From Camelus ferus (Eukaryota): a DNA stretch of 64,000 nucleotides. Positions 1-64,000 of this stretch are shown piece after piece. The DNA lies in the NCBI RefSeq assembly GCF_009834535.1, contig NC_045705.1, forward strand, positions 71,796,001 to 71,860,000, written 5' to 3'. Both the position numbers and the translations under genes were made by a program. The stretch's first letter is position 1, and every line of letters starts with the position of its first letter. Under the pieces are notes generated by a model. The model was given only the letters and a program-made list of their open reading frames with translations. It did no database searches and was not told the DNA's origin.

Positions 1-1891
<1,891 letters not shown>

Positions 1892-2869
1892 GGTGAGGGT
1901 CTCAGCTGCTGGGTGCTGTGAAGCCAAGGAGGAGTCAGGGCCTGAGCAGAGCTGAGAAGAAATGAGGCGAGAGGGGAAGTGAAGGCAGAGAGAGGGTGTG
2001 GGGTAAGGGTGTCTGAGGGCTGAGCTGGGGTGGTGGGAGCCAGGAGTGAGCCCAAGGGCCTCCCTGCCCCAGATGGAAAGGTGGGAGAGGGCATGGCAAG
2101 GTCCAGAGAGGAGGGGCAACCTGGGGAGGTATGGCCCAATTGCAGGTAGGGCTGCAGATGTTGGTTGTCAGGGGTGGAGTGATGTGGGCTCAGGGCCACC
2201 CAGGGAGCTAGAGGCTGTGGCCCAAGGAGGGAGCCAGGGCAGGAGAGGGTGGGCTGGGGGAGAGAGGGTCTCAGTGTATTGTTGGGGAGCAGCTATAGAA
2301 GATCTTGTGACGAAAATGAGGAGGTGGCGGCTTGGGTCAGGGCTGGTCAGCCGCAGAGGTGCTGAACAGGTCATGGAGTTGGAGACCTGGAGACGAGGCT
2401 GATCTGACTGGGTCAGTGGGAGCACCCAGCCAATCCTGGCTGAGTCCTTAGGCCCTGAGTCTGGGCCTCAGCGCTCTGCCTCCTGCCAGCTGGCAGGCGG
2501 GGTAAGCTCCTCCCTCCTGGCCCACAGCTTCTCCCACCGGCACCAGGCCCCTGGGGTGCAGGCCCAGAGTCCCGCCCTGGGCACGATGCCTTCCGCGGCC
2601 CTTGTCAGGATCAGCCGGAGTCTATCCTTGCGGCCCCTCCTCCTAGCACTTCACTCTCCACCAGACTGGCCTCCTCCAAGTCCCTGTCCCCAATCAGACC
2701 ACTTGTCATTCCCACGGCACCCTGACCCTGGATGTCCCAAAAGCTAACCCGCAGTGTAGTAACACCTTCCACCTGGGGTTCCAGACCCCTTGCCCCTCAT
2801 TCCAGGACCGTGATTCTCTCTCCCCATCCGCATTCCTGGGGATGGGGGCAAGATCTCCAAAGAGGGCAG

Positions 2870-3420
2870 GTCTGAGGAAGCGCGAGAGGAGGGCGCACGG
2901 GGCCCAGAAATAGCTCCCCACTCACACCGCTGCCTTCCCCGGGCGGGTGCTCCACCCCACCGGCGACTCGCGGGCTCCACTAGACCAAAGGGCCATCCCA
3001 GCCGGAAGCTGCGCTGCGTCCAGGCAGGGAGGGGAAGGGCCGCCAGGACCCCGCGCCCTGGGGGCCGCGCCCGCCCTGCCCCCGCCGCTGCGCCCCAAGG
3101 GGCCCCGGAGTCCCTGACCGCGACCCGGAAGATCGGCGTGCCCAGCGGCGACTGGGAGAGGCGGGAGAGGGCGCGGGGCCGACGCGGGCGGCGGCGGGAT
3201 CGGGAGGCGCCTACCTGCGAGCTGCACCGTCCCACCTGCTGCGCGCCGCGCTGTCCTTCTGCGGGCAGCGAGACCCCCGGCGGGCCGGCCCGGGCGGAGC
3301 CGCCGCTGCTGCCGCCGCTGTCGCCGTGTCCCCGCGTGTCCCCGCCTCTAGGCGCTTCCCCGGTGAGCCGGCACTCGCCTCCCAGCCCGCCCGCCCTCGC
3401 ATAGGGCTCCCGACCCCCGA
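2870..3420 (-). promoter_or_regulatory. CpG island; probable CRACR2B promoter and non-coding 5' exon(s)
   Basis: CpG-dense. Minus-strand donors CAG|GTAGGC (exon end 3215) and GGT|GTGAGT (exon end 2926). The acceptor of the ATG-bearing exon is at 1951. Confidence 0.6.
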
Positions 3421-4944
3421 GTGGCTGTCCTCACAGAGCCCGCACGCCTAGTAGGGTGGAGATGCTCCTGGGGACCCTTCTTGAACAAGTGTGGGGGTCC
3501 TGAGGAGCCGGTTTTAAGGCACCAAAATGCATGTGCAGGAAAAAGCCAGCAGGAAATAGACCAAAATATTTCCAGTCGTTATCTCTGGAAGTGGGGTGAC
3601 TTTTTCTTCCTTATACTTCTCAACTTTTGTTTTTTTCCACTTTTACATAATAAACATGTGATATACTAGAAAATGGTATTTAAAGCAGTGACACAAGTGC
3701 CTGTGCCTGTGAAGGTGAGTGACAGGTGGGGGCACCCCAAGCACTCCTTTGGGGGCACAGCCCTGAGGCTGGTTCCTGTTACAGGGTGCTGGGAAAAGGT
3801 GCTGGGTGGGACCTGCGTGTGACCATCCTGCTGGGGGAGAAAACCCCAACCTCTTCCCAGGGGTCCTCCTCCCAGCCCCCAACCCACCCCTGCACCCACC
3901 TGGAGGGGCTGGCCTGGCAGCTCTGGGGGGCTGGAGGCCTCCGTCTCTCCAGGAGCCTCGGATCCTGCTCAACTGGAACAGGTTGTGACTATAGGACAGG
4001 ACCTTGAGACCAAGGGGGGGTGGCCCCTGGCACAGGCACACCGGCAACCTGCTGAGCCGGCTCTCCCAGTCAGGGCAGTCCCACTACCGACCGTTATTGT
4101 TGGCTGGGGGCCGTGGCCACCGCCACCCCAGCTGCCCCATGCCCTGAGGGGAAGGGGCAGATGTGAGCTTAACCAGGTAGGACTAAGAACTCTGGACAGC
4201 CAGCGAAGTTCTGGACTCTGTGCCAGCACCCCTCACCCCCATGGGCCCTTTGGGGCACCAAGGAGGGTTGGTTGCATCCCCTCAGACTGCCCAGGGCAGC
4301 AGAAGCTTTCAGAAAACCATATCTACCCCAGAACAAAGTCCAGCCCCCTTCAACTCAGACTCCACCCCACCTAATATCCCAGATCCCTCCTGGACATGGA
4401 CAGGAGACTGGGTACTCTGCTGGGGGGAGGCTGACGGGGAACAAGATGTCTGCATCTGGCCTGTGAGGCTGGTCATGACAGGGGAAGACCTGCACCTCCC
4501 ACAGCGCCTTGGGGGGAACACCGAAAGTGGAGCAGCCCCCCCCCCCACGCCACTGCCAGGTCCCCAGCACTCAGCTTGGGAACCTTCTCCGCCACAACCA
4601 TCCAAACCTGAAATCAGCCCCACGACCCCACGTCACCGTGGAGTGGAGGTGAAGACACCACCTTTTGTAAACACTTCTTAGTTTTTACTTAGCAAGTATC
4701 TTGGTCCCAAATATTTCCACTAGCCCTTGGAAAGCTGTGCCCAAGGGTCCCAGCCAGAAGAGTGAGCTGGAGGGGGTCAGGGGGAGCCCCAGTCCCGGCT
4801 GGCAGGCCTAGAGGTGCCAGACTCAGGGAGAGCAGCCCCTGGAAGTCATGACCTGAAGCTGTAGAGACTGGTCAGCTGGGGGTGGCGGGGGTCGGGGGGG
4901 GGTTGTCCCATACAAGTGAAGGAGGCAGGGGCTAAGCTGTCACA

Positions 4945-4950
4945 TTTATT
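4945..4950 (-). terminator. PNPLA2 polyadenylation signal AATAAA
   Basis: TTTATT on + about 460 nt past the PNPLA2 stop codon. Confidence 0.75.
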
Positions 4951-5412
4951 ACATCTGCTTTGGCAAAAATAAATAATTCTTCACACACATGCTTCAGCAA
5001 AACAAGGAAAACGTGGAGGAAGGAGCAGGTGCAAAGTTCTCAGGAGTAATACTGCCCTGATGGGTGGGGTGTTGGGCAGGGGCGGCAGGTGCAGGAGCCC
5101 CTAGCCATGACCGCCCCACTCCAGGGTGGGGTCTGGGAAGGGGAGATTAAGGCACAGAGAGGGGAGCCTTGTGGGGAGGAGTACTCCACGTGCCTGCCTC
5201 CTTAGTGCAGCAGGGGAGCGGTCGGCTGACAGCAAAGCCCCCTCTGGCAGCAGGAGGGGCCCCCATCTCCTCACTCTGCAGCGGGGGTGGAGAGGTCGGG
5301 GAGGAGGATCTCAGCGCGTCCCAGGGCCCCGTCTCGCCGGGCAGGGGAGCTGGGGGGCCCAGCCCTCAGCACCAGGGTCCCAGGGGACTGGGGCAGGCTG
5401 GAGCAGGGGCGC

Positions 5413-9774
<4,362 letters not shown>

Positions 9775-12700
9775 CGCGGCGTCCCGCCGGGCTCCGAGGC
9801 TCCGCGGGCGGCCGGCCTCGCTGTGCACTGCGCGCTCGCTGCTCGCTCTGGAGCGGGGGCCAGACCCCCGCGGTCGCTCTAACTCGGGTCTCCGCCGGCG
9901 GGGTTGGAGACGCTGCGCGGGGAGGTGACGGAGGCGGTGATTTTACCGGGGGGGCGGGACTGAGCCGGCACGCGCGGCCAGTCGGGGTGAGCGGGGAACG
10001 GCCGCGCCCTCGGGGCGAGCCCTGAGACCACGCCCCTCCCCGGAAGTCTCCCTCGGCCCAGAGCCCGGGCTCGGAGCCCCCGCCCCGGCCCCGAGACTCG
10101 GCCTCCAGCCCCTCCCGCCCGCGGTCCAGGCCACTGGGCCCTGAGACGCCGGCCCAGCCAAAGGCACTGGCCAGGTCTGGACGAGAATCCATGCCCCTGG
10201 CCTCTAGCTGCCTTCCCCCACCCCGAACCATCGTGGGCGGCGGGAGGGGACACACAGTGGCCCAGAGGTGTGGGGACCGGGGTCCGGATACCCGCAAAGT
10301 TGGAGCGATGGTGTCTAGGCAGCAACCGCCCCCTCCCTCGGGGGTCTGCTTACAACACCCACCCTGGACACTGAGGAACTCGCTGAGGGGCAGGGACTCG
10401 AAGGACCTACGGACTCATCCACAGACTGACCCATAAACACACAGGGCTGCACGGGAACCACACAGAGACGACTTCCAGAGAGAACACACCCGTGCCGCAG
10501 ACACTGTCCCCCAACAACATCCCGGCCCCCGCCCTCCCCGCTGAGCCGCCCCCTCCACCTGGGCACTAACCTGGTCGACCTGTGTCCTGGCGCAGCTTCT
10601 TAGGCCGTGGTGGTCTCCGCAGGTGTGACTCGGCCCCATCCGCCGCCACTAATTGCCCCAGCAGGTGGAGCACTCCCGGTGATGTCACCCTCCCGCCCCC
10701 TCCCTCTTCCGCATTTTTCTCCTGGACTGTGTGGCAGGCCTAGCCCGGCTTGGCTCCAGGGCCGGCCCTGCACCAACCCCACCCCTCAACCAAGTGCTGG
10801 TCTATGCTGGGGGTTGGGTTGCCAGTGTGCGTTTGTCTTCCCAGAACACTCACCCCCAGGCAGGACCCAGCTGGTGCCAGAGCTGCAGCTGGGGGCTGCC
10901 CCCACCCAGGCCCAGGCTGAGAAGCCAGAGCAGGGCCTCCCCAGGACACAGCCATCTGGGGTCAGGCCACCCAGTCCTCAGCCTCTGTGCTCCAAGCCAC
11001 CCATACTTAGCACCATGTTTGCTGGCAAGGATTTGAGCAGTGAGCAAAGTCAACACAAACGGGCCTTACTCAGGGTGGGGTGGGTAGGAGAGATGTTTTC
11101 TATAAGCTCAAATAAGAACTAAGATGGGGAAGGGGTGTGCGGATACAGTTAACCTGGGACGGGCACAGGGCCACCGTCCTACAGGACATGTAAAGGCCCT
11201 GGGCTCCAGGATTGAGAGGGGAGCTCAAAGCTGGGTGCTAGAAAAGGGGAAAGCAGAGGGGGTGAGGGAATTCCACTGTATGTGGGACCCCAGCCCCCAA
11301 GGGCTTTGGAGAGAGGTACAGTACAGAGGGTGTGGTGCTGCTGGAGGCCCTGGGCTGCACAAGCTGAGCCAGGACACTCAGAAGGCCATTTCTGCAACCC
11401 ACTCCAAGGAGTGGCCAGGGTCCAGGCCCTGCCTGCTCCCGAGACTGGGGGCCCTGGAGGGTGGCGCCGCCCCAGTGCAGGGAGACCTCTGCTCTCATTT
11501 CCACATCATGGCCAAATTGCTTTGGATACATGTACCTCCCTCCAGGCCCCTGGGACCACAAGGCCTGGAGCCAGGAACAAGGCAGCCCTTCCTGGAACCC
11601 TGGTTGGGGGTGGGACGTGGCCCTGCCTCCTCCCCATCAGCACAGATGAGAAACCTTGGTATCTGATGACTCTGCCAGGCAGGTGCCATGCCCCCACTCC
11701 CGTGGTGTCCTCTGGCCCACACAGGGCCCTTCTCTTCAGGGTCCAAGGGTGGGACCCTGGCTCCGTTCCTCTGCAGGTCCCTGTGTCCCTGGGCACCCAT
11801 TGCTCCACCCCTCATCCCATTCACACTTCCCCGCCTTGTGGCCCACACCGCTATGATCCCTGCAGGGGTCCCCACTCCCCCTTGGCTCCATGTTCCCCCA
11901 CCACCCCCAACCCCTCCATTCCTAGTCCCCACTCCTCTAGCAAAAGGGATCCTACGTCTTCCTTCCACCCCACACACACTCCTGCCCTGGGGCCTCTTCC
12001 TGAGGCAAGCCCTCCACCCACCCCACCCCGTGTGGTACTCATTACTTTCTCCAGAGGCAAAGCCTTCAGTGCTGTGGCCTGGAACACAGTAGGAGCACAC
12101 ATCACAGCTAGTTGCCCGTCCAGAGTCTTCAGAGGGGGAAGCAACGTGTCTGCTGAGCGACCTGGCATCAGTAAGTAAAGGGAGGGCCCGTCTCCTCTGC
12201 CCCAAATTTTGGGCCAGAGCCTGGCAGAAGAGGCACCAGGCCACCAAAGGACATAGGAGCACACAGCCCAGTATCACTGCCCAGAAACCACTTCCACAGC
12301 TGGCCAGCAAAGGGGCTGCCCCACCAGACAGCTGGGGACGCTGAGGCTCAGAAGAGCTAAGTGGCTGTCTCAAGTCGCTCAGGGGTTAAGGCGGAGCTGG
12401 GGCACTGAAATGAACAAGAACTGGGCCCCTGATCCTACAAGGACACGCAGGACCCATACACCCACCACCTCTGGTGCATAACCGGAGGACGCCACCAGTC
12501 TTGCAGGAAGTGCTGGTCTCAACTGCCCAAGCCTGGCACACACAGCGGAAACCTACTGATGCTTCTCAAGTTTTCCTGAGTGTCCCCTGAAGGCCTCACT
12601 CCCTGGGAAGGCCCTGGCAGTCCACAAGAGCCAGGACCGTGTCCTAGAAGGCTCACGCTCTCTCCTGAGCCTGTTTAAGGTTTGGCCACACTCAAGACCC

Positions 12701-12835
12701 ACAGTGGGAAGTGTCCCAGGCACTCCATTCCACCTCTTGGAGCAAGGGCCTTGGTTCCTCCCAGAATGAGACTAGAGTGCAGAAACCACTCTAATGAACT
12801 GCTCACAGACAACTCAAGAAATATGTAAAAAGAGT

Positions 12836-12841
12836 TTTATT
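12836..12841 (-). terminator. RPLP2 polyadenylation signal AATAAA
   Basis: TTTATT on + 17 nt past the RPLP2 stop codon. Confidence 0.9.
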
Positions 12842-12857
12842 TGCAGGGAGCGAGACT

Positions 12858-14452
12858 CTAGTCGAACAAGCCAAACCCCATGTCATCGTCTGACTCCTCT
12901 GACTCCTCCTTCTTCTCCTCCTTCTTTTCCTCTGCTGTGGGGAGAAAGAGCGTTGAGACCCCAGTGCAGGCCACCCTCCCAGCTGAGACCCCAGTGCACC
13001 TGCAGGGGTGGCTGCCTGAGCCCGCACTTACCTACGGCTGGGGCAGAACCTGCAGCAGGAGCTGCAGAGCCTGGGGCAGCTGGGACGGCCACAGCCCCGC
13101 CAGCAGGCACGCTGGCCAGCTTGCCGATGCCTACAGAAACCAGAAAGGGGAGGTGAGACCACGGCAGGTGCTTGGCCTGAACGCTGCCTAAGGATAAAGA
13201 AACAGTCTGCCCATGTATCAGGACCTGTATCACAGACTTCTGCTCTCCCAGACAGAAGATTCTGTCACTGCTCCCAAAAACTGGCTTTTAGGAATCTCTC
13301 CAGCAGGACCACACTGCCCCACCCAGGACGTAAGTCGGATAAACACATCGAAGATCAGGCAGGAACAGACTCTCACCTCTGGCAGCAAGCTCACCACGTA
13401 CCCAGGGACAGAAACAGCTCCCCAACAGCTCAACTTCCACACAAGCCCCACCAGCTTGATATCGCTAGGAAACCACGTGCCCAGCAAAGGAGAGCAGTGG
13501 CTGTGGTCCTCCCGGGCACCCCTGCTCTCTGCTTGAAACGCCTCTCACCAAGAGGAAAAAGTGAGACTTGTTTACAAACAGGCTCAGTGAGAGCACTGCC
13601 CCTGGGGTGTCTAGAAGCGCCCGTGAAGTGAGCTCTCTCAAACCCTGCTCACTCCTGCGGGTAAGACTTCTAGGATGCTCTAGTCCACAAGCGAAACCTG
13701 GCAGGTCACAGGCTGACCCGCAGGGATTAGGATGGACCATGAAAACAAAAGCTCCAACCACAAGCTCACCCTGAGCAATGACGTCCTCGATGTTCTTTCC
13801 GTTCAGCTCACTGATGACCTGCAGTGGAGGACCAGCGCAGTTAGAGGCCCACCATCACGGCCCCTCTAGCCCAGCCATCATGACCCACGCTCAAGAGAGG
13901 TAAGTGAGACGTGCCATGCGTGGTGACTAACACCACATTTTTAACACGTTACTTAAAAGAATGCGAAATATCTCAATTTTTATTCAACACATGTTAAAAT
14001 AACATCCTCAGTAAGATAGATGGAAAAAAGCTGAACTTAGCTACTTTCGTTAAAATAAAAGTTGCTAAACTACCTAAGTTACAAGTGAGCTGTACTGTGT
14101 TGTATTCCCACTGAGCCCTACTAATGGGGACTTTACCTCTACCCCAACTTGTTTCCTTTTGGCCGTATCGGTATCTCAAAAGGGCACCCAATGACCACAT
14201 GCGCTGGCGCAAGCCTCCCCTCAAACCCGCGGGCACGTCAGCCTACACTTTCCCGAAAGGAAGAGAGGGACTCCCTGTGCGCAGGATATAGAGTTGGCCG
14301 GGGGCTTCGGGTCCCAGCGGGGCGGCTACCTTGTTGAGCCGGTCGTCGTCTGCCTCGATGCCCACGCTGTCCAGGATCTTTTTGATGTCCTTGGCGCTGG
14401 GGGAGGCATTGCCCCCGAGCGCGGCCAGCAGGTAAGAGGCGACGTAGCGCAT
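12858..14452 (-). CDS. RPLP2: 60S acidic ribosomal protein P2, 115 aa
   Basis: Exons 14452-14330 (MRYVASYLLAALGGN...), 13818-13770, 13130-13032, 12934-12858 (EEKKEESEESDDDMGFGLFD*) total 348 nt. Confidence 0.99.
13605..13739 (-). ncRNA. SNORA52: H/ACA box snoRNA SNORA52 (ACA52) in an RPLP2 intron
   Basis: Minus strand reads TGGTCCATCCTAATCCCTGC...GGTTTCGCTTGTGGACT, closely matching human SNORA52 as recalled. H box AGAGCA at 13681-13676; ACA box at 13610-13608, 3 nt from the end. RPLP2 is the known host gene. Confidence 0.93.
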
Positions 14453-14653
14453 CCTGAAGTTGCGGAGAGGGCGGCGGCGTTGCCGGGAGGCCTCCCGCCC
14501 CCACCCCGGCCCGTGCGCGGCCGCGCGTGGCCCGGCCCGAGGGCCCCCTCTGAGGCCCAGCCCGCGCCCTGCTCCGCACCCGGCCCCGCGCCCTGCCTGC
14601 CCTCCGCGACGCTCACGACGGCGACTGGCCCGTGCCCCGGCCTCCCCACTCAC

Positions 14654-14715
14654 TCGGCAGCGGGGGAGAGGCCTCACGCGTGCAACCTCGGCGGCGTCAA
14701 GGACGGAAAGGAAGG
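14654..14715 (-). other. RPLP2: RPLP2 non-coding exon 1 with 5' terminal oligopyrimidine (TOP) tract
   Basis: Minus strand CCTTCCTTTCCGTCCTT at 14715-14699. Donor CGA|GTGAGT after 14654. Exon 2 begins 1 nt before the ATG (acceptor at 14453). Confidence 0.8.
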
Positions 14716-15260
14716 CGCCGGTGCTGGGGGCGGGGATAATCCGCTACCCAGAAGCCTCCGGGACCTGCGCGCCGCGCCCCGTGAAGGCGCCTCCGAGTGA
14801 CGTCACACGTGCTCAGCCAGCGAGGACGCCGGAAACGCCGTTGTCCCGTCCCGCACCACAAAGGCGAAGGGCAGTTCTGGGGCTGCCTTCTTGTATAGGA
14901 TGGGGCGAGTGTCCCTCGAAGTCCCTGGGGGCTGCGGGGCGAAGCGAGGCGCGAACCCGAAGTGCAGCGTTTCTCCCTCAGGGCTCCCAGGATGCCACGC
15001 GGCGCCTACAGCTCCCAACATGCAGCGCGGCTTCCACGTCCCGGTCACATCTCTGCAGGAGCAGCCGACGAACTACAAGTCCCATGGTGCGTGCCTCCCG
15101 GAAGTGCGGCTGCGCCACGGCCTGAGCGGGCCGCACGTGGCCCGAGCGCAGCTGCTCTGGTCCGACCCGCGGCCCTTCCGGCTCTCCGGTGGTTCCCGCC
15201 CGCTGACCGGCGGGGGCTGGTGGCGGTCTTGCCCAGCCTGGCCCAGTGAGGTAGGCGAGC
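14716..15260. promoter_or_regulatory. RPLP2 promoter CpG island with CRE, ETS/GABP and ACTACAnnTCCC (ZNF143/THAP11-type) motifs
   Basis: TGACGTCA 14798-14805, ACTACAAGTCCCA 15072-15084, CCGGAAGT 15098-15105. Confidence 0.75.
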
Positions 15261-15831
15261 CTTTCCGCGAGCTCACACCGCGGGATCGAGCCGCTGCTCC
15301 CTTCCAGGGCCATGGCGGGGGCCTCGGGCGAAGCTGGAGGCCCTGTCACCGCTGCCGCCCCGAGGAGTGGAGCCAGGAGTCCCGACACCCGCGTGACCTG
15401 CCCCCGCCTTGGCCCTCTCGGCTCCGAACTGGCCTCAGAGTTCACGCGGACACATCTCACGTCACTCATTCACTCCTCCGTGTCAGGGGCCCTGCTGCAG
15501 GCTGGCGTCTGTCCTGAGAGGGAACAGGCCCAGTTCTGCTTGCGCGGAAATTAGGCTCTAGCGCGCAGACACACCAAGTCAATAAACGAGGCCGTCCCAG
15601 GCTGAGATAGACCCTGAGGGAAGAGGCGGCGACACGGAGCTGAAGGATGGGAAGGAGCCGGCCCTGCGAAAATCTGGGGCGAGCCCAGGCCAGCGGGATC
15701 AGATGCAAAGGCCCTGAGGTGGTCGGAGGTGTGTCCAGAGGCAGCAACCAGCCGATGCGGGCTCAGACGACAAGGGGAACCCACGTGTGTAGCGCATCAA
15801 GCGCTAGTGCGTTAACACACACCATACAGCA

Positions 15832-15895
15832 CCCCCATTATATAGATGAACAGGTCAGGCACAGAAAGGCTTTCCCGCTCAGGGTCACACAGCGG
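15832..15895 (+). mobile_element. MIR SINE core fragment
   Basis: CCCCATTATATAGATGAACAGGTCAGGCACAGAAAGG...AGGGTCACACAGC resembles the MIR core. Confidence 0.6.
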
Positions 15896-15974
15896 GGGTA
15901 AAGTGGGGAAACCGTCCGGCGAGGATGTGACTTTATTGCCATCACACAGGGAGGTGGCATGTTGTGATTGTTCT

Positions 15975-16350
15975 CATTTTTGTTGACAGCAAAATAATAC
16001 ATAACATAAAACTTACCGTTTTACTCCTACAATTTAGCGGCATTAGGAGCATTCACACTGTTGTACAATCAGCACCATCTGTTTCCAGAAGTTTTTTTAT
16101 CTTCTCAAATTGAACTCTACCCATTAAATGGTAACTCCCCATTCACCTCCCCCAGCCCCTGCACATCCCCACCTCCCCATTGTACTTTCTGTCTCTGGTA
16201 TTTGATTGCTTTAGAGACCTCATGTAAGTGGAAACACACAGCACTTGTTCTTTTGTATCTGGCTTATTTCATTTACTGTAATGCCCTCAAGGTTTATCCA
16301 CATTGTAGCCTGTGTCAGGATGTCATTCCTTTTTAAGACTGAATGATGTT
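15975..16350 (-). mobile_element. Old L1 (L1M-type) 3' fragment, antisense
   Basis: Typical L1MB-like text: CATTCACACTGTTGTACAATCAGCACC...CTGGCTTATTTCATT...TCCACATTGTAGCCTGTGTCAG. Confidence 0.8.
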
Positions 16351-16979
16351 CCTGTGATGAATTTTTTGTTTTTGTTTAATTCTCCTGATAGCTCTGTGGA
16401 AACTGAATGGGGGCTAAGAGCTGGGGAGAAAGGAGGCCTGGCAGAAACTGCCCATCCTGGTGAGAGGGATGTTGGGAGCTGGGGAGGCTGGAGGAAACAG
16501 TGCAGTGCGTACCATGTGATTTGGGGGCCAAACAGGCAGAAGAGGGTGTGTTCACGTGTTCCTTTACAGGGCACCTGCTCTGCGGGGTTAGGACAAGATG
16601 CAGGCACGAGTGGGGAATGCTTTCTTGAGGGTCAAACAGACCTGGTTTGTGGCCCTTGGCTTCGGCACTCACCAGCTAAGTGGCATTGGGCAAAGTCCGA
16701 ACTCCCGGAGCCTCCTTTTCCTCTTTTGTGAGTTGTAGCAGAGAAGGACTGAAGGAGGCGCAGCATGTGGGGAAGCCAGATGCTCGGGGCGTCTGGCCCA
16801 GAGTGGTAGTCCATAAAGTGGGGTCACTGGAGCTGGGGGTCGGGCTCTGCAGGGCTTGAGAGGAGGCCCTTGGGGCTGGCTGGGGACATTCTGAGAGCTC
16901 TTGTCTTCCAGCAAGAGGTGGGTATGGAGCAGCAATGGCGATCAGCCCCCAATACCCACTGCAACCCGAGATCGCACCG

Positions 16980-17520
16980 GCTAATTTTGACACGGGGTCA
17001 GGAATGCACAGTCCAGGAGCAGAGCGGGCCTGAGAGGCCAAGAACCTCTGGGAGGGCGGGTCCGGTGGCGCGCGATGCGGGCCTTCCCGCGGGAAGGCTA
17101 GACGGCACGGACGCTTGCGGCCTGGCAGGAAGTTGAGTGCAGCGGGGCGGCGACTGGCAGAGGGAAGGCAGGGCGGTAAGGACCCTGAGGCCTCCGCTTG
17201 GGGACCCCAACGCGAGAGGCGCGCTTCTGACGCGGCGGGGCCCGGAAACGCGCCGCTGGGAGCGGGAGCGCAGGTAAAGCGCCGGCCGCGAGCGCGCCTT
17301 GGGGACGGCGGCGTTGGGGAGGGCGCTGTCTCCGGGCCGGGACCCGCCCCGAACGGTGGGGGCCGCAACTGAGCGGTGAACCGACCTCCCCAGCGGACCG
17401 AGGTGCGAGCTCAAGTGGCGGGAGAGCCCGCCTCCAGGGGTCAGGAAGTGGGGTCCCGTCCTGAGGAACCCCCTCACACTCACTGGTCTGACGGACGCGG
17501 GCGCGGTCACTATGGTCCTT
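16980..17520 (+). promoter_or_regulatory. PIDD1 promoter CpG island and non-coding exon 1
   Basis: CpG-dense. Donor CAG|GTAAAG after 17273; exon 2 acceptor CCTTGCAG ends at 17904. Contains ETS cores and an E2F-type palindrome at 17081-17098. Confidence 0.7.
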
Positions 17521-17935
17521 GCTTGGGCCACTGCCCCCACGTGGTAGAAGAGAGTCCTGGACCTCTGGTTAAAGCTGATGGAGAAGATTGGAGGTGGGGC
17601 CTGGACCCACGACTCTTGTGCGGGAGCAGGAGAGGGGCAGGCAGCCAGGATACCTGACAGCCCTAGGAGTCCCTTGTCTAAGTTTCCAGATTTGGGACGT
17701 GAAGCCTCACTCCTCCCCCATCCCTCAAGCAGGTCCCCAGACCCATCTGCACACAGGGGTCTCCCTGCCTGCTGTCTTGCCCAGCCCCATTTCAGCGATG
17801 ACCTGTCCAGCCTAGGCTTTGGATTCTGAACCAGCTGGCCTGGCTCAAGGGCTCCCCCCAGCCAGAGTCCCCCTTCCTACCCACTCCTCCCCCTGACCTT
17901 GCAGCCTCCCTGGGCCCTGCCTGAGCAGGCCTGCC

Positions 17936-17955
17936 TGGCAAGCTGGGACATGTCT
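17936..17955 (+). promoter_or_regulatory. p53 response element in the PIDD1 exon 2 5'UTR
   Basis: TGGCAAGCTG (8/10 to RRRCWWGYYY) directly followed by GGACATGTCT (10/10). PIDD1 is a known p53 target with an element in this region. Confidence 0.8.
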
Positions 17956-17980
17956 GGCCCCCGAGGACGACTGGTGGGTG

Positions 17981-20900
17981 ATGGCTGCAGTGGCGGAGGG
18001 GCTGGAGACCGAGTCAGCTGCTGTAGAAGATGCTGCAAGAGATGCTGCAGATGCTGTGGATGCAGGGCTGGGGGTGCCCCCTCTCCTGGCTGGGAACCGG
18101 CTGAGCCTGGACCTGTACCCCAGGGGCTGCCACCGGCTGCTGCACCTGTGTGCCCAGCAGGTCCCTCAGCTGCTGGAGGTGGAGTTCCTGCAGCTGAGCA
18201 GCCACGAGGACCCTTGGCTGCTGGAGGCCACCCTGGCCCGGCTGCCCTGGAGCCTGCCACGTCTCCGCTCCCTGGTCCTCAAAGGTGAGCCCTACCTCCT
18301 CCCAGCCCTGTCCCAACCCCATCTCTAGCTCCTGCCTCTGCCTCTTGGTCCTCACGGGCAAACCCGATCCCATCCCCTCCACTATTCTCTGCACAGCTCT
18401 ACCCATCCCATTTTCCCCCAAGAGGGAGCTGGCTGAGCCCCACTCCTGGGCCCTGCAGCTGCCCAGTGGGGTCCCCAGAAGACCCCTGCGTGGGTATTTT
18501 TCCTGGATGGGGGCTATCTGCTGAGATGATCCTGCGTTGTCTGTCCCTGCCTCCTCTACCTGCTGCTGTCTCTCCAGTATCTCTGTCGATCCTTGTCTGG
18601 TGGGGTTGGGGTGGAGGTCTCTGTTTCCACGCACCTATTTCCATGGCTAGCAGGGCTGAGCTGGGACCTAGGACTCTGGCTCTGAGGGTCATGTCTGCCT
18701 TTCCCCCATCCCAGGTGGGCAACGCCGGAATGCTCTGGGTGCCTGCCTCCAGGGCTCCCTGACCACACTGCCTGCCAGCCTGAGTGGCCTCACCCACCTG
18801 GCCCACCTGGATCTGAGCTTCAACAGCCTGGAGACGTTGCCAGCCTGTGTCCCACAGATGTGTGGCTTGAGCGCCCTCTTGCTCTCTCATAACTGCCTCT
18901 CAGAGCTGCCCGAGGCCCTGGGGGCGCTCCCTGCCCTCACCTTCCTTGCCAGTCACCCACAACCGCCTGGAAACACTGCCCACAGCACTGTGGTCCCTGT
19001 CCACCCTGCAGCGCCTTGATCTCTCTGAGAACCTTCTGGACACTCTGCCCCCTGAGATCGGAGGCCTGAGCAGCCTTGCTGAGCTCAATCTGGCCTCCAA
19101 CCGGCTGCAGAGCCTCCCTACCTCCCTTGGTGAGTTGCAGCCTTGGCTCACTGGGCCTGGTGGGGAGCGCCTGTCGGCCACTGCCCGGCCTGCACTCTGC
19201 CGTGGCCCCTATCTCCTCTGCGGGGCCCTGCACACACAGGCTTGCCCACTTTTGAGCCTTTTCCCCCTTGGCAGCCCCCAACTTCCCTGGCCTTTGAGGC
19301 TCCCTGCACAGGCCTGCCTGAGCTCTCTAGTCCAGCCACAGGGCAGAGACTGAAAGGGCTTCTCTGGGAGGCCCTAGTGGGAGCAGCCTGCCCTGGTGCT
19401 CCAGGCCAGGGATGGCACTGAGCAGTCCTCTGCTGGCCCTAAGCCAGTGCCTGCCCGCAGCGGGGCTCCGGTCCCTGCGGCTCCTTGTTCTACACAGCAA
19501 CCTTCTGGCCTCGGTGCCCGCCAGCCTGGCCCGCCTCCCACTGCTCACCCGGCTGGACCTGAGGGACAACCAGCTCCGGGACGTGCCCCCCGAGCTATTG
19601 GACGCCCCCTTTGTGCGCCTACAAGGAAACCCCCTGGGCAGGGCCCCCCCGGCCCCCCACAGCCCCCCAGGTAGGCTTATTGGTGTGCAGGGGCAGACCA
19701 CAGTCAGGACGCAGCTGTCCCCACCATCCTAACAACTTGCCTGTCTTTCCACAGGGACACCCGTGGTCCCAGAAATGCCCAGACTCTTGTTGACCTCAGA
19801 TGTGGACAGGTATGGTGTGGGGGAGAGGAGGGGCTGGAGAAGCACCTGTCCACGCCTCGGGGGTCTCCCTTCTCAAACTCGCCTTTCTCTGTCTGACCTG
19901 ATACCCACTCTGTCCCCTCTCAGCTTCCCCGTGACCCCTCAAGGCTGCTCTGTGACCCTGGCCTGTGGCGTCCGCCTGCAGTTCCCTGCTGGGGCCACTG
20001 CCACCCCTGTTACCATCCGCTACCGACTGTGGCTGCCGGAGCCCCGCCTCGTCCCCTTGGGTCCTCATGACTCTCTGCTCAGTGGTGTCCTGGAGCTGCA
20101 GCCCCACGGGGTGGCCTTCTTGCAGGCACAGCCAGGGCGGCTCGGGGGGCGGGTGAGGAAGGCGCGGGTCTGGCCCCAGCGCTCATGCTGCCCTTGCCTG
20201 GCAGGAGGTGGGCCTGTGGCTGCTGTTTGTGCCACCACGGGCCCGGCGTTGCCGGGAGGTGGTGGTCAGGACCCTGAGTGACAACAGCTGGAGTGACCTG
20301 GAGACCCACCTGGAGGAAGAGGCACCCAAGGTGAGGGCTGTCCAGGCCTGTCCGGGAGGGGGAGCAGCTCTACCCTAGCCCCGACCCTGTTCTCTCTAAC
20401 CCTGCCTCCGACGCCCAGCGGCTCTGGGCCCGCTGCCAGGTACCCCACTTTTCGTGGTTCCTTGTGGTTTCGCGCCCTGTGTCCAACACCTGTCTGGTGC
20501 CACCAGAGGGGACATTGCTGTGTTCCTCGGGACATCCTGGGGTCAAGGTCACATTCCCCCCTGGGGCCACTGAGGAGCCCCGGCATGTCCACATGCAGGT
20601 ACGGGCTGGGCAGCTGCCAAGGGTGGTGGGCGTGCCTCAGCACCGAGCTGAGTGTTCGGGTGGCCTGCCTGCTCCAGGTGGTGCACGTGGGCAGCAGAGG
20701 ACTGCCAGCCCTGCTGGAGGAGCCTGAGGCAGCCGCGAGCCCCTTGCTGTGCCTCACCCAGAGTGGTCCCCCAAGCTTCCTCCAGCCGGTCACTGTGCAG
20801 CTGCCTCTGCCCCCCGGCATCACAGGTGAGAGGCAGCGGCATGTATCCCTGGACTTGTGGCCCCGGGGCGGGCAGCGATGCTCAGAAGGGGAGCCCTGCC

Positions 20901-22895
20901 AGGGTGGCCTCAGCCTGCGGCCCCTCCCACCCCAGGCCTGAGTCTGGACCGCTCCCGCCTGCACCTGCTGTACAGGGCCCCTCCTGCAGCCGCCTGGGAT
21001 GACATCACGGCTCAGGTGGCGCTAGAGCTCACCCACCTGTACGCCCGCTTCCAGGTCACACGCTTTTCCTGGTCAGTGCTCCCTCTGGCTTCCTCAGTCC
21101 CTCCCCACCCGCCTGTCTGCACTGCCTGCCTCACCCCCCAGCTTCCCAGGTACTGGCTCTGGTACACCACTGCGACCTGCGTGGGGGGCCTGGCCCGGAA
21201 GGCCTGGGAGCGGCTGCGGCTCCACCGCGTGAACCTGATCGCACTGCAGAGACGCCGGGACCCCGAGCAGGTCCTGCTGCAGTGCCTGCCCCGGAACAAG
21301 GTGCGGGGTGGGGGCCGGAGGTCGCGGAGGGCCTGTCAGGAAGCCAGCCAGGTGGGGTCCAGGGGCCAGGTGGGGGCGCAGGGTGTTGGGCTCCCAGCCA
21401 GTGGGTACCCCCCAGGTGGATGCCACCCTGCGGCGGCTGCTGGAGCGGTACCGCGGCCCCGAGCCCTCAGACACCGTGGATATGTTTGAGGGCGAGAAAT
21501 TCTTCGCTGCCTTTGAGGGAGGCATCGACGTGGATGCCGGTACGCCCCCTGCCCCTGGAGAACGGCCCCTGCGGTCAGCCCCCTGGGTCCCTGCTGAGCC
21601 CGCCCCTGCCCCCAGGCCGTCCGGACTGCGTGGAGGGCAGGCTGCGCTTTGTCTTCTATTCGCACCTGAGGAACGTGAAGGAGGTGTACGTGACCACCGC
21701 CCTGGACCGGAAGGCTCAGGCTGTGAGGGGCCAGGTGAGCCAATGGGGTAGGGCCCCCTGGGCCACCTGGGCAGAGGCAGGAGCACTGAACCCCACCTCA
21801 TCCCCCCACCCAGGTGTCCTTCTACCGGGGAGAGGTGCCAGAGGAGGTGCCCGAGGAGGCGGAGGCTGCCCGGCAGAAGAAGGGCATGGATACCCTGTGG
21901 ATGGCCACTCTGCCCATCAAGCTGCCGGTGTGGCCTGGCGGGGGGCAGTGTGTGAAGGGGCAGGGGGTCGCCAGGGGTACAGGGATGGAGCCTGGGGGCA
22001 GGGGCCAAGGCTCACTGCCACTGCATCCTCCCCACAGAGACTGCGGGGGTCCGAGGGGCCAGGGCACGGGGCTAGCCTCTCCCTGGCACCTCTGAACCTG
22101 GGCGACGCTGAGACTGGCTTCCTGACCCAGAGCAACCTGCTGACTGTGGCTGGGCGCCTGGGCCCCGACTGGCCAGCCGTGGCCCTGCACCTGGGCATGC
22201 CCTACCGTGAGCTGCAGCGCATCAGGCATGAATTCAGGTGAATTCCTTTCAGCCTCCTGCCACTGGTCTCAGGCCAGCCTCAGGCCTGGGCCTGGCAGCC
22301 CGGAGGGCCCTGCTTGAGGCTGGCTGAAGTTCCGTCCACAGGAGGTGGAGCCAGGGCAAATGGGCAGGGAAGGGAGGGTCTGCCCACCCTTAGCCTAGGG
22401 ATTGAGGAACCCATCAGGGGAGGGTGAGCACCACCCTGGGTGTGGTGGGTGGTCCTGGGCTGGGCTGGGCTAGGCCGGGCCCCTCCCTCCCTCTCTCTCC
22501 CCTCTCTCCCCTCTCTCCCCTCTCTCCCCTCTCTCCCCTCTCTCTCCTCTCTCCCTCTCTCCCCTCTCTCCCCTCTCTCCCGTCCCTCCCGTCCCTCACC
22601 ATACCCCCATCATCCCCCCATCATCCATCCCCCCAGGGACGACCTGGATGGACAGATCCGCCATATGCTCTTCTCCTGGGCTGAGCGCCAGGCTGGGCGG
22701 CCAGGAGCTGTGGGGCTCCTAGTGCAGGCCCTGGAGCAGAGTGACCGGCAGGACGTGGCAGAAGAGGTGCAGGCCATTTTGGAGCTTGGCCGCCGCAAGT
22801 ACCAGGAGGGCATCCAGCGCACAAGCCTGGCCCCCGGGGACCTTGGTCCACCTGGCCCTTCAGCGTTGCAATCCCCAGAGCCTGCCCAGGCCTAG
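17981..22895 (+). CDS. PIDD1: p53-induced death domain protein 1 (LRR-ZU5-ZU5-UPA-DD); reading frame broken by a 1-nt insertion in exon 3 in this sequence
   Basis: Exons 17981-18284, 18715-19129 (415 nt; needs 414), 19461-19670, 19755-19809, 19924-20125, 20205-20330, 20419-20598 (PHFSW), 20678-20825, 20936-21071 (TRFSW), 21150-21300, 21416-21539, 21616-21734, 21814-21927, 22038-22237, 22637-22895 (death domain, ...PEPAQA*). Gene identity is certain; functional status is not. Confidence 0.95.
22481..22600. repeat. Polypyrimidine (CCCTCTCTC)n-type simple repeat in the last PIDD1 intron
   Basis: About 100 nt of only C/T, with ~9-nt periodicity. Confidence 0.95.
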
Positions 22896-23333
22896 AACCC
22901 ACCGACTCTGGGCTGGTCCCTGACACTCCCTGGCCAGTGGTTGGAAGCTCCCACTTTCAAGCCTTCTCTGGGCATGGGGACAGTGACCCCCGTGTGTAAC
23001 AAACGTGTAGTGTTCTGGCTGCTGTCTCAGCTCAGTTTATTTGTTGGGTGGGAGGGCAGGTGGAAGGTGAGGGGTGGCTGAGAGCAGAGGCCTGGCCCTG
23101 CTGGGAGGGGCCCTGCGAACAGACTCTCCCACAGCCCTTGCTCCTGTCCTGCTCCTCCTCACATGCCTTGGGCCTCCTCTTGGTCCTGATCTTCTCTGGG
23201 AGTGGTTGGGAGCCCCAGCTACAAAGTAACGGCTGCAGCACCGATGGATACAAAGTCACCAGTTAGCGGGATTGCGCATCTGCCCTTGGGGCAGGCTGGT
23301 GGGTGTTTGGCCAGTTCAGTACCCTCTCAGCTC

Positions 23334-24020
23334 CTACTTTGTGGCCCAGGACCGTTCCTCCCCTAGGACACCTCGTCCCAGAGCGCCCCACCATCCGCTG
23401 GCCCTTGGGGGAGTAGTCCTTGGGTCCCAGTCCATGCAAGGGCGCAAGGCCAGACCACAGAGGAAGACCCTTGGGGACCCGGGGTGCGCGCTGGCCCGGC
23501 CGGGCGCAGTGGCCGCGGCGGCCGGGAGGGGGAGCCGGAGCCCGCGTGCGGGCCGAGGGCCGGGGGCGGAGCGCGCGCGGCGCCGAGCGGACGCGCCTCC
23601 ACGTCTAGGTGCAGCTGGGCGCGCGGCGCAGCGGGGAGGCGAGCGCGGCGGAGGCGGCGGCAGAGCGCGCGGTGAGTGCCCGCGGGGCGGGTCCCCTCCG
23701 CGGCGCCCACCCGAGTGTGGCTGGGCTGCGGGGGCCAGGAGCGTCACAGCGGCTGTGGGAGGTGACATCTGCCGGGACAAGGCGGCTCCTGCGGGACTCG
23801 GCGCCGGCGGATGCTCCGACCCGCTGCCGCCCGAGTGTAGGAGGCCGTGCTCGGCCCCGGGCGGTGTCGGGCGCGCTCCTCGCGCACACGTGTCCTCGCC
23901 GGGTGGGAGACTGGTGCCGGTGCCCGAGGAACAGAAGCCGGGCCGTGGGGGGGGGGGGGGGAGGAACACACGTGGGACCCTGCGGGACGTACGCGGACAC
24001 GTGCCTGGCTGGAGCCTCAT
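23334..24020 (-). other. Antisense 228-codon ORF at the syntenic position of human PANO1
   Basis: True ATG at 24020-24018, Pro/Arg/Ala/Gly-rich, downstream AATAAA at 23041-23036. Support is positional only; sequence homology not verified. Confidence 0.3.
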
Positions 24021-24140
24021 CGCCTGGCGGGGGACAGCGTGGCCGCCCGGGTCCCGTCTGGACCCCCTCTAGGGGTCGAGGAGCTGAGCCGGTCCTCCAA
24101 GACGCCTTCCTGAACCCCCACCTCGCGTCTCCTTTGTCGG
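23430..24140 (+). promoter_or_regulatory. SLC25A22 CpG island and non-coding first exon
   Basis: Donor GCG|GTGAGT after 23671. A second CpG patch at about 25500-25730 has donor CGG|GTGAGC after 25665 (alternative 5' exon). The ATG exon starts at 26737. Confidence 0.65.
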
Positions 24141-26854
24141 CGGATTGCAGCCCATTGGACAGAAAGTGCCTCCCCAGGGGGAAAGGGCTGGGGGATCAAA
24201 TGGCCAGTCCCAGACGCAGCCTCAGTCCCACTGCCCTTCTTGAGGGCTTCATTTGTGGGAGATTTTACCTCTGGGGTGCCTGGGAGCAGCAGCATTGTCT
24301 TGTGGGTAGTCTCTGTGACCCGAGCCTTCCACAGCCTTCCACAGCCTTGCCTGCAACCTCGGTTTACCAGGCTGCAGAATAGGAGGGAGGAGACAGGAGA
24401 CAGGGGAGAAGGGGAGGGCTGATGGCCCTGGGGCCTCTGGCCTGGGTGGGACTGCGGGGTTTCTATAGCAACAGGGGGGAAAGGAGAGGGGCCTCCAAGC
24501 TGTCTCCCGAGCAGGGAGTATGAACTACTGAGTGAAGACAGAGGAAAAAAGGGTTCTCCGTCCAGAGGACCCCGGGTCAATCTTCCCCCGGCAAAGCCCC
24601 TTCTGCCCGACAGTTCTCAATTCTGCAGCCATCTTCCCCACTCCAGCCAGCAGAGTGTGATGTGGGACCCCAGGGCTGACTGTCTTCTCAGGCTTGGGGT
24701 CTCCAGGCCTTCCTCTCATCCTAGGACAACTGCTCCCCTCCCCACCTTGCCTGACTTCCCGGACCCCCATCATCCAAGTGTCCCTTATCCTAGACAGGAG
24801 GTGGAGTATGGTGATGCTCAGTCCCCAGAGGGCACAAGGGTCAGAGACAACAGAGAGAATCAGCTCTGGCCAGTCTGCACCAGGGAAGTGGAGGGGTGGG
24901 GAGACAGGGTGAGGTTGAAGTGCAGAGGTCACTTCTCTGCAGGCTGGGGCATGGAGAAGCTGGTCCCTAACACTGGGGCCCTGGGTGAATGGGGTGTGGG
25001 GGACAGCTTGGCAGGGCGGAGGGTTCTGGGAGTGCCAGTTCCCCTGCCCTCTGGACCTGCCAACTGAACAGGCCTGTGGGTGGCAGCCAGGGGCCTCCGA
25101 GCCCCAGCAGACAGGCACGTCTTCCTCTACTCCAGCCTGAGATGTCCCTGAAATGCTCCTTCCCCCAAAAGAAACACAAGTCTCACAGACACAAGTGGGC
25201 ACAGATTCATCTCACTCCATGACACTGGATTTCCTGTGCCTGGACACGGGGAGAGCCCTGTCCATGGGGTCCCAGGACCCTAGACAGATCCAGCCAGCAC
25301 ACTGCAGCCAGGAACCCAAGGGGCAGCTGGGGGCACTATGGCCCGGGGCTGAGGTCCCTGTGAGCAGGTTGCCTGGCTTGGCTGAGTCAGCCTGAATCAG
25401 ACCCACTGCCCCATGGGCTGAGGGGGGTTCTGAGGCCAGTCCCTGCCTCGCAGAAGCTGTCACACCCCTTCTCATCTCTTCACCCACAGCTGCAGGGAGC
25501 CTCATCCCGCCCGAAGTGAAAGAGAAAGTCCCCCTCCCCCGCCAGCCCCGCCCCGCCCCGCCCCGCAGCCAATCCTCGCAGCCGGCACCTCCTTCGGCTT
25601 CGGATCTCCGCGGTGAGCCCCAGGCAGCAGTCCTGGAGGAGGAGCCGAGTCCTGTGCACCTCCGGGTGAGCCGACCTGGGCCGGGGCGGGAGGCGGCCAG
25701 CGGGGCGGCGGGGATGCTGGGCAGGCAGGGGAGAGCGTGGCCCAGGAAAGCTTGAGGGGAAGGTCACCAGTCCTCGGAGGGACAGCTGGGCTGTGTGACC
25801 CTGGGTGGTAGCACTTCGGGTGCAAACTGGTGACAGCTGGCCTCTGAGGGGGCCGGAGTTGGGGAGGCCCCCCCACGGTTCAGTTTTATGCCTGTGCCCC
25901 TCCATCAGAGGCCCCGATGTTGGCTCTGGCTCCCCCACCCTGCTTCTAGTGAGAGAGACTGCTTGCCTGTATCCCTAGAGTAGATGGGGGGCCCAACCAT
26001 ATGGAGCCTCAGAAGGTCAGCCACCCCCTTACCAGAGGTCCTGACAGTCACTGCATTTCTCTGTCTGTCTGTCAGTCTGGGAGTGAAATTCTTGGGAGGG
26101 GTGGAGAGGTGGGTGGACACAGGGCTGATTATGGTTGAGTTGGTGCTTCTCTGAGGGGAGGGGATGGTCAGGGGTCCAGCACGGAGTTGCCATGGAGTAG
26201 GGGCCACACCTGAGTTGGCTGTGTCTACCTGCAGTTGTGATCTGGGCCCAGGTAGGGGTCCTGGGGCACCAGGAAGGAGGAGACCCTCACCCCCATCCTG
26301 AAGAGGACAGGCGCCCACCGCCTTTGCTCAAGGATGGGGGCTTGCCACAGCCCAGTCCAGGGGTTGAGGTGCCCTGACTGGCGCTGTGGCCCCATCTCCC
26401 GATGCTGCCTCCCGCAGAGGCGCCTGGCCCTTTAAAGGGCTCGGTGTGCACGTGAGCATAAGCGTGAATGGGAGCCTGGGCGCCTGTGCAAGGCCAGCTG
26501 GGAGGACGCTGCTGGTGGAGGGGGGGGCTTGGGGTGAAACTGGTGGCCTTGGGGATGGGGCCAGGGGGCGGGTGCCTCCCCCGCACACCACACGCCCAGA
26601 ACACGTGGCAGCCCTGGCCTCGGTGGTTGGGTGAGGGGCTGGGTGCTGGGAGGAAGGCTCTGGGAAAGCTTATTGCTCTGGTGCGCCTCCAAGCCTCTGC
26701 CCACCCCCGCTGATTCCAGCGCCCTCTTTCTCCTAGGACAGGAGTGTGGTTTTGAAATTCCCCTGAGAGGAGAAGACCACCCCTCCTCCTCCTCCACCAC
26801 CTCCCTGTCCGGCATCCTTCTCTGCCGCCCCTACCTGGTTGCCCCTGGAGTTAA

Positions 26855-29941
<3,087 letters not shown>

Positions 29942-30724
29942 GCCCGGCAGCCACTCCCCACCCTCCAGCCGAGCAGGACCAGAGTGGGACCAGAGCCAGG
30001 GGGTCCACCCAGGACCGAGCACAAGTCTCTCCCCACGGGGGGTGGGGGAGAGGAAGTGGGTGCAGGATCCACACGGTGGTGCAGGCACTGGCCTGGCGAG
30101 GTCCTGCCTGCACCACCACTGGGATCAATGTCTTATTTATGTAGAAAACGCAGAAATCTTTACATTCCTGGCGCCAGCCCTGCCCTACCTTTGGCCCAGC
30201 CTGAACACCCCCAGGGACAGAGCTGGTCTCTGGACTGGGGGCCTCGAGGCCTGGGCTGGGCTCTCTGGACCCTGCCTTCCAGTCTCCCAGCACCCATCCC
30301 TGGGGCTTGGCCCCCGTCCACAGAGGGGACCCCGCACAAACCTGTTTATTACCTTGCCGAGCACAGGCGGCCCTGTCCGTCCCTCGTCTGTCCGTCCAGC
30401 CCCCGCCACCCCCTCTGCTGCTATTCTTGCCTCAGCCAGCCTTGCCGGAGGGCGGGGCTCTCTTACCCCCGTATTGAGCCAGGCATCCTAGGTTGGGGGT
30501 CGCCCTGAGTTCTGATCCCCAGGGCAGGTCCCCTGCCCTCACCGTGGGACCCAACATCCCTCCTGGTGGGCCCCTCCGCCCCTCCCCCCAGGCAGGGGCC
30601 CTGCGTGTGAGGCCTGTGTATGTGCAAATGCTGTGGGCACAGGTTATGCCCACCAGCCCTCAGCTGGCCTGGTCCCTCAGGGGTGGGGCTGTGGGGGGCT
30701 GCTGCCCTTCCTCACGTGGCCAGG

Positions 30725-30725
<1 letters not shown>

Positions 30726-30767
<42 letters not shown>

Positions 30768-30798
30768 TGCGCGCGCGCGCGCGCGCGCGCGCGTGCAC
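30726..30798. repeat. Compound (TG)n(CG)n microsatellite in the SLC25A22 3'UTR
   Basis: About 19 TG units followed by about 12 uninterrupted GC units; strict purine/pyrimidine alternation for 73 nt. Confidence 0.98.
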
Positions 30799-31390
30799 CC
30801 TAGGCTCCCCACTGACCCCGTCCAGGAATTCATTTCTCCGGCCAGCCCCTCCTGCTGCACCTTTAGCAGACCCCTCTTCTGAGACCACCACCCTGGGTCC
30901 AAGGGAGGGCAGGCATGAGGACCAGTATCTTCTCTGCTTGCAGGGGCCCAGGAGCTGCCCCTTCTGTCTGCACAGGGCCCACCCAGCTCTCTGGGCCTCT
31001 GCACGAGCCCTGCCCCCACCGCACTTAGTGAAGCCCGGCCCTCCAGGCCCCGCCCCCATTGATATTGTGAATTGAGGCAGGCCGCCCTGCCCTGCCCCCA
31101 GCCACGTGACCGTGCTGGTGACTGATCCCGACGTGCTGGTGACTGGTCCCGACGTGCTGGTGCTGTGTCGTCCCCCCCACCCCGCCCCTGCTCAGAGGCC
31201 CCTTCCCAGTGACACCACCTGGGGCTCAGGCCTGGGCCCCCTGGTTCACGGGTGTTCCTGAGGACTGGCGGCTCTCTCCTGTCACGTCTGTACCTTGGAA
31301 GCTGCTGCTGCTGCTTACAGAATTATATTTTTTTCTTTTGAAGAGTTTTAAGGAGTTGTAACTTTTTGTGTCTTGTCACGTAAGAAGATA

Positions 31391-31396
31391 AATAAA
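31391..31396 (+). terminator. SLC25A22 polyadenylation signal AATAAA
   Basis: AATAAA at the end of an AT-rich block about 1.45 kb after the stop codon. Confidence 0.75.
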
Positions 31397-31699
31397 TATT
31401 CTAAGTAGATGCCTCGCCTCATCTCTGAGACTCTGTTAGAGGCCAGGAACGGAAGGGCACCCCCTCTTCTGGTAGCCTGCTCCCCTCCCCCTGCAGTCCT
31501 TGGTCCTGCCGCCTACCCACTGACAGGCGCATTGGCCTGGAGGGGGTCCTGGGCGAACAGCCGCCTGACTCCCTTGCAGTCTGGGCTGGGTGTGTGGGAA
31601 AGCCAACCTCAGCCTCTCCCCTCCCTGACCCTAAACAACCCTTGGGATCAAAAGAGGAGCTGGTTTGGGGGACCCCAGAAGTCTCAGCCAGCCCAGGGC

Positions 31700-31892
31700 G
31701 CTGTGGTGGCCAAGAGTAGGGGGGCGGAGCCAGCGCTGATGCCGTCCCCGCCTCTCTTCCTGCGTCGGGAGCAGAGCAGTGCATTGTGGGAAACTCCCAG
31801 TCCTTGCATCCACAGCCGCCGGTCGCCGCCCGCCGCCCGCCGTGGTCCCGCAGAGTGCGCTGCACCGAGGTGGGAGGCCCAGAAGCAGCAGC
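31700..31892 (+). promoter_or_regulatory. CEND1 promoter and non-coding exon 1
   Basis: CpG patch with GC boxes and a ZNF143-type site at 31776-31792. Donor AGC|GTAAGG after 31892; exon 2 acceptor TGTCTCTCCAG ends at 33243. Confidence 0.6.
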
Positions 31893-33318
31893 GTAAGGCG
31901 GCGGGGACTCTGCAGCCTGGGATCTGGGGCGGGATGGGGGCGCTGGGTCCGGCGGGATGAAGCGGTGTTTCCCCTGCCATGAAGGTCATCGGGGGCGCTC
32001 CTCCTGGCCCCTTGCTCTCTTGGGCACCGCGGCCTGGAGGGGGAGGGGCAGCTGGGTGACGTCAGTATGAAACCAAAATAACCAAGGGTCTGGGGAGGAG
32101 GGTGGGGAGTGGACCACCTGCTCTTCGCAAACCTGATGCCCAGCAGCTGGGTGACCCTGCAGACTGGCAGGGAGTGAGGGCCACTGGGGATCCCTGGGAG
32201 GTGGGACAGCAGCTGGGCCTCTCATCAGGACACCCCCATCACGCTGTGACCTTCAGGCGACCTTCACGGTTAGTGTGCATCACCAGGGTGGGGAACTCAG
32301 GCTGCCGCCTCCCACCTGGACTCCTTCTCCCAGGGGGTAGAGGTGGGAGTTTCAGCCTCCCGGAGGAGAGGCAGACAACTGATGTCCAGGTCTCCAGGGA
32401 GGGAGGACTCGGGTCCAGAATGGCTCGGCCCCCAGCCCCTCCTCTTCCCCAGACATTGAGAATCTGGGTCAGGCCTTTCCTATGGCCACATCCTCTGCCA
32501 CGTGTCAGTCAGCCTGGCCCAGATTCAGGGATGCTGAGGCTGACTGACAGGGCATGTGCCCACCCTAGGGTCATGCCAGGTATCCCCTCTCCCACCAGAG
32601 GCTCAGGAAGGACTTCCTGTCCGTCAGCTGGAGCAGGCAAGGCTGGTCTTGGGGTTGGGTGCCTGGCACTAGGGAGAAGATGGCCAGCCGGGGGGCACAG
32701 GCCTGTCGCTGCCCCCTGGCTTATCCAGCCTTCTTGATTTTGTCACATCTGGGTCCTGGAGGCCTTGGGCCCATTCCTCCCTACCAGTGCCCATTCCTCC
32801 CTGCCCAGACTCTGAGTCCCCACCCTGCCCTGCCCCCCATTTGGACCCAGCTCCCCTCCTGAGAAGGGTACACGGTCAGTTCTGCATGGGCCCACTGGGC
32901 TGCAGCCCACCTTCCCTGACTGCATACCCTTCTCAGGGCTGGGGGGCTCTCACTTCCCTGTCAGGACTGCCCCTCCCTGGGCTAGTGTGATGGGCACCAC
33001 ATATGTGTGGGTTTCACAGATAAGGAAACTGAAACCTCTGGCTGCTCTCATCTGGACACCCCCAGCCCAAATGGGGGCATAGCGCCTGCCAGTGTGGTTG
33101 GAGGGGCTTCTCAGGAGGTTGTCCAGGTCCTGGAGGGGTCTCGTGGAGTCTAGAGAACTGAGCAGGGTCTCTACAGGGATGAGGAGGTGGAGGATGGGCA
33201 GGAGGGCCAAGTCTCTGGCCATAGCCTCATTGTGTCTCTCCAGGCCCATAGAATGCCCAGAGGCGAGCTGTCCTGAGCTGCTGTGGTCTAGACACCTGCC
33301 CACCCACGCACGCCCACC

Positions 33319-33759
33319 ATGGAGTCCAGAGGGAAGTCGGCCAACAGCCCCAAGGCCGACACGAAGGCCGCTGCTGAGGCCAGAGCACCCCCGGCTGCAG
33401 ATGGGAAAGCCCCCTCAGCTAAGCCCGGGAAGAAGGAAGCCCCAGTGGAGAAGCAGGAGCCTCCAGCGGCCCCCACCCCACCACCTGCCAAGAAGACCCC
33501 AGCCAAGGCAGACCCTGCCCTTCTCAACAACCACAGCAACCTGAAGCCGGCCCCCTTGGCCCCCAGCAGCCCCAATGCAGCCCCTGAGCCCAAGGGCCCT
33601 GGGGATGGGGCTGAGGAGGACGAGGCCCCCAGTGGGGGTCCCGGGGGCCGAGGTCCCTGCCCTTTTGAGAACTTGACTCCCCTGCTTGTGGCTGGGGGTG
33701 TGGCTGTGGCAGCAGCAGCCCTGATTCTTGGTGTAGCCTTCCTGGCCCGAAAAAAATGA
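33319..33759 (+). CDS. CEND1: Cell cycle exit and neuronal differentiation protein 1 (BM88), 146 aa, C-terminal tail anchor
   Basis: Single coding exon [12 protein letters not shown]...[12 protein letters not shown]...[30 protein letters not shown]; strong Kozak context CCACCATGG. Confidence 0.98.
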
Positions 33760-34874
33760 TGGCTGGTACCCAGGTCGGGCACAGCCACTCCTGTATAGAC
33801 TTGGGAATCTAGTGCATGCCAAGTTCACACACAGCTATCTCTACACACGTAATATGCATACTTGTAGACCCCCAGATTCACACAGAAGGAGAGAGAAACG
33901 GGCAGCCCTCAACCCGCCCAGCGGTGGAAACCAAGCCCGCTCGGCTGATCGGCCCCCAGCACGTCCCCCGCCCAACCTTGGCGGAAGGCACCCAGGCGCT
34001 GGGGTTACAGAGCAGCAACATGGGTAGAGGGCTCGGCCTGGACTGGGGCGCCTGGTGGCAGAGGAGGGAGGACCCCTGAGTGTGGCCGCCCATCCACGGT
34101 GGACACACCCACATGTCAGTCTGTCCTAAGAAGCCCGAGCAGTGCTGTGGGCTTCCTGGCAGCAGCGTCCTCATGAGGCCATCCTCCAGGGCTAGGCAGG
34201 GGCCTGGGATGGGCTCTGACCTGGGTCCGGCCCACACAGGGACATTAAAGGTGTGGTTGTTCTGCTGCCCCCATTTCTGCTCTTTGCTTGCAGCTGTGGG
34301 GTGGGGTGGGGGTAGGGATCCATCTGGGTGGGCCTGACTCCCTGGGGCTGACCTGGGGCAGGTGGTCCTATCATCAGAGCTTCAACACCACCTGGCTGGT
34401 GGCCTGTGCCCTGGCTGTGTGGATAAATAGCCCAGAGGCTGATGTTGGGAGGGGCTCCCAATATCTACCTTCTGGCTGGGCTCCCACAGTCCTTGCCCTG
34501 AGCCCCTTCCCCGTGCTGTGGCAGTTGTCCTGGGGGCCGCTGAGACTCCAGCAGGTGGGCGGCAGTGCCTGCCCAGGCCCCACAGACACGGCCCCTCCTG
34601 CCTCACCCGGCGTCCTTGGAGTCTCACAAGCATATAAATGCAGTAACACGGGTAGAGCCGCCGGGCGGGGAGCCCTCACCCATGCCCACGGCCCCATCGT
34701 GCCTGCAGGGAGGCATGCTCTCAGACCTGCCCTCGTGCCTCCATTCCAGCTTGGCCCATGGCACAATGGCAGGGGCAGTCTGTAAAGGTGGCAGCAGGCA
34801 CGGTGGGAGCCCGATGGGCCCTTGCCTGGCCAATGGCCACTGGAACCCTGGGCCCGAGTGGAGGCTGAGTCTGA

Positions 34875-34880
34875 AATAAA
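34875..34880 (+). terminator. CEND1 polyadenylation signal AATAAA
   Basis: First AATAAA I found after the CEND1 stop, about 1.1 kb downstream. Confidence 0.7.
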
Positions 34881-36020
34881 CTGTTCTCTACAGGCTGGGC
34901 CGGGGTCCTCACCTGCGTGCGGCCAGGAGGGGGTGTCATGTATCCACACCCAGGGCTTTACAGGAAGGTGCAGGGATCCCCAGGTGCCCCTCCCAGCCCC
35001 TCCTGCCACCTCCATGCCCTTGATCCTGGTGGGCTCTACCCACAGCCGCAGCCGGGCCTCCCTGCTGGCCCCCACCCTAGATAGACACCCGAGGCTGCAG
35101 GACCCACCCCTGCGCCCAGGCTGCGGCCGAAGTGCAGTGGGCCGAGCCGGACTGTAGCCACAAGGACGTGGGGCGGGGAAGGGGACCTTGCTTGTCAGGC
35201 TGAACTCTTCTGCTGGGGGGCTCTTTCCGCCCCACCCTCTACAGTGATCTGGCCCCCCAGGGGTGGGCTGCGGAGCCCCCTCAAGGGGAGGGCTTCCTCC
35301 TCTCCTCACCTACCCACAGCTCCCTGAGCCTGCTCTGGCCAGGTGTCCATCTGAGGAGCCTGTTGGGGCGTGGGCTTGTGGGTAGCAGGGCCTCCTGGGC
35401 TCCAGAAGTGTCCCTGCAGGCTTTGTCACCCTAGGCCACTCCCCTTGGGCTTCCTCAAGCTGGGGGGGTGGGGGGCCATGTGGCACCTCTTTCCCGTCTT
35501 TTCCCAGTACCCCCCCGAGGGGCACATCCCGTCCCTACACGCACACTTCAGGCCCAGACAAGTCCGGAGAGCTTCCCTGGGGTGAATACACCCCAAACAG
35601 ACCTGACGCCCTTGCCTTGAGCCCGCCCCTCCTCCGCACCCAAGCCTCCTGCCCCTGAGCCCAGCCACCGAAGGGGAGGGGCTGCCCCCACCTCCAGCCT
35701 CCTGCCACCCAGTGCCCCCTCCCGTTCTCTCTGCTCTGTGGCTGGTAGCTTAAAAGGAAACAAAACTCTCCTGACACTTGCGGGGACTTGGGGAGGGGCA
35801 GAGGTGACTGAAATGGGCTCTGTGGTCATCCCCCAGAGGCCCTCCCAACGCTGAGACGCCCCACCCAGGATGCTGCTTCATCTCACTCTGCGACTCGATT
35901 CTCCATTAAAGCACGTGGAGGCTGTTTCAGGACGTTTGCAGCCTCAGACAAAGCTGTCACAGAAGTCCTCGGCCTCCCCCCTGCCCCCTACCCTGTCTCT
36001 GGGCATCCTGCAGGCACACC

Positions 36021-36950
36021 TTTTTTTTGTTTTATTGTGGTAAAATGTGCATCACGTACAACGTACCATTTTATCTCAGCCCCTCAGGTGCACAGATGGT
36101 TGGCATTAAGTACATTCACGTTGTTGTGTTAACATCATGCCACCCATCTCTGGAAACTACTCAGCTCCCCAAACTGACACTCTGTCTCCATGAACACCCA
36201 CTCCCCGCCCCCTTCTCCTCCCCTGGTCCCTACTGTCCGCTTCCCGCCTCTATGAGTCTGACTCCTCTAGGGACCTCGTATGAATAGAATCAAGACAGCA
36301 CGTGTCCTTCTGTGTCTGGCTTATTTCACTGAGCATCACGTCCCCAGGGTTCATCCATGTTGTAGCTGTGTCAGAATTTCCCTCCTTTGAAGGCTGAATC
36401 GCATCCCACTGTGTGGATGGACCACGTTTTGTGGATCCACCCATCCGCTACCGGACACTGGGCTGGCTCCACCTGTTGGCTGTTGTAACGCTGCTGTGAA
36501 CACAGGTGTGCATACACCTGGGACCCTGCGCCCACCCTCTCTGGGACACACCCGAAGGTGGATGGCTGGGCCACGCCGGGTGTGCATCCTACACTCTGCC
36601 GCTCGGTCTTGTGCCACGGGCTGGCCGTGAGAGCAGCGCTGCCCTCGCCCAGCGACCAGGAGCTGCGAAGCACCCAAGGCTCTACAGGCCGAACGGGGCA
36701 AGCTGGCCACTCCTGGTGGTTTCCGTTTGCACTGGTCCAACTGCTACTGCTTGCCAGGTTCCCGGCCATCTGGGCCTTGCCTCTTGTGATTTTTCCTGGT
36801 GGTGCCATTTGTCCGTTTTTCTATTGATGGGATGCCTTCTCCTCATTTACCGGAGGACGCCTGTCTGTGTTTTGTATTCCAAGCCTTTGCTGACCTGCAC
36901 TTGTCTTCATTTGCTGGCTGCCTTGCCTCTCACTCTGTTTCCTGAGTCCA
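36021..36950 (-). mobile_element. Old L1 (L1M-type) 3' end, antisense, with remnant poly(A) tail
   Basis: T8 tail and TTTATT at 36021-36036, then GGCATTAAGTACATTCACGTTGTTG...CTGGCTTATTTCACTGAGCAT...TTCATCCATGTTGTAGC. Confidence 0.85.
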
Positions 36951-39900
36951 GAAGTTCCAAAACCTCAGCTGCTCCCTTTACCACCAAGCTTCTGCGGTCT
37001 TGGTTTCAAGGATAGTCTTCTCATGCTAGTCTGACATTCTTGCAATTTACTCGCATTTAGGCCTTTAATCCACCTGGACTTCAGGTTTTCTGTGGAGTAA
37101 GCTGCAGAATTCATGTTGTCTCCTTCCCACTAGCAGATGCGACAGCCCAGCCTCGGGAAATGGATGGTCCCCCTGACCCCACAGTGATGCTGTCCCCTGC
37201 GGTTCCTCCTGCACAGCCAGGGCCTGTCCTGGGCCCGCCTGCACCTGCCACAAGGCCACACTGCAGTTTTGTGATATCACATTGCAATGAGCTCCCGTTT
37301 CTCCATCTCTTATGAGTTTGAGTCACCAGTGTCCCCTCCACGGGGAAGGCTCAGACTGGTTAGCTGAGGTCCCTGGGGCCCCGTGTGAGTTCTGACTCTC
37401 AGCCTCTGGTTCATAGCATCCCCAAGCTTGAGTAACGCAGGGGGGCCTCCAAAGTGGAAAAACAAAAACACTCTCAGGGACGCCCAAGGTTGGCTTAAAT
37501 ATACTTTTGTTACAGAACTATTTTCAATGTCCAAAAAAAATACCAGATATAAAAAGTATCCAGTGTCCAAAAAGTACACACCGTAAATTCCCCTCAGACT
37601 TACAAGGACATCTGAAAAACGGGGACCTCGGATGGGCGGCAGCAGCCCCAGGGGCAGGCGTGCCCATGGCTGGGCACTGAGGATGCTGCCGGGCTGTGTT
37701 GTGCTCACGTGGGATCACCTTACAGGGATGCAGAGGGGCCCAGCTGGCTTTCCTCCCTAGCACCCTTCTTCCCCTAAGAGTGCCTAACTCCCCTTTGGGG
37801 GCCCCTACCCTGAAATGCATTCTTGGTGCAGTGGTGGGGAGGGCTGGCCAGTGCCTCAGGACCCGCCCTCCCCAGACACGGGCACAGCCAGGTAGGGGCT
37901 TCCAGAGCCTCTCTTCCTCCATCAGGGCAGAGTGACTAAGACCTGGGGAGGGCGGAGGTGGCTGGTGACTCACTGCTCCAGACCCTCCCTCTCTGTGGCT
38001 GCTGAGTCAGGCCTTCAGTGCCCCCTGTCCTGGGCCCGCAGCTCCCAGGCCTCAAGGAGGTCCCAGGCCCAGGCAGGCAGAGGCTCTCTGTGTCCCAGCG
38101 ACTGGTCCCAGTGTGCCTGGACCTCCTGTCTAGTGTCTGACCCGCGGAGCTGGTGCCGGCTATTGGAGGGTTGAACGGAGCAAGGTGCACTGCCAGCTCC
38201 AGCACTGGGGACCTGCCCTGGCAGGAGAGAGGCTTACGCCCATGGTGCTGCGGAGAGCGCTGAGGTGACATCCTGGGACCCACCCCTGGCACGTGGGAGC
38301 AAAGCCTGGGTGGAAGTCGGCCCCTCTCCAGCCCAGTGGTCCCCAGATGTGTGTTTGGGGGGAACCCTGTTCCGACCCTCCTCTGGGTCCTCCCGGGCAT
38401 CCGCTGCTCCTGTCCTGATGGACATTGGGCTGGGCCAGCCTGGGACAGAGCCTATCTCCATATCACATCACCCCACTCCAGGCCACAAAGCACCATTGCC
38501 TGCCCACATGTCTGACATCTTCTGGCCAGGCCCCAGCAGCCTGGGGGCAGTGGTACCGGCTGCTCCACCCTCCCAACAGGACTGCTGATGCCCCCTCCCT
38601 CACCGGGCAGAAGGGCCCAGCACTCCAGCTGGCCGCAATGGCCTCAGCAGCCCCATGCTTTCTGGGTTGCCACCTGCCACCCTCTGCTTTCTGGTGCAGG
38701 GTCTGCATAACTCATAGGTGCTTGGGGTCTAGGTCTCGGGACCCCACCCAGCACAGCCTTGGCCAAAAGCAAACCAGGAGCTGAGAAGCCTGTGCCCTGA
38801 TGGGAAGAGGGACGCATCTGCTGGCAGCCTGGGTAACTGGGCTTCCTATGACACTCTCACCCTGGAGAACCCCAGTCCCAAGCCCCACCCGGGACTTGTA
38901 TGTGAGGCCCACCCGGCAGTCAGGCTGAACTAACAAAGGACACTCAGTGCAATCCTGTGCGGGGGTGTTTTTCCAAAGAAAGTACAGGGTAGACAGTGCC
39001 TTGGTGCCCCTGGGTTTTGAGGGATGGTTAGGAGTTTGGCAGGCAGCAAGGAGCTCCAGCATTTCAGAGGGAGGAATAGCAAGGGCAAAGGCTCCTAGGG
39101 AAAGGCTCAGACATGCTCCAAAAAGTTGCCAGGGGAGGAAGCAGGGGTGACCTGAGGCAACGGCCAGCCCCACAGGGCAGAAAGTCCCACAGGACACTCG
39201 CCCACTCACCCATCCTTGGCCTCTAGCGTAAGCAGAGGTAGGAATGAAACATCGGTGCAGGACAACAGGACCAGTGATCTCCATGTATCTTGTGCCTCGG
39301 GGTCCTAAACAAATGCAGAAGCCCAGGTTCAAGAGCGTCACAACCCCCAGCAAGAGAGCCCCCATGCTCCCCCACCTTCACCGGCCCCACGCGGACACTC
39401 ACTATCGGAGGATGAGGCACCTGAAGAGCAGGTAGACGATGCCCAGGGAAGGTGGGTAAGCCCACACCTCGGGTGTGACCCTGGGCCAGGGCTCTCGAGG
39501 GAGGCTCAGCACGACAGGGAAAGGGAGCCTCTTCCCCTCACGTCTAGATTCTGCCCAGGAGACAGTCACCTGGGCCTAGACTGCCAGCTGCACACCCATC
39601 TGGTCCCCAGGCCCTCCTGCACTCTGCCCTGGGAGGAGGAACCGCCTGTCTTAGCAGCCACCGCCATGCCCAGGTGTGCCCTGTCACCTGGCCCAGGTTA
39701 CGGCCGGGCCTCAGTGACATGCCCCTCCTCATCCACTGGGATGGGGGTATGAGGGGCAGGGGGCTGACCCCTAGAATGGGAACTCACTCAGGAAGGGGAA
39801 GCAACAGAATACAATCCCTGTGGGCACCCTAATCCCCAGGACAGGCCCTTGGGAGTCCTCCTGTCTGTGTCCTCACCACTGCACACAGGGGCAGACATTG

Positions 39901-41699
39901 AGAGGCCGGCCACTGGCAAGCCCAGAACGAGGATTCTGGTCGTTGAGGCCCTGTGCAGTCTGCCTACCCCAACTCCAAATGCCACGTGGGACCTGTGCCT
40001 CACAGGCTGCCCTGGACTGGGCTTGGGGTCATGTGCACGTGGGAGACCTGGACCCGAGATCCTGGAGTTGGAGGTCAGCCCCCCAGCCTGGACCCCGGGT
40101 GTGCACCTGGAGCATCCTGCCTGCCACACACCAGCCTCGCTGCAGTGTCATGGCCCCGGCTTCCTCCTCCCTCCTCTTCCTTAGAGACAGAAATGACTGG
40201 GCGTCAGATGTCCCTGTGCGCTGGGTGGAGGCAAGGAGGCTCCTAGACACCGGGCTCTTCCCTACCTTCTGTCCAGCACCGGTGGCTGGCTCAGATGCCC
40301 TGGCGTGGTGCAGGTGGGGCTGGACCAGCAGGGGGACCCCATGGCCCCAACTCAGCCTGGCCCCTCCAATGCTTGGGTCTGACACTCATGGACCCAGAAA
40401 GCTCTCCTGTGCAGGTCTCCATCCAAATCCCACCCACACCCAACTCAGGCACTGCCTGTGGGTGAGGACCGGGTGCTCCTGACTGTGCTGCTGGTGGTCA
40501 GGGCCCCTGGAAGTAGGGGACAGGGTGGGCAGAGGGAAGAGCTAATGGTTGTGTAGGGAGGGGGTGCCCAGGAGGAGCACCTTGGCCTAGACTCGCCCAC
40601 TTTGGCAGTTCCCACCCATGACAAGGATGTCTGCAGCAGCCGCTCCTCTACATTAGAGCAGGGACTAGAGGGTGACCTGTGGGGCCAAGGGGCAGGGCCA
40701 GCCCTCCTAACCACCAGCCTGTGCCCAAGCTCCTCCACAGGCCTCCCCTTTCTCCAGCCAGTCCCTAAAGACCCACATGTATACCCCCACCTGACTGCCC
40801 CCTTGCTCTCCTGTGGAAAAACTCCTTCAAATACAGCTCTGCCCAGTGGCATCTTGATTTTCCTTCTGAACTCAGCACCCCTGAGGCATCCCCATCGCAG
40901 GAAGTGACACCCGCATTCTTCCAGAGACTCAGCTGAACCCCAGAGACCCTGGATACTTCTGTGCCCTTACAATCATCCACTCCACCTCCACGGACCACTT
41001 CTTGGTCTCTGGGCTCCCACCCTCGCCCTCACAGGGACCCACCAGCACAGGCCCACTCCCCTGCCTGGAGCCATGTGGCTCGGCCACCTCTTCTTTCAAG
41101 CCTTTACCCCTTCAGACATGCCCCCACCATTTCCGTGGAGATCCCAGCCTCTCCCACCCTTGCGTGACCCTCCTTTCCCTGTCCCCCTGGCCCACCCCGA
41201 TCGCTCTTCTCACCAGCTGACGAACAGTGCAGTCACCTTCTGGATCCAAGGTCCAGCCCCACACCCAGGACACAAGCCCCACTAGCAGAGCACTTTGCCT
41301 CTGGCATTCCATCTTGTGGCCCCGGTGTCAGCATGGAGGGAGACACAGGTGGCTCTCAGCGACGGAATATTAAATGCCCAAATCCACGGGGAGGAACTTC
41401 CACCCATCCGCGGCGTAGGCAACCTAAATGCACAGGCAAGGGACCTTCATTCACAGGAAGGGACCTTGATTCACGGGGAGGGGGACCCTCAACCACGAAA
41501 AGAGACACCCGTCCACGGGGCATGGTTTTCTCTCCTGATTCACGCTTCTGCCCCAACTGTTTCCTGGTCAGAGTAAGGGACGAGCGAAGGGGAAGAAAGT
41601 ATGTTCCCAGCCGCGAGTAGGAGTCGGGCCAGGGGTTTGCTCAGGGCTGCTGAGGGATGTGGCCCAGGAAGACCCTCGGGGGCCTCCCCTGAGGTCCTG

Positions 41700-42530
41700 C
41701 GGCTAACCTCAGGCCCCTGTGCAGATGCGCCGGGGCCAAGGGCAGAGTGTGTTGGGGGAGGGGCATGGGGACGCAGTGAAGCCGGGCGGACTCGGACCCT
41801 GACCCACGCGGGGAAGAAAGGCAGGGCGGGGCGGGGCTGGGCGGGGCGGGAGGGGCGGCTCGGGCGTCCGGCGCAGCACAGGCCCCGCCCCCAGGCTGCC
41901 GCGGCACGTGACCGCGTCCCCTGGCCGCGCGCACGCACGCACGCACGTATGCTCCGCGCACGCGCAGGCCTCGCGGGCTGCCCCAGAGACCATGGCTTCC
42001 GAGCGGCTCCCGAGCCGGCCCGCCTGCCTCCTCGTGGCCAGCGGCGCCGCCGAAGGTGAGGCTCGCGGAGGGGAGGGCGGGAGGGGTGGGCGCCGGGGCC
42101 GGGGGCCTCCCGCCGCGAGCGCTTCCGCCTGGGCTCGGCTTCTGTGGAGACGGAGCCAGGTCAGTGCGCCGGGCCGCTGCCCTCAGGGACGCGGGGCGGC
42201 CGGGGCGGTGCGCCGGGCGGTGGGTGTTCTGGGCAGGCGGGGCCGGCCTGGCGCGCGGCCCGGCGAGGAGGGCTGGAGAAGGGACTGTCCGGCGGGCCGG
42301 GAGACGGCGGGGGTAGAGCAGCCCTCGCCCTGCCGTGGCAGAGGCGCCGGGAGAGCTCGGGGGCCCGCGTCTCTCGCACTGTTTCTCGGTCGGGTCCTCG
42401 GGGTGCTCAGGGCCAGCCCAGAAGGGTGAACAGATGAGGGCGCCTGGTACTGTCACGAGCACTTACCAGAGCCTCTGTGCCTCCTCTGGCTCCGAGGGAA
42501 GTGATGAGCCCACGGTCGAACCGCGGGGAG
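41700..42530 (+). promoter_or_regulatory. GATD1 CpG-island promoter
   Basis: GC boxes, E-box CACGTGAC at 41905-41912, NRF1-like CGCGCACGCGCA at 41955-41966. Confidence 0.75.
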
Positions 42531-45500
42531 GTGGAGAGACAGGGCTGGGACCTAGGGTCCGACTCTGGGGCCTGTCTCCCTCTTGACGTCTGTAGCTGCC
42601 CAAGTGGGCGAGGCAGGGGACTGCGGGTCATGGGGTCAGTGTGCTGAGCCCCAGGGCCCCGAGCGGTGGGCCCAGAATGAGGGATGGAGGACCCGAGGAA
42701 CGCCCACTCCCTGCGTGGAGAATTCGAGAGTGAGCCTCTGAGAGTGGGGTTCAGTTCTAAAGAGGTAGGCTGGGGGTTTTGGAGCAGGGTAAAGGGTGAG
42801 GAGAGGTAGCATTGGCCTGGCTGTGCCGTGGGGAAGGGGATGCTGAGGACATCCGGTCGGGGCACAGCTCTGAAAAGGCCACTAGGCTCTGTGGGCTGGA
42901 CGAGTGGGCCCTCCAAAGACCCTTCAGAGGACCCTGGGGTGAAGCGGGTGCTGGTGAGAGGGTTCGGGGGCTGGGAGGGCAGAAATGGGGAGACTGCAAC
43001 GTATGACTCTTTACGATGAATGTGTGTTAATTGCTAATTGTGAATAAAGATGAAAGTGACGCTTAGGGACTGAGTCTCTCGGTTAAAATAACTGTAGAAG
43101 AACGCAGATCAAGTCCCTTTAGAAGGAGGCGTCTCTGCTGGGGCCTCAGCTCCCAGGAGCCCTGTGGACTGGGCATGGGCAGAAGAGGACTGGCTACAGC
43201 GCTGGGGATGGGGAGATGGGCAGGATCCAGGAGCGGAGTGTCCTCTGGCAAGGGTAGGGCTGGGTGCTGGCCTGTGCGGAGGAGTCCGGCTACACCCACC
43301 CTCCTGCTGACCCTGGCTGTAGCCCCACCTCGGTGGCTCCGCTCATGTGTGTGGGGGGTGGCAGCTCAGTCCCTGGTGGTTCAGTGAGTGGATGAATTGA
43401 GTGTTAGAGAACCTCACATTTGGGTTTGCCTTCGGGCTGGGGAGAGAGCCCGCCTCAGGGGGTGACGGGCCAGTGGGCTAGGGTTGCTAACCCCAGGGAT
43501 GTGAGAGGAGACCCTGGGTGAGGTGGGGTAAGAGGCTGCTCCTCAGGGCAGTCTGGGCCGGGAGTGGGGCTGTGGCGCCCTGCACCCACTGGGGACGCGC
43601 TCTCCTTGCAGGTGTGTCGGCCCAGTCTTTCCTCCACTGCTTCACTCTGGCCAGCGGTGCCTTCAACCTGCAGGTGGCCACCCCCGGGGTAAGTCCAGCC
43701 ACCCTCTTAGAGTGGTCGAGCAGGGTCCCTCCCTCTCTGGGGTCTTGGCCAGGAGAGTGCTGTCACTCCCTGGGGGGAGCAGGGAGCCCAAGGCCGGTGT
43801 GAGCCCTTGAGGGCTTGCCACCAAGCACTGTGACCACCCAAGGAGGGAGCCAGCTTGGGCTGAGGGGTACTGTCAAGTTCTGGTCCTCACTTTCTGGGCT
43901 CTGAGATCTTTGATAGTGTGTGTTCGGCATGTCTGCACTCGTGAGTGAGGGTAGCACAGACGGTCCATCAGGAGGACTTCTTGACCCTTGATGGTGTGGG
44001 GCTCGGTCATAGTGGTGACCCTGGATGCTTCCAGTGTCACCTCTGAGGTGGATGGGATACTTGCTGCTGCTTCATAGGCGGGAGACGGAGAACCAGGGGC
44101 AGGTGGTGGGGGCGGCGAGGCCTGGTGAGGGGCAGGGCTGTCCCGAGGGACTTGTCGGCATTTGCTCGGGTCTGTGCTCGCCAGCGTGGGGTGTCTTGTG
44201 CTGACCCTTGGCCTCTGGGCTCCGCAGGGGAAGACCATGGACTTCGTTGATGTGAATGAGAGCAACGCCCGCTGGGTGCAGGACTTCCGCCTTAAGGCCT
44301 ACGCCAGCCCCGCCAAGCTCGAGTCCATCGACGGTGAGCGTTGGGGTGCGTGTGGGGCTCCCACGGGGTTCGTGGCCCCAGAGCACTCTCTCGCTCTGTT
44401 CCTGGAGCACCCAGGGGCTTGCCACCAAGTACTGTGACCTGCCAAGGCAGTGTCCAGTCCTGTAGCCTGTGGCCAGAGTTCCTGAGCTTGGCCTCGGGGA
44501 GAGAGGTGGGGGCATGGAGGTGGCTCATGGCCCTCAGGAACCTTTGCTTATGTGGGGAAAAGTGACAAATGATGACATCTGGCCAGCAGGAGCAGAGAGG
44601 AGCCTGGCTGGTCGCCGTGCAGGACCAGACCCTGGCCGGGGACCTCGCTCTCTGTAACTGACTGGCCTGTGGTCTCCTGCCAGGTGCCCGGTACCATGCC
44701 CTCCTGATTCCCAGCTGTCCTGGGGCCCTGGCTGACCTGGCCAGCAGTGGGTCCCTGGCTCGGATCCTGCAGCATTTCCACGGCGAGAGCAGTAGGTGGC
44801 CCTCGGAGCTGGGCTTGGGGTGGTTCTACAGGTTGATGAAAAAATGGGGCTCCCCCCACAGTAGGGAGGGGCAGGCCACACCAATGAGGGGTGTGGGCAA
44901 TGGTGGCCATGGAGTGTGGGATTCAGGTTTTGGTGCTGGAAGTGCCCTGACGGCAGATGTGAAGAGCCTCTGACCAGTGAGTGGGCAGGTTTACTCTGTG
45001 TGTGCACACACGTGGGCAGGGCATTCCCTCCCCTTGACTTTGTGCCCATCAGGTCGCTGCCCCCGTGGTCCCTCTGCCTGTCTCCCTCAGGGGCTGGTGG
45101 CTGCAGATGCCCCCCCCTTCCCTGGCCCCTCCGAGGTGGGTGGGCAGGATGCTGGCTTTGCTTCTGGTGGGGCTTGGGGTTCAAGCCAGTGGCGGCTGGG
45201 AGAGTCTGCTCTGTGGGGACACCGGGCTGTGCTGGACAAGTCTGTGGGGTGGGGGTGGGTGCTTATTAGGGTTCAGCAGACAGCCAGGGGCTCCACACAG
45301 CGGCCTTTGTTGGTGGGAATGGGGCCTCCTGTCCCCAGCAGGGTCTGGACAGGCGTCAATTGTCCCTGGCCACCTCAGCCGTGGGAATGCTCTGGTGCCA
45401 GGCTGCCTTCTAAGAGGAAGGCTCTGAGCCAGGGTGACTGCTCAGCGGGTGGGGGTATTGCCTCCAGTGGCCGTGAGGGGCAAGACTGGGGCAGGGCGCC

Positions 45501-46955
45501 TTCCCCCAGCACAGAGGCTTCCTTTGCATTCAGAGAAGGAGGAAGGGTCCCAGGTGGGCTGCCACACCGTGACAGTTGGGCCGTTTGACATCCATCCTCA
45601 GGCCACATCTGAGCCTGGGGCCGTGCAGGCGGTGCTGAGGGGAGAGGGTGGGAGCGCTCCAAGTTTGACCAGCGGACCCCAGCACTCACCTTACTCCTTG
45701 CTGTCTGTTTCTAGGTCACCGAAACAGTCCCAGTTCTGAGACGTGTCTGGGGAGTGGAAAGGGAGGGTGGGGGGTGTTGGGAGCTGGGTGGCCTGAGGCC
45801 CAGCGTCACCCCTGCTTTCAGAGCCTATCTGCGCTGTGGGCCACGGCGTCGCCGCACTCTGCTGTGCCACCAACGAGGACAGGTCATGGGTGTTCCAAGG
45901 CTACAGTGTCACGGGGGTGAGTGCACTGCAGGGGCCCTGGCGGTGACAGGCATGGACAGACCTGCCCCTGTGCCTGGAAGCATGAGGACAGGCCAGGGAC
46001 CAGCTGGGGGTCCCTCTGGTGGGGGCACTGCTCATTGCCCAGATGGGGCTGTGGAGAATTCCAGCACAGGGTTGGGGGAGCGGCGAGGAGCAGGGGCCAT
46101 TCCCGCCCTTCTGAGGTGCCTGTTGGGTGTATTACTCCTTTTCTGGGTGGAGGGCCTGACTGGACAGGGAGCAGAGGAAGGGTCCTGGGGGTGGGTCCTG
46201 GGGCAGGATCTGCAGGGAGAGGACCGAGGCTGGCCTAGCCGGTGGTTCTGGAGCAGGGGCTCCCTGTCTGCTTGTGTGGCCCCTGGGGGAGATCACGGCT
46301 GTGACCCCTCACATGGCCCTGTACCCGGTTGGTACTTGCCTGACCTGGGGCAACACCCCTTCCCCCACAGCCCTCCGTGTATGAGCTCATCAGGGCCCCC
46401 GGCTTTGCCCACCTGCCCCTCATTGTGGAGGACTTCGTGAAGGACGCGGGCGCCTGCTTCAGTGGTGAGCTGGGTGGGCACTTAGGGGTGGCGATGGGCA
46501 GGGGCTGCAGCCGCAGCCTGCGATCAGCCCGGCCAGGCCAGCCTTCTGGAGCCGTGTCCAGTGGACCTCAGGGGCCAGCACCCGAGACCAGGCAGGCCGG
46601 CCCACCCCCTGACCACCGGAGTCTACCTGCAGCTCACGGCCTGGGGAGTGGGGTGGGGCCATGCCCAGCACGTGGCACTGCCTGAGGCCTGTGTCCGCGG
46701 GTCTCCTGCAGCCAGTGAGCCTGATGCTGTACACGTTGTGTTGGACCGCCACCTCATCACCGGCCAAAATGCCAGCTCCACTGTCCCGGCCGTGCAGAAC
46801 CTGCTTTTCCTCTGCGGTAGCCGGTGAGGGCTTTGGGCTTGGGGTGGCAGGCGGGTTCCTGGCTTGTGAGCAAGCCCTTTGCTGGGCCAGGTGGGCAGTG
46901 ATGTGCTGGCATTGCTGCCCAAGCCTTGACCTGGCATCCGTCCTACAGGAAGTGA
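41992..46955 (+). CDS. GATD1: Glutamine amidotransferase-like class 1 domain-containing protein 1 (PDDC1, DJ-1/PfpI fold; FERRY complex subunit), 220 aa
   Basis: Exons 41992-42055, 43612-43688, 44228-44333, 44684-44791, 45822-45916, 46371-46464, 46712-46823, 46949-46955 total 663 nt. Reads [18 protein letters not shown]...KPICAVGHG...LLFLCGSRK*. Confidence 0.98.
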
Positions 46956-48579
46956 GGCGGCCGGAGCAGCCTGGCAGCAGGTGCTGCCACCTCCAGGCAT
47001 CCCGGGTGTCCCCAGAGGCAGCTGGACTCTCGGGCCTCCTGGGTCTGCCTCTGTGACACCTCACCTGGCCCTGGGGGTGGAGGCTGAGGACCGTCCCTGA
47101 GGGCTGTCAGCTCTGGGGCGGGCCCAGCCCCGACCCCAGCACCATCTCCTTGGGGAGGAGGTGGAGAGCGCCGAGACTGCCAAATGGTCCTTGAGAATTC
47201 TGTCTTCCACAGAGAGCAAGCTGTGATGCCCAGTGAGTCGGCTGCGGGGCTGTCCTGGCCCCTCCCTGCTCTTGTTCTGCACCCATGTAGGGGAACAGAG
47301 GCTGAGCCCTTCTGGAAGCCAGGATGACGGCTAGCTGGGCAGTGACAGGCAGGGCCCCAGGGTCCCATTTCTGGGGCCTGTATGCGGTCTCCCCATCGCT
47401 TTGGGTGTTGGTGGGGGCTGTGTGGGGAGGGGCCTGCCCGCTGGGGCTGACCCTTACCTGGTGCATGGTTGCCAGTGTGAGGGCGACCCCACGTAAGGCC
47501 TGGGTGGACCTTGGGGTGGACGCTGCGGTGCCACCATGTCCCTTCTGATGTTGAGAGGAACACTTTGATTGTGAATACACTACCCTAGTCCTGCCCAGGG
47601 GCCTCCAGGTGGTGACAGCCCAGCTGGTTCTGCAGCTGCTCTGCCTGGTGGAAGTGAGGGAGGCCCGAGTTCCACTTGGAAGGAAGCCCTGGGTGTGGCT
47701 GGCCGGCGTGGGTTGGCAGGGGTGGTGGACAGTCCTTACCTCGCAGGCCCTGGACTGACCTCTGCTGGGTACGCCAGGTGGCGGTCTGGCTGGCTGGCTC
47801 CTGGTGCAGCCCGATCGCTCTCCAGCTTCCCTGGGGGGGCCTGGCCTGTGGCCCTTAGGCGGGTCCTCCTGGAGCTGCATGTGTCCCCAACCTTTCTCTG
47901 TCACCCTCCTCCTTGTTATCTCAGCCTGACTGACTCTGCTGCTTCCAACCCCTCAGAAGGAAGCAGGGCGCCCCTGGGTCCGAGGCTGCTTCCCTCCTGC
48001 TCCACAGACCAGGCTGAGGTGCTCCCTGCATGCGTGCTCCTCCCTGGCATCTCCCAGAATAACAATTTTGGGGGCCCCGACACCTGCTGGCCTGCTCTGT
48101 GCACACAGTGGGCCTGGCCAGCCCCACCAGGGGTTCAGTCATCCTGTGTCTGCAGTCCTCACATAGTAACGGCTCTGACAGTTTTTTGGGGTGCCCTTAG
48201 GGGCAACATCTGTTATCTTTGAAGAGCTTCTGCTGGGCCAGATCAAGACCCAGGTGGGCCCTGCAGGGGGCCCTCCACAGCCCTGTGCCCTGGGTGGCTG
48301 AGTCCGCCCTCTGTGGCTTGGTCCTGAGTATGCCAGGTCCAGGGACACTGGGGTTGGGGCAGGGGGCAGCCCCTGAAGCTGGGAGGTGGCCGATGGGTGG
48401 GTGTGGATGCCTGGGGTTTCCCCACATGCCCAAGGTGTTTAAAACAGACCCAGAGGTCTACCCAAAGAAAGAAAAACCTACAACACCACAAAAATGGTGT
48501 GTGAATGTCCATGGTGTGATTGGTGACATTAAGTCATAGCTTCCATAAGCAGCATACTTATTAATGGATAATAACCTCT

Positions 48580-48810
48580 GTAAAGGTGGAATGCTGTTTG
48601 GCCGGAAAACAGTGAAGTTCTGACAGCATTGTGATGTATAAGCGAACCTTGAAAACGCTTTGCTAAGTGAAAGAAGCCAGACGGACAGGAAATACCCAGA
48701 AAATTCAAAGTGGGTTGGTCACATATGAGTGCGAACAGAGGCCGATGGACATAATGTCTCCTTTCAGGGGAACAAACATACTCTAAAGCTCAGTGCTGCT
48801 GAGGTTGTAC
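48580..48810 (+). mobile_element. Old L1 3' fragment
   Basis: GAACCTTGAAAACGCTTTGCTAAGTGAAAGAAGCCAGAC is a typical L1M 3' motif. Confidence 0.65.
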
Positions 48811-50026
48811 ACTGAGTGGGTAGGCTGCATCCTGAGGCCTCTGGCCAGGCTGGACTGAGATACCTCTGTCCCCCCCAGGACAGCCCCTTGACTGCTCAGG
48901 GGGAGGGGGCTGGGGTTGCTTGGCCCCCAACTCAGTCAGGCAGCTGAGAGCTGGGAGGGGCCCTGCAGAGGTGAGAAGCCCTGTCCACCACTTGGACCCT
49001 TGGCAGGTCCCTGTGGTTTGATGTCCCGCCCCTACCCAACCCAAGGAGGCCTCTTCAGCACCCTGATGAGCTGGATCAGCCGGTCCTTAGATCTGCCCTG
49101 TCTGCCCAGCATTGCTTTTGCTTTTGGGGAGGGCGGCTGGAGGTGGCTCCAGAACCCCCAACTCCCAGCCCTTCTGCTGCAACCTCCAGCAAATGGGCTT
49201 AGTGAGCTTGGTGCCCCCACAACCCTGCAGGAAACTGGAGAACAAGCGTGTTCTGGCTCCCAGAATGGGAGAGTGGCTGCCAGAGGGAAGTAGGGATTGG
49301 GGGGCACAGGGGCTCCCTGCTGACCCTTAGCTGGAGCAGGGCTGTGTCCAATATACCTGTCCTAACACCTGGCTCCACCACTGGGTCTGGAGGGCCAGCT
49401 GGGCTGCCTCCATACTGGGGGTGGGGTGGGGTGGGGGGTGCTGGCCTGTGGCTCCCATCCTGCTCCTGGGCAGCCTCATCCAGACCCTTGTCCCTGCCTT
49501 GCTGTGTTCAGGAGCAGATGGTGGGGCTCCTGTGTGGACCACCTGTCACCAGCCCCGCAAATGATTCACCACCCCTCACTCTTGATTTGAGGTTTTGAAG
49601 CTGTCGGCCAGTGCACTGTGCCATCCCCACAAGGTGGTGCCACTGTCCCACAAGGAACCCAGGGTGTGTGGGGGGTCCTCCAGGCTGATGCTTCAGCCCC
49701 AGGGTGGTGGGGACAGGAGGCCCTCAAGCAGGGAGTGGGGCTGCTCCTCTCCTGGGTGCCTGCAGCTGCCCGCCCTCTGCCTGCACACCCTACTAGCCTG
49801 GGGGGCCACTGGGGGCTCCAGGCCAATCCCCACCTTCAGTGTCAAGGCTTCCAGGTCACTGCCCAGCAGCAGGCTTGTGATCAAGTGAGGGGCTGTCACT
49901 CCTGAGGGCCTCATGGGGCTTGTAACCCGACCCCACCCCAGTTGGGGCTGCGGTGGCAGCCCAGGGTAGGGTGGTTGGTGTGGAGAGGGGAATGAAGCCC
50001 TGCAGGCAGGAAGGAAAAATGAGAGC

Positions 50027-50032
50027 TTTAAT
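50027..50032 (-). terminator. TALDO1 polyadenylation signal ATTAAA
   Basis: TTTAAT on + about 160 nt past the TALDO1 stop, with a T-rich tract downstream on the minus strand. Confidence 0.7.
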
Positions 50033-50193
50033 GCACCGAGCAGAATTTTACATAAAATCAGAAGTCTGTGATTCATCCCCACTCCAATTAGTAAAAAAGG
50101 CAAGATTCACTACTAGGCGTGTGCAGTCGGACCCCTGGTTCTGAGGAGGTGCTTCTGAGACGGCGCAGGTCTGTGGTCCAGCCTCAGGCGCCG

Positions 50194-57560
<7,367 letters not shown>

Positions 57561-57879
57561 CTCCTCCGGGCCCTGGCTACCTCAGGCGGGCCTGGTGCCT
57601 GGGGAGGGGCTTGGAGGGGCGGTGAGGTGGCTTCATTTTCTCCAGGATGGGTCAGTTGACTCCTTGCCTTGATTCTGGGAATCTGCCCCAGATGAATAGT
57701 ACTATGTTCAGAAATACGAAATAAAATTCACATTTTATGGCAAGACAAGAAAAATTTAAACATAAAAAACGTGTTCTCTGCCACTTGGCCTCCTGTCTCC
57801 CCTCTCTTGTGCATTGTGTATCTGCATTATGCGTCGAGCTCCCCATCAACAGAAATACTGCTTAACCATAAAGAGCAAC

Positions 57880-58579
57880 ATTGTCCCAACACCAACAAGA
57901 CAGCTCCTTGGAGATAACATTCCTGTCGTGAACACAACTCAGCAGTCGGTGTTGCGTGCAGGTTGGTAAAAGCAGGTACAAAAGGCAAAGGGTGAGAACA
58001 GAAAGGAGTGTGTTAGGTCACGCTGCCACAGGCGAGAGGGGCTCATGTGAGCCCCGAGGGCCGGGTGTTGGGGTCTTTTATCAGGTCGGATCACAAGGTA
58101 GCCTGATCGGCTTGTGCACACGTCTCTGATTGGCTGCAGGTGAGGTAAGAAGTTTAGGGTCTATGGCTCTGATAAGGTGGAGGTGTGGGCTGAAACAAGC
58201 CAGCCGGAGCTGTTGTGAGGTTAGGCATGACCTGAGGCTGTCAGTTTGTTGGGGAAACACGCCCAGGAAAGAATGTACTTTATCTGTTCAGGGATTGATC
58301 GCAGGCGGACGTCTGAGAATGGTGTCCTTGGACTTGAAGGATGTTGGCCCCACAATTCCTTCTTGATCTTGTAAGGAGCCAGACCTGGATTGTATAGACT
58401 GTCAACAATGTGTCATTTAACACCCTGCCCTCCACCTCAAAAACTGTGCCTTGACGTCTAATGGGCAGAATGATTCTCGGGGCTTTCTGAGGGGCTGTTC
58501 CCAGGTTATAATCCTCAGTTTGGCTCAAACAACATTTTCTGTTTCTTTCTTAGATCAACTGCTTAGTTTTTCATCGACA
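57880..58579. mobile_element. Probable ERV LTR-derived sequence
   Basis: Ends ...TTTTTCATCGACA (reverse TGTCGATGAAAAA), similar to the TGTCGACC terminus of the solo LTR at 62707. The left boundary is uncertain. Confidence 0.45.
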
Positions 58580-58617
58580 GAAGGTGTCCCGGGCAGTACA
58601 GCATCAGTCGTAGGAAG

Positions 58618-59177
58618 TGTTGCTGAAGGCAAGTTCACGTGCCCCACGAACAGCGAGGCCAGACAAACCGAAAAGCTGGTGTCTGGAGCAGAGAAAGGTT
58701 TACTGCAGCGCCGGGCGAGAACCGGTGTCTTGTGCTCAGAAGCCCAGAACTCCCCCATGGTTTTTAGGGAGAAGTTTTCATAGGTAAAATTGGGGGTGAG
58801 GGAGGCAGGATGTGTGACTTTCTTCTGATTGGTTGATGGTGAGGTAACCAGGTGAAGTTTCCAGAATCTTGTGCTCAGCCAGAAGTTGCCATCCTCCACC
58901 TGGGTGGGGGCCTTAGTTCCTGCAGAAAAACAAGATAATTTTCTGCATGTTCCTTGAAAAGGAGCCAGGACCTGCCCCAGCTGCACTGTAGTTTCTGGGC
59001 TCTTCCTCCCTTGCGTCTGCACTCCCTCCCCCCCTGTGTAGCAATTGGCCAAATCTGCCCTTTGGCACTCTGGAGGGCCAAGAAGGCTGAATGAGGCCTA
59101 CTTCCTGCAAACAGGAAACAGGGGATTAGGAAAGGGTTTGTACTTGGAACTGCCCCATGGGGCTCTGCTCAGTTTCA
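58618..59177 (-). mobile_element. ERV1-type solo LTR
   Basis: TG...CA termini (TGTTGCTG...AGTTTCA) and LTR-like text (GAGAAAGGTTTACTGCAG, CTGATTGGTTGATGGTGAGG). TSD not evident. Confidence 0.6.
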
Positions 59178-59199
59178 CAGAGAAATGTAGAAGCAGGAA

Positions 59200-59590
59200 C
59201 TACACTTCGCAGAAGATATGTGTTAATCAGAGAAATGCATATTAAAACCACAGTCTCCTTTCTCTCACTCAAATGGCAATACCAAGTGCTGGTGAGGTTG
59301 TGGAGAAACTGGAACTCCCACGGCGCTGGAGGGGACACAGCATGACACAAGGTGAACTGCTGGGGAAACGGTTTGGTGTTTTCTCATAATGTCAACCACG
59401 TACTTACCATGTGACCCGGCACTCTCACTCCTGAGAAGAACGCATCCACAAAGATCTGCATGTGGATAATCACAGCAGCGTCACTGATTAAACTTCCCAG
59501 CTGGAAGGGACCCGGATATCCATCAGCAGAAGCGTCATGCAGCAGAGACACCTGTCCAGGAATAGTGATGGACTAGCGATGATACAGGAA
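59200..59590 (+). mobile_element. Old L1 ORF2 3' fragment
   Basis: CAGAGAAATGCATATTAAAACCACAG...CAAGTGCTGGTGAGGTTGTGGAGAAACTGGAAC...ACCATGTGACCCGGCA. Confidence 0.75.
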
Positions 59591-59599
59591 AAATGTAGG

Positions 59600-60129
59600 G
59601 CACGAGAGGATGGCCGTGTCCCAGGTCTTGGACGAGTCCCTGGGACGCACCCCGCCCAGTGAGGGTCCTTGGGTTTGCACAGGAAAGAATTCAAGAGGGA
59701 GCCACAGTTGAGTAAAAGTAGATTTATTTAGAGAGATGAATGGGGAAGGGGTGGGGTAAAGTAGAAATAGATACACACTCCGTAGGCAGAGTGCAGGCCT
59801 TCTGGGAAGCCAGGAACGACCCCAGGCGCAGGGCTGTTAGTCGCCACGTGCTGACAAGTGGGGGGGTTATTCCAGCTACTTTGGGGAGGGGGCAGGGATT
59901 CCCAGGAACGGGGCCACCCCCTCTCCTTCACCTTTCATGGTTAGCCTCGGGTCACTCACCAGGCTAACACGTTACAGTGTGTGTAATGAAGCTCAAGGTC
60001 CAGTGGAGGTCAAATCTCCCTCATCTTGGGCCTCCGGGTCTACTGGGAGTTGACGTTTCCGCCATCTTGGTGCTAATTGCTGTGTCATTCCTTTAATGGC
60101 TGTTCCCCACCCCCTTCCCTCCTGTCTCA
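59600..60129 (-). mobile_element. ERV1-type solo LTR
   Basis: Reverse strand starts TGAGACAGGAGGGAAG. AATAAA on minus at about 59728-59723. AGGAAAGAATTCAAG...AGTAAAAGTAGATTTATT is typical of MER4-group LTRs. Confidence 0.65.
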
Positions 60130-60879
60130 TTTTTTAAAACCTTTTTTTTAATTGAAATCTCCTGTCTCATTGACACCTGCGACAACTCATTTAATTCTCA
60201 CAAGCATTACAGTGAACGAAAGTGAGACAGGAAGGAAGGGGGACAAGGTACAGCTAAAGCCTCAGGGTCACAGAAGGAGCAAGGGGTTGGGGAAAGGGGG
60301 CTGGGAGAAGGCTCTTGGGGGTGCCTGGCTAGCTCTGATCCATCCAGGTGGGCTTCCCGTGGGTCTAGCACCTGACTCGGCCCCTTCCCAGGGTGCCCCT
60401 AAGCCCTGGCCCTGTGGCCCAGGTGGTGGAAGGCAGGGAAGACTCCCTGGGTGCTCTTGCATGGGCTGGAGGAGACTCCTCAGGGGCCTCGGTGCCCTCC
60501 GGGCGTCCCCACCCAGGTCCCCACCCAGTACACTGATCCCTGGGGACAGGTGGAGGGTCGGGTTGGGTCGTGGGCAGGTGGCTGCCCTGAGGAGGTCCAG
60601 CCTCACTGCAGGCCCTGAAAGCGCAGAGCACAGCATCCTCACAGCCGGGGAGGGTGGGCAGGGAGCGCTCCAGGACTCTGTCCCAGCAGCACCAGGACCC
60701 TCCTGTGGACCACGCCAAATAGGAACTCCGTGGGGCAGAGGCCATGGGCCTGCGAGGGGTCAGGGGCATCCGGGGAAGCTTCTTTGAGAAGCTGGCCTTT
60801 AGCAGACACCAGGTTCTGGGGGAGAGCCAGGCAGGGCACTGCAGAAAAGAAACGGCCAGTGCAAAGGCCCTGAGGCAGG

Positions 60880-61260
60880 AGTCACTGCTTGTCATAGGAA
60901 CTGTAAGAAGCTGAGGTCTGGAGGCAACAGGGGACCCCTTGAGATCACCCAGCCCTCTGCAAAGACTTGTTTCAGGAGCCTGGAGGGCTTGGAGCAGAGG
61001 AGGGATGAGATAGGACTTAATTTTAAAGGGTTTCTTTGGGTGCTGTGTGGGGAACAGACTGAGGGGGCGAGGGTGGAGGCAGTGCAGGGCCACTGCTCTC
61101 CCTGGGGCAGGGACAGTGACCAGAGGGCGGCTAGGATGGAGTGGGTGCAGAGTGGACATGAGAGAGGGGCCAAGACAGCCAGCACCTGAATCCCAGGCTG
61201 ATGTGAGGGAGTGCACCGGGTGGGGGGCAGAAGCTTCTGGTTTGGGGTGTCTTGATGCTA
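60880..61260 (-). mobile_element. Degenerate LINE2 fragment
   Basis: GCTGTGTGGGGAACAGACTGAGGGGGCGAGGGTGGAGGCAG resembles antisense L2; heavily diverged. Confidence 0.45.
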
Positions 61261-62189
61261 AAAGCCAAGCTGCAGAGGGTTTAGGGTCTTGAGCTTAGTG
61301 GGTGCTTAGCCTGGAGAAGCACATTTGAGAGGCACTGAACCAGGGCACCTGAAGCCAGGAGGCAGGAGGGACCATCCAGGAGAGAGATGGAGAAGGCCAG
61401 GCCATGCGCAAGGTGGAGCCTGGATCTGGGAGGAGCATCTGGAAAACTAGGTTCCCTGGGGGTGTGGGAGGGGTGCTCCAGGGCCTTGAGGGTGGCCTCC
61501 CGCTGGGACTCTGTGCTAACTTCGCCAGGGACCACCACGGTCAGGGGTGGGAGGAGGAGGTGGGACAAGGGTAGAGTCCTGCTCACTCAAGGCTTTGGGG
61601 CTGTGAAGGGAGCAGAGCTCATAAGGGCTGGGGTGGGGGCACTCATGCAAGGCTGGCCTTTGTCACCAGACAGGGCATCAGGGGTGATGGGAGGGGCGGG
61701 CAGCAGCCTGGGCACCGACGGGCAGGGGCAGAATGCTGGGGACATGTGCGGAGGCTCTGCTGACCACTTCCGTCTTCAGGGATGTTCCAGGAGGCCAGTC
61801 ACCAGCCGAGAGGGCGGGGGTTGGAGGAGGAGGGGCGGGGTTGGGCCAGTGAGATGTGGCGACTGGGCTTGGCAGGTGGGTGCCACCTGTTCCTCCAGCA
61901 ACTCTGGGCGGGGTCAGGAGGGGCAGAAGGTGGATTTGACCTCAGTGGGGCTTAGCCCAGAGAAAAGAAGCTGCTGTGGGTGGAGGAGGGGAGCATGGAC
62001 ACAGGTGAGGCTGAGAAGGGCAGGTCCTGGGGGGGGTGCTGGGTGGAGGGCGTGAAGGTGACGTCACGGCAGGTGAGTCAGGCGAGCACGCAGGGCAGGT
62101 GTGGAAGGCTGGGGCTGCTGGGTTGAGCAATCCCTGCCACTGGCCTTAGTCACAAGGAAGGAAGAGAGTCGTTTCCGTGGGTCAGGAAC

Positions 62190-63274
62190 CCCACGAGCGC
62201 AATGATTTTTTGGATATGACACCAAAAGCACAGGCAATAAATGAAAAATGTGATAAAGGGAGTGACATCAAAATTTTAAACTTTGTATCAAAGGATGCAG
62301 TCTGCGGGATGAAGGGGCAAATCGTCACATCTGATGAGGGTTGGTGTCAGGAGACACAGAGGGCGCCTACGACCCCAGCAGAAAACAAACAACCTGATTC
62401 AAACACGGGCAAGGACCTTTCTCCGAAGAGGACACGCAAATGGCCCATGAGCAAAGATGCCCGAAGTCACCGACCACCAGGGAAATGCAAGTCACAGCCT
62501 CAAGGAGGCACCACTGACCCCCGTGAGGGCGGCTACTCTCAACGTAACGGAAAACACAGGCGTCTGTGAGGGTGTGGGGAAGGGGACCCCCGCCCCTGCC
62601 CTGCTGGTGGGGGATGTTCCCACCGTGGAGGACGGTGTGGAGGGGCCTCAGAAAACAACAAACAGAATTCCCATGTGACCTGGCAACTCCACTTCTGGGA
62701 ACATCCTGTCGACCAAAGCACAAAGCAGGAGGCTACAAATAGGAGAAGACAGTTGATCTGGGGTCTTAAGGACTGTGGTTCAGGAGACACAAATTTGGGT
62801 GAAACAGAAAGAGGGTTCAGGGGAAGAGGAAGAGTCCAGCTTTCAAAGACAAGAGCCGGAGGACGTTGAAGCTGTCCTGCTGAGCCTGGGGACTGACTCT
62901 GACATGAGTCAGGAGGTGCTTGTCCCTAAGGAGTCAGCTGCTGTTTTAGGGTCAGGGTCTGACAAGTGTCTTGACTTTCTGGCAATGTTCCGGATGGCTG
63001 CATTCGGGCAACAAGCCCAAAGGTCAGACTCCATCCAGACTGAGGCGTGCACAGTCCCACCTCCTCAGGGAGCTCCTGGCTTTGCTTTAGAGCTGGCCCT
63101 TAGCAATACCCCTTCCATTTTTATTTTCCTTCCACAATCCCCAAAAGAATCAAAAGCAGGGTCTCGAGGTATTTGCACACCCATGTTCACAGCATCAGTC
63201 ACAACAGCTAAAACATGGAAACCACCACGTGTCCATCGACGGACGACGGACAAACGAGACGTGGTACAACCCTA
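62190..63274 (+). mobile_element. L1 ORF2 C-terminal / 3'UTR fragment interrupted by LTR insertions
   Basis: TTTTTGGATATGACACCAAAAGCACAGGCAATAAATGAAAA...CCACTTCTGGGAACATCC | ATCCCCAAAAGAATCAAAAGCAGGGTCTC...CACCCATGTTCACAGCA. Confidence 0.85.
62707..63136 (-). mobile_element. ERV1-class solo LTR (430 bp) with 4-bp target-site duplication
   Basis: TG...CA termini flanked by ATCC at 62703-62706 and 63137-63140. Reverse strand starts TGTGGAAGGAAAATAAAAA. Confidence 0.85.
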
Positions 63275-64000
63275 TGTGGCAGTGTGATCTGTGGTCAATA
63301 CAGGTTTGACCTTTGTCCCCAGTTCCTGGCTCACACACCCCCAAACCCTCGGAATTTCCTAAGAGCAACGGGAGCATCTTTTTACGACATTGGGTCTTTT
63401 GGCCTCAGTTCCTGAAATCCCCTCGGAGCCAGGAAGTGAGACAGGTGTCTTGATATCCATAACAAGCCTCCCACGACCACGCGGAGTCTGTGTTAATGAG
63501 GTGACTCTAGGAAATCCCCCAAGGATGGGGGTATGGTGGCCAGGGGAACCACCCATGATTAGAGGGGTGGAGCCTCCGTGAAAACCCATAAAGGGGGGCG
63601 TTCAGAGAGCTTCCAGGTTGGCCAACCAGAATGGGTTCACGTACTGGGCTCCAAACTCCGCAGGGACAGAAGCTCCTGTATTTGCAACCCTTCCAAACCT
63701 CGCCCTGTGTATCTCTCCTCTGGCTGTTCATCTGTACCCTTTAATATCCTTTGTAATAAACCAGCAATCTAGTAAGTAAACTGGTATCCTGGATTCTGTG
63801 AACTGCCCTAGCAAATCAATCGAACCAGAGAAGGGGGTCGTGGGAACCTGCTCCTTGTCGTCGGTTGGTCACAAGCACAGGTGGCAACCTGGCTTGGCAC
63901 CTGAAGTGGGGGCCGTCCCGTGGGACTGAGCCCTTGCCCTGTGGACTCTGGTGCAATCTCCAGGCAGACAGAGTCAGAAGAAGAAGTGAGTTGAATTGTC
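63275..64000 (+). mobile_element. MER21-like LTR (runs off the window)
   Basis: Starts TGTGGCAGTGTG...TTTGTCCCCAGTTCCTGGC...AAACCCTCGGAATTTCCT; AATAAA at 63755-63760. Confidence 0.7.

What the first reader, a model, noticed from the sequence alone, without database searches (positions are those of the whole stretch)
18948..19019. PIDD1 has a +1 frameshift in LRR exon 3 with a premature stop
The exon reads ...ACC TTC CTT GCC A GTC ACC CAC AAC CGC CTG..., so the homologous peptide TFLA|VTHNRLETLP switches frame at 18949-18951. The exon is 415 nt but must be a multiple of 3 (phase 1 to phase 1). The shifted frame stops at TGA 19017-19019, far upstream of later junctions, so NMD is predicted. All other exons stay in frame, which fits a very recent loss-of-function allele or an assembly error better than old pseudogenisation. 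Two rescue routes are visible. Skipping the symmetric exon 3 restores the frame and deletes most LRRs. Re-initiation at the exon-5 Met (PEMPR, ATG near 19775) would give an LRR-less ZU5-ZU5-UPA-DD protein. Natural PIDD1 loss would affect caspase-2-dependent control of centrosome excess and ploidy.
Basis: partly seen in the sequence, partly recalled or inferred. Interest (0 to 1): 0.8.

Follow-up and report, generated by a model that had tools for sequence, protein, structure and literature searches.

The report
PIDD1 frameshift is an assembly artefact
The one-base frameshift in the wild camel PIDD1 gene is really in this sequence, but it is almost certainly an assembly error that wrote both versions of an A/G variant side by side, so the gene is most likely intact and ordinary.

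Summary
The PIDD1 LRR exon at 18715-19129 is 415 nt. The reading frame switches at 18951/18952, and the old frame stops at TGA 19017-19019.

The window is identical to Camelus ferus assembly GCA_009834535.1. NCBI already labels that assembly's PIDD1 a 'LOW QUALITY PROTEIN'.

At the site the window reads GCC-AG-TC. Dromedary, domestic Bactrian camel and alpaca read GCC-A-TC (Ile). An older, independent C. ferus assembly reads GCC-G-TC (Val), and it has no mismatch to the window in the surrounding 3.9 kb. So the extra base is the second allele of the only C. ferus-specific SNP in that block. This is the signature of a consensus error at a heterozygous site.

In 25 kb compared with two other camel assemblies, this assembly carries five private +1 insertions. 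It has no private 1-bp deletion outside repeats and about five clean private substitutions. That is an error spectrum, not a mutational one.

With base 18951 skipped, the 2733 coding bases I checked have no stop and differ at 2 nt from domestic Bactrian camel. dN/dS is 0.17-0.18.

Verdict: artefact, about 0.93. A real segregating null allele remains possible at about 0.05. Interest is low. This scan holds many other '+1 frameshift' notes for the same genome, and they probably share this cause.

The parts
17981..22892 (+). PIDD1 coding region (ATG to last codon), 16 coding blocks
   Evidence: The 913-aa NCBI model for this assembly (P0205) maps exactly in 16 blocks. Pfam finds LRR_8, ZU5, Peptidase_S68 and Death on exon translations. 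Many exons are 100% identical to Camelus PIDD1 proteins.
18715..19129 (+). LRR exon, 415 nt in this assembly and 414 nt in all other camelid assemblies examined
18951..18952 (+). Dinucleotide AG where the other assemblies have a single base. A (Ile) in C. dromedarius, C. bactrianus and Vicugna pacos; G (Val) in the older C. ferus assembly. This is the frameshifting extra base.
   Evidence: NCBI's corrected model skips 18951.
19017..19019 (+). TGA reached in the shifted frame
24093..24093 (+). A second +1 insertion (T) private to this assembly. It is outside any repeat and is absent from the older C. ferus assembly, C. bactrianus, C. dromedarius and alpaca.
14460..14460 (+). Private +1 insertion (T), about 5 nt upstream of the RPLP2 ATG on the minus strand
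8469..8469 (+). Private +1 insertion (A) in the non-coding part of the PNPLA2 region
29778..29778 (+). Private +1 insertion in a C8 run (C9 here)

Best explanation
The frameshift is a consensus or polishing error in the chromosome-level Camelus ferus assembly GCA_009834535.1, not a feature of the camel's gene. Codon 181 of PIDD1 carries an A/G transition: ATC (Ile) is ancestral in camelids and GTC (Val) is seen in wild camel. The sequenced animal, or its read set, most likely contained both alleles. The consensus step kept both bases in series (AG) instead of choosing one, which lengthened the exon from 414 to 415 nt. The real gene is then intact and encodes a normal LRR-ZU5-ZU5/UPA-death-domain PIDD1. 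Shown here: the lesion is private to one assembly, it coincides with the SNP, this assembly has an excess of private +1 insertions, and the rest of the gene is intact and constrained. Inferred: that the animal was heterozygous, and the exact software step that produced the doublet.
For: (1) The window is 100% identical over 8915 bp to GCA_009834535.1 CM020777.1. The PIDD1 model for that assembly is named 'LOW QUALITY PROTEIN' (XP_032346199.1) and skips base 18951. (2) At the site the window has GCC-AG-TC. C. dromedarius GCA_036321535.1, C. bactrianus GCA_048773025.1 and Vicugna pacos GCA_048564905.1 have GCC-A-TC. The older C. ferus assembly GCA_000311805.2 has GCC-G-TC. (3) The older C. ferus assembly matches the window over 3924 bp around the site with 0 mismatches and exactly 1 gap, which is this base. 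In that block the G is the only C. ferus-specific substitution and the extra base is the only window-private indel. An unrelated insertion would land next to that SNP and carry the other allele with a chance of about 1e-4 (my estimate: 2/3924 x 1/4). (4) In the 25-kb three-way alignment, the window-private events are five 1-bp insertions (8469, 14460, 18951/2, 24093, 29778), four of them outside long repeats. There is no private 1-bp deletion outside repeats and there are about five clean substitutions. The C. bactrianus assembly has no private non-repeat 1-bp indel, and dromedary has 12 indels to 91 substitutions. The insertion at 24093 is also absent from the older C. ferus assembly. (5) With 18951 skipped, 2733 coding nt have no stop, 2 nt differences from C. 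bactrianus and 33 from alpaca, and dN/dS of 0.17-0.18. (6) Unchecked lead: this scan holds 93 'frameshift' notes in 560 windows of this genome, many of them '+1' in conserved genes.
Against: No reads or RNA-seq from this animal could be examined, so its heterozygosity at A/G is inferred. The 'LOW QUALITY' label records only that annotators corrected a frameshift, not that reads disprove it. The other assemblies come from other individuals, so a rare allele private to this animal cannot be formally excluded. I could not read the assembly paper (Ming et al. 2020). Another paper says only that its contigs are much longer than those of the Illumina assemblies (PMC7468183). That it is long-read based is my recollection.
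Confidence: 0.93

Rival explanations
1. A real, very young 1-bp insertion allele of PIDD1 segregates in wild Bactrian camels and was captured by this assembly, heterozygous or homozygous in the sequenced animal. It would truncate the protein after LRR 4 and probably trigger NMD.
For: The sequence as deposited carries it. Everything else in the gene is intact, which a very recent event would also predict. Wild camels are a small, inbred population in which null alleles can drift (general knowledge).
Against: The insertion is absent from the other C. ferus assembly and from three other camelid assemblies. It sits exactly on the only C. ferus-specific SNP of the 3.9-kb block, and the inserted base equals the other allele. 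The same assembly shows a non-biological excess of private +1 insertions nearby. The prior for a private frameshift in any one gene is well under 1% (general knowledge). The local error rate of about one +1 per 5-6 kb would hit a 2.7-kb CDS in roughly a third or more of cases.
Confidence: 0.05
2. Two-step real history: ancestral A, then insertion of G (AG, frameshifted), then loss of A (G, frame restored as Ile181Val). The window would preserve the intermediate allele.
For: All three states (A, AG, G) are seen in assemblies.
Against: This needs two indels at one site plus persistence of a null intermediate. A single A-to-G transition explains A and G, and nothing independent supports the AG state.
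Confidence: 0.01
3. The extra base is real but harmless because of splicing. The AG doublet creates ccttccttgccAG, a good-looking acceptor inside the exon, or the exon is skipped, so a functional isoform is still made.
For: The exon is phase 1 at both ends, so skipping it keeps the frame. The pyrimidine tract plus CAG is visible in the sequence.
Against: No transcript evidence exists. This still needs the insertion to be real, which the cross-assembly data argue against. Skipping would delete about 138 residues of LRR, which are conserved at dN/dS near 0.18.
Confidence: 0.01

Closest known systems
Consensus or polishing indel errors in long-read, collapsed-haplotype genome assemblies (frameshifts that NCBI flags as 'LOW QUALITY PROTEIN')
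   Same: A single-base insertion private to one assembly, corrected by the annotators. It is accompanied by other private +1 insertions in flanking DNA. A camel-genome paper discusses uncorrected PacBio indels that truncate predicted proteins as a known problem (PMC7468183).
   Different: The insertion is not in a homopolymer. It is a doublet of the two alleles of a SNP, a less commonly described form of the error. The read-level cause was not examined.
PIDD1 (p53-induced death domain protein 1), scaffold of the caspase-2-activating PIDDosome
   Same: Domain set LRR, ZU5, Peptidase_S68 autoprocessing motif and Death domain. Position between RPLP2/PNPLA2 and SLC25A22. 98-100% identity to annotated camelid PIDD1.
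   Different: As deposited, the reading frame is broken in the LRR exon. The second autoprocessing motif reads RFSW, not HFSW, a state shared with most other cetartiodactyls.
Unitary pseudogenes or natural gene knockouts in mammals
   Same: A frameshift with an early stop in an otherwise conserved single-copy gene.
   Different: There is no second lesion, the lesion is not shared with relatives or with another individual of the species, and there is no relaxation of constraint.

Membership tests
PIDD1 orthologue | LRR + ZU5 + S68 autoprocessing motif + C-terminal death domain | tested here: met
   Pfam LRR_8/LRR_4, ZU5, Peptidase_S68 (below its cut-off on a 95-aa piece) and Death on exon translations. 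The full 913-aa model maps exactly.
PIDD1 orthologue | Conserved neighbourhood (RPLP2 and PNPLA2 on one side, SLC25A22 on the other) | tested here: met
   RPLP2 peptide on the minus strand at 14246-14743. Patatin, Ribosomal_60s and Mito_carr genes flank PIDD1 in the collinear C. bactrianus and C. dromedarius loci.
Real gene loss / unitary pseudogene | The inactivating lesion is reproduced in independent assemblies or individuals of the lineage | tested here: not met
   Absent from the older C. ferus assembly, C. bactrianus, C. dromedarius and Vicugna pacos.
Real gene loss / unitary pseudogene | Further lesions (stops, frameshifts, lost splice sites) elsewhere in the gene | tested here: not met
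   2733 coding nt with no stop once 18951 is skipped, and only 2 nt differences from the intact C. bactrianus gene. There are no other window-private changes in coding blocks.
Real gene loss / unitary pseudogene | Relaxed selection (dN/dS approaching 1) | tested here: not met
   Pairwise NG86 dN/dS is 0.17-0.18 for camel-alpaca and for camelid versus another artiodactyl. This is uninformative for an event only thousands of years old.
Assembly consensus error | The difference is private to one assembly while another assembly of the same species lacks it | tested here: met
   GCA_000311805.2 versus the window: 0 mismatches and 1 gap in 3924 bp, the gap being this base.
Assembly consensus error | Excess of the same error type in surrounding sequence compared with the natural mutation spectrum | tested here: met
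   Five private 1-bp insertions, no private non-repeat 1-bp deletion and about five clean substitutions in 25 kb. The comparison assemblies do not show this.
Assembly consensus error | Raw reads do not support the assembled base | not testable with these tools
   No read data are reachable. No camel contigs were found in the protein or metagenome collections for this exon.

The most novel reading that the evidence does not exclude
The 415-nt exon is a true allele: a very young PIDD1 null segregating in the critically endangered wild Bactrian camel. Carriers, or rare homozygotes, would be natural knockouts of the PIDDosome sensor for extra centrosomes.
Probability: 0.05. Interest if true: 0.45.

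Novelty: not a real feature. Interest (0 to 1): 0.07.

Why it matters
As a biological claim it matters little. PIDD1 is almost certainly intact in camels, so nothing follows for caspase-2 or ploidy control.

The practical value is for the scan. This assembly (GCA_009834535.1) carries roughly one spurious +1 insertion per 5-6 kb in the region examined. Other '+1 frameshift' findings from this genome, with many already noted, should be checked against C. bactrianus GCA_048773025.1, C. dromedarius GCA_036321535.1 or the older C. ferus assembly before being read as gene loss.

The doublet also points to a probable Ile181Val polymorphism in wild camel PIDD1.

Tried and rejected
- **Independent camel sequences for the exon.** A search of the 5.8-billion-protein collection with the window's 160-aa ORF found only other mammals, the best at 68% identity. 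An exact-pattern scan of JGI metagenome contigs allowing either allele or the doublet gave 0 hits. So no read-like evidence was obtained.
- **A second broken site as a sign of decay.** Rejected as decay: the same Arg is present in pig, hippo, cattle, sheep, white-tailed deer and several whales.
- **The private insertion at 8469 as proof of error.** I checked whether it breaks the essential PNPLA2 coding sequence. It lies in non-coding sequence, so it gives no such proof.
- **The assembly paper (Ming et al. 2020).** It is not held, so the sequencing technology is not documented here.
- **Exon skipping, re-initiation at the exon-5 Met and a cryptic acceptor created by the AG.** These were considered only as consequences of a real insertion and were not pursued once the insertion proved private to the assembly.

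Full report
**What is in the sequence.** The exon runs from 18715, after a cccAG acceptor, to 19129, before a GTGAGT donor, and is 415 nt long. The frame starting at 18717 reads GQRRNALGACLQGSLTTLPASLSGLTHLAHLDLSFNSLETLPACVPQMCGLSALLLSHNCLSELPEALGALPALTFLA. It then runs into SHPQPPGNTAHSTVVPVHPAAP and a stop. That stop is the TGA at 19017-19019. The frame starting at 18715 carries VTHNRLETLPTALWSLSTLQRLDLSENLLDTLPPEIGGLSSLAELNLASNRLQSLPTSL from 18952 onwards. Both halves match LRR_8 and LRR_4. Other exons match ZU5, Peptidase_S68 and Death.

**Which gene and which genome.** A full-length PIDD1 representative was found with an internal two-exon piece and used to collect mammalian orthologues. 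Camelus PIDD1 proteins match many window exons at 100%. The 90%-identity cluster of the dromedary protein contains PIDD1 from C. dromedarius, C. bactrianus, Vicugna pacos and C. ferus. The C. ferus entry from the 72.4-Mb chromosome record is named 'LOW QUALITY PROTEIN' (XP_032346199.1). The locus encoding it (GCA_009834535.1, CM020777.1) is 100% identical to the window over 8915 bp. So the window comes from that assembly, and its annotators had already met and corrected this frameshift. Mapping their 913-aa model back onto the window gives 16 exact blocks covering every residue. Residue 180 ends at 18950 and residue 181 starts at 18952, so they dropped base 18951. The same mapping shows the exon is phase 1 at both ends, and 414 nt is the required length.

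**The decisive comparison.** I fetched the PIDD1 locus from four other camelid assemblies and read the site.

| Assembly | Sequence at the site | Codon 181 |
|---|---|---|
| C. dromedarius GCA_036321535.1 | CTT GCC ATC ACC | Ile |
| C. bactrianus GCA_048773025.1 | CTT GCC ATC ACC | Ile |
| Vicugna pacos GCA_048564905.1 | CTT GCC ATC ACC | Ile |
| C. ferus GCA_000311805.2 (older) | CTT GCC GTC ACC | Val |
| Window (C. ferus GCA_009834535.1) | CTT GCC AGTC ACC | frame broken |

- A is therefore the ancestral camelid base and G is a wild-camel variant (Ile181Val).
- The window has both bases one after the other.
- The older C. ferus assembly matches the window across 3924 bp around the site with no mismatch and a single gap, which is this base.
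- In that block the G is the only C. ferus-specific substitution, and the extra base is the only window-private indel.
- An unrelated true insertion would fall next to that one SNP and carry the alternative allele with a probability of order 1e-4. This is my estimate: 2 positions in 3924, times 1/4.
- A consensus step confronted with reads of both alleles explains the doublet directly.

**Error spectrum of this assembly.** I aligned window 7977-32990 with the collinear 25 kb of C. bactrianus and C. dromedarius.

- Events private to the window are five 1-bp insertions (8469 +A, 14460 +T, 18951/2, 24093 +T, 29778 +C in a C-run), one microsatellite length change, one ambiguous deletion inside a CT-rich repeat, and eight substitutions.
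- Three of the eight substitutions lie in that same repeat.
- Outside repeats, that makes four +1 insertions, no -1 deletion and about five substitutions.
- The C. bactrianus assembly has no private non-repeat 1-bp indel.
- The dromedary branch shows 12 indels to 91 substitutions, which is the usual kind of ratio.
- The insertion at 24093 is also absent from the older C. ferus assembly and from alpaca.
- The two C. ferus assemblies thus differ by two non-repeat +1 insertions and one substitution in about 8 kb of clean overlap.
- This is not a natural mutation spectrum. From general knowledge, small deletions outnumber insertions and indels are a small fraction of substitutions.
- The spectrum indicates roughly one spurious +1 per 5-6 kb here, enough to hit a 2.7-kb coding sequence often.
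- The scan's own notebook lists 93 'frameshift' notes in 560 windows of this genome. Many are '+1' in conserved genes such as KRT13, OTOG, WDR72, ANKLE1 and EEF1D. Those notes are unchecked, but they fit.

**State of the rest of the gene.**
- With base 18951 skipped, the 2733 coding nt taken from the exact-match blocks contain no stop.
- They differ at 2 nt from C. bactrianus, 6 nt from dromedary and 33 nt from alpaca.
- Pairwise dN/dS (NG86) is 0.17-0.18 within camelids. It is the same against an unnamed artiodactyl PIDD1 on a metagenome contig (L001, about 85% identical in DNA).
- There is no sign of erosion. A real lesion would have to be extremely recent.

**The second 'lesion' noted by the scan.** Arg replaces His in the second autoprocessing motif (RFSW, 21058-21071). 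This is not specific to camels. It occurs in alpaca, pig, hippopotamus, cattle, sheep, white-tailed deer, humpback whale, beluga, pygmy sperm whale and a beaked whale. Delphinids, muntjacs and every non-artiodactyl examined have HFSW. It cannot be counted as a second hit in a dying gene.

**What could not be done.**
- No reads or transcripts from wild camel are reachable.
- The protein collection held no camel ORF for this exon, and a metagenome scan for either allele or the doublet gave nothing.
- The assembly paper (Ming et al. 2020) is not held.
- Another paper states only that its contigs are much longer than those of the Illumina-based camel assemblies. The same paper discusses uncorrected PacBio indels that truncate proteins as a known problem in camel assemblies (PMC7468183).
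- That the assembly is long-read based is my recollection, and the heterozygosity of the animal is an inference.

**Verdict.** The interpretation 'loss-of-function allele of PIDD1' is not supported. A true private null allele keeps about 0.05. Interest is low. The useful outcome is a warning about +1 insertions in this assembly.

Noticed in passing
window 21058-21071: The second PIDD1 autoprocessing motif reads RFSW instead of HFSW. The Arg is shared by camelids, pig, hippo, cattle, sheep, Odocoileus, humpback whale, beluga, Kogia and Mesoplodon. Delphinids and muntjacs have His, as do all non-artiodactyls checked. This looks like an old cetartiodactyl state with CGC/CAC flips at a CpG. Whether PIDD-CC is still produced in these species is an open question.
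   Followed up: partly
window 8469, 14460, 24093, 29778: Four further single-base insertions are private to this assembly relative to C. bactrianus and C. dromedarius. The one at 24093 is also private relative to the older C. ferus assembly and alpaca. The one at 14460 lies about 5 nt upstream of the RPLP2 start codon. They are probably assembly errors of the same kind.
   Followed up: partly
window 21073-21150: The 78-nt intron directly after the RFSW motif is in frame and free of stops. NCBI's 939-aa 'isoform X1' models in camel and alpaca retain it, inserting 26 residues right at the autoprocessing site.
   Followed up: partly
window 19457-19465: The acceptor of the exon after the LRR exon is a tandem CAGCAG (NAGNAG). 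It could give isoforms differing by one Ala.
   Followed up: no
window 22474-22600: A CT-rich repeat (translating as LSP/SLP runs) in the last PIDD1 intron differs in length among all camel assemblies. It accounts for most of the apparent private substitutions there.
   Followed up: no
L001 and L002 (ENA metagenome assemblies ERZ27291714 and ERZ27291704): Metagenome contigs carry a mammalian PIDD1 locus about 85% identical to camel, with an intact LRR exon. This is host DNA from an unnamed artiodactyl-like mammal in a metagenome.
   Followed up: no

Follow-up and report, generated by a model that had tools for sequence, protein, structure and literature searches.

Arginine in place of histidine at the second autoprocessing site of PIDD1 in camels and nearly all Cetartiodactyla

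Reviews of PIDD1 describe its His-Phe-Ser (HFS) autoprocessing motif as conserved, and the His at position -2 is considered essential in both PIDD1 and NUP98 (PMC9162469). Cleavage at the second site releases PIDD-CC, the caspase-2-activating fragment, which is needed for PIDDosome activation (PMC7883297). Trace amounts of PIDD1-CC are enough for caspase-2 activation, and mice unable to cleave at the second site are viable with ploidy phenotypes only (bioRxiv 10.1101/2025.06.23.660994); the dependence of PIDD-CC on this cleavage, as stated in an earlier note on the DNA described here, holds in both of these sources. According to D'Osualdo et al. (PMC3210808), the Nup98 substitutions H862A/Q only slightly affect cleavage, and NLRP1 and CARD8 carry Ser at -2 with the CARD8 substitutions S295A/Q having little or no effect. 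The crystal structure of the rat NLRP1 FIIND places a distal ZU5 His (H942) beside the nucleophile, with FS described as the catalytically essential motif (PMC8081665). The term catalytic, which the earlier note applied to the -2 His, is too strong in view of the distal position of the FIIND catalytic His and the mild effects of -2 changes in Nup98 and CARD8. A literature search for mutants of PIDD1 H444 or H586 gave nothing relevant (the mutagenesis of Tinel et al. 2007, which lay outside the search, may contain a PIDD1 His mutant), and it found no paper noting an Arg-Phe-Ser (RFS) variant and no experiment on RFS PIDD1. Searches on PIDD-CC in pig or bovine cells and on PIDD1 in cetacean or artiodactyl evolution returned nothing on point.

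The window analyzed here is a stretch of 64,000 nucleotides from Camelus ferus (assembly GCF_009834535.1, contig NC_045705.1) and contains PIDD1 as a probably intact two-humped camel orthologue, the features of which are collected in Table 1. All residues of the NCBI C. ferus model (P0273, 913/913) map exactly onto the window, and the encoded domains are arranged in the order LRR, ZU5, ZU5, UPA, and death domain. The domain set expected of PIDD1 is completely represented in the Pfam matches of this protein, with LRR_8 (1.6e-26), Peptidase_S68 (8e-21), ZU5 (3.5e-14), and a C-terminal Death domain (1.2e-13). The exact mapping of the model, the placement of the camelids within a monophyletic Cetartiodactyla, and an omega of about 0.2 identify the gene as orthologous to the annotated mammalian PIDD1 genes and not a paralogue or pseudogene copy. 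Over the first 3.67 kb (3670 nt) of the gene the older C. ferus scaffold is identical to the window save one gap, and C. dromedarius shares 99.3% identity with it. Beyond position 3811 of the 17601-23200 query, at about window position 21400, the match to the older C. ferus assembly becomes poor, with gaps and 96.8-97.8% identity. A run of simple repeat coding for SLP/SPL is located in the last PIDD1 intron (window 22470-22600). CRADD and CASP2 lie outside this window.

Table 1. Features of the PIDD1 gene in the C. ferus window (window coordinates)
Feature	Position	Strand	Remarks
PIDD1, start codon (ATG) to stop codon	17981..22895	+	15 coding exons, 913 aa
Extra base (GCC A GTC), shifts the frame in an LRR exon	18951..18951	+	Probable assembly artefact
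First autoprocessing motif H-F-S-W, intact	20446..20457	+	CAC TTT TCG TGG; Pfam Peptidase_S68
CGC codon, Arg589 (human H586), -2 residue of the second site	21061..21063	+	Window sequence, other Camelus assemblies
TTT TCC TG, Phe590, Ser591 (nucleophile, human S588), and the first two bases of Trp592	21064..21071	+	Exon end 21071
78-nt intron, in frame, without stop codons	21072..21149	+	Retention gives 26 extra residues directly after FSW
Next exon, G TAC TGG CTC TGG TAC ACC ACT..., encoding (W)YWLWYTTATCVGG	21150..21303	+	Start of PIDD-CC and UPA domain

The first autoprocessing site of camel PIDD1 retains the His-Phe-Ser tripeptide of Peptidase S68 (CAC TTT TCG, 20446-20454), with camel H447/S449 equivalent to human H444/S446, and the window piece 20416-20599 matches Peptidase_S68 with E=1.9e-10. 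At the second site the residue at -2 is Arg, encoded by CGC, and is followed by the Phe at -1 and the nucleophile Ser at +1 (TTT TCC, 21064-69). The window reads GTC ACA CGC TTT TCC TG/gtcagt at 21055-21073, the slash marking the exon end, with ACA at 21058-60, CGC at 21061-63, TTT at 21064-66, and TCC at 21067-69. The codon of Trp592 is divided by the 78-nt intron (TG at 21070-71 and G at 21150), joining VTRFSW to YWLWYTT, and the camel protein around the site reads ...LYARFQVT-R-F-S-W-YWLWYTT.... Direct reading of the window bears out the earlier note in the codons and coordinates that it gave for VTRFSW, in the intact PHFSW at 20446-20457, and in the presence of Arg in the camel where human and mouse carry the His of HFS. 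A further camelid substitution is seen at 21168-21170, where GCG encodes Ala at +9 from the scissile bond in the place of the Lys of other mammals (YTTATC compared with YTTKTC); this Ala, at human position 597, corresponds to one change on the tree of 46 species.

If the intron at 21072-21149 were retained, Trp592 would be separated from the YWLWYTT strand by 26 residues. Isoforms retaining the intron after FSW are annotated in C. dromedarius (P0185), Vicugna, hippo, sperm whale, gibbon, macaque, loris, and ground squirrel. The intron length of sheep (80 nt) and that of muntjac (76 nt) cannot be divided by three. Words across the exon-intron junction are present in RNA runs, where their source may be pre-mRNA.

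The G at 21062, the second base of the Arg codon, is clearly defined in sequencing data. Every 31-mer of a 61-nt query (21032-21092) against the sequencing-run index includes 21062, and each of the 4 sampled 31-mers over this position recurs in 14 or more DNA runs, which carry two species labels, as well as in several RNA runs. A 1201-nt query reaches a share of 1.00 in 14 runs, which come from five studies and carry two species labels. The genomic DNA of C. dromedarius (GCA_036321535.1) and of C. ferus (GCA_000311805.2) reads ACA CGC TTT TCC TG/GT in both assemblies. The run support is k-mer presence in Logan contigs, a contig-level record with which a rare A allele would be compatible, and G at 21062 is the camel state.

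The distribution of Arg at this position was followed in PIDD1 from more than 100 mammals, collected by three word-indexed searches and by scanning 1.8 billion representatives with HMMER, with further species added by cluster look-ups. RFSW is present in 29 cetartiodactyl species, which are all of those sampled in the order outside two small clades. Among camelids, suids, and the hippo these are C. ferus, C. bactrianus, C. dromedarius, Vicugna, pig, warthog, and hippopotamus; among whales they are five baleen whales, the sperm and pygmy sperm whales, a beaked whale, beluga, narwhal, and vaquita; and among ruminants they are sheep, cattle, yak, oryx, musk deer, and six cervids. His is found within Cetartiodactyla only in six delphinids and two muntjacs. 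A third cetacean state, Gln (QFSW), is present in Sagmatias obliquidens, the Pacific white-sided dolphin (P0245, P0246, P0266), matching the Gln at site 1 of some fishes. All sampled placentals outside the order have His, save Sorex araneus and S. fumeus with Arg; an unnamed shrew-like sequence and the desman have His at -2 of the second site. In the course of these look-ups the 90% cluster of sheep PIDD1 (P0182) was seen to include many SLC25A22 (mitochondrial glutamate carrier 1) proteins, apparently by way of a fused sheep gene model (P0228, 1217 aa), which is an artefact of database clustering that affects cluster sizes.

At the codon level the -2 residue is CGC in C. dromedarius, C. ferus, sheep, and Sorex fumeus and CAC in muntjac and rhinoceros, and the single CAC/CGC transition proposed in the earlier note holds. 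The maximum likelihood gene tree of 46 mammals places Cetartiodactyla in one clade (SH-aLRT 99) and requires a minimum of 4 changes of the H/R character. Mapped on the accepted species tree, Arg is reconstructed as gained twice, on the stem of Cetartiodactyla and in Sorex, and as lost twice, in Delphinidae and in Muntiacus. Because CGC and CAC are the two codon states (the dolphin being seen at the protein level), the reversions would be G-to-A transitions at a CpG. In mammals no other kind of site mutates as readily as a CpG. Arg is an old and tolerated variant and the state of nearly the whole of Cetartiodactyla, not a camel-specific defect. The earlier note had taken it for a lesion of the camelid lineage, and this single-species reading fails because Arg is clade-wide and older than camels, with the two Sorex shrews sharing it. 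The same note had named, as an observation that would refute it, Arg being common among mammals with functional PIDDosomes; Arg is indeed common, and that the PIDDosomes of its bearers work is something we infer solely from conservation.

The selective regime was assessed on an 882-codon alignment built from five annotated proteins mapped back to their genomic loci, with pairwise omega calculated by the method of Nei and Gojobori. Gene-wide omega is 0.19-0.30 for all pairs, and the comparisons with rhinoceros give 0.21 for camel, 0.23 for sheep, and 0.23 for muntjac. In the PIDD-CC part, downstream of the second site, the value is lowest in muntjac, which has His (0.130), followed by camel (0.147), sheep (0.151), and Sorex (0.162), a range of 0.13-0.16 that Arg and His lineages share alike. 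The branches of the camelids on the protein tree of 46 mammals are short. Parsimony counted column by column on the 46-species tree gives 0 changes for each of H444, F445, and S446 at the first site and 4 changes, between H and R only, at human position 586; each of the positions 587-595 has 0 changes, compared with a gene-wide mean of 2.9. The Phe-Ser-Trp of the second site and the next six residues are accordingly invariant in the 46 mammals, and the -2 residue toggles between two basic residues in an otherwise frozen segment. A search over the four independent H/R contrasts for a compensatory column co-varying with position 586 found none. Judged from these figures, strong purifying selection acts on the remainder of the second site (Phe, Ser, Trp, and YWLWYT, the first strand of the UPA domain) and on all of PIDD-CC. 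The persistence of an Arg codon containing a CpG in many lineages, with His and once Gln as the alternatives, argues for a position under selection and not for a dead site.

An error of sequencing or assembly at 21062, or a rare allele, can practically be dismissed as the source of the Arg, given that all sampled words over the base recur in at least 14 DNA runs from several samples and species labels and that CGC is found in two other Camelus assemblies and Arg in 29 related species. Around the extra base at 18951 the window reads CTT GCC A GTC ACC (18945-18957). The reading frame is kept at the same place in C. dromedarius, with GCC ATC ACC (Ile), and in C. ferus GCA_000311805.2, with GCC GTC ACC (Val), leaving this assembly as the only one of three Camelus assemblies in which the reading frame is interrupted by this one base. 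The NCBI C. ferus protein is tagged LOW QUALITY PROTEIN and equals the window with base 18951 alone skipped. A and G, the two bases of a site variable among camels, are both present in the window, and their match to the dromedary and wild-camel alleles suggests a consensus error at a variable site; the insertion is probably an assembly artefact. The earlier note had counted this frameshift as a second lesion and had seen in the pair a hint of relaxed selection, and neither claim is supported. Decay of PIDD1 in camels, with Arg and frameshift as two independent lesions under relaxed selection, would take its support from the 1-nt insertion that breaks the frame in the window. It is nonetheless very improbable, as the insertion is missing in C. 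dromedarius and in the independent C. ferus assembly, all other codons of the 913-aa model are intact in the window, and the LOW QUALITY flag marks a frame corrected by NCBI against the genome sequence. Decay is also at odds with the camel-rhinoceros omega of 0.21 gene-wide and 0.15 in PIDD-CC, which is as in the His lineages, with the short camelid branches, and with an Arg older than the camels themselves.

The earlier note had predicted that Arg at -2 blocks or slows the release of PIDD-CC in the camel, and as a camel-specific loss this is not supported. Extended to the order, the idea is that Arg may block or strongly slow cleavage of the second site, with little PIDD-CC formed and a weakened caspase-2 PIDDosome but with the PIDD-C functions kept, and this would apply to camels, pigs, ruminants, and most whales, the dolphins and muntjacs having regained a fast site. 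The review that deems the -2 His essential for PIDD1 (PMC9162469) speaks for such an effect, as does the His of the first site, which never changes in 46 mammals when that of the second site does, showing that His can matter in the motif. The requirement for PIDD1-CC in PIDDosome activation (PMC7883297) gives the effect its consequence, the viability of mice with an uncleavable second site (bioRxiv 10.1101/2025.06.23.660994) suggests that such a loss may be tolerable, and the double return to His may point to a slight disadvantage of Arg. Against this stand the invariance of F, S, W, and the six residues that follow them in all Arg-bearing species, the retention of Arg in many lineages at a mutable CpG codon, a PIDD-CC omega as low as in the His lineages, the lack of any compensating column, the little effect of -2 changes in Nup98 and CARD8 (PMC3210808), and the sufficiency of trace PIDD-CC for function. 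A markedly slower cleavage of the second site across nearly all even-toed ungulates and whales, with His regained twice, is on balance unlikely. The conservation carries less than its full weight if F-S-W and the death domain are kept for the stability of the fold or for PIDD-C/NF-kB functions instead of cleavage at the second site, as they could be.

The reading favored here is that RFS at the second site of PIDD1 probably remains competent for cleavage, with Arg a fixed and inherited character of Cetartiodactyla. A single transition from CAC to CGC would have occurred on the cetartiodactyl stem; dolphins and muntjacs would later have reverted to CAC at the CpG, and Arg would have originated a second time in Sorex. 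The N-to-O acyl shift at Phe590-Ser591 would still proceed and PIDD-CC would still be released, perhaps at another rate; the acyl shift likely still occurs because the rest of the site and PIDD-CC are kept under strong purifying selection. Arg, like His, would provide a polar hydrogen-bonding side chain next to the scissile bond, and the essential work would fall to a strained backbone that the buried Phe keeps in place and possibly to a distal base in the ZU5 domain.

The motif and its His are regarded as conserved and essential, yet a whole mammalian order is characterized by RFS at the site releasing PIDD-CC, and pig and cattle cells, which are common in laboratories, carry it. This calls for caution in PIDDosome work with livestock models. 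An order with Arg, and with His back in muntjacs and dolphins, provides a natural test of the contribution of the -2 residue to ZU5-type autoprocessing and of the essentiality of the His, and the underlying sequences are all already in public databases. If cleavage of the second site were slowed after all, the order would have a different threshold for the supply of PIDD-CC and hence for the caspase-2/p53 response to polyploidy and extra centrosomes, and a natural hypomorphic, separation-of-function allele would have been fixed for ~60 million years. What appeared as a lesion of one species in a conserved motif is an old state of a clade, and its companion frameshift is most likely an assembly artefact.

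The camel site is most closely related to the second site of human and mouse PIDD1 (H586-F587-S588, MEROPS S68), with which it shares an orthologous gene, the same exon structure, the LRR-ZU5-ZU5-UPA-DD architecture, an identical F-S-W-YWLWYTT segment, and a position at the ZU5/UPA boundary from which PIDD-CC is released. The differences are Arg for His at -2 and YTTA in the place of YTTK, with Ala for Lys at +9. The FIIND of NLRP1 and CARD8 (ZU5-UPA, S-F/S) belongs to the same fold family and is likewise cleaved between Phe and Ser at a domain boundary with the fragments remaining associated, whereas its -2 residue is Ser and its catalysis is performed by a distal ZU5 His (hNLRP1 H1186, CARD8 H270, rNLRP1 H942), illustrating that the residue at -2 need not be His. 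PDB sequence and profile searches for a link between NLRP1/CARD8 and the second ZU5 of PIDD1 reached only the ankyrin ZU5-ZU5-UPA and the PIDD death domain. The Nup98 autoproteolytic domain (H-F/S) shares the tripeptide and the N-to-O acyl shift chemistry in an unrelated fold. The PIDD1 orthologues of fishes and jawless vertebrates complete the comparison, as F and S are invariant at both sites in the vertebrate alignment from lamprey to mammals, but the -2 residue is variable, being Gln at the first site in gar, tarpon, and barramundi and Ser in hagfish and Glu in lamprey at the second.
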